From: Clostridia bacterium
GTDB lineage: Bacteria; Bacillota; Clostridia; TANB77; CAG-508
Assembly: GCA_017404025.1 (NCBI GenBank)
Contig: JAFRDD010000141.1
Span: forward strand, 19,243 to 83,242
Direction: 5' to 3'
DNA length: 64,000 nt
Position 1 is the stretch's first letter; every line of letters begins with the position of its first letter. The position numbers were made by a program, and so were the translations under genes. The notes beneath the pieces are model-generated. The model worked only from the letters and a program-made list of their open reading frames with translations. It did not search any database and had not been told where the DNA came from. Of the stretch, positions 1 to 64,000 are shown in pieces.

Positions 1-995
1 TTATTTACCGGTAGTGTTTAAAGATTTAAAGCTGGATACATTAATTGTTTTAGACTTTTTTAGAGATCAGCTAGATAGAGTTCGGTGAAGTTGAATCATT
101 AATATTAAAAATAAATGAATTTTTAAAAACATATAAAGGAAATTTAGTTTTAAATAATGATGATCCAAATGTTGCAAGACTTGGAAAAGCAAATCCAGAA
201 AATAAAAATATTTACTATTTTAGTGTAGACAAATATCAATATGCAACTGAAAATATGAAAGAAGCAGGGGAAGGAAAATTCTGCCCATTCTGTAGTACTA
301 GACTTGAATATGAATATTATCAATATGCGCATATAGGAAAATTCAAATGTCCTAAATGTAATTTTGGAGATAATAAAATATACAAATTTATTACAGATGT
401 TGATTTAAAAAATAAAACATTTAAAGTGGATAATAATAAGTTTAAAATACAATTTAATAGTATTTACAGTATATATAATTTTGCTGCAAGTATAACTGCA
501 ACAAGTCTTTATGACGTAAAATATGATGAAATGAAAAAAGCATTAGAAAAATTTGTATTAAACAATGGTAGACAAGAAAAAATTGTAATACAAGATTGTG
601 AAACAACGATAAATTTAGCCAAAAACCCAACTGGTGCAAATGTTAGTTTAAGACTTGTAAATGAGGATGATAGTGAAAAAGATGTATTATTTGTTTTAAA
701 TGATAATTTAGCAGATGGAAAAGATGTATCTTGGATATATGATATAGATTTTTCAAATATGAATAATGTAAAAAGATTTATAACAAGTGGGACAAGAGCT
801 TATGACATGGCAATATGTATAAAAACAAGTGGAATTTCACCAAATAAAATCGAAAGTTATTTAGATTTAAAAGAAGCAGTAAAAGCGTTATATAAAACTA
901 AAAATACGAAATATGCAATATCTAATTATACAGCAATTCAAGAAACAAGACATGAAATCCTTAAGCTAAAAACTAGCTCTAATGAAAATTGTTAG
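1..995 (+). CDS. murT: MurT, the Mur-ligase-family subunit of lipid II isoglutaminyl synthase (C-terminal DUF1727 with a Cys4 zinc ribbon); 3' part only, as the gene enters from upstream. The reading frame breaks at about nt 83 (extra C in gtt-C-ggt): frame A reads ...FFRDQLDRV, then frame B continues GEVESLILKINEF... into the 255..995 ORF.
   Basis: Translation of nt 2-82 followed by nt 84-995 gives one continuous MurT-like protein. CPFCSTRLEYEYYQYAHIGKFKCPKC is the MurT zinc ribbon. gatD lies immediately downstream, the conserved operon partner. Confidence 0.6.
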
Positions 996-1000
996 TGATT

Positions 1001-1030
1001 TTTTCAAAAAGGACCGTCCCTAATGAAAAA
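1001..1030 (-). repeat. One copy (reverse orientation) of a dispersed 29-bp hairpin repeat, TTTTCAAnAGGGACGGTCCTTTTTGAAAA family, in the murT-gatD spacer.
   Basis: Sequence ttttcaaaaaggaccgtccctaatgaaaa matches the copies at 14401-14510 and 17930-17987. Confidence 0.6.
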
Positions 1031-1062
1031 TTAATGAAAATTTGCTAAAGAAAGGAAAAATT

Positions 1063-1818
1063 ATGAAAGAATTAAAGATATTATACTTATACCCAGATAT
1101 ATTAGATTTATATGGGGATATTGGAAATATTAAAATATTAAAATATAGATTAGAACAAAGAGGTATTAAAGCAATTATTGATAATTATTCTATAAATGAT
1201 GAGAAACCAGACTTTGAAAGTTATGATATTATTTTTGCTGGTGGTGGAGCTGATAATGAACAGCAAATACTTTCGGAAGATTTAATTAAGTATAAAGAAG
1301 AAATAAAGTTAGCAAAAGAAAAAGGAGTGTTTTTATTACTTATATGTGGTGCATATCAATTATTTGGAAAATACTATAAAGGAGTAGAAGGAAATATTAT
1401 ACCAGGATTAGAAATATTTAACTATTATACAAAAGCAAATCAAAATCGTTCACAGAGATGCATTGGGAATATTGTTATAGATGTATCATTAAATAATAAT
1501 ATTAAAACTAAAGTTATAGGTTTTGAAAATCATGGTGGACAAACATATGAGATTAATAATTCATTTGGAAAAGTATTGTATGGAAATGGAAATAAATTTG
1601 GAGATGAATGTGAAGGGTATATGGAAAAAAATGTTATAGCAACTTATTTACATCGGACCACTTCTTTCAAAAAATCCTGAGATAACAGATTATATTATAA
1701 AATATTGCTTAGAACGTAAATACAATCAAATAATTGAATTAGAACCTTTAAATGATGAGTTCGAGAATAAATGCAGAGAACAATTGATAGAAAAATTTTT
1801 AAATAACAAAAATATATA
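1063..1818 (+). CDS. gatD: GatD, a CobB/CobQ-like glutamine amidotransferase and MurT partner. Apparent 1-nt insertion at nt 1654 (cat-C-gga): the annotated ORF stops at 1680, but removing the C restores ...TYLHGPLLSKNPEITDYIIKYCLERKYNQIIELEPLNDEFENKCREQLIEKFLNNKNI* ending at 1818.
   Basis: N-terminal LYPDILDLYGD and LLICGAYQLFGKYY are GATase1-like GatD motifs. The conserved catalytic His-Gly-Pro is recovered only after removing the extra C. Confidence 0.6.
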
Positions 1819-2221
1819 ATAAAACGAAAAAATTATATCATAATATTTAAATTCAAAACATTTTAAGATCTTCTATTGGGCCTTGAATTTCCATATTATG
1901 ATATAATTTTTTGTTGATATTAAATATTATATACTAAATTCATATTATAAATTATCTACAATTGTTATTATTATTTTGTCTTTCATTGTTGTTATTATTG
2001 TTGCTATTGTTATTGTTATTTTTTTTGTTATTCTTACTATTTTTTTCTGACATATAAAAACACCTCCATAACATATACTAAATATATTTTTAACATAAAA
2101 ATAAAAAATATACTTTAAAAAGCTATAAAATAAAAAAATTGATTGAAATTTGGCTATAAATATTATATAATGCTGTAGCAGAAATAAAAAAATGTACATA
2201 AAATGAAACAGAGGGGATATT

Positions 2222-3616
2222 ATGGAAAATAAAAAATTAGAAGAATTTAACAATTACATAAGATATAGAAAAGTTGCTGTAATTGGGCTTGGAGTTAGCA
2301 ATTTGCCTTTATTAGATTATTTACATGAAAAAAAAGCTAAAGTAACAGTATTTGATGAGAAAAACATAAATGAAATTCCAAAAGATATAATGGATAAAAT
2401 TACAGAATATGCATTTGAATTTTCTTTAGGCAAGAATTATTTAGAAAAATTAAAAGGATTTGATCTTATATTTCGTTCACCAAGTTGTTTACCAACAGTA
2501 CCAGAATTAATGGCAGAATATGAAAGAGGTGCTATAGTAACAACAGAAATAGAAATGCTAGTAGAAATGTGCCCAGGAACTGTGATAGGAATTACAGGAA
2601 GTGATGGAAAAACAACTACAACAAGTTTAATATATGCTATATTAAAAAATGCAGGTTTAAATACCTATGTTGGAGGAAATATAGGTAAGCCATTATTTAC
2701 AAAACTTTCTGAGATGAAAAAAGATGATGTTATAGTATTAGAATTAAGTAGTTTTCAATTAATGAATATGAAAGTAAGTCCGCAGATTTCGGTAATAACC
2801 AATATAACACCAAATCATTTAAATATTCATAAAGATTATGAAGAATACATAGAGGCTAAGAAAAATATTTTCAAATGGCAAGACGAAAATGGAACATTAA
2901 TATTAAATTATGATAATGAAATAACAAAAAATTGTGAAAAAGAAGCCAAAGGAAAAGTAATATTTTTTAGTAGTAAAGAAAAACTTGAAAATGGTTATAT
3001 AGTAGATGATAATGTAATAAAAGAAAGTGAAGATAAGATAAGAAAGCATATATTAAATACATCTGAAGTTAAACTACGAGGAATACACAATTATCAAAAT
3101 ATATGTGCTGCAATTGCTGCAACAAGGCAATTTGTACCTATGGAAAAAATAGTAGAAACAATTAAAGAATTTAATAGTGTTGAACATAGATTAGAATTTG
3201 TTAGAGAAATAAATAATACAAAATGGTATAACGATTCAGCAAGTTCATCACCAACAAGAACCATATCAGGATTAAATGCGTTTAACGAAGAAATAATTTT
3301 AATAGCAGGTGGGTATGACAAGAATTTAGACTATACTCCACTTGCAAAACCAATATTGGATAAAGTTAAAACATTAATTTTAATGGGGCAGACAGCAGGA
3401 AAAATATTCGATAGCGTAAAACAAGAAATGGAGATTCAAGGTAAAACAGTAAAAATATATATGTGTAATAGTTTACAAGAAACTATCGATATGGCAAGAA
3501 AATCAGCAAAACCGGGGCAAGTTGTTTTATTTTCACCTGGAAGTGCAAGTTTTGATATGTTTAAAAATGCTTATGATAGAGGAAATCAGTTTAAAAAATT
3601 AGTTAATGAAATTTAA
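2222..3616 (+). CDS. murD: UDP-N-acetylmuramoylalanine--D-glutamate ligase MurD
   Basis: 464 aa. Mur ligase P-loop GITGSDGKTTTTSLI. Rossmann N-terminus VAVIGLGVSN. Full length for the family. Confidence 0.9.
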   Translation: MENKKLEEFNNYIRYRKVAVIGLGVSNLPLLDYLHEKKAKVTVFDEKNINEIPKDIMDKITEYAFEFSLGKNYLEKLKGFDLIFRSPSCLPTVPELMAEYERGAIVTTEIEMLVEMCPGTVIGITGSDGKTTTTSLIYAILKNAGLNTYVGGNIGKPLFTKLSEMKKDDVIVLELSSFQLMNMKVSPQISVITNITPNHLNIHKDYEEYIEAKKNIFKWQDENGTLILNYDNEITKNCEKEAKGKVIFFSSKEKLENGYIVDDNVIKESEDKIRKHILNTSEVKLRGIHNYQNICAAIAATRQFVPMEKIVETIKEFNSVEHRLEFVREINNTKWYNDSASSSPTRTISGLNAFNEEIILIAGGYDKNLDYTPLAKPILDKVKTLILMGQTAGKIFDSVKQEMEIQGKTVKIYMCNSLQETIDMARKSAKPGQVVLFSPGSASFDMFKNAYDRGNQFKKLVNEI

Positions 3617-3682
3617 AAATATGATTAAGTATCAAAATAAAATCTCTTTGCATAATATACAAAAAATGTAAGGAGGTTTTTT

Positions 3683-4180
3683 ATGTTTAATCAAGATTAT
3701 GACGAATACTTAAGAAATGTTTTAGGATATCTGCCTAATGGTAGAATTGAGAATCTATATCAAAATGAATATGGACAATATCCAATACAATATGAAGAAA
3801 ACTATTGGGATGTAAATGAAGATGACAGAATAAGAGATTTGGAAGAGTCTTATCCAGACATTTATAAATCCATTTATCCTATAGTACAAAAAGAATGTAA
3901 AAATTGTAATAGAAGTATTACAAAAGATTTAGTTGAAGAGCTAACACATAAAATATATAATCAAGTTTCTGTAAATAATGAAATAATAGTAGATTTAAAT
4001 GTGCCTAATCAATCTAATAATAGAAATCAAGAAGGAAAAAAGGAAAATAGACAATGTAACAGAGGTTTATGTGATTTAATAAAAATACTGATAATAAGAG
4101 AGCTACTTGGAGTAAGACCCGGAAGGCCAAGGCCACCACGCCCTATATTTCCACCGCCAAGACCACCAAGGTTTTTTTAA
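3683..4180 (+). CDS. Hypothetical protein with a Pro/Arg-rich C-terminal tail (GVRPGRPRPPRPIFPPPRPPRFF). Possibly a spore-coat or morphogenetic protein.
   Basis: ORF with RBS aaggagg 8 nt upstream. Composition is Tyr/Asn/Glu-rich. No recognisable catalytic motif. Confidence 0.5.
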   Translation: MFNQDYDEYLRNVLGYLPNGRIENLYQNEYGQYPIQYEENYWDVNEDDRIRDLEESYPDIYKSIYPIVQKECKNCNRSITKDLVEELTHKIYNQVSVNNEIIVDLNVPNQSNNRNQEGKKENRQCNRGLCDLIKILIIRELLGVRPGRPRPPRPIFPPPRPPRFF

Positions 4181-4250
4181 TAAAATACTTGAATAATGCT
4201 AAAATATAAGATAAAATATATAGTGTAAATAAGAATTAGGAGGAATTATT

Positions 4251-4430
4251 TTGAAAAGCGAAAAAGGAGAAGTATCAGTTAATTTTGTAATAAAAGCAAT
4301 AATAGCAATTATATGTTTTATAGGAATTGTACTATTAGTATATGACTCACATAGAGATGACACAAATCAAAATACTAGTGCAAACACATATATTGAAAAT
4401 AGTACTAATACAAATACAAACCAAAATTAA
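4251..4430 (+). CDS. Putative small membrane protein (59 aa, TTG start) with one TM helix and an Asn/Thr-rich tail.
   Basis: Strong RBS aggagg 6 nt upstream of TTG. Hydrophobic core FVIKAIIAIICFIGIVLLVY. Not in the ATG-only ORF track. Confidence 0.3.
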   Translation: MKSEKGEVSVNFVIKAIIAIICFIGIVLLVYDSHRDDTNQNTSANTYIENSTNTNTNQN

Positions 4431-4444
4431 AGGAGAAGAACAAA

Positions 4445-5671
4445 ATGATAATAGAGCAATTAATATTTACTGTAATAACATTAGTATTATTTATTTTGAT
4501 TTTTTGTAAGATGATAAAAAATAATGATACTACATATGTAGTAGTATTAGTTATGCAAACACTAGGAATATCAATAAATTTTATAAGTGTTATTGGATCT
4601 TTAAATATAAATATAGTTTTAAAAGTTATAATGTGGATTATTTCTGTTGTATTACCGATAATAATTATTATTTTAGAAAAAAGAAATATTTCATTATTTG
4701 AAACTACAAAACTGCTAAGAGCAAAAATTTATTTTAAAATTGGAAATAATAAAAAAGCAAAACAGCAATTAATAGATATAATTGACAGAAATGCAGATAG
4801 TTATAAAGCGCATAAACAATTAGCAGAGATCTATGAATCAGAAGGTGGGATGAGAAAAGCTATAGATGAATATGTGCAAGCAATAGATATCAAAAAAAAT
4901 GATTATGATTCTTACTATAAAGTAGCAGGTTTATTAAATAATTTAGATAAAAAAGATGAGGCAATTCAAATGCTAAATAATTTATTAAATAAGCAACCAG
5001 ATTATTGCGAAGCTTCAAAACTTTTAGGAGATATTTATTGCGCTAAAGAAATGTATAAAGAAGCGGTAAGTGTTTATCAAGATGCACTTCAATATAATCC
5101 TGCAGATTATGAACTACACTATAATTTAGGAATGGTTTATACAATGTTAAATGATTTTCAAAATGCAAAACAATCATATCAAAAAGCAGCAGAATTGAAT
5201 TCTTTATTATATAACACTAATTATTCATTAGCAGAGATTGCATTAATTTACAAAGAATTAGAAGAAGCAAAAGAAAGATTTGTAAAAGCAACTGAAGATG
5301 AAGAATTAGCTGCTGATGCATATTATGAATTAGCTAAAATATGTTTGATTCAATTAGACAAAGATACAGCAATTAATTATGCAAATTTAGCAATAGAATT
5401 AGATGCTAAAAAAATTGTTGAGAAAATCAATAATGACTCGATTTTTATACCAATTTATGCAAAGCTTTCAATACCATTTAATTTAGAAATATCAGAAGAA
5501 AAGAAAACGAAAATGACTAAAAAAGAAAAAATGGTAAAAGAACATTTAGAAGAAATGTCTGAAATAACTAGAAATCTAAGTTATAATGATATCCGTCTAT
5601 TAAGAAAAAATAGAGAAAAAAATGAAAAAAATAAAGAAATAGAAAATAATGATAGAGAAATTCAAGAATAG
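4445..5671 (+). CDS. Membrane-anchored tetratricopeptide (TPR) repeat protein
   Basis: Three N-terminal hydrophobic segments followed by repeated TPR-like 34-aa units (AxxYxxLGxxY-type), then a Lys/Glu-rich tail. Confidence 0.6.
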   Translation: MIIEQLIFTVITLVLFILIFCKMIKNNDTTYVVVLVMQTLGISINFISVIGSLNINIVLKVIMWIISVVLPIIIIILEKRNISLFETTKLLRAKIYFKIGNNKKAKQQLIDIIDRNADSYKAHKQLAEIYESEGGMRKAIDEYVQAIDIKKNDYDSYYKVAGLLNNLDKKDEAIQMLNNLLNKQPDYCEASKLLGDIYCAKEMYKEAVSVYQDALQYNPADYELHYNLGMVYTMLNDFQNAKQSYQKAAELNSLLYNTNYSLAEIALIYKELEEAKERFVKATEDEELAADAYYELAKICLIQLDKDTAINYANLAIELDAKKIVEKINNDSIFIPIYAKLSIPFNLEISEEKKTKMTKKEKMVKEHLEEMSEITRNLSYNDIRLLRKNREKNEKNKEIENNDREIQE

Positions 5672-5740
5672 TTAATACTCATAAAATCCTTAAATAATAA
5701 ATATATTTAAATAATATATATTCAAGAAGGAGAGGATTTT

Positions 5741-6592
5741 ATGAGTAAAAATTTTGCTGTAATAGGTGGAGATTTACGAATTGTAAATCTTGCAAGATTA
5801 ATTGCTAAAGATGAAAAACAAGTTTATGTATACGGATTAGAAAAAGTAGAAGAAATTAAAAATATATCTAATTTAATTATTACTAAAACTTTGGAAGAAG
5901 CTATTAGTAAAGCAAATTTTGTAATAGGGCCAATGCCATTTTCTAAAGATGATATAAATGTAAATGCACCATTTTCCAATAAAGAAATTTCTATTAGTGA
6001 TTTTTTTAAAAAAATAAATAATAAAATTTTTATTGCTGGAAATTTTTCAAGTAATGTTAAAGAGGTAATAAAAGAAAATAATATAAAATATATAGATTTA
6101 ATGGATCAAGAAGAACTTGTTATATTAAATGCACTTTCAACTGCAGAAGGAGCAATACAAGTTGCAATGGAAAATACAAATATATTATTACATGGTAGCA
6201 AAATATTAATTTTAGGATTTGGAAGAATAAGCAAAATTCTAGCAAATAAATTAAAAGCATTATCAGTTGATGTTACATGTGCTGCAAGGAAAAAAGAAGA
6301 CTTTGCATGGATGGAAAGTTATGGATATAATTCTACTGATATAAATAAACTTAATGAAAATTTAAATCAATATGATATTATTTTTAACACTGTACCACAT
6401 TTAATATTAACAGAAGAGAGACTAAAATATGTAAAAAAAGATTGTGTACTAATAGATTTAGCATCAAAACCAGGTGGAATTGACAAAAATGCAAAATACA
6501 TATGGGCTTTGGCATTACCAGGAAAGGTTGCACCTGTTACATCTGCAGAATTTATGAAAAAAACAATATATAAAATGATAGAGGAAGGATGA
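5741..6592 (+). CDS. dpaA: Dipicolinate synthase subunit A (SpoVFA/DpaA)
   Basis: N-terminal AVIGGDLR Rossmann motif. C-terminal LIDLASKPGGID...ALALPGKVAPVTSA matches the SpoVFA LDLASRPGG...LPGIVAP signature. No dpaB follows. Confidence 0.75.
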   Translation: MSKNFAVIGGDLRIVNLARLIAKDEKQVYVYGLEKVEEIKNISNLIITKTLEEAISKANFVIGPMPFSKDDINVNAPFSNKEISISDFFKKINNKIFIAGNFSSNVKEVIKENNIKYIDLMDQEELVILNALSTAEGAIQVAMENTNILLHGSKILILGFGRISKILANKLKALSVDVTCAARKKEDFAWMESYGYNSTDINKLNENLNQYDIIFNTVPHLILTEERLKYVKKDCVLIDLASKPGGIDKNAKYIWALALPGKVAPVTSAEFMKKTIYKMIEEG

Positions 6593-6599
6593 AAATTTA

Positions 6600-7458
6600 A
6601 TGATATTAGAAATAATAAAATCAATTATATTTGGAATTGTAGAAGGAATTACGGAATGGCTACCAATAAGTAGTACAGGACACTTAATACTAGTTGAACA
6701 GTTTTTAAAATTTAAGGAAGTATCACCAGAATTTTGGGAAATGTTTCAAGTCGTAGTTCAGTTAGGAGCAATACTTGCTGTTGTAGTTATATATTTAAAA
6801 AATATATGGCCATTTACAAATAATAAATCAAAAGCTATTAAGAAAACAGGTATCTTATCATATTTAGATAAAGACAAAATGAATTTATGGGGAAAAATAT
6901 TAGTCTCTTGTGTTCCAGCTGCTATTATTGGTTTACTATTTGATGATGTATTTGAAGCTGTTTTCTATAATCCACCTTGTATTGCGATGGCACTTATTGT
7001 ATTTGGTATTATTTTTATTGTTGTTGAAAACAGAAAAACAAGTAAAAACAATAAAAAAAGTAATATAAAATCTATTACATATAAAGATGCTTTAATAATA
7101 GGGCTCTTTCAATTATTAGCTGCTATTTTTCCAGGAACTTCACGTTCAGGAGCTACAATAATAGGAGGTTTAATTATAGGACTTACAAGAGCAAATGCAG
7201 CAGAGTTTACTTTTTATTTAGCAATACCTACAATGCTTGGAGCAAGTTTGCTTAAAATTGTAAAATTTGGTTTAAATTTTACAGGGATAGAAATTGCTGT
7301 TTTATTAGTACGGAATGATAGTAGCATTTTTAGTGTCAGTGTTTGTTATAAAATTTTTGATGAATTATATTAAGAAACATAATTTTAAACCTTTTGGATA
7401 CTATAGAATAGCACTTGGAATTATAGTTTTATTATATTTTTTAATTTTCAGTAAATAA
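6600..7458 (+). CDS. uppP: Undecaprenyl-diphosphatase UppP/BacA. Apparent 1-nt insertion at nt 7311 (gta-C-gga): the annotated ORF ends at 7373, but removing the C restores ...[49 protein letters not shown] ending at 7458.
   Basis: [13 protein letters not shown] and [14 protein letters not shown] are the BacA signature motifs. The restored C-terminus ([11 protein letters not shown]) is the conserved UppP tail. Confidence 0.7.
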
Positions 7459-7477
7459 AGAGCCGTAAGGCTCTTTT
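7458..7477. terminator. Bidirectional rho-independent terminator AAGAGCC-GTAA-GGCTCTTTT
   Basis: 6-bp GC-containing stem, 4-nt loop, T-run. Sits between the convergent uppP and 7476..7685 ORFs. Confidence 0.6.
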
Positions 7478-7685
7478 AAGTATTTTTGGTCATTTTTTCA
7501 TATTCTTTGCATTTTATTTTGTAATCCATCTGCATGCATAAATATCTGTAATATACATAAGCTTGCTCATATTGTGCCATAGGATTAAAAAAAGGTTCAT
7601 CTGGCATAAAATTTCCATATTGGTTTCCTGGTTGTTGCATTCCAAAGTCAGCAAAAGGTTGGTAATTAGTATTATCTTTTTCCAT
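7476..7685 (-). CDS. Small Tyr/Gln/Pro-rich protein (69 aa), possibly a spore-coat protein
   Basis: RBS GGAG about 9 nt upstream. The composition (YQPFADFGMQQPGNQYGNF...YVYYRY) resembles coat proteins. No homology assignable from memory. Confidence 0.4.
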   Translation of the reverse strand: MEKDNTNYQPFADFGMQQPGNQYGNFMPDEPFFNPMAQYEQAYVYYRYLCMQMDYKIKCKEYEKMTKNT

Positions 7686-7910
7686 ATAATCAACTCCATT
7701 CTAATTAATAAATATTAAAGAGATGCGAAATTATTACAAAATTTTGCTAAAAATTTTAAAAAAAATTTAACTTAAAGGTTAAATAGTAATAAAAAGAGAA
7801 ATATAGAGTAAAACAAAAGAAATAGCAAAAAATGGTATAAAAAATAAACTTAATGATACTTGATTAACTAATAAATATATTATAAAATATTTTTGAAGGT
7901 GAGGAAATAC

Positions 7911-9332
7911 ATGAAAGAAAAAGAAGATTTATTTGATAAAATATTAAAAAAATATGGTGTTCAAAAAAATCAGAAAAAAGCAATTTTAGAAATGTTATAC
8001 TATGATACACCAGATGGAAAAATTCATAATTTTTATTATAGAGAAGATGATACTGAGTATGAAAAGTTAGACAATGAAATACTTAAAATATGTGAAAATC
8101 CAGAAGAATATAGCTATAATGTAAAAAAAGAAGAAAATTCAATAAACAATGTTTATGATAAAACAATGAGAATGGCTTTAGATGAAAAGAAAAATGCAGT
8201 AAAAATAATAAATATTGCATTAAATGGAGGAGCTACTATAACTGAAGAAAAAATTGAAAAATATAATAGTAGTTTTGTTAGTTCTAATCTAGAAAACTCA
8301 GAAGCTGATGTAGTATATAAATTGAAAGATAAAAATGTATTTTTTTTGCTAGAGCATCAATCAAAGGTTGATAATGTAATGGCATATAGAATTGCGAAAT
8401 ATCAATTTGAAATAATAGATAGTGTAATAAAAGATACAAAGGGAAAATATAAAAACAAAAGCTATAAATTTCCACAAGTAATACCAATTGTAATTTATAT
8501 AGGAAAAGGTAAATGGACAGCAAAACAATGCTTTGAAGAAATGCAAATAAATTGGGGAAAAGATACACCTAAAGGTTTTTCAAATTATTTATTTGTAGAT
8601 GTAAATCAAATAAATAATAGTGAATTATTAGAAGATAATACTACAATAACTAAAGTTATGTTAATGCAAAAAGCAAAAACAGAAGAAGAATTTAATACTT
8701 ATTGGGAAGAAATAGAAAATGAATTGGAAATAAATAAAAGAAAATATACTAACGAACAAATAGAATTTGTGAGAAACGTTATTACTTCAATAGCAATGAC
8801 AAAATATGATAGGAAAGACATAAGAAAAATATTAGAAAGATATCAAAAGTTAGGAGGAAAAGAGAATATGATGGTTGTTGTAGAAAATTTGAGAAAAGAT
8901 AGGGAGAGAGCAGTAAAAAAGTCAAGAATGGAAGGAATAAGAGAAGGAGAAAGCAAAATGATGGGAGTAATAGAAAACTTAAAAGAAGACAGAGAAAGAG
9001 CAGTAAAAAAGTCAAGAATGGAAGGAATAAAAGAAGGAGAAAGCAAAATGATGGGAGTAATAGAGAACTTAAAAGAGGACAGAGAAAGAGCAGTAAAAAA
9101 GTCAAGAATGGAAGGAATAAGAGAGGGAGAGAGCAAAATGATGGGAGTAATAGAGAACTTAAAAGAGGACAGAGAAAGAGCAGTAAAAAAGTCAAGAATG
9201 GAAGGAATAAGAGAAGGAAAAATTGAAGAAAAAATTGAAATTGCTAAAAAGATGCTTGAAGTTAATGTCGATATAGAACTAGTTAGCAAAGCTACAGGCA
9301 TTTCTATAGATGAATTAGAAAAAATAAAATAA
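7911..9332 (+). CDS. Rpn-family recombination-promoting nuclease / putative transposase (TIGR01784-like PD-(D/E)xK protein), with 3.8 internal in-frame tandem 30-aa repeats
   Basis: LLEHQSKVDNVMAYRIAKY core. C-terminal KIEIAKKMLEVNVDIELVSKATGISIDELEKI tail typical of this family. RBS gaaggtgagg before ATG 7911. Confidence 0.6.
   Translation: MKEKEDLFDKILKKYGVQKNQKKAILEMLYYDTPDGKIHNFYYREDDTEYEKLDNEILKICENPEEYSYNVKKEENSINNVYDKTMRMALDEKKNAVKIINIALNGGATITEEKIEKYNSSFVSSNLENSEADVVYKLKDKNVFFLLEHQSKVDNVMAYRIAKYQFEIIDSVIKDTKGKYKNKSYKFPQVIPIVIYIGKGKWTAKQCFEEMQINWGKDTPKGFSNYLFVDVNQINNSELLEDNTTITKVMLMQKAKTEEEFNTYWEEIENELEINKRKYTNEQIEFVRNVITSIAMTKYDRKDIRKILERYQKLGGKENMMVVVENLRKDRERAVKKSRMEGIREGESKMMGVIENLKEDRERAVKKSRMEGIKEGESKMMGVIENLKEDRERAVKKSRMEGIREGESKMMGVIENLKEDRERAVKKSRMEGIREGKIEEKIEIAKKMLEVNVDIELVSKATGISIDELEKIK
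8871..9215 (+). repeat. Four near-identical 90-bp tandem repeats (unit GVIENLKEDRERAVKKSRMEGIREGESKMM) inside the Rpn-family gene
   Basis: Unit starts at 8871, 8961, 9051 and 9141, with only silent or single-aa differences. Confidence 0.9.
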
Positions 9333-9352
9333 AGTCAATATTGACTTTATTT
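9331..9352. terminator. Bidirectional terminator hairpin AAGTCAATATTGACTT plus T-run
   Basis: Perfect 16-bp palindrome between convergent genes. Confidence 0.5.
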
Positions 9353-10383
9353 TATAAATCTAAATTAAGTATGGGAATACATTGTAAAATAATAAAAGTA
9401 TATAAAGCAGAAACCAGTCCTTGTAATATTTTTCCATAAATATAAGGTTTTATAGACAAATCTGTTTTAGAAACAATACTAAATACTTGTAATAGTATAG
9501 AAATTCCACCAAATCCAAGTAGCAAAGATGTTAAAATTAAATTAATAGAGATTTTCTTTATCTGAATTGTAGAAATCTGTTTAATTCCATTAGTTATTTC
9601 TAATAATCCAGTTAATAAACCATTTATAAAACTAATATCAATGTTTAGTAAATTAAAAATCGGTTCCAAAATAATAGATAAAAAGTTAAATATATTACTA
9701 TTATTTAAAATAGAAATTATGCTAGAAAAAATAACAATAAAGCCACCAATCAACATTATTGTAGATGTGGCTTGTTTTATGCTTTCTGACAAAACCTCAC
9801 CTAAATTTGAAAATTTCACAAATTTTGTATTTGTTGTTTTAAATATTTTATAAGAATTATTAGATGAATTTTTGTGCCAAAACCTAAAAATAAAACCAAC
9901 AGTAATAGAAGCTAGCAAATGAGATATAAATAAAATTAAACCAATTTGAGAACTACCAAACATGCTAATTCCAACTGTACCAATGATAAATAAGGGACCA
10001 GAATTATTTGTAAAACTTAATAATCTTTCACATTCTTCTTTAGAACAAGTATTGCTTTTTCTAAATTCACAAGCAATTTTAGCACCAATAGGATATCCGC
10101 TAATAATTCCCATCAAAAAAGCAAAACAGCCAGCACCTCTAACATTAAATATTGGCTCAATAAATTTGTTCAAATACTTTTGAAAAAAATAAATGATATT
10201 AGTATGCATTAAAAGTTCTGTTGCTACAAAAAATGGAAACAAAGAAGGAATGACAGAGTTAGCCCATAAAGATAAGCCAGATTTAACAGCTTGTAAATTA
10301 GATTTAGAAAATATAAGTAAACAAATGGTAAATAACAAAAATAAAATAGGTAAAAAATTTTTTCTTAATTTTGAAATTGGCAT
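9352..10383 (-). CDS. Polytopic membrane protein, YlbJ-like sporulation integral membrane protein (nucleoside-recognition/Gate-domain type)
   Basis: 343 aa with about 9 hydrophobic segments. Motifs resemble YlbJ. Assignment is from memory only. Confidence 0.4.
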   Translation of the reverse strand: MPISKLRKNFLPILFLLFTICLLIFSKSNLQAVKSGLSLWANSVIPSLFPFFVATELLMHTNIIYFFQKYLNKFIEPIFNVRGAGCFAFLMGIISGYPIGAKIACEFRKSNTCSKEECERLLSFTNNSGPLFIIGTVGISMFGSSQIGLILFISHLLASITVGFIFRFWHKNSSNNSYKIFKTTNTKFVKFSNLGEVLSESIKQATSTIMLIGGFIVIFSSIISILNNSNIFNFLSIILEPIFNLLNIDISFINGLLTGLLEITNGIKQISTIQIKKISINLILTSLLLGFGGISILLQVFSIVSKTDLSIKPYIYGKILQGLVSALYTFIILQCIPILNLDL

Positions 10384-10483
10384 AATATTACCTCCTAAAT
10401 AAATATATTAAGGAAATTGTTGCAAAATGCAAAATTAACTGATATAATAACCGAGTGTAAGAGAAAGGAAAGGAAGAAACAAT

Positions 10484-12193
10484 ATGGTCAATTTTAAAGA
10501 AGAAATAGCAAAAGAAATAGCAAATAGTGTGAATTTGAATTGGACTGATTTAGAAACATATATAGAAATTCCCAAAAATCTAGACAATGGTGACTATTCA
10601 TTTCCGGTTTTTAAATTAGCAAAGGAATTAAAAAAAGCACCACAAATAATTGCAAATGAGATAAAACAAACAATAAAAATAAATGAGGATATAATAAAAA
10701 AAGTAGATATAGTAGGCGGATATTTAAATTTTTATATAAATAAAGATATAATAACAAAGCAAGTATTAGAAACAATAGAAAATAATCCTAAATTTATAAA
10801 CAGTCAAATTGGAAAAGGCAAAACAGTTTTAGTAGAATATTCATCACCAAACATAGCTAAACCTTTCCATATTGGACATTTAAAAACAACAGTAATAGGA
10901 GGAGCTTTATACAATATTTATAAAGCATTAGGATACAATACTGTAGGAATAAATTATTTAGGAGATTATGGAACACAGTTTGGAAAATTAATAGAAGGAT
11001 ATAAATTATTTGGCAATGAATATGATTTGACTGAAGATGCAATAGATAAGTTGGCAGACATTTATATGAGAATAAATAATTTATGTAAAGAAGATGAATC
11101 AGTATTAAATAATGCAAGAGAAAATTTTAAATTACTTGAACAAGGTGACGAATACTGTGTTAAATTATGGAAAGAATTTAAGGAGTTAAGTTTAAAAGAA
11201 TTTCAAAAAATATATGATTTACTAGGTAGCAAATTTGATTTTATTACAGGTGAAGCTTTTTTCGCTACAAAAACTGAAGAGGTAGTAGATATTTTAAAAA
11301 GTAAAGGAAAATTAGTTAAATCAGAAGGAGCAATGGTTGTTGATTTAGCAGATAAAGGAATAGATACACCATGTATAATATTAAAATCAGATGGCTCAAC
11401 AATCTATGCAACAAGAGATTTAGCTTCTATATTGTATAGAGCAAGAACATATAATTATGACAAAAGTATATATATTACTTCTTATGAACAAAATTTACAT
11501 TTTAAGCAAATATTTGAAGTAGCCAAATTATTAGGATTAGATGAAAAATATACAGATGGCTTAGAACATGTACCTTATGGATTCGTAAGACTTCCAACAG
11601 GTAAAATGTCTACAAGACTTGGAAACTTTGTAAAAGTAGAAACATTGCTAAATGATACAATAGAACAAGCTTATAAAATAATCGAAGAAAAAAATCCAGA
11701 TTTAGAAGATAAACAAGAAGTTGCAAAAAAAGTTGGAATTGGAGCAGTTATATTTAATGACTTAGCAACAAGCAGAATAAAGGACGAAATATTTGATATA
11801 AATGAAATGTTAAATTTTCAAGGAGAAACAGGCCCATATATTCAATATACATATGTAAGAACAAAAAGTGTTATTGAAAAGGTAGATGCAATTCCTAAAT
11901 TTAAAGACATAAAAATTGAAAAGCTAAATGATGAATACTCACAAAAAATAATAAAATTATTATATAATTTTGAGAATACTTTAATACAAGTAACAGAAAA
12001 AAATGAGCCTTCAATATTAGCAAGATTTTTGATAGATTTATCAAAAGCATATAGTTCTTTTTATAATGAAAATAAAATTATAGTAGAAGATGAAGAAATA
12101 AGAAATGCAAGAATATACTTAACAATTGCAGTAGGAAAAATATTAAAACAAGGGGCAGAGTTATTAGGAATACAAATGCCAAATAAGATGTAA
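10484..12193 (+). CDS. argS: Arginine--tRNA ligase
   Basis: 569 aa. Class I HIGH motif (SPNIAKPFHIGHLKT). DALR anticodon-binding C-terminus ending ...IQMPNKM. Confidence 0.95.
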   Translation: MVNFKEEIAKEIANSVNLNWTDLETYIEIPKNLDNGDYSFPVFKLAKELKKAPQIIANEIKQTIKINEDIIKKVDIVGGYLNFYINKDIITKQVLETIENNPKFINSQIGKGKTVLVEYSSPNIAKPFHIGHLKTTVIGGALYNIYKALGYNTVGINYLGDYGTQFGKLIEGYKLFGNEYDLTEDAIDKLADIYMRINNLCKEDESVLNNARENFKLLEQGDEYCVKLWKEFKELSLKEFQKIYDLLGSKFDFITGEAFFATKTEEVVDILKSKGKLVKSEGAMVVDLADKGIDTPCIILKSDGSTIYATRDLASILYRARTYNYDKSIYITSYEQNLHFKQIFEVAKLLGLDEKYTDGLEHVPYGFVRLPTGKMSTRLGNFVKVETLLNDTIEQAYKIIEEKNPDLEDKQEVAKKVGIGAVIFNDLATSRIKDEIFDINEMLNFQGETGPYIQYTYVRTKSVIEKVDAIPKFKDIKIEKLNDEYSQKIIKLLYNFENTLIQVTEKNEPSILARFLIDLSKAYSSFYNENKIIVEDEEIRNARIYLTIAVGKILKQGAELLGIQMPNKM

Positions 12194-12220
12194 AAATAAA
12201 AATACTAAGGAGATAAAAAA

Positions 12221-13012
12221 ATGATAGACTTTCATTCACATATATTACCAAACATAGATGATGGAGCTAGAAGTATAGAGGAAACATACAATATGATAAA
12301 AGAAGCGGAAAAAGCAGGATTTGATACAATATTATTAACACCACATTATATTGAAAATTATTATGAGACCAGTATTGAAGAAACAGAAATATGGCTAGAT
12401 GTAGTATTACAAAATTTACAACAAAAATATGTACAAACAGATTTATTATTAGCAAGTGAAATATTCATCTCTGACAATATTATGAATCTTTTAATAGATG
12501 GAAAAGCTTCAACAATCAACAATACAAGTTATGTATTATTAGAATTGCCATTAGATGTTGAACCAGAGAACTTATATAATATAATTTCAGAAATGAAACA
12601 AAATAAATTAGTGCCAGTAATTTCTCATCCAGAAAGATATTTATATGTTCAAAAAGAACCAGATTTAGTATATGACTTAATAGAAAAAGGCGTTTTAATG
12701 CAGATGAATTATGGAAGTATAATTGGTCAATATGGTAAAAAAGCAGAGTTACTAGCAGAAAAATTATTAGAAAATAATATGATACATTTTTTAGGAACAA
12801 ATGCCCATAGAGAACATACAATATATGAAAGAATACCCAATATTCTTGAAATATTAAAAGAAAAAATAGGGGAAACTAGACTTGAAGAACTTACAACGAT
12901 AAACCCTAATTTAGCAATACATAATAAAAGAATAGATATTAGAAAGCCAATTAGATTTGAGCTTACAAAACAGGAAAAAGTTAAAATGTTTTTTTCTGGA
13001 TTTAGAAAATAA
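12221..13012 (+). CDS. PHP-domain tyrosine-protein phosphatase (CpsB/YwqE family)
   Basis: N-terminal MIDFHSHILPNIDDGA plus LLTPHY metal-binding motifs. Confidence 0.8.
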   Translation: MIDFHSHILPNIDDGARSIEETYNMIKEAEKAGFDTILLTPHYIENYYETSIEETEIWLDVVLQNLQQKYVQTDLLLASEIFISDNIMNLLIDGKASTINNTSYVLLELPLDVEPENLYNIISEMKQNKLVPVISHPERYLYVQKEPDLVYDLIEKGVLMQMNYGSIIGQYGKKAELLAEKLLENNMIHFLGTNAHREHTIYERIPNILEILKEKIGETRLEELTTINPNLAIHNKRIDIRKPIRFELTKQEKVKMFFSGFRK

Positions 13013-13033
13013 AAAAGAAGGGATATGTAATTT

Positions 13034-14398
13034 ATGAGAAAATATTTTGGAACCGATGGAATAAGAAGAATAGCAAATACAGAACTTTCACCAGAATTAG
13101 TATATAAAGTAGCAAAAGCAGGAGCATATGTTTTATCAAAGCATACAGATCATGCACCTACAATATTAATTGGTAGAGACACACGTATTTCTGGAACATT
13201 AATAGAAAGTGCAATGGTAGCAGGATTTTTGAGTTATGGAGCAAATGTAAAATTGCTTGGTGTAATTCCTACTCCTGCAGTTGCATATTTAACAAGAAAA
13301 TTAAATGCAGATGCAAGTGTTGTTATCTCTGCATCACATAATACATTTGAATTTAATGGCATAAAATATTTTAGCAATAAAGGTATGAAAATATCTGATG
13401 AATTAGAAGAAGAAATAGAAGAAGTTATGGAATCAGGAAAACTAGATGAATTAACTGCTGTAAATGAAAAAATAGGTGTGTCAGAATATGCTTTAGATTT
13501 ATTAGATGAATATGTATATTTCTTTAGAAAGAATTTTGATGACAATATTGAAAAATATAATAGAAATGATTTTGTTGTTGGAATAGATACTGCAAATGGC
13601 GCTACATCAGTAGTTGCTGAAAAAGTATTTAAAGCATTAGGAATCAAATATAAAATTATTAACAATGCTCCAGATGGAATAAATATAAATAACAATTGTG
13701 GATCAACTCATCTAGAAGTTTTAAAGAAATATGTAATAGAAAATAAATTGAGCTTAGGCGTAGCATTTGACGGCGATGGAGATAGATGTTTAGCAATTGA
13801 TGAAACAGGAAACATTATTGATGGAGATAAGATATTAGCTATTCTTTCTAAATACCTAGAAGAAAAGGGAAAACTAAAAAATAATGCATTAGTTGCAACT
13901 GTTATGAGCAATTTAGGTTTAAATAAATATTCTGAAAAAGCAGGTTTAAATTTTGTTCAAACAAAAGTAGGAGACAGATATGTATTAGAAGAAATGTTAA
14001 AAAGTGATTATAATTTAGGAGGAGAACAATCAGGACACGTTATTTTATTAGATTATAATCCAACAGGAGATGGTATACTTACATCATTGATGTTAATACA
14101 AGCTATATTAGAAACAGGGAAAAAGGCTTCTGAAGTTGCAAGTATAATAAAATTATATCCACAAGTACTGATAAATGCAAAAGTTAATTCAGATAAAAAA
14201 TATGATTATAAAGAAAATGAAAGAATAAGAAAAGCGATAGAAGACTTAGAAAAAGAATTCGAAGGAAATGGAAGGGTATTAATAAGACCATCAGGAACAG
14301 AACCATTAGTTAGGGTTATGATAGAAGGAGAAAATCAAGAATATATAACAAAAAAAGCACAGGAAATAGCAGATTTAATAGAAAATGAATTAAAATAA
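13034..14398 (+). CDS. glmM: Phosphoglucosamine mutase
   Basis: 454 aa. Active-site SASHNT(P) serine loop. GVAFDGDGDR metal loop. Confidence 0.9.
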   Translation: MRKYFGTDGIRRIANTELSPELVYKVAKAGAYVLSKHTDHAPTILIGRDTRISGTLIESAMVAGFLSYGANVKLLGVIPTPAVAYLTRKLNADASVVISASHNTFEFNGIKYFSNKGMKISDELEEEIEEVMESGKLDELTAVNEKIGVSEYALDLLDEYVYFFRKNFDDNIEKYNRNDFVVGIDTANGATSVVAEKVFKALGIKYKIINNAPDGININNNCGSTHLEVLKKYVIENKLSLGVAFDGDGDRCLAIDETGNIIDGDKILAILSKYLEEKGKLKNNALVATVMSNLGLNKYSEKAGLNFVQTKVGDRYVLEEMLKSDYNLGGEQSGHVILLDYNPTGDGILTSLMLIQAILETGKKASEVASIIKLYPQVLINAKVNSDKKYDYKENERIRKAIEDLEKEFEGNGRVLIRPSGTEPLVRVMIEGENQEYITKKAQEIADLIENELK

Positions 14399-14512
14399 TT
14401 TTCAACAGGGACGGTCCTTTTTGAAAAATTTCAAAATTTTCAACAGGGACGGTCCTTTTTGAAAAATTTCAAAATTTTCAACAGGGACGGTCCTTTTTGA
14501 AAATTTTTTATT
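14399..14512 (+). repeat. Three tandem 38-bp copies of the dispersed hairpin repeat (TTCAACAGGGACGGTCCTTTTTGAAAAATTTCAAAATT) immediately 3' of glmM
   Basis: Identical units start at 14401, 14439 and 14477. Each holds the imperfect palindrome TTTTCAAcagGGAC-G-GTCCtttTTGAAAA. Confidence 0.9.
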
Positions 14513-14609
14513 TTAAATACCTAAGAAAAGAAATTTAAAATAAAACATAGTAATAATTTTAATATAGTTGAATATACATATATAAGGGCTATTGGACAAG
14601 GAGATATAT

Positions 14610-15752
14610 ATGTTTAATGTAACTGTATTAAAATTAAAAGATATAATAAAATTCGCTATAGAAGCTATAATTGTTATAGTTATTATTTTAATATGTTCAA
14701 AAATTTATAATAAAAATTTTAAAGGAGTAATGAAAGATTCTATACACGTAATGTCTGTAGTAGATACAGATGAAGAGAATAATCAAAGTACTCAAATAGA
14801 AGAATTTAAAACCGCTAAATATTTTGAAAAATTTATAGATACAGGATTAAGTTCAACTAAAATTATTAATAAAAATGAAAATGTAGAATTAAGCAAAAAA
14901 GAAAATAATAATGAATTGGTAGAAAATATAGAAGAAAATATAGAAGAAAATGGAGAAACAGTACCTGTTGAACAAACTGAGATATCTGAAAATTTAAAAA
15001 CTGAAGTAGTAACAGAAAATCCACTAAAATTAGTCTATAATGCAGAATTTAAAAATGTTAAAATAAAAAATGAAACATCCTATGAATTGGGAGAAGATGT
15101 ATTAAATCCAGACGTAAAAATAGAAAACAAAAACATAATATTATTCCATACACATACATGTGAAAGTTACACATCAAGCGAAAAATACCCTTATACTCCA
15201 ACAGGGACTTTTAGAACAACAGATTTGAATTTTAGTGTCGCAAGAGTGGGAGATGAGCTTGAAAATAATTTGAAACAATATGGATTTAATGTAATACATA
15301 ATAAAACATATCACGATTACCCATCTTATAATGGGTCTTATACACGTTCTTTAGAAACGGTAACAAACATTTTAAAAGATAATCCTTCTCAAATTGTATG
15401 GGATGTTCATAGAGATGCAATAGGAAGTAGAAGTGATTATGCTCCAACAGTAAAAATTGGAGATGATGATTATGCTGCACAAATTATGTTTGTAATAGGA
15501 ACAAATGAAGGAGGTCTTTGGCACCCGAATTGGCAACAAAATTTGAAATTTGCTGTAAAAGTACAACAGAAAGCTGAAGAAATGTATCCAGGACTATTTA
15601 AACCAATGCTTGTTACCAAATCTAGATATAATCAACATTCGGCAAAATATGCTGGAATAATAGAGGTTGGAGCTACAGGTAATACTTTAGAACAATGTCT
15701 AACAAGTATGAAATATCTTGCAAAAGTTATGGATGAAGTATTGAAAAATTAA
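14610..15752 (+). CDS. spoIIP: Stage II sporulation protein P (SpoIIP, LytC-like amidase)
   Basis: ILFHTHTCESY and VWDVHRDA motifs. N-terminal membrane anchor. RBS aaggagat before ATG 14610. Confidence 0.8.
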   Translation: MFNVTVLKLKDIIKFAIEAIIVIVIILICSKIYNKNFKGVMKDSIHVMSVVDTDEENNQSTQIEEFKTAKYFEKFIDTGLSSTKIINKNENVELSKKENNNELVENIEENIEENGETVPVEQTEISENLKTEVVTENPLKLVYNAEFKNVKIKNETSYELGEDVLNPDVKIENKNIILFHTHTCESYTSSEKYPYTPTGTFRTTDLNFSVARVGDELENNLKQYGFNVIHNKTYHDYPSYNGSYTRSLETVTNILKDNPSQIVWDVHRDAIGSRSDYAPTVKIGDDDYAAQIMFVIGTNEGGLWHPNWQQNLKFAVKVQQKAEEMYPGLFKPMLVTKSRYNQHSAKYAGIIEVGATGNTLEQCLTSMKYLAKVMDEVLKN

Positions 15753-15803
15753 AATATTTCTTATATAATAACAAAAAATCTAAAGAAGAAAAGAGGTATT
15801 TAT

Positions 15804-17111
15804 ATGGCAAATTTAAAAGTTGATTTTAAAAATTGTGGCATCGAACAAAAAAACATTTTAGAATATAAATCAAAAGTTGAAAAAATCCATAAACAATTAC
15901 ATAAAAGAGCAAATGATGAAAAGGATTTTGTCGGTTGGTTAGAATTACCCGTAAAGTATGATATAAAAGAATTTGAAAGAATAAAAAAAGCAGCAAAGAA
16001 AATTAAAAAAGAATCAGATATATTAGTTGTTATAGGAATTGGAGGGTCATACTTAGGAGCAAGAGCTGTTATAGAAGCATTAACTAGTTCTTTTTATAAT
16101 ATGCTTCCTAATAAACAACGAAAATATCCACAGATATTATATGCAGGAAATAATTTAAGTCCTAACTATATAAATGAATTAATAGAATATATTGGAAACA
16201 AAGATTTTTCTATAAATGTTATATCAAAATCAGGAACAACAACAGAGCCAGCAATTGCATTTAGAATTTTTAGAGAAATTTTAGAAAACAAATATGGAAT
16301 AGATGAAGCAAGAAGTAGAATATATGTAACTACAGATAAAGAAAAAGGAGCATTAAAAACTTTAGCAGACAATGAAGGATATGAAAGATTTGTAATACCT
16401 GACAATGTAGGGGGCAGATATTCTGTATTTACAGCGGTAGGACTACTTCCGATCGCAACAAGTGGAATAGATATAGAAAAACTAATGCAAGGTGCAAGGT
16501 TAGCACAAGAAAGATATGATGACCCTGATTTAAAATATAATGAATGTTATCAATATGCTGTAGTAAGAAATATATTGTATAAATTATATAAAAATACAGA
16601 GTTATTAGTAAATTATGAACCTAAGATGCACTTTTTTTCAGAATGGTGGAAACAACTTTTTGGTGAAAGCGAAGGAAAAGAACAAAAAGGAATTTTCCCA
16701 GCAAGTGTAGATTTTACAACGGATTTACATTCAATGGGACAATATATACAAGAAGGCAGAAGAAATTTATTTGAAACAGTTTTATGTGTTAAAAATCCAA
16801 AATCAAATATTACAATAAATAGTGATGAAGATAATCTAGATGGATTAAATTATTTATCAGGAAAAGACTTGGATTTTGTAAATAAAAAAGCTATGGAAGG
16901 AACAGTCAAAGCACATGTTTCTGGAGATGTACCTAATATTTTGATAAATATAGAAGAATTAAATGAAGAAAATATAGGAGAATTAATATATTTCTTTGAA
17001 AAAGCATGTGCTGTATCTGGACTTTTACTAAATGTAAATCCTTTTGATCAGCCAGGAGTTGAATATTATAAGAAAAACATGTTCAAGTTGTTGAAAAAAC
17101 CAGGATATTAA
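15804..17111 (+). CDS. pgi: Glucose-6-phosphate isomerase (short Firmicute form)
   Basis: 435 aa. [14 protein letters not shown] and [16 protein letters not shown] signature motifs. Confidence 0.9.
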
Positions 17112-17193
17112 ATAAAATATGAAAGGTGTACAAACTACACCTTTTAAATTTTTATTATATTATCATATAGAAATTATTTGTAGGAGAAATGAA

Positions 17194-17925
17194 ATGATAT
17201 TTAAAGAAGAATTTAAAATAGAATTAGAAGATATAGGAAAAGATAAATGTTTTTCGAATAAAGCATTACTAAAATATTTAGAAAATATAGGTGCAGATCA
17301 TTCAAGCCAAGCAGGTTATGGAATTTTAGACATGGAGAGAACAAAAGTATCTTGGATTTTGCTAGATTGGAAAGTAAGGATTTTTAAAAGAGAAAAATAT
17401 TCTAAAACCATAAAAATAAATACATGGTCAAGAGGTTCAAAAAGAATATATTCGTATAGAGACTTTGAAGTATTTGATGAGAATAATAATAAAATAGCAA
17501 TAGCAACATCAAGATGGGCACTTATAAATATAGACACTGGCAAAATTGAAAGAATAAGTGAAGATATAACTGAAAAATATTATCCAGAAAATGAATTTGT
17601 ATTTGAAGAAGCAGAATTAGAAAAAAGGAAAGAACCAGAAGAATTTGTTAACACAATAAAATATACTGTTAATAGATCAGACATAGATATTAATAATCAT
17701 ATGCATAATTTAAATTACTTAGATTTAGCATATGAAGCATTGCCACAAGAAATATACGAAAAGGATGAATTTAATAATATAAGAATAACATACAAAAAAG
17801 AAATTAAATTAGGAGAAACAGTCAAATGCAAATATACATTCGACAAAAAACAAAATGATAAGCATATAGTTGCAATAACAAGTGAAGACGATTCAAAAAT
17901 TCATGCTATTATTGAAGTCTATTAG
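17194..17925 (+). CDS. Acyl-ACP thioesterase (FatA/B-like hotdog)
   Basis: Double hotdog pattern. SQAGYGILDMERTKVSWILLDWKV and NNHMHNLNYLDLA motifs. RBS aggagaaatgaa. Confidence 0.65.
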   Translation: MIFKEEFKIELEDIGKDKCFSNKALLKYLENIGADHSSQAGYGILDMERTKVSWILLDWKVRIFKREKYSKTIKINTWSRGSKRIYSYRDFEVFDENNNKIAIATSRWALINIDTGKIERISEDITEKYYPENEFVFEEAELEKRKEPEEFVNTIKYTVNRSDIDINNHMHNLNYLDLAYEALPQEIYEKDEFNNIRITYKKEIKLGETVKCKYTFDKKQNDKHIVAITSEDDSKIHAIIEVY

Positions 17926-17929
17926 AAAA

Positions 17930-17987
17930 TTTTCAAAAAGGACCGTCCCTCTTGAAAATTTTCAACAGGGACGGTCCTTTTTGAAAA
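17930..17987. repeat. Head-to-head pair of the dispersed 29-bp hairpin repeat, forming a 58-bp near-perfect palindrome 3' of the thioesterase gene
   Basis: ttttcaaaaaggaccgtccctcttgaaaa followed by ttttcaacagggacggtcctttttgaaaa. Confidence 0.85.
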
Positions 17988-18063
17988 TTTTTGCTAAAAA
18001 TGGTTGAAAAATAAATAAAATATGATATAATATTTTTTGTCTAAAAAAGGGAGGAATATAGAA

Positions 18064-19500
18064 ATGAAAAAAAATTTAAGAAAAACAAAAATAGTAGGCA
18101 CAATAGGACCTGCAAGTGAACACAGATTAAAAGAATTATTTGAGGCAGGATTAAATGTTACAAGAATCAACTATTCACATGGTAGTTGGGATGAACAAGG
18201 TGAAAAAACAGAAGAGATTATCAGATTAAGAAAAGAAATGGATATACCAGTAGCATTACTTCTTGATATGCAAGGACCTGAAATAAGAACAGGTATGTTG
18301 GTTACAGGAAAAAATGAAAAAATTAAATTAGAAGATGGACAAAAATTTACATTAGTAAACGAAGATATACTTGGAGATAAAGACAAGGTTTCTGTATCAT
18401 ATAAAGAATTATATAAAGATATAAAACCAGGATCTAAAGTTTTAATTGATGATGGTGCTATAGAATTAGTTGTAGATGAAATAGTAAATAAAGATATAGT
18501 TTGTACAGTAGTTCATGGTAATGGATTAGGAAGTAGAAAAACAATGAACTTACCAGGAACAGCAGTACGTTTACCAGCATTAAAAGATAAAGATATAGCA
18601 GATTTAAAAACAGCTTGTGAACATGACTATGATTTTGTTGCAATGTCATTCACAAGAGATAAAAATGATATTGCACAAGTTAGAAAAGTATTAGACGAAA
18701 ATGGTGGAAAAGATATTCAAATAATAACAAAAGTTGAAAATGTTGAAGGTCTTGAACACATGGAAGAGATAGTAGAAAATGCTGATGCTCAAATGATTGC
18801 ACGTGGTGATATGGCAACAGAAACAGATTTTACAGAACCACCAGTTATGCAAAAGAAATTTATAAAATTAAGCAATAGAGCTAACAAACCAGCAATAACA
18901 GCAACACAAATGTTAGAATCAATGACACATCAACCATTACCAACAAGAGCTGAAGCTAGTGACGTAGCAAATGCTATTTATGATAGAACAAGTGCAATTA
19001 TGCTTTCTGGAGAATGTGCAATGGGAGATTATCCAGTAGAATGTGTAAAAACAATGGTAAAAATAGCAAACAGAGTAGAACCAGAAATTAAATATTGGAA
19101 AAGATTTGAAATAAATGAAAATATAGATTTATCAAACGATGAAACAAAAATAGCATATTCTACATGTGTTACTGCTAAAAACTTAAATGCAGATGCAATT
19201 GTTTGTTATACTCATTCTGGAAACTCAGCAAGAACTTTAGCTGGATTAGGAGCTGGATGCCCAATATTAGCTGTTACAGATAAGAGAAGAACATTTAACC
19301 AATTAGCTTTAGCTTGGAATGTAACACCAGTTTTAGTAGAAGGAAAAGAAACAATTGATGAAACATTAAAAGCAGGAATTGAAAAATTAAAAGAAAAAGA
19401 AATTTTAGAAAAAGGAGACACAGTTGTTTTATCAGGTGGAGAAAGAGAATCAAAAAACGGATACGAAAATAAAACAATAGGTGGAATCGTAAGAATTTAA
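18064..19500 (+). CDS. pyk: Pyruvate kinase
   Basis: KIVGTIGPAS start. MIARGDMATE. The long ORF in the track begins at 18037, but the RBS gggagg favours 18064. Confidence 0.95.
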   Translation: MKKNLRKTKIVGTIGPASEHRLKELFEAGLNVTRINYSHGSWDEQGEKTEEIIRLRKEMDIPVALLLDMQGPEIRTGMLVTGKNEKIKLEDGQKFTLVNEDILGDKDKVSVSYKELYKDIKPGSKVLIDDGAIELVVDEIVNKDIVCTVVHGNGLGSRKTMNLPGTAVRLPALKDKDIADLKTACEHDYDFVAMSFTRDKNDIAQVRKVLDENGGKDIQIITKVENVEGLEHMEEIVENADAQMIARGDMATETDFTEPPVMQKKFIKLSNRANKPAITATQMLESMTHQPLPTRAEASDVANAIYDRTSAIMLSGECAMGDYPVECVKTMVKIANRVEPEIKYWKRFEINENIDLSNDETKIAYSTCVTAKNLNADAIVCYTHSGNSARTLAGLGAGCPILAVTDKRRTFNQLALAWNVTPVLVEGKETIDETLKAGIEKLKEKEILEKGDTVVLSGGERESKNGYENKTIGGIVRI

Positions 19501-19516
19501 TTTAACTAAATATTTT

Positions 19517-19551
19517 AAAAGTCATTGAAAAAATTCAATGACTTTTATTTT
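19517..19551 (+). terminator. Rho-independent terminator AAAAGTCATTGAAaaaaTTCAATGACTTTTATTTT
   Basis: 12-bp perfect stem plus T-run after pyk. Confidence 0.7.
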
Positions 19552-19613
19552 AGTTTTTTATGTACATTTTTATTTTTGTTTTCATAATATATATTATAAA
19601 AGGAGGAATAAAA

Positions 19614-19979
19614 ATGTTTGGTAGATATAAAAAATGTTACTGTATGAACAATAATATGGATAATTCTAATTGTGAAAATAATATGATTGAAAAACAATGT
19701 GATGATAATTGTTCATGTAAAGAAAATAGCTATAACAATAATTGCAGTTGTGGATTTGATGAAGAATATGGAGTATTTCCAGAAAACCCCAGCTTAGGTC
19801 AAAGTTATGTACCAATCCAATATATGGATAAAACTTTTAAACCATGTGTCGGATTAAAAATGGGAACTATATTTCCAGAATTAGTTAGCCCATATAGACC
19901 AGGTCAATCTATGGAAGAAATAGAATATTTAAGAATGACAAATAAAGTAGGAGAGGGGTGCAACAAATGCAGGAATTAG
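19614..19979 (+). CDS. cotJA: Spore coat-associated protein CotJA
   Basis: YVPIQY...GTIFPEL motif. RBS aaaggagg 6 nt upstream. First gene of the cotJ operon. Confidence 0.55.
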   Translation: MFGRYKKCYCMNNNMDNSNCENNMIEKQCDDNCSCKENSYNNNCSCGFDEEYGVFPENPSLGQSYVPIQYMDKTFKPCVGLKMGTIFPELVSPYRPGQSMEEIEYLRMTNKVGEGCNKCRN

Positions 19980-20254
19980 AAGAAAATAGAAGAGACTGTA
20001 ACAATGATAATACAAGAAAAGAAATGGCAGATAAAATAAAATGTTTAGACTTTGCAATTACTGAACTTGCTTTATATTTGGATACACATCCTGATGATGA
20101 AAAAGCATTATGTTTACACAATAGATATTGCAAAGAAGTAAAAGATTTAAAAGATAAATATCAGAAAGTATATGGCCCACTTACAATTAATTACCCATGT
20201 AATAAGTGGAGATGGATTGAAGAACCATGGCCATGGGAAAGGGGGAATTATTAA
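19958..20254 (+). CDS. cotJB: Spore coat protein CotJB
   Basis: LDTHPDDEKAL motif. Size and position between cotJA and cotJC fit. Confidence 0.7.
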   Translation: MQQMQELEENRRDCNNDNTRKEMADKIKCLDFAITELALYLDTHPDDEKALCLHNRYCKEVKDLKDKYQKVYGPLTINYPCNKWRWIEEPWPWERGNY

Positions 20255-20568
20255 TGTGGACTTATAATAAAATGCTTCAATATCCAATTAATATAAAATG
20301 TACAGATCCAAAACTTGCAAAAGTAATTATTTCTCAATATGGAGGCCCTGATGGAGAACTTGCCGCATCTCTTAGATATTTATCACAAAGATTCGGCATG
20401 CCTGATCAAAATGCAAAGGCAATATTAAATGATATAGGGACTGAAGAATTAGCACATTTAGAAATGGTAGGTACAATAGTTCACCAATTAACTAAAGATG
20501 CAAGTATAGAGGAAATAGAAAAAGCAGGTTTGGCGCCCTACTATACAGACCATGGTGTGTGTCTGTAA
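20254..20568 (+). CDS. cotJC: cotJC 5' portion (Mn-catalase-family spore coat protein CotJC), truncated after ...APYYTDHG by the insertion. A stop codon is supplied by the inserted element.
   Basis: MWTYNKMLQYP...QYGGPDGELAASLRYL...GTEELAHLEM match the CotJC/Mn-catalase N-terminus. The ORF ends exactly where homologues continue. Confidence 0.8.
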   Translation: MWTYNKMLQYPINIKCTDPKLAKVIISQYGGPDGELAASLRYLSQRFGMPDQNAKAILNDIGTEELAHLEMVGTIVHQLTKDASIEEIEKAGLAPYYTDHGVCL

Positions 20569-20586
20569 TATATCCTAATCCTGCTT

Positions 20587-22146
20587 TTAAAAATTCCAAT
20601 GAATTATTACATCTTGGGATTTTTTAAATTTATCTCCAATTTCAATATAATCAATAAATGAATTAACAATATTGTAATCTAGTTCTTTAAAGTCTTTAAA
20701 TTTATTAATGATTCTTTCTTTTTGCTCTTGAATGAATTTACTATTTAATTCTTTTTCTTTTAGATTTGCTAGGCTTATTTCTATTTGATTAAGCTCATTT
20801 TGTTTAGCTTGTTTATCAGATAGGAAAGAGGAGTTTAAATCATTGAATGAACTTTCATCAATCTTGCCATTTGCTTTGTTTAGATATAGTTCTTTAATTG
20901 CTTTATTAATATTTTCCATATCTTGTGTAAGTATAGTTTTCTTTTCTTCAAGTAACTTTAATTTATTTTGATTTTCTTGAATAACAAATAAATCATCTGA
21001 AATGTTGTCAAAGTCATAATAAGCTAAAATCTTTTCTTTGATTTTTTCTGTTAACAAATTCTTAAGATTTTCGTATCCAATAGAGTGGGGAGTGCATGTT
21101 CCATAAAGCTTTTTAGAAGCTTTGCAAGAAAAATAAATATAGCCTCTGTCATTTTTGCATTTGTATAATTTATTGCCACAGTCTTTGCAAACAAGTTTAT
21201 TAGCAAATAGATGAACTTCGCCATTTTTACATGATCTAGTTTTACTTTTAAAAATTTCTTGTACTTTGTAAAACTGCTCCTTTTTTATGATAGGCTCATG
21301 TGTATTTGGAACAATTATTCTTTTAGATTTAGGCTGTGAAACTCTTTTTTTAGACTTATAGCTTATTTTTCTATTATAGCCTTGTACCATATTGCCAATA
21401 TAGATTTCATTTTTAAGAATTTTCGTAATAGTTGATTCAGTCCAATATTCGATATTTTTACCTTGATTTTTGAAGTTAAGACCTTTAGACAGCTTATATT
21501 TAGTAGGTGTTAAAATACCATCTTCATTTAGTTTTTCAGCAATTTTAGTAACTCCATTTCCTTGTTCATATAGGTTATAAATTAGCTTAACAACTTCAGC
21601 CGCTTCTTTATCAATTACAATTTTATTTTTGTTATGTTCATCTCTCATATAGCCATAGCACACAAAAGAGCCAATATGTAAGCCTTGCTGTCTTTTACTA
21701 TCAAAAGTTTTTCTAATGTTTTCAGATAAGTCTTCTAAGTACCATTCATTAACTAGTCCATTAATTTGCCTTGATTTTTTATTTCCTTTATCTAAAGTAT
21801 CAACATGATCAACCAAGCTTACAAATCGAATGTTCCATTCGATAAACTTGTTGTGCAAATACTTTTCTACAATTTCCATATCACGAGTAAATCTGCTTTG
21901 AGTTTTACAAAGTACAATGTCAAATTTATGCTGTTTTGCATCTCCTAAAAGCCTGTTAAACTCAGGACGTGCACTATCAATTCCAGAATAATCTTCATCA
22001 CAGTAAATGTTGTAAATATCTAAGTTATTTTCAATAGCATAGTTTATAAGCATAGACTTTTGATTTTGAATACTCTCACTCTCATCATTTTCATGAAGCT
22101 TGTCATCATCTTCACGAGATAGTCTACAATATATAGCAACTTTCAT
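20587..22146 (-). CDS. Large serine recombinase (resolvase catalytic domain, recombinase domain, zinc ribbon and coiled coil; SpoIVCA/TnpX/phiC31-Int class)
   Basis: MKVAIYCRLSREDD with the catalytic Ser. Cys-rich CKDCGNKL...C...C zinc ribbon. 519 aa. RBS ggaggaaac. Confidence 0.9.
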   Translation of the reverse strand: MKVAIYCRLSREDDDKLHENDESESIQNQKSMLINYAIENNLDIYNIYCDEDYSGIDSARPEFNRLLGDAKQHKFDIVLCKTQSRFTRDMEIVEKYLHNKFIEWNIRFVSLVDHVDTLDKGNKKSRQINGLVNEWYLEDLSENIRKTFDSKRQQGLHIGSFVCYGYMRDEHNKNKIVIDKEAAEVVKLIYNLYEQGNGVTKIAEKLNEDGILTPTKYKLSKGLNFKNQGKNIEYWTESTITKILKNEIYIGNMVQGYNRKISYKSKKRVSQPKSKRIIVPNTHEPIIKKEQFYKVQEIFKSKTRSCKNGEVHLFANKLVCKDCGNKLYKCKNDRGYIYFSCKASKKLYGTCTPHSIGYENLKNLLTEKIKEKILAYYDFDNISDDLFVIQENQNKLKLLEEKKTILTQDMENINKAIKELYLNKANGKIDESSFNDLNSSFLSDKQAKQNELNQIEISLANLKEKELNSKFIQEQKERIINKFKDFKELDYNIVNSFIDYIEIGDKFKKSQDVIIHWNF

Positions 22147-22236
22147 AAGTTTCCTCCAATCGTAAACTACCCATTTAGTACCAAGTAAATTATACATAAA
22201 CAAGTAGCTTTTTTCAATATTCTTATGGCTAATATA

Positions 22237-22380
22237 TTAGCTATTTCTTAGTGAATTGCAGCTTTTGGAAAATTCTGTAGCAATTAACCTATTTATAATT
22301 GCATTTACATATTTAGAAATCTCTTGTGTTTCCTTATTTTTGTACTTTTCAATAACATTGAAATAAACATTTTTACACAT
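22237..22380 (-). CDS. Small ORF (47 aa) upstream of and co-oriented with the recombinase. Candidate excisionase/RDF or regulator; speculative.
   Basis: Strong RBS aggagg 7 nt upstream of ATG. Not in the supplied ORF track (below the size cutoff). No recognisable motif. Confidence 0.25.
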   Translation of the reverse strand: MCKNVYFNVIEKYKNKETQEISKYVNAIINRLIATEFSKSCNSLRNS

Positions 22381-22564
22381 AAAAAAGCCTCCTAAATAAA
22401 TGATATTCACAGGGGCTTGTATTTTTGCGAAAAATAAAAAGCCCTCAAAATTTGGCTTTTCTCGTAAAAAATTATATTGTTATTTTGAAAATCATTAGAT
22501 GATTTTATGAATTTATTATATAGAGGGAAAGGGGAGTTGTCAAGGGAAAAACAAAAATTAATTA

Positions 22565-22593
22565 TTGCAATTATTGGCATTTTAATATATAAT
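22565..22593 (+). promoter_or_regulatory. Sigma-A-type promoter TTGCAA-17-TATAAT for the NUDIX operon; first of two near-identical copies inside the element
   Basis: AATTATTGCAATTATTGGCATTTTAATATATAAT. Second copy at 23964-23992. Confidence 0.5.
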
Positions 22594-22639
22594 TCTAATA
22601 TAAAAAAGTATTAGTTTTTGGAATGTTTGGGAGGTTTAT

Positions 22640-23215
22640 ATGGAATATTTAGATATTGTAGATGAAAATAATGAATTTACAGGAATTGTAGAAGAAAGAA
22701 GAAAAGCCCATGAAAAGAATCTATGGCATAGACATGTGACAAGTTGGATAATGAATACAAAAGGAGAGATTTTACTTCAAAAAAGAGCAGCATCTAAACC
22801 TAGAAATCCAAATAAATGGGCAAAAACAGGTGGACATGTAGATAGTGGAGAAAACGAAACAGATGCAATTCAAAGGGAGATAAAAGAAGAATTAGGAATT
22901 GATGTGCCAAGAGAACAGGCTAAGGTTGTTAGTATTTACAAAAGTACAAATCCTGAAAATAGATTTTTTGGTTATAATTATATGTTTGTTATAGATTACA
23001 AAATAGAAGATTTTGTTTTGCAAAAAGAAGAAGTGTCAGAAGTAAAATATTTTAGTATTGAACAATTGGAAGAAATAAAACAAAAAAATGATCCTAATTA
23101 TAATTTTACTGCATGGAAAGATGAGCAATTTCAAAGTGAAATGGAATTATTGAAAAGTAAGAGAAGTGAAATTTTAAAAGAATGTGGTGAAAATTATGAA
23201 AAACTTAACAAGTAA
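22640..23215 (+). CDS. NUDIX hydrolase
   Basis: Nudix box GGHVDSGENETDAIQREIKEELGI (GX5EX7REUXEEXGU). Confidence 0.8.
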   Translation: MEYLDIVDENNEFTGIVEERRKAHEKNLWHRHVTSWIMNTKGEILLQKRAASKPRNPNKWAKTGGHVDSGENETDAIQREIKEELGIDVPREQAKVVSIYKSTNPENRFFGYNYMFVIDYKIEDFVLQKEEVSEVKYFSIEQLEEIKQKNDPNYNFTAWKDEQFQSEMELLKSKRSEILKECGENYEKLNK

Positions 23216-23903
23216 ACAAAAAAAGATATTAATAGCTATTTTTATAGTATTATTTATTATAGGGCTAGGGGGAGGAATATTTTTAGGTATTTCAAGTAAA
23301 AACAACGAAAATGAAAACAAGAACAATATCGAGAATACAAGTGAAAAATCAGGTAATGAAGGTCAAAAAAGTAAAAAAACATTAACTCCAGAAATGGAAG
23401 AATTAAAAAGTAAAATAGAACAAGATGAAGCAGGGTATGGTAATAAGTACCAAAAATTTGAATATTGTAAAAACGTTTATAAAAGAAAGCCAGACAGAAT
23501 CTATTTTAAAGATCCAAGTAAAAACGGTTTCTTTGTATTTGAAAAAGACGATGAAGACTTTGAACATTTATTAGAGGTAACAGAAGATAGAATGGCATAT
23601 ACAACTATGGAAGATTATAATTTATATGCTTTTACACCAGATTCAATAAATACAATGATGAAATCAAAAGATACTTATATAATCTTTGATTATGATAATA
23701 ACAATTTGTCAGAAGGAGATAGCGAATATAATAAAGACATAATTTTTAGATTCAATCAAAATACTAGATTATATAGATTAGTAACATATTTAGCATATTT
23801 TAAAGAATTAATTACTAGAGAGAATTTAGGCAAAGATGAATTTGCAAATAACACAAATACAACAGGTTTTAGATATATGATGTATGGAGACTTTATGGAT
23901 TAG
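23196..23903 (+). CDS. Membrane-anchored hypothetical protein (N-terminal TM, then an extracytoplasmic domain)
   Basis: ILIAIFIVLFIIGLGGGIFLGI anchor. Overlaps the NUDIX stop, so translationally coupled. Confidence 0.5.
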   Translation: MKNLTSKQKKILIAIFIVLFIIGLGGGIFLGISSKNNENENKNNIENTSEKSGNEGQKSKKTLTPEMEELKSKIEQDEAGYGNKYQKFEYCKNVYKRKPDRIYFKDPSKNGFFVFEKDDEDFEHLLEVTEDRMAYTTMEDYNLYAFTPDSINTMMKSKDTYIIFDYDNNNLSEGDSEYNKDIIFRFNQNTRLYRLVTYLAYFKELITRENLGKDEFANNTNTTGFRYMMYGDFMD

Positions 23904-23963
23904 GAGTAAATGATGGAAAAGATATAAAAATACATAAATAAGTACTAAAAGGGTAAATAATTA

Positions 23964-23992
23964 TTGCAATTATTTGCCCTTTAATATATAAT
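23964..23992 (+). promoter_or_regulatory. Second copy of the element-internal TTGCAA-17-TATAAT promoter
   Basis: AATTATTGCAATTATTTGCCCTTTAATATATAAT, near-identical to 22565-22593. Confidence 0.5.
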
Positions 23993-24204
23993 GCAAATAT
24001 AGGAGAAGTAAGACAAAATATAGGTTTAAGATAAAATTTTAAAAATGAATTATTGGAAAAATTCAACATAAAAGTTCTAGTTATAGGCATTAATAATTCA
24101 TAAAAAGTAAAGGAAGAAGAATTTATAGAATATAAAAGAGAAATTTTATGAAAAAATAATAAAATTCTTTAAAAAGATTTTTCATATTAATTAGGGGGAA
24201 AAAT

Positions 24205-26136
24205 ATGAGCGAACCACTAAAAATAAGTATTTTAGATAGAACAGATACAGAAGAATTTAAACAATTAACTGAATTGTTAAAAGAATTTACTATTGAAACA
24301 TATATAGAAAATAAACCAGAATATGCAACATTAAAAAATGTAATGGAATATGTTAATATAGCTATACAAGAGTTTAATGGAAAAATAACTCCATCTATGC
24401 TATCACCACAGGATATTGAACAAATAAAAAAGGATATTGATTCTCAAATTAGTATGGCTAAAGAATTAATTGATAAAAAACAAACAGAAAACATTCAAAC
24501 AAGATATTATATTATGAAAGATGGTGGAGATAAACTAGTTGCTTTTCAACAAGGACAGATTGCCAAAGGAAAGGAAAAAGGTAGAATTGAAGGGTGGAGT
24601 AATTTAGCATACACAGACCCAGAGTATAGAGGCGAGGGGCAAGTTATTAATAGTAAAGGGATAATGCAAAAAGGAAGAAATAGTGAAATATTATTTGAAG
24701 ACTTAAGAAATTGGTTTGAAGAAAATGGAGTAAATTACGAAAGAACTTGTACAGGCGTAAATATGATTAGAAATATAAAAACTTATATAAGATTGTTTGG
24801 ATATTTACCATTTAGCAAGAATGATAAGAATATTTTTTTAGAAAAATCTAAAGAACATAAAATTGATGCAAAAACATTAAATAAAGTAATTAAATTATAT
24901 GAACAGCATAAAGGAAGAACAGAACAAAAAAATAAAGATGAAATAATTGCTGAAATAGATAGTATAACAGAATTTGCAAGTCTAACTGATGATCAAAAAA
25001 GCGGATTAGTACAATGTTTCTTAAAGGAAGATGAAAAAAAATTTGAAATACCAAATGACAAATTAAAAATGTTAAATGATTTTATACAAGAAAATTTAAA
25101 AAACAGAAAAAATAGTACTAATTATTATTTATTATATAGAATTTCTGGAATGATGACTAAAGATTTTAAAATCAAAGATAGGCATTTTAATTCTATAACC
25201 AAACCATCAACAATGGAAGAAACCAAAGAAATTGCATTACAATTTTTTAAAGGATTAGATCAAGAATTGTATGAAAAAATTAAAGGAATTGTTGAAGGTA
25301 ATAGTAGATTCTCATTCAATATGTATATGTTAGATGAAAATGAAGATTTTTCAAAAACAGATAATGATGGGATGCCTATACATAGTAAAATACCAATGGT
25401 ATTAGAAAAAAATGGAAAAACAGGAGTTTTTGTGCCATGTAAAGGTACTTTAGAAGATATTTATTTGCTAGTACATGAATTATCTCATACTTTTGATTTA
25501 CCACCAAATGATAATCCAACTAGATATGTGCTAGGTGAAATAACACCATACTGTTTTGAGGCTATGTTAAGTCAATATTTAGTAGAAAATGGGATTGCTA
25601 CTGAAGAACAAGTTGTAGGTATAGAAGAACGACAGATTATAGGTCATTATAATGATGGAGTAGAAACATTTGCAAAGTTCAAATTAATGAAAATAAAAGA
25701 AGAAAAGGGAGATATAACTCAAGATGATATTAAACAATTACAAAAACGTTATGGGGTAAGTCATAATCATATAAGATATATTTTAGATAGAATGGTAAAT
25801 TCAGCACCTTTTATTGAGGTTAAAGCTAGATATATGACTGCACAATTAATTTACCCACATTTTATGGAACAATATGGACAGGATCCACAAAATGCAATAA
25901 TGACATTGAAAGAATATTTTGAACAAATAAAATCAAACAATTTTATAGGTAGTTTACAAACATTAGGTATTGAACCGAAAGAAGATAGTATTCAAGATTT
26001 AATAAAAACTGCAAATACTAGATTTGATAATTTAGGAAAAACAAAACAATTTTCTACACAACAGATAGACAAAGCAACTATTAAAGCAACTACCAAAATA
26101 AAAGATGAAGCTAGAGAACAAATTGAAAGAGATTAA
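24205..26136 (+). CDS. Fusion protein: N-terminal GNAT-like acetyltransferase fold plus C-terminal HExxH zinc-metallopeptidase-like domain (VHELSHTF). Family not assignable without a search.
   Basis: KLVAFQQGQI...YRGEGQ...NWFEENGVNYERTC resembles a GNAT core. A single HELSH motif with a downstream Glu. Confidence 0.4.
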   Translation: MSEPLKISILDRTDTEEFKQLTELLKEFTIETYIENKPEYATLKNVMEYVNIAIQEFNGKITPSMLSPQDIEQIKKDIDSQISMAKELIDKKQTENIQTRYYIMKDGGDKLVAFQQGQIAKGKEKGRIEGWSNLAYTDPEYRGEGQVINSKGIMQKGRNSEILFEDLRNWFEENGVNYERTCTGVNMIRNIKTYIRLFGYLPFSKNDKNIFLEKSKEHKIDAKTLNKVIKLYEQHKGRTEQKNKDEIIAEIDSITEFASLTDDQKSGLVQCFLKEDEKKFEIPNDKLKMLNDFIQENLKNRKNSTNYYLLYRISGMMTKDFKIKDRHFNSITKPSTMEETKEIALQFFKGLDQELYEKIKGIVEGNSRFSFNMYMLDENEDFSKTDNDGMPIHSKIPMVLEKNGKTGVFVPCKGTLEDIYLLVHELSHTFDLPPNDNPTRYVLGEITPYCFEAMLSQYLVENGIATEEQVVGIEERQIIGHYNDGVETFAKFKLMKIKEEKGDITQDDIKQLQKRYGVSHNHIRYILDRMVNSAPFIEVKARYMTAQLIYPHFMEQYGQDPQNAIMTLKEYFEQIKSNNFIGSLQTLGIEPKEDSIQDLIKTANTRFDNLGKTKQFSTQQIDKATIKATTKIKDEAREQIERD

Positions 26137-26229
26137 CAACAAATTGAACAAGAGGAGTTAAAAAAATAATAATATGTTAGGAAAATTATTTGAATGTGAA
26201 GATGAATAAAAGAAAAGAGGTTGATAATT

Positions 26230-26802
26230 ATGAAATATTTTAAAAAATTAGTAGGAGAAAGAATATACTTATCTCCAAAAGGAGCATCTGATGAAGAAAT
26301 AGAAAAATTCACTAAATGGATGAATGATTTTCAAGTATCTGATTATATAGGAAGAAGTGGAGAAATAACAACATTACTTGGAGAAAAGGAATGGCTTGAA
26401 AATTCAGCAAAAAATATTGAAAGTAGAAGTTTTAATATTATTGATTTAAAAAATGATAAGCTAGTTGGAACAATAGGACTAGAACGATTTAATTGGATTG
26501 CAAGAAGTGCTGTACTTGGAATCTTTATAGGAGATGAAGATTACAGAAATAATGGATATGGAACAGAAGCAATAAAGCTCTTATTAGAATATGGTTTTAA
26601 ATATTTGAATTTACATAGTATAAGATTAGATCTTATTTCTGTAAACGAAAGAGCTCATAAATGTTATTTAAAATGTGGATTTAAAGATGCTGGTAGAAGT
26701 AGAGAAGAAATATTTTTAAATGGAAAATATTATGATAAATTACATATGGATATACTTGAATATGAATTTGAAGGAAGTTATATAAAAAATAAGAATGTAT
26801 AA
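26230..26802 (+). CDS. GNAT family N-acetyltransferase (RimJ/RimL-like)
   Basis: GIFIGDEDYRNNGYGTEAIKLLLEYGF acetyl-CoA-binding motif. Confidence 0.75.
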   Translation: MKYFKKLVGERIYLSPKGASDEEIEKFTKWMNDFQVSDYIGRSGEITTLLGEKEWLENSAKNIESRSFNIIDLKNDKLVGTIGLERFNWIARSAVLGIFIGDEDYRNNGYGTEAIKLLLEYGFKYLNLHSIRLDLISVNERAHKCYLKCGFKDAGRSREEIFLNGKYYDKLHMDILEYEFEGSYIKNKNV

Positions 26803-27057
26803 TTTAAAAAGCGAGTTTAGTGAGATTAATAGGCAGGATAAGCATAATGGTACATTATTCGATAATACATAAAAGGCAAGCCTTTTAGTAGCAGTATTGA
26901 GCAAAAACATGCAGTAAATAAAATGCACGAATTCACTTAGTGAACTTTTTGCTAAATATATGTAAAAATTATTAATTAGAAATTTTTGTAAATAATTTCA
27001 TAAAATGTTACATTTTTTTATAATTATATGTTATAATAGTAATAGAAGGTGGTTCGA

Positions 27058-27405
27058 ATGAATGAAAAAGTATATACTTTAAAAGAAATAATAGATATAT
27101 GTACTCCTATCTTAAAAAAATATAATATAAAAAAGGCATACATTTTTGGTTCATATGCTAGAGGAGAGGCAACAGAAAAATCTGATATTGATATTATGAT
27201 CAAAACAACAGGTTCAAATATACTTAGTTTATTAAATTTAAGCAATTTAGAAATAGAGTTAGAAGAAAAACTAGAAAAAGTTGTTGATATAGTAATAGAA
27301 GAAACATATACAGATGAAATAAATAATGAAGATATTTATGGTACATTAGCCAAAAAGATGTTCTATAAGGAAGTGGTAAAAGATAGGAGTGTTGTTTATG
27401 ACTAA
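27058..27405 (+). CDS. mntA: Minimal nucleotidyltransferase (MNT) antitoxin of a HEPN/MNT pair
   Basis: GSYARGEATEKSDIDIMI, i.e. the GSx10DxD nucleotidyltransferase motif. Confidence 0.75.
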   Translation: MNEKVYTLKEIIDICTPILKKYNIKKAYIFGSYARGEATEKSDIDIMIKTTGSNILSLLNLSNLEIELEEKLEKVVDIVIEETYTDEINNEDIYGTLAKKMFYKEVVKDRSVVYD

Positions 27406-27769
27406 TTTAGATAGAAAAACTACAATATTATTACATATACAAAAATATTGTAAAGAAATTGAAGAAAATTTGAATTTTTTTGGAAGTAATTTTAATACTT
27501 TCGAAACAAATAATATATTTAGAGATTCAATATCAATGAAAATATTTCAAATAGGGGAATTGGCAAAAGAATTAGATAAAGTTGATAAAGAATACATAAA
27601 TGAGACAAAAAGTAACATTCCTTGGCAAAGCATAATTAGGATGAGAGAAAGATTTGCACATCATTATGGAGAAATGGATTTGAAAATGATATTTAATACA
27701 GCAATTAATGATATACCTGTTTTAAAAAATTTATTAGAAAAAGAATTAGCTAAATTGATGGAAGATTAA
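27398..27769 (+). CDS. hepT: HepT/DUF86 HEPN-domain toxin (RNase)
   Basis: RMRERFAHHYG is the Rx4-6H HEPN motif. The start overlaps the MNT stop (ATGACTAA), typical TA coupling. Confidence 0.75.
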   Translation: MTNLDRKTTILLHIQKYCKEIEENLNFFGSNFNTFETNNIFRDSISMKIFQIGELAKELDKVDKEYINETKSNIPWQSIIRMRERFAHHYGEMDLKMIFNTAINDIPVLKNLLEKELAKLMED

Positions 27770-27995
27770 TTAATAAATATTTTACCCTCTACTACAGTTA
27801 CAGTGGTAGTAAGACGGGAGCCTAAAAGTTTAGGAGAGTTCATAGTAGCTCTCCTTTATTAGTTAGTAAAATATTTAATTATTTGATTATATATAAAATA
27901 TAGTTGTCGAGGAATACTTGACAACTCATTGGAGAAGCGGTACTAAACGGGTAGTTCAATAAAATATTTCTAGGATAGTTTATAATTCCACACCA

Positions 27996-28310
27996 CATGG
28001 GGTTGATGTATATCCTTCATCTGCTGCCGGAGTTCCATTTACAGCAGCATATATTGCAGCGAAGGGAGACCCAATAGCAAACTTACAAGAAGATTTAGCA
28101 GCAGAACAAAAAGCAAGAGCAACTTATGAAAAATTAATAGATTTATGCCGTGATAATCCAGAAGTAATAGATCCACTTAGATATTTAAGACAAAGAGAAA
28201 TAGTCCATTTCCAAAGATTTGGAGAAGCACTTAGAGGAGTTCAAGATAAATTATCTGAAAAGAAATTTTTTATGAATGATATGAAACCATGTGACATGGA
28301 AAATAATTAA
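27996..28310 (+). CDS. cotJC: cotJC 3' portion (VDVYPSSAAGVPFTAAYIAAKGDPIANL...ARATYEKLIDL...REIVHFQRFGEAL...), in frame with the 5' portion after precise excision
   Basis: Mn-catalase/CotJC C-terminal motifs. No start codon or RBS of its own. The region is not called in the ORF track. Confidence 0.75.
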   Translation, partial: HGVDVYPSSAAGVPFTAAYIAAKGDPIANLQEDLAAEQKARATYEKLIDLCRDNPEVIDPLRYLRQREIVHFQRFGEALRGVQDKLSEKKFFMNDMKPCDMENN

Positions 28311-28412
28311 AAAGCTTTAGACTGCTACCCAAAAGCAGTCTTTTAATTTGATTATAAATCTTTGAATAAAATTACTAATGCAAGAATAAAGATAATTATT
28401 AGGTGAGAAGGT

Positions 28413-28937
28413 ATGAATAATAAGAAAATAAGAAACTATCAAATTTTTAGTATAGTATTTACATTTCTATTAGGAAGCTTTTTGCATTTTACATATGAAC
28501 TGTCTGGGAAAAATTATTTAGTTGCAACATTTTCAGCAATCAATGAAAGTGTATGGGAACATTTGAAAATATTATATTTTCCTATGTTATTAACTATAAT
28601 AATAGGATGTTTCTATTTAGGAAAAGAATATTCTAATTTTTTATGTTCAAAAACAATAGGAACTATTATAGCTATGATATTTATAGTTGTATTTTTCTAT
28701 ACATATTTTGGAATATTAGGGAAAAACATAGCTTTTATAGATATATTATCGTTTTTTATAGCTGATATACTTGGAGAAGTTATAGCGTATATTAGTATAA
28801 TTAACAAATACAAATGTAATAGGTTAATATCAATATTGGTTTTGATATTAATATCAATTCTATTTATAATTTTTACATTTTTTTCGCCTAGAATAGGACT
28901 TTTTAAAGATCCGGTAACAGGAACTTACGGAATATAG
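28413..28937 (+). CDS. Polytopic membrane protein of unknown function (5 TM)
   Basis: Hydrophobicity pattern only. Confidence 0.5.
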   Translation: MNNKKIRNYQIFSIVFTFLLGSFLHFTYELSGKNYLVATFSAINESVWEHLKILYFPMLLTIIIGCFYLGKEYSNFLCSKTIGTIIAMIFIVVFFYTYFGILGKNIAFIDILSFFIADILGEVIAYISIINKYKCNRLISILVLILISILFIIFTFFSPRIGLFKDPVTGTYGI

Positions 28938-28968
28938 CAAAAAAACAAAATATAATCGTCATAAAATG

Positions 28969-28997
28969 TTGACAATTTCCATAAATTGGTTTATAAT
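28969..28997 (+). promoter_or_regulatory. Consensus sigma-A promoter TTGACA-17-TATAAT upstream of the first adhesin gene
   Basis: ttgacaatttccataaattggtttataat. Confidence 0.6.
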
Positions 28998-29036
28998 AAA
29001 AAACATAGTGTGAGAAAACAAGGAGGAAAAAATAAT

Positions 29037-31496
29037 ATGAGAAAAAAACTATTAGCAAGTGCTTTAATTATGGTTTTGTTATCAGCAAATTTTATAGAAA
29101 TAGCTATAGCAAAAACAAGTGATTTTACAAGAGAAAAAAGAAATAAATTATTTAGTAATGTAAGTATAATTGACGATAATACTACTGTAGACAGCAAATA
29201 TGATGCAGTAAGTATTCCGGTACCATATGATAATATAACAATATGCGATTATGGAACAACTAACAAAAAAAGTTTACCTAAAATTACAGGTGATAGCCAA
29301 GAACCAGATGGATCAGGAGCTGTACAATTAGATGATAATGGAAAAAATGCAGAAGATCCTAAAGGATATACAAGTTCTTGGTGGGTAAAAGTCGACACAG
29401 AAAATGATGATGAACAATGGCTATATTGGAACTTAACACTTGATTCAGATTCAAGTGAAGGCAAAGAAAAAACAATTAACGATGTTGCAACAATTATATA
29501 TAAAGGCGGATTAGAATATAAAGGAAAAGTATATGATATTAGATTAGATATAGAAGAAATTTCTGCTGTATTAAGTCATCCAGATTCTTCAAATTATGAT
29601 TGTGCATCACCAGAAATACAATTTGCAGTTGGAAAAAGAGACTATCAATCAGGAAATTTAGCTGATATTGATACATATACTGGAGAAATTAATCCTCAAG
29701 TAGGAGTTAGACCATATAAAGGTTCTAATCAAAAAGCAAATATAAAAGTAAAATATTATGCTTTAGATGGAGATAAAGCAATTCCATTTGCAGGTGTATT
29801 TGGAATAACTGATATAGACCTAAACCAAGGTGTATATATTGAAGATTTTGAAGTATCAAAAGCAACAGCATTTATGTACCCAAGAAATACTGAAAATGGA
29901 ATCGGTATAGACAGAATGTATTATAACAACTTAAAAAATGGTGCATATATATATTATTACTATGGAAGCGATGCCAACTCTGCAAAAGCTGAAGATGGTG
30001 GAGATCGTACTGAACATGCTGATGTTTATGGATTGATAGATGCAAAAGATAGTATGGATTTAACATTCACATGGGATAGACTTAAAGCATATTCAAGTAT
30101 TATATTTATGAATGATGTTTTAAAAACAGCAGACTATAAAGTAGAACACTATTTTGAAAATGATAATGGAGAATATGAACATAATAAAATTTATGATGAA
30201 TTTGTATCAGGCAAACAAGTTGGAGATCCAGTAGAAGCTGATAAATTAAAAAATATACCAAATGGATATGCATATAATGCAGAATATACAAATAATCAAA
30301 CAAACAGTATGGGAACAAAACCAGCTAATAAAGGAATAGTACAATCAGATGGTTCATTAGTGTTAAAATTATATTACAATAAAAAAGCAATACCAGTAAC
30401 ACCAACACCAGTAACACCAACACCGGTAACACCAACACCAGTAACACCAACGCCAGTAACACCAACACCAGTGACACCAACACCAGTAACACCAACACCA
30501 GTAACACCAACACCAGTAACACCAACACCGGTAACACCAACACCAGTAACACCAACACCAGTAACACCAACACCAGTAACACCAACACCGGTAACACCAA
30601 CACCAGTAACACCAACGCCAGTGACACCAACACCGGTAACACCAGCACCAGAAACTGGAAAATATAAAGTTGAACATTATTTACAACAAGAGGATGGATC
30701 ATATAAATTAGAATTAACTGAACCAGAAAAAACAGCTAAAGTTGGCTCAGAAATAAAAAATAAATCTAGAGAATTCCCAGGATATTTAGAAAATATTACA
30801 CATAAAGATAGAGTAAATTCAGTTAAAATAATAAAAAATCAAACAGTAACATTAAAATATTTTTATGATATGGTTAAAAAACCAAAATACAGAATAGACA
30901 CAGAAGTTATAAACGGAACAATAGACCCTGATGTTACTGATATACCAGAAGGCAAGACAGAAGAAATAAAATACAACCCAAATGATGGATTTGAATTAAA
31001 ATCAATAACTGTTGATGGAGTAGAAGTAGATACTACAAAATATCCAATTAGCTATATTTTTAAGGATATAAACGCTAATCATAAAATCAAAGTTGTATAT
31101 GAAAAGAAAGAAAATCCACATACATATAGAATAGATACAGAAGTTATAAATGGAGATATAACACCTCCTATTAAAGAAATAGTAGAAGGAGATACAAAAA
31201 CAATAATTTATACTCCAAATCCTGGATATGTATTAAAATCAGTTACTGTAGATGGAGTAGAAGTGGATACAAATCAATATCCTAGTGCATATACATTCTC
31301 AAATATAAATCAAGATCATAGAATAAAAGTTGTATATGAAAAAGAAGAAAAACCAATAACACCAAAAGTAGAAGAACCACAAGCACCAACAATATTACCT
31401 AAAACAGGTATAAACAATACAATATTTATAGTAATATTAGGAGCTGCAGTAGCAGTTGCAATAATAACAGGAAGAAGATATTTTAAAATAAAATAA
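29037..31496 (+). CDS. Sortase-anchored surface protein (LPKTG): signal peptide, about 430-aa N-terminal domain, (PVTPT)n linker, MucBP-like domain and two Ig-like repeats
   Basis: Signal peptide MRKKLLASALIMVLLSANFIEIAIA. C-terminal LPKTG plus hydrophobic segment plus RRYFKIK. 30392-30650 encode about 17 PVTPT units. Confidence 0.8.
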   Translation: MRKKLLASALIMVLLSANFIEIAIAKTSDFTREKRNKLFSNVSIIDDNTTVDSKYDAVSIPVPYDNITICDYGTTNKKSLPKITGDSQEPDGSGAVQLDDNGKNAEDPKGYTSSWWVKVDTENDDEQWLYWNLTLDSDSSEGKEKTINDVATIIYKGGLEYKGKVYDIRLDIEEISAVLSHPDSSNYDCASPEIQFAVGKRDYQSGNLADIDTYTGEINPQVGVRPYKGSNQKANIKVKYYALDGDKAIPFAGVFGITDIDLNQGVYIEDFEVSKATAFMYPRNTENGIGIDRMYYNNLKNGAYIYYYYGSDANSAKAEDGGDRTEHADVYGLIDAKDSMDLTFTWDRLKAYSSIIFMNDVLKTADYKVEHYFENDNGEYEHNKIYDEFVSGKQVGDPVEADKLKNIPNGYAYNAEYTNNQTNSMGTKPANKGIVQSDGSLVLKLYYNKKAIPVTPTPVTPTPVTPTPVTPTPVTPTPVTPTPVTPTPVTPTPVTPTPVTPTPVTPTPVTPTPVTPTPVTPTPVTPTPVTPTPVTPAPETGKYKVEHYLQQEDGSYKLELTEPEKTAKVGSEIKNKSREFPGYLENITHKDRVNSVKIIKNQTVTLKYFYDMVKKPKYRIDTEVINGTIDPDVTDIPEGKTEEIKYNPNDGFELKSITVDGVEVDTTKYPISYIFKDINANHKIKVVYEKKENPHTYRIDTEVINGDITPPIKEIVEGDTKTIIYTPNPGYVLKSVTVDGVEVDTNQYPSAYTFSNINQDHRIKVVYEKEEKPITPKVEEPQAPTILPKTGINNTIFIVILGAAVAVAIITGRRYFKIK

Positions 31497-31686
31497 TATA
31501 CAGAAAAGAATAATCAGAACTTTTAAAGTTTTGGTTATTCTTTTTTGTTACTGATTGTTACAAAAATATTACAGAAAAATTACATTTTTGTAACAAAGAG
31601 GTTTTTGTATTGACTTTGTAAAATCGATTATATATAATAAATTATATAGTAGAATAATAAAAAAACTAAGGAGGAAATGTAAAAAA

Positions 31687-34050
31687 ATGAAAAACAAAAA
31701 AATTATATCAGGCATTTTAATAGCAATAATGCTTATTGCAAATTTTGCAGGGATAGTAGAAGCTGCTGCTCCTGGACTAGGTGGCTATAATAGAACAGGA
31801 AATAATACATTATATAGTGCAAATAATGTAACAACTTTTACAGAAGAAAATCCTGTAATGGTAGATGGTAAATATTCAGCTATTAGCAAAGCGGTACCAT
31901 ATTCACGAGTAAAAATATGTAACTATGGTAGTATGACTCAAGAAAAAAGTTTACCAGTTATTACAAATAAAGAGTATGACTTAAGTCAAAATGAGGAAAA
32001 ATTTATTTTTCTTGAAGATGACGGAAGTAATAAACAAGATTCAAAAGGATATAAAAATTCATGGTTTGTAAGAAATCCAGTGGATGATGGAAACACAACA
32101 CAAAATGGATTACAATATTTATACTGGAATTTGACGATTGATTCTAATTTAGACAATCACGAAAATGAAGAAGACAAAACAATTACAAATGTTGCTACAA
32201 TTGTGTATACTGATGCATTAGAATACAAGGGTAATACATATGATATTAGACTAGATATAGAAGAAATTTCTGCACATTTAAATCCAAAATCTACAAATGA
32301 TGCAAATCCTTCACCAGAAATTCAATTTCTTGTTGGAAGCAGACAATATTCTGACAGTAATGTAGGACAAACAAGTACATATACTGAAGGAATTAACCCT
32401 CAAATAGGAGTTAGACCATATTCAAATTCTAATCAAAAAGCTAATGTAAAAGTAAAATATTATGCAGTAAATGGCGATAATGTAATACCTTTTGCAGGTA
32501 TATTTGGAATAACAGATTTAGATTTAAATCAAGGTGTATTGATTGATGGATATTATGTTTCTAAAAACAAAACTTATATGCATGAAAAAAACAATGATAA
32601 TACAACAGCAATAGATAGAATATATTATGAAAATAAAAATAATGGTTCATATATATATTATTACAATGGTGATGATGCAGTAAATTCAAATCCAGCTCCA
32701 GCAGGAGATAATACTGCAGGTGGAAATGTATATGGATTAATGGATATACAAAATAGTATGAACCTAACATTCACATGGGACAGACTTAAAGCATATTCAA
32801 GTATTATATTTAAGGAAAATGCGGATGAAGGTATTAGATATGCAAGGTATACAGTGAAACATTATTTTGCTGATGATGACGGAAATTATGGTGATCCTGA
32901 TGAACAATATACTGAATACGGAAATGAAAAAGAAGTAGGAGAAGTTGTACAAGCATCTCCATTAAATCCAGTACCAAATGGTTATGAAGTTGATTCACAA
33001 TATATGGAAACTCATCCTAATGGTCAAGACACGGGAACTCCTACACCTCCATCATATCGAGGTGTAGTTCAAGAAGATAATTCATTGGTATTAAAATTAT
33101 ATTATAAGAAAAAAGCAATACCAGTAACACCAACACCAGTAACACCAACACCAGTAACGCCAACACCAGTAACACCAACACCAATAACACCAACACCAGT
33201 AACACCAACACCGGTAACACCAACACCAACGCCGGTAACACCAACACCAACACCGGTAACACCAACACCAACACCAGTGACACCAACACCAACACCAGTG
33301 ACACCAACACCAACACCGGTAACACCAACACCAACACCGGTAACACCAACACCAGTGACACCAATACCAACACCGGTAACACCAACACCAACACCAGTAA
33401 CACCAACACCAACACCAGTAACACCAACACCAAGAACAGCAAGAGGAAAATATAAAGTAGAACATTATTTACAACAAGAAGATGGAACATATAAACTAGA
33501 ATTAACTGAACCAGAAGTAGAAGAAAATGTTGATGTTGAGATAAAAGATAAATCAAAAGAATTTACAGGTTATACAGAAAATACTACACATAAAGATAGA
33601 GTAAATTCAGTTAAAATAATAAAAAATGAAACAGTAACATTAAAATATTTTTATGATAAAGTTAAAAATCCAAAATACAAAATAGACACAGAAGTTATAA
33701 ATGGAACTATAACACCTGATATTATTGAGATACCAGAAGGAGATACAAAAACAATAATATATAATCCAAATGACGGATATGTATTAAAATCAATAACTGT
33801 AGATGGTATAGATGTTGATTTAACTAAATACCCAAGTTCATATACATTTTCAAATATAAATAAAGACCATAAAATTAAGGTTGTGTATGAAAAAACAATA
33901 ACACCAAAAGTAGAAGACCCACAATCACCAACAATAATTCCAAAAACAGGTGTAAGCAATGTCTTATTCATGCTAATAATAGGAATTACAGCAGTAATTG
34001 CAATAATAACAGGGAAAAAATACTTTAAAATGAAAAATATAAATAAATAA
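31687..34050 (+). CDS. Sortase-anchored surface protein (IPKTG), paralogue of 29037..31496
   Basis: Shares N-domain motifs ([27 protein letters not shown]; [15 protein letters not shown]), the TP-linker, the MucBP-like segment and the anchor. Confidence 0.8.
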
Positions 34051-34258
34051 AAATTGAGAATAATTAGGATGCTTAGCATCTTAATTATTCTTTTTTTATA
34101 TTAGAAAATTACTGCAATACGTGTATAAATTTGAAAGAATATTAAAATATTGAAATTTTTAAATTTATATGCTAAAATGATGCATGTAGATAAATATTGC
34201 TGTGTGCAATATAGTTTAACTAATATGCTAACTAGTATAAGGTGAGGAGTGTTGAAGG

Positions 34259-35752
34259 ATGTATGCTTATTTACAAATGCAGTTGCTCTCTGTTTTTATG
34301 ATGATAATGTTTATACTTAATCCGTGTAGTAACTTTTTTAAAGTGCGGACAATGGAAATAGCAAACTTAGCATCGATTTATAAGAGTGACACAACAACAG
34401 CCGTTGCAAATGCAACAGAAACAAAGTTGAAATTCAATGTAACTGACAGACAGTTTGGAGCTATTGGAAATGACAAAAAGGATGACCGAGAGGCAATTCA
34501 AATGGCACTGAACAAGGCAAAAGAAGAATTGATTAACAAAAGAAAAAGGACGGTTGAAGTATATATCCCAGAAGGTACATATTATATTAGTGATATACTC
34601 TATATTTATTCTAATACTAGATTAATATTAGATGATAACACTTATATAATTGCTGGGATGAAAAAGAACAAATTTTCAAACGATGTAATTAAGGCAAAAC
34701 ATTTAAACAGTCAAAATCAAAAGTGTGAGACAAGATTTTGCTCACATGAAGGTTATTCACAATGGAAAAATATCTATATAGAAGGGGGAATATGGAACTG
34801 TAATAACGCAGACGATTCAACAAAAGACATGATAGGAGCGTTTTTGTTTAGACATGGAGAAGGATTGACACTGAAAAATTTAACAATTGAGAATAGTTCA
34901 GGACATACTATAAATGTTTCTGCAACAAAGAATGTCATAATTGATGGAGTTACAATTAGAAATTCAAGAAAGTCGAACAAGAAGGGTTTTTTAGTTGAAT
35001 CTATACATCTAGATTCGGCAGGAATCGGCGAAAAACAAGCATACCCCGTAGATGGAACTCCAATAAAAAATATAATTATTCAAAACTGCATTTTCGATAA
35101 TGTATACACAGCAATCGGAAATCATTCTATATATAGGAAAGAAGACGGGTGCGTTTTAACAAATAATGTAATAATTCAAAACAACTTATTTAACAATATA
35201 AAATATTATGCTATCAATGCAATAGCATTTGAAAATATAACAATCAAAGGCAACGTTGCTAAAGGCATGAATATTGAAAATGATGGTAGAAAGGCATATG
35301 CTTTTCTATATACGAGAAATTGTACTGGAAGTAATGTTAATTTTTCTGTTACACCTTCTGCAAATGCAAATGTTGTTTTGAATTTTGAGTATCCCATAGT
35401 GGAATATAATTATAAAATGAGTGAAAGTGAAATGAAAAATAGATTATATTCTAATACTGCAATTCAGCCAAGTTATATTTTAGTTGAATATAACTCTAAT
35501 GGCGATAGGGAATGTGTTATACGAAAAAAAGTAAATATATCAATTGGTGATAATTCAAAAGATGGTTTTGTTTTACCTAAGAATACGTTCACTAAGGCAG
35601 GTTATAAATTTAAAAATTGGAAGGTCATCTTAGATGCGGAAAATGGTGAAAAGAAAGTTGGAAACTATTATCCAGGGCAATTTATTAGTACCAAAAATTT
35701 GGGATGGCACCATTTAAAATATAAAATATATGCATGCTGGCAAAAAAAATAA
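34259..35752 (+). CDS. Right-handed beta-helix (pectate-lyase-3/GH28-like) protein with a C-terminal Listeria-Bacteroides (Flg_new) repeat
   Basis: FGAIGNDKKDDREAIQMAL (PF12708-type start). Parallel beta-helix repeats NxxIxNxxF. C-terminal GYKFKNW...YKIYACW. Confidence 0.6.
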   Translation: MYAYLQMQLLSVFMMIMFILNPCSNFFKVRTMEIANLASIYKSDTTTAVANATETKLKFNVTDRQFGAIGNDKKDDREAIQMALNKAKEELINKRKRTVEVYIPEGTYYISDILYIYSNTRLILDDNTYIIAGMKKNKFSNDVIKAKHLNSQNQKCETRFCSHEGYSQWKNIYIEGGIWNCNNADDSTKDMIGAFLFRHGEGLTLKNLTIENSSGHTINVSATKNVIIDGVTIRNSRKSNKKGFLVESIHLDSAGIGEKQAYPVDGTPIKNIIIQNCIFDNVYTAIGNHSIYRKEDGCVLTNNVIIQNNLFNNIKYYAINAIAFENITIKGNVAKGMNIENDGRKAYAFLYTRNCTGSNVNFSVTPSANANVVLNFEYPIVEYNYKMSESEMKNRLYSNTAIQPSYILVEYNSNGDRECVIRKKVNISIGDNSKDGFVLPKNTFTKAGYKFKNWKVILDAENGEKKVGNYYPGQFISTKNLGWHHLKYKIYACWQKK

Positions 35753-35771
35753 AGTCGTTTGAAAATAATGA

Positions 35772-35806
35772 AGTAAGTAGGAACAGATTGTTTCTACTTA
35801 CTTTAT
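35772..35806 (+). terminator. Terminator hairpin GTAAGTAGgaacagattgtttCTACTTAC plus T-rich tail
   Basis: 8-bp perfect stem after the beta-helix gene. Confidence 0.5.
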
Positions 35807-35986
35807 TATTTCTAATATTAAATAGTTTTTTCTCAATTTTTTTAATTAATAAAAAAATATATTTGCAATATTACAATAATATTACAAAAATATTAAATTT
35901 GTATAACAAAATTAATATAATGTAGATTTTAAATATATTATATTTTATAATAAACTTAAATGTTATTAAAGGAGGAAAAAGAAAAA

Positions 35987-38900
35987 ATGAAAGTAAAAAA
36001 GCAAAAGAGCAAAAAGCAGAAAAGTAGTATGAAAAGTATCTCATTAATAGTTGTTGCTGTTGTATTATTAGTAACAATAATTGGACATTTTATAAATGCT
36101 GTTAATGCAGATACTGAAGATATGTTTTCTGGTGGTACAAGTATAACAAGTGGAACAACAACATTTACTAGAGAAAATGAGAATAATGTACTATCAGATG
36201 ATTGTACAGCATATTTTACAAATTCACAATTAACATCTGTTACAGGAAATTCTGATGGAAATACAGTAACCGATGGAATAAACAAGATAACTGTAAATAG
36301 TGGATCTTCAAAAAGTGGAATTGTAGCAAAATTTGATAAAGGTATTAATATTGGTAATACGAATTATGATTTATATATGCAAATAACAAAAGTAGAGTAC
36401 ACAATGACAAATGGAAGCTCTGATAGCGCAAAATTGATTATTACATCAGGAGAAGGAGGACCACAACTTAAAGTAGAAGGAATGAAAAATAATAATTCTA
36501 TACAGGGAATTTTAAGAGCAGATTGCAAATTTTATGCAAAAGATAGTGGAGAAAATAAAGTTCCATTTAAAGGACTAATAAGAGTTCAAAACATAGGCGC
36601 AAGAAAAGGAGCAAGAATTCTAAACTCTTCATTAGGAAAAATCTTTATTGAAGATGGCTGCTCTACAGAATTTAAAAATAGAATACAATATATTAAAGGA
36701 ACAAACGATTACTTTATATTCGACCCATTAACTCATGAACAAATGAGTAGTCATAATAATAATGGGAAATTTTCATCAGCTGACAAAGCAAATGTATATG
36801 TAGAAATGAAAAATAAAGTAACAGACTTAAGTACGCAATTCTATTTTAGACAAGATTCTGCGTTAAGAATTGGTCCTGCCAAAATGGTAAATTTAAATAA
36901 AGGATTTAAATCTAACGTAACAGGCTCAGCTAAAGAAGATTATTCAGGAGTAACTACTGAAAATATGGGGAAATGGAGTACAACAGGAGGTAACTTGCTA
37001 AATTCATTAGGAACTAATATTACTTCAGAACCTTATTATATTCCATATGAAAGTCGTGATTCATGGATTACTTCTAAAACTCCAACAGGAGTTGAATTGT
37101 ATAACTATAAAGGAACAACAGTTAAAACACCTACAAATGAAAGATGGACAGTAGGATTTTCTAGTACAGACAATAAAGATAATGCTCAAAGAATAAAAGA
37201 GAAGAGTTATAGTAACAGCAAGAACAAAATGACAATAAATGGAAATGATAATTCAAATTATAATGCATTTATAAGTAACCCAAACACTAATAATGCAGGT
37301 ATATATGTAAGAAAAGTTGATGGAAAATATTATTATTATTACAGTTTTCCTCTAACATCTAATAGTTCAATAGCTGATGTAGCAACAATAAAATATACAA
37401 ATGCAGCAAAAGTTAATGGAAAAGATGTAGATATATACATGGACGTAAACAATTTGAAAGTAACAAAAAATCCATATAAAAACGGAACAGGTTATTCTAG
37501 TGATAATGCAAGATTTGATCAAGTAATATTTTTCAATTGTTTAATTGGATATTCAGACAGTGCAACATATAATGCAAATAATATAACATATGTAAGACCA
37601 AGCTTTGGAATTGCTTGTTATAATCATTCATATTCTGATGGCGTAGAAAGAGCTAGATGGATAGGAGTTCCAAGCTTTGCAGACGTTAGTTATAGATTTG
37701 CTCCTGCAGGAACACAAAATTTTATAGATGTTAAAGGATGTCTATCACTTACAGATATAGACCATGGACAATCAATACAAATAAGAGATTTTAAAATAGA
37801 TAGAGATAATGTATTTTATGTAAGTGGAGATAATCTTAGTACAGATCACGTAAAATATAAAATATTTGATGATGGTTCTGGAACTTATTTTTATGATAAA
37901 TGTAGTGTTGAAAGTAATACAGATTGTAATTCAAAAGTATATGTTTTAGCTGGAACTCAAAGTTCAGATAATGGAGTGCCTATATTACGGAACTGTTCAA
38001 GCATTCCAAGGAAGATCTGCATATAATGGAATTTTATATAAGAAAACTGGAGGAGTTCAACCAACTTATAAAGTTACTACAGAAGTAATTCCTTTTGATG
38101 CAAGTATAAGCCCAGATAAAAATGATATAGTACCAGGTGGAAACTACACTGTACGTTATTCACCTCCACAAGCAGGAGAATGGACTTTAGATAGTATAGA
38201 AATTACAAAAGGAGATGAAGATTCATCTCAAAGCCTTAATGTTAGAAATTATCCTAGTTTGTATAAATTTACAAATATAAATGACAATTATCATATTAAG
38301 GTAGAATACAAAAGAAAAGTTTACGCCAGAGTCCACTGGATGAGTACAGTTGATAATTCTGAATTAGGAAAAACTACTGTATTTGAAGCAGAAGGAGTTT
38401 TAGCTGGCCAAAATTATAATATTTTAGAAAAGAATACAAGTATAGCTAAAGCAGGTAGCGGTTATGTGCAGAATGCTGTACATAATGGAATAATGACACA
38501 ACAACAAGCAGAGGCTTTACTAAATGATTATGAGTACAGTGAATCTGCAACTTTGGAACATAGACAATATTCAGGTACAATTGCAGATGATAATTCTAGC
38601 ACTAGTCCATTAGAACTATATACATATTTTGATCCAGCTACTACTACAACACCAGCATATTATAAAGTAAAATGTTTGGATACAGAAACAAATGAAGTAT
38701 TAGGAACATCTGATATAAAGACTGGAATAGTAGGCAGGGAAATCGATGTAATAGGATATGATTGGCAAGATACAGGACCTCTTGGATATTTTGGAATTAA
38801 TAGTGAGTTTGTAACAAAAGTATATAATCAAGAATATATCTATAATTACAATAAAACAAAAAGTGCCGGTCATTATGATGGAACTTTAGATGAAACACAC

Positions 38901-41117
38901 ACAGAAAATTCTCCATTAGAGTTAATTGTATATTATGATTATAATAATATGTGTAAATATTCAGTTTGTTATTATAGAGATGGAGAACATATAGAAGCAT
39001 TAGATATAACTGATGTTGAAGTAAAACCAGGTACTACTGTAAAACCAGAAACAAGTGTAGAAGAATCACCATTAGATAATTATTTATCAGAATGTGTATT
39101 TGATTATGTTGTAGTTGCAGGAGAGGGAAATGGTGTAGTACTCCCATCATATAATATTAATGATGTAGAACATGAAATAAATACAGATGGAACAGTAATA
39201 CATATATATTACAAAACAGATAAAATTCCTTATTCAGTTTCTTATTATAAAAATAATGAACATATCGCGGCATTAGATAAAACTATTACAGTACAAAGAG
39301 GAACTACAGCGAGCCCAGAAACAGATGTAACAAATGATGAATTAAAAAACTATTTATCAGATTGTTTATTTAAAAATGTAAAAGTTCTTGAAGGCGATAC
39401 TACAAAGAAACAATCAACAAATGAAGATGATGCATATTATGCAATTAATGTAGAAGGAATTGAAATACAATTATATTATGAAGATTATGTAGATTTATCT
39501 TATACAATTGAACATTATTTCGTAAATGATAATGGAGAATATGGGGAACCAGATGAACAATATACTGAAGTCAAAGAAGGAGAGCAAGAAGGACAAGAAG
39601 TGGAAGCGGGAGTATTATTAAATATTCCAGAAGGATATGAAGAAGATACTGAATATATTAGAAATCATGTTAATGGACAAAAAGATGGAAATGGGACTAC
39701 ACCATCAAATCAAGGATTAGTTCAAAAGGATGGCTCTTTAGTATTAAAATTATACTATAAGAAAAAAGCAATACCAGTAACACCAACACCAACGCCAGTA
39801 ACACCAACACCAACACCGGTAACACCAACACCAACGCCAGTAACGCCAACACCAACACCGGTAACACCAACACCAACGCCGGTAACACCAACACCAGTGA
39901 CGCCAACTCCAACACCGGTAACACCAACACCAACGCCGGTAACACCAACACCAACACCAGTGACGCCAACTCCAACACCGGTAACACCAACTCCAACGCC
40001 GGTAACACCAACACCAACAATAGCAAAATATAAAGTAGAACATTATAAACAAAAAGAAGATGGAACATATCCAGATACACCAGATGACACTGATGATAAT
40101 TTAAGTGGAATAATAAATAGCACAGTAACAGGAACACCAAGAACAGATTATGATGGATATAAATATAATGATGAAAAAAGTAGTTCAACAAAATCTGGTA
40201 TAGTAAAATCAGATGGAACGCTAGTATTAAAATTATATTATGATATAAATAAAGCAAATTATAAAGTAGAATATTATTGGCAACAAGATAATGAAAATTA
40301 TGAACTACATGAATTTTTAGATAATCAAGAAGGAATTGTAGATAGGTTAGTAACAGCAGTAATAAAATCATATATTGAAGAGGGCTACACATATAATCAA
40401 GGAAAAAGCCAAAATACAATTTCTGGAATTGTAAAAGCAGATAATTCATTAGTACTAAAAGTATATTATGATAAAATTCCAGAAGATCCAAAAGTATATA
40501 AAATATCAACAAGTGTAATTAATGGAACAATTAAGCCTGATCCAGGTAAAGAAAATATACTAGAGGGGACAACAGAAAAAGTAACATATAGTCCGAAACC
40601 AGGTTACAAATTACAAAGAATAATTGTAGATGGTGAAGACAAAGATATAAAACAATATCCAGATGAATATACATTTGCAAATATCAATCAAGATCATACA
40701 ATTCAAGTAATTTATGAAGAAATAAAACACAGGGTAACGTTTGATCCAAGAAATGATACAACTATACCAACACAAATTGTGAGACATGAAGAACTTGCAG
40801 TAGAACCACAAAAACCTGTAAAAGAAGGCTATAAATTTGAATATTGGTATTATATAGATGAAAATGGAAATGAGGCAGTATATGATTTTAACACAAAAGT
40901 AACAAGAGATTATGACTTAATTGCAAAATGGACACCATTACCAAAGCAAGACCCAGAGCCTGATAAACCGGAACCAATAATACCAAAACAAGCTCCAGAA
41001 GTTATACCAAAAGCAGGTGCTAATAAAACTATATTTGCTATAATTATAGGAGTTGCTTTAATAATTGTTATTGCAATTGGAAAGAAATACATAAGTTTGA
41101 AAAAAGATTTGAAATAA
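35987..41117 (+). CDS. Sortase-anchored adhesin (IPKAG), about 1710 aa if read through. Split into two ORFs by a 1-nt insertion at nt 37988 (tta-C-gga). The first part has the signal peptide; the second has the TP-linker, MucBP-like and Flg_new domains and the anchor.
   Basis: The 688-aa ORF (signal peptide, no anchor) overlaps the 1048-aa ORF (no signal peptide, IPKAG anchor). Removing the C gives a continuous ...NGVPILGTVQAFQGRSAYNG... Confidence 0.65.
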
Positions 41118-41331
41118 TTAAATATAAAATTGTAGAAGAAGTAGAAAGTGCAAAAAATTTTCTGCTTCTTTTTGTATATTATTAAGAAAAAAGTGACTAA
41201 TTTAAAATAGTTATAATATTACAAAAATATTACAAATATATTACATTTGTTTTACAAATATGAATATTTATAGATTTTTTATATCTAATATTTTATAATA
41301 AAATTAAGTGATATTATAGGGGGTAAAAACA

Positions 41332-64000: not shown

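Follow-up and report, generated by a model that had tools for sequence, protein, structure and literature searches.

The spore coat gene cotJC is split, within the 64-kb stretch of DNA analysed here (the window), from an uncultured gut/rumen Clostridia bacterium, by a non-phage element that encodes a large serine recombinase (LSR), and removing this element in silico restores cotJC exactly. The element belongs to a widespread, previously uncharacterised island family that always targets cotJC. On balance it is probably excised by its recombinase in the sporulating mother cell, whereby cotJC would be restored.

The split cotJC gene and its operon

The features of the operon and element are collected in Table 1. 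The cotJB gene has an alternative GTG start at 19958, while gene callers give the 95-aa product. The 5′ part of cotJC is broken after codon G101, and in the integrated state its product (...APYYTDHG) continues with VCL read from the element to a stop at 20566–20568. The 3′ part has neither a start codon nor a ribosome-binding site (RBS). The sequence CATGG is common to both junctions (20551–20555 and 27996–28000), and joining 20555 to 28001 across it gives a single in-frame ORF of 203 aa, where the original prediction had about 205. The joined protein matches the Mn_catalase family (PF05067) over residues 1–184 (E = 1e-55, 189 bits). At E ≤ 1e-60 it is matched by 7,435 proteins, the best 120 listed being 193–220 aa long. 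The alignment proposed with that prediction bears out the interruption, as cotJC is uninterrupted at the exact junction point in 80/80 related genome loci. CotJC is 82–95% identical in amino acid sequence across these 80 genomes, with dN/dS of 0.04–0.17, a mark of strong purifying selection. No second copy of cotJC lies within the 64-kb window.

These data support an insertion. That cotJC is naturally two genes, or that the junctions are assembly artefacts, is scarcely credible: the raw look of two fragments is all that speaks for it, and it is refuted by the contiguous relatives, by identical junctions in independent assemblies from several samples and by ends conserved in 28 elements, to which the missing start codon and RBS of the 3′ part can be added.

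Although cotJ had been assigned to σE, the promoter in the window looks σK-type when matched to the mother-cell consensus of a C. difficile study, in which cotJC-like genes depend on σK (PMC3789822). Upstream of cotJA a CATATAAT-type −10 is common some 15–20 nt before the RBS (40 sequences judged by eye, of 74 related loci), and AC-N15-18-CATA occurs in 37 of the 74. This supports the view that the element has inserted into a spore-coat operon of the mother cell.

Table 1. Coordinates of the cotJ operon and for the intervening element within the window.
Feature	Position	Strand	Description
Putative σK-type cotJ operon promoter	19564–19591	+	AC-N17-CATAATATA, pattern match
cotJA	19614–19979	+	PF11007 CotJA, E = 1.6e-12
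cotJB	19967–20254	+	PF12652 CotJB, E = 5.6e-27; 95 aa from ATG
cotJC 5′ part	20254–20555	+	codons 1–101; matches residues 1–102 of intact CotJC proteins
attL	20528–20575	+	host half-site, CA crossover 20551–20552, element arm TGGTGTGTGTCTGTAATATATCC 20553–20575
Intervening element	20556–28000		7,445 bp
LSR, TnpX/TndX-like	20587–22146	−	519 aa; Resolvase, Recombinase, Zn_ribbon_recom, DUF4368 (Pfam)
σA-like LSR promoter	22189–22217	−	TTGAAA-17-TATAAT, 11/12 consensus positions; predicted function
47-aa ORF, candidate recombination directionality factor (RDF)	22237–22380	−	MCKNVYFNVIEK..., immediately upstream of LSR
Conserved box upstream of small ORF	22388–22425	−	AAAATACAAGCCCCTGTGAATATCATTTATTTAGGAGG, kept across family
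Terminator-like hairpin and T-run	22430–22461	−	fold −10 kcal/mol; separates small ORF from upstream transcription
NUDIX hydrolase	22640–23215	+	PF00293, E = 1.4e-20
Protein with N-terminal hydrophobic segment	23184–23903	+	no significant family match
643-aa protein, HELSH motif	24205–26136	+	no significant match in libraries
GNAT acetyltransferase	26221–26802	+	PF13302, E = 1.9e-18
MNT/HepT toxin–antitoxin pair, attR-proximal	27049–27769	+	MNT 27049–27405, HepT 27389–27769
attR	27973–28025	+	element arm GGATAGTTTATAATTCCACACCA 27973–27995, CA crossover 27996–27997, host half-site TGGGGTTGATGTATATCC
cotJC 3′ part	28001–28312	+	codons 102–203 plus stop

Element boundaries and attachment sites

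By convention the element is taken to run from after the attL CATGG through the end of the attR CATGG. Its GC content is 26.0%, against 27.6% for the whole window, and similarity to other family members at the DNA level is confined to 20557–22484. The attL element arm is kept in every family member. In attP, two imperfect inverted repeats of 23 bp flank a CA crossover (ACACCA-CA-TGGTGT); the dyad symmetry predicted earlier is present, with its centre on CA and not on TGG. The crossover was placed at CA, within codon His100 of cotJC, because attL reads CATGG and attR reads CACGG in family members L093 and L178. A TATATCC motif lies 16 nt from the CA in attP and 11 nt from it in attB, in keeping with the shift of 5 bp in the model of Rutherford (2013). 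As a point against excision, searches of the loci and of viral contigs turned up neither an attP junction nor a reconstituted attB of the window type.

The recombinase and its control region

A profile search with the 519-aa protein, as suggested originally, found the three expected domains and in addition DUF4368. Its stop codon is 31 nt from the junction, not 20 bp. The nucleophilic serine is S10 in an intact motif (YCRLSRED), and with dN/dS of 0.04–0.12 the sequence shows every sign of an intact recombinase under selection. Among solved structures the catalytic domain of TnpX comes nearest, its RLS motif aligning with that of the LSR, and identity to TndX is 31% over the full length; the best NCBIfam match, XisF, falls well under its cut-off.

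Most of the elements examined keep a TG-TATAAT −10 at the position of the putative LSR promoter. In the window-type subfamily it is accompanied by a good −35 (TTGAAA or TTGTCA); the −35 of the main family would fall within the small ORF. The latter is recognisable, with an RBS, in 25–26 of the 27 other complete elements and in L175 and L178; the match in L126 is weak (E = 0.03), and no counterpart was found in L118. The 47-aa protein has no match in any family library searched. Against the main family its dN/dS is 0.15–0.53; within the window-type subfamily the values of 0.63–1.30, noisy from some 42 codons at low dS, do not support selection.

The conserved box contains ATACAAGC, which resembles a SpoIIID site and agrees with the B. 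subtilis site TAGGACAAGC at 7/10 positions; octamers of this kind show no enrichment across the window. Most members have no invariant C of a mother-cell −10 in this box, and the window copy also lacks the C of the −35 AC. Neither the LSR nor the small ORF could be given a promoter dependent on σE, σK or SpoIIID, a point against excision timed to sporulation. A hairpin equivalent to that in the window lies upstream of the small ORF in most relatives. It also weighs against developmental excision that the closest characterised recombinases, TnpX and TndX, are described as working without an RDF and in transposition, not development.

Cargo genes

The 643-aa protein, thought at first to be a GNAT/HExxH-peptidase fusion, has no significant match in Pfam, NCBIfam, PHROGs, PADLOC or PDB sequences, which leaves that description tentative. 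The toxin–antitoxin assignment is based on PF01909/PF18765 and PF01934 in Pfam, together with NCBIfam matches to MntA and HepT that do not reach the curated cut-offs. The window element contains no phage genes, no replication function and no relaxase.

Distribution and mobility of the element family

At least 7 samples, with at least 11 contigs between them, contain the same insertion and an identical truncated product. In some 65 metagenome contigs this codon of cotJC is occupied by elements 2.9–10.6 kb long, with conserved ends and with LSRs that are 75–86% identical; both the ends and the codon are common to all 28 complete elements. Larger relatives encode a Mob_Pre relaxase and RepL. Every element has a toxin–antitoxin or Fic module, with ParE, Fic or ToxN in relatives in place of MNT/HepT. 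Three small genes (a ParE pair and a 70-aa ORF) follow the LSR in 25/28 elements and are absent from the window element; if the RDF were among them, the window copy could be locked in.

The dS values of LSR and host cotJC disagree in both directions, which shows that the family moves horizontally; its specificity for the one cotJC codon holds throughout. Because of this mobility the intact gene halves are no proof of selection after insertion. Given the relaxase and RepL of larger relatives, Tn4451-type integrative mobilizable elements are a better likeness for the family than prophages.

Such properties would also suit an ordinary mobile island, for which cotJC is a mere conserved landing site that is permanently knocked out, with rare excision for transfer only and the loss of CotJC tolerated or compensated. 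Some credence, short of an even chance, is given to this account. The TnpX/TndX-like recombinase, the relaxase and RepL of relatives, the clear horizontal spread and the lack of an assignable sporulation promoter all agree with it. Moreover, a toxin–antitoxin or Fic module in every element could fix a mildly costly insertion, and in B. subtilis the effects of cotJ mutations are mild. It accounts less readily for the cargo-less 2.9-kb elements without a relaxase that persist in several samples, and for the double and triple interruptions that persist in other hosts. At least three further recombinase families insert at other sites of the cotJ operon, so that at least four converge on one mother-cell operon, the pattern of developmentally excised elements.

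Apparent fixation and predicted excision

All contigs with an identical CotJB and visible downstream sequence carry the insertion. Among cotJC N-half alleles of at least 96% identity, 9/9 distinct ones are truncated at the site; identity reaches about 95% for the best intact CotJC, and a collection of 15 billion proteins does not contain the exact joined protein. From these sequences the insertion looks fixed in a lineage with a strongly conserved cotJC. This, and the lack of a paralogue in the window, argue against a permanent knock-out.

A reversible switch of the 'active lysogeny' type, in which excision and re-integration in a subpopulation would give spore-coat heterogeneity or altered sporulation timing, is unlikely. 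The yin element of yabG, with mixed, growth-phase-dependent populations, offers a precedent (PMC10747680), and recombinases of this class can work in both directions. One contig (L107), in which intact cotJC is joined to element sequence, gives a hint of the two states side by side in one sample, though it is probably an assembly chimera. Against such a switch, the assemblies of all samples yielded neither an empty site nor a circle for the lineage of the window, and the window element has no replication function.

Mother-cell-specific excision is made plausible by the mother-cell target gene, a layout like that of the C. difficile skin element (skinCd) and the apparent fixation in a conserved cotJC. 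In the favoured scheme, a non-phage, cargo-bearing and relaxase-less relative of small integrative mobilizable elements would have been inserted by its own LSR through attP × attB recombination at CA, leaving the vegetative (germline) chromosome with a truncated CotJC. Reversal by attL × attR recombination would rejoin cotJC with no scar. The LSR would be transcribed from the σA-like promoter, and the 42–47-aa ORF, with its own terminator and conserved box, would be the likeliest RDF. Excision may be triggered in the sporulating mother cell, making cotJC expressible from its σK-type promoter, while the forespore would retain the element. The toxin–antitoxin pair would penalise loss in dividing cells, and occasional excision outside sporulation may allow horizontal spread. 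Here we infer the RDF role, the promoter assignments, the addiction role and, above all, the timing in sporulation. At least for the relatives with a relaxase and RepL, these genes and the horizontal mobility of the family mean that excision cannot be solely a terminal mother-cell event.

Comparison with known systems

Whereas cotJC had been flagged as a potentially new target, its interruption is already in the literature. For Laceyella sacchari, a skin-like element within cotJC has been described (Galperin et al., 2022; bioRxiv 10.1101/2022.02.25.481979), and a preprint on SPbeta relatives (10.1101/2021.11.22.469490) names cotJC, with reference to Abe et al. (2013), as a gene into which integration is frequent. 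These share the target gene with the window element; in the portions available they are one-line mentions in Bacilli, which give neither the site nor the recombinase family, the att sites or the distribution.

The likeness to skin elements holds for the splitting of a mother-cell gene by an LSR element, and fails for the phage genes, which are absent, and for the recombinase, which is closest to TnpX/TndX. In skinCd the recombinase CD1231 has a σA promoter, and the small RDF CD1234 gives mother-cell specificity. Common to both are a σA-type recombinase promoter, a small separate ORF as likely control point and precise restoration of the ORF on excision, which in the window element is predicted from sequence. 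In contrast, skinCd is 14.6 kb long (7.4 kb here) and splits sigK, and the window's small ORF, directly upstream of the LSR, has no similarity to CD1234 and no demonstrable σE/SpoIIID control.

The Tn4451/Tn4453 and Tn5397 elements have TnpX/TndX-type recombinases with a DUF4368 tail and sizes of 3–10 kb, and Tn4451 shares a Mob_Pre relaxase, TnpZ, with larger family members. TnpX and TndX use a GA crossover and looser targets, whereas the cotJC family is strictly specific to one codon with a CA crossover; the window copy lacks a relaxase, and its att sites show the attP/attB asymmetry of phage-type integrases. In Bacillus cereus ATCC 10987 the small mother-cell gene gerE is split by the gin element, which is also non-phage and carries serine recombinases, but has 28.6 kb, three recombinases and demonstrated excision during sporulation (PMC5595907), where the window family, known from sequence, has one recombinase and a minimum size of 2.9 kb. 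The heterocyst elements of Anabaena/Nostoc (for example the fdxN element with XisF) are serine-recombinase elements that are removed from genes for which only a terminally differentiated cell has a use; they occur in another phylum and in other genes, with only a distant sequence relationship.

The cotJC gene is split by an inserted element

The interruption of cotJC is an insertion. The pentanucleotide CATGG is common to both breakpoints (20551-20555 and 27996-28000), and joining nucleotide 20555 to nucleotide 28001 gives an open reading frame of 203 aa that matches the Mn_catalase family (PF05067) over residues 1-184 (E=1e-55). The rejoining of the two gene parts in frame over CATGG, as in the original prediction, is thus borne out. 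The in-silico excision product is 94-95% identical to intact CotJC proteins. A scan of related loci, taking one genome per species, found cotJC contiguous in 80 of 80 (protein identity 82-95%), with a DNA alignment that runs uninterrupted over the junction in all of them, so that relatives do carry a whole gene at this exact site, as had been anticipated. The joined CotJC is matched by 7,435 database proteins at E<=1e-60, the best 120 of which are 193-220 aa long. At least 11 contigs, representing no fewer than 7 samples, share the truncated 104-aa CotJC, the recombinase and the order of genes, and among them is a deposited MAG (protein MBQ3415650.1). The contiguous loci rule out a natural gene split, and the recurrence of an identical structure rules out an assembly artefact.

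Features of the interrupted cotJ operon and of the element (window positions)
Feature	Position	Strand	Details
Putative cotJ operon promoter	19564-19591		AC-N17-CATAATATA, upstream of cotJA
cotJA	19614-19979
cotJB	19967-20254
cotJC, 5' part	ends 20555		ends after ...APYYTDHG, then VCL and stop
Window element	20556-28000		7,445 bp
Large serine recombinase (LSR) gene	20587-22146	minus	519 aa; Resolvase, Recombinase, Zn_ribbon_recom, DUF4368
Putative sigmaA-like promoter of LSR gene	22217-22189	minus	TTGAAA-17-TATAAT
Conserved box upstream of small ORF	22425-22388	minus	contains ATACAAGC
Terminator-like hairpin upstream of small ORF	22461-22430	minus
643-aa cargo protein	24205-26136		HELSH (HExxH) motif
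cotJC, 3' part	28001-28312		no start codon or RBS
Reconstructed attB			CTACTATACAGACCATGGGGTTGATGTATATCC
Reconstructed attP junction			ATAATTCCACACCACATGGTGTGTGTCTGTAAT

Sporulation genes known to be interrupted in this way, with their elements, are sigK (skin), spsM (SPbeta), spoVFB (vfbin), spoVR (vrin), gerE (gin) and yabG (yin). The window element and its family belong to this known class of sporulation gene-intervening elements. The interrupted coding sequence is likewise that of a probable mother-cell sporulation gene, identified by PF05067 and by its place in a cotJA-cotJB-cotJC operon. It had been put forward as a potentially new target, which it is not: Galperin et al. (2022; bioRxiv 10.1101/2022.02.25.481979) name cotJC as interrupted in Laceyella sacchari, and a preprint on SPbeta relatives (10.1101/2021.11.22.469490) lists cotJC, gerE, yaaH and yhbH as targets, citing Abe et al. 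(2013). The searchable literature yielded no description of a cotJC-specific family, its att sites or its conserved small ORF, of 2.9-kb minimal forms or a distribution in gut and rumen Clostridia, or of several recombinase families at the cotJ operon.

The recombinase and its attachment sites

The LSR has the domain composition of a large serine recombinase, with a Resolvase domain bearing the serine nucleophile, a Recombinase domain and a zinc ribbon; the HMM search suggested in the original prediction recovered these three and DUF4368 in addition. Its nucleophile motif YCRLS aligns with the RLS motif of TnpX, the catalytic domain of which is the best solved-structure match (E=8.5e-11), and the LSR shares 31% identity with TndX along its full length. 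The gene is under strong purifying selection (dN/dS 0.04-0.12) and ends 31 nt from attL, with nothing between in the window copy.

The reconstructed attP is a site of ~50 bp in which two 23-bp imperfect inverted repeats, matching at 18 of 23 positions in the family consensus, surround a non-palindromic central CA. The inner 6 bp of the window attP form a perfect repeat, ACACCA-CA-TGGTGT. Across the family the attR-side arm ends ...TAGGATAGTTTACAAACACACACCA and the attL-side arm begins TGGGGTGGGTTTGGAATATATCC.... Two loci, L093 and L178, have CATGG at attL and CACGG at attR, which places the exchange at or 5' of CA. The structural model for serine integrases places the zinc-ribbon motif nearer the centre of attB than that of attP, by 5 bp (PMC3783163). 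The right half-sites show this inward shift, the distance from CA to an outer TATATCC motif being 16 nt in the attP right arm and 11 nt for attB; on the left side, the attB match is weak. Taken together, these conserved att features make a functioning LSR system very likely.

Gene content of the element and its family

Following the LSR gene are a 47-aa ORF and the genes for a NUDIX hydrolase, an N-terminal-hydrophobic protein, the 643-aa protein, a GNAT acetyltransferase and overlapping MNT and HepT proteins. Like the sporulation intervening elements, the window element carries its own site-specific recombinase adjoining one end. Their prophage-like gene content, typical of all except gin, is lacking: no phage structural, packaging or lysis gene was matched among the PHROGs, which recognize only the integrase, the NUDIX hydrolase and the acetyltransferase, and no close relative was found among 50,697 phage records. 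The adjacent genes for a nucleotidyltransferase and a HepT RNase share 17 nt, the overlapping arrangement of an MNT/HepT (type VII) toxin-antitoxin system; the scores for PF01909/PF18765 and PF01934 exceed the Pfam cut-offs, and those for the NCBIfam equivalogs are below theirs. Searches of Pfam, NCBIfam, PADLOC, PHROGs and PDB sequences found no relative of the 643-aa protein.

A metagenome scan with the window recombinase returned ~65 human-gut contigs encoding LSRs of 75-86% identity, and cotJC is split at the same codon in nearly all of those with enough flank. Twenty-eight complete elements were delimited, window copy included, with conserved ends and lengths from 2,915 to 10,638 bp. The only module common to nearly all is the recombinase together with a 42-47-aa ORF directly upstream. 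This small ORF has an RBS and is predicted by gene finders. Leaving the window copy aside, a recognizable version occurs in 25-26 of 27 complete elements, and also in L175 and L178, the nearest relatives of the window copy; the match in L126, one of the 25-26, is weak (E=0.03) and none was found in L118. Against the main family its dN/dS is 0.15-0.53; within the window-type subfamily the values are 0.63-1.30 and noisy (~42 codons, low dS). The ORF is a candidate for the cognate recombination directionality factor (RDF).

A toxin-type module is present in every element. Downstream of the recombinase, 25 of the 28 have a ParE toxin with an antitoxin-like ORF and a 70-aa ORF, and two have a Fic protein in place of the ParE module. 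The nearest relatives have MNT/HepT (L175) or ToxN (L178) at the same end as the window MNT/HepT. The larger elements add a Mob_Pre relaxase (PF01076, E=8e-45; 9 of 28) and, in five cases, RepL. The smallest, of 2.9 kb, account for 9 of the 28 complete elements, occur in two host species and carry no cargo.

In make-up the family is closest to the integrative mobilizable elements of the Tn4451 type, sharing with Tn4451/Tn4453 a TnpX-like recombinase with a DUF4368 tail. Tn4451-type elements choose their targets loosely and have a GA crossover. The family, in contrast, is strictly specific for one cotJC codon, and members with enough flank share that codon and a CA core. The Mob/Pre relaxase and oriT of Tn4451/Tn4453 are absent from the window element. 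A clade of 45%-identical recombinases (L146-L160) proved uninformative, being solitary genes with no sporulation gene visibly split. Their host is a high-GC member of the Clostridia, in which they have serine dehydratase genes on one side and a sensor kinase/response regulator pair on the other, with no obvious cargo.

Promoters and control regions

Upstream of cotJA, 74 related loci commonly show a -10 element of the CATATAAT type shortly before the RBS, and 37 of the 74 have AC-N15-18-CATA. These putative elements fit the mother-cell sigma consensus of C. difficile, where cotJC-like genes are sigmaK-dependent (PMC3789822). Expression of cotJC in the mother cell would also be expected from what is known of B. 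subtilis and of C. difficile.

The predicted recombinase promoter is of another kind. Its TG-TATAAT -10 lies at the same position in most elements examined, between the arms of an inverted repeat that is likewise conserved; the window-type subfamily also has a good -35. The 7-bp repeat AAACTAC ... GTAGTTT brackets this -10 in the window (22143-22240) and in all family members, the recombinase RBS of the same region is presented in the loop of a short hairpin, and most members have a TTGTACAA palindrome after the -10. The inverted repeat, hairpin and palindrome suggest an operator or translational control.

For the small ORF, no convincing promoter fit to the sigmaE, sigmaK, sigmaF, sigmaG or sigmaA consensus was found. 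The ATACAAGC of its conserved box matches the B. subtilis SpoIIID site TAGGACAAGC at 7 of 10 positions. This core is statistically unremarkable, RRACAAGC octamers not being enriched in the window (8 found, 6.7 expected), and the link of the small ORF to SpoIIID is only a lead. The regulatory tie to sporulation is a putative one. In skin of C. difficile the recombinase is constitutive, and a small RDF, CD1234, under sigmaE and SpoIIID gives mother-cell specificity (PMC5025042). The layout of the window element mirrors that of skin, with a putative sigmaA-like promoter for the recombinase and a small ORF that has a terminator-like hairpin and a conserved box before it.

Two further promoter-like sequences lie back to back in the non-conserved cargo part of the window element: a perfect TTGACA-17-TATAAT (22515-22543, minus), directed toward the small ORF from upstream of the terminator-like hairpin, and a TTGCAA-17-TATAAT for the NUDIX gene (22565-22593, plus).

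Mobility and persistence

The divergence of recombinases and hosts is discordant in both directions. Between L096 and L102 dS is 0.18 for the recombinase and 1.27 for cotJC; between L084 and L105 the values are 0.71 and 0.06. Similarly, recombinases of the window-type subfamily are 92-94% identical, and the host pyruvate kinases of the window copy and L178 are 58% identical. The elements therefore move between species. Dating the insertion by co-divergence of recombinase and host was abandoned, since a Mantel r of 0.38 is outweighed by the gross dS discordance; for the same reason, and because of the interspecies movement, the intactness of the gene halves is not used as proof of selection after insertion. 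That the element is a mobile island which merely disrupts cotJC, and which excises for transfer only, is the main rival reading and a substantial possibility, though a less likely one than excision in the mother cell.

The insertion is persistent in the host lineage. It is present on every contig with an identical CotJB whose downstream sequence is visible, and all assemblies of the window's lineage carry the element, none having an empty site. Nine distinct N-terminal alleles are at least 96% identical to that of the window, and each of them is cut short here; among intact CotJC proteins the nearest reaches ~95% identity. Exact-sequence look-up and cluster mining recovered no empty-site allele of the same species above 95.5% identity, and no exact copy of the joined CotJC occurs in a collection of 15 billion proteins. 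The attP junction of the excised circle was found neither in 80 metagenome loci (up to 5 mismatches) nor in viral contigs. The interrupted state thus looks fixed in the window's lineage. A reversible switch seems very improbable.

CotJC ranks with the most conserved proteins in its clade. A fixed interruption together with such conservation is expected if cotJC is still used, that is, rebuilt; a permanent knock-out would accord with it less readily. Other explanations of the fixation are addiction through the toxin-antitoxin module and sampling limited to a few cohorts.

In one locus, L107, an uninterrupted cotJC that reaches as far as GDPIANL continues at AAATTTAAA into the interior of an element of this family. 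It was rejected as a case of intact cotJC beside the element, being most simply an assembly chimera at that sequence. Even as a chimera, it implies that intact and interrupted alleles coexisted in that sample.

A model for excision in the mother cell

The anatomy of the site shows that the element was integrated by its LSR through exchange between attP and attB, at the CA within codon His100. The element would then be kept in dividing cells, possibly aided by MNT/HepT. If it works as CD1234 and SprB do, the 47-aa protein would act in the mother cell to turn the constitutive recombinase to attL x attR. The excised circle would be lost with the mother cell, and the rebuilt cotJC expressed from a sigmaK-type promoter. 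This full sequence of integration, mother-cell excision through the 47-aa protein and cotJC expression is favoured here, although with little more than even confidence.

If excision is developmental, the gene for a spore-coat enzyme joins the short list of those rebuilt by programmed DNA rearrangement in spore-formers, and would be the first such case from uncultured gut and rumen Clostridia. The 2.9-kb forms, composed of the recombinase, a 42-aa ORF and a toxin-antitoxin pair, would be the smallest such elements known and a compact system in which to relate recombinase directionality to cell fate. Whatever the timing, the family provides natural recombinase/attP/attB triples with a candidate small RDF; these are orthogonal to known integrases and could serve as genome-engineering parts.

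A broader proposal is advanced tentatively, as one we would not yet call probable. The cotJ operon of an uncultured gut and rumen Clostridia clade may be a hotspot for at least four unrelated serine-recombinase families, with one site at the 3' end of cotJB and three in cotJC. These would include cargo-less, 2.9-kb, developmentally excised 'DNA introns', removed in the mother cell by a new family of 42-47-aa RDFs with a SpoIIID-like promoter box and held in the germline by toxin-antitoxin modules, the window element being one cargo-carrying member. The convergence of several recombinase families on one operon gives a clean setting in which to study why mother-cell genes are preferred by mobile elements as landing sites.

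Other insertions in and around the cotJ operon

A second serine-recombinase element, unrelated to that of the window, lies in the same cotJC as the first at DIGTEE|LAHLE (residue ~62-65) in L082, L086, L088, L090, L097, L103, L104, L108-L110, L112, L113, L118 and L123. Its recombinase of ~520-535 aa begins MQ..YAIYLRKSRED... and is 22-25% identical to that of the window. In these genomes, therefore, cotJC is rebuilt only after two excisions. Truncated products of this kind, of 61-74 aa, are present in the protein database (P0154, P0162, P0163). A 1-nt frameshift at residues 61/62 in L143 and L144 falls exactly at this second site, and may be either the mark left by an imprecise excision or an error in sequencing.

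The third cotJC break follows ...EDLAAEQKAR (residue ~136-140) and is seen in L108 (compared with L109 and L110 from the same host), L134 and L143, and in the proteins P0153, P0155, P0157, P0160 and P0165; the 136-aa truncated form P0153 occurs on 21 contigs. Recombinase genes lie a few kb away (L134, 657-2144 and 19-588; L108, 5-622). The fourth site, within the final six codons of cotJB and with the core TGGCCTT, is occupied in L175 (2826-10000) by an element of ~7.1 kb that encodes a serine recombinase of 531 aa. This element parts cotJC from the operon promoter, and the cotJC of L175 holds a window-type element as well.

Downstream of cotJC in the window are a DUF6512 membrane protein (28413-28937) and an 836-aa surface protein (28986-31496, plus), the latter with ~28 tandem TPVTP repeats and a C-terminus in which an LPKTG sorting-signal-like motif is followed by a hydrophobic tail.
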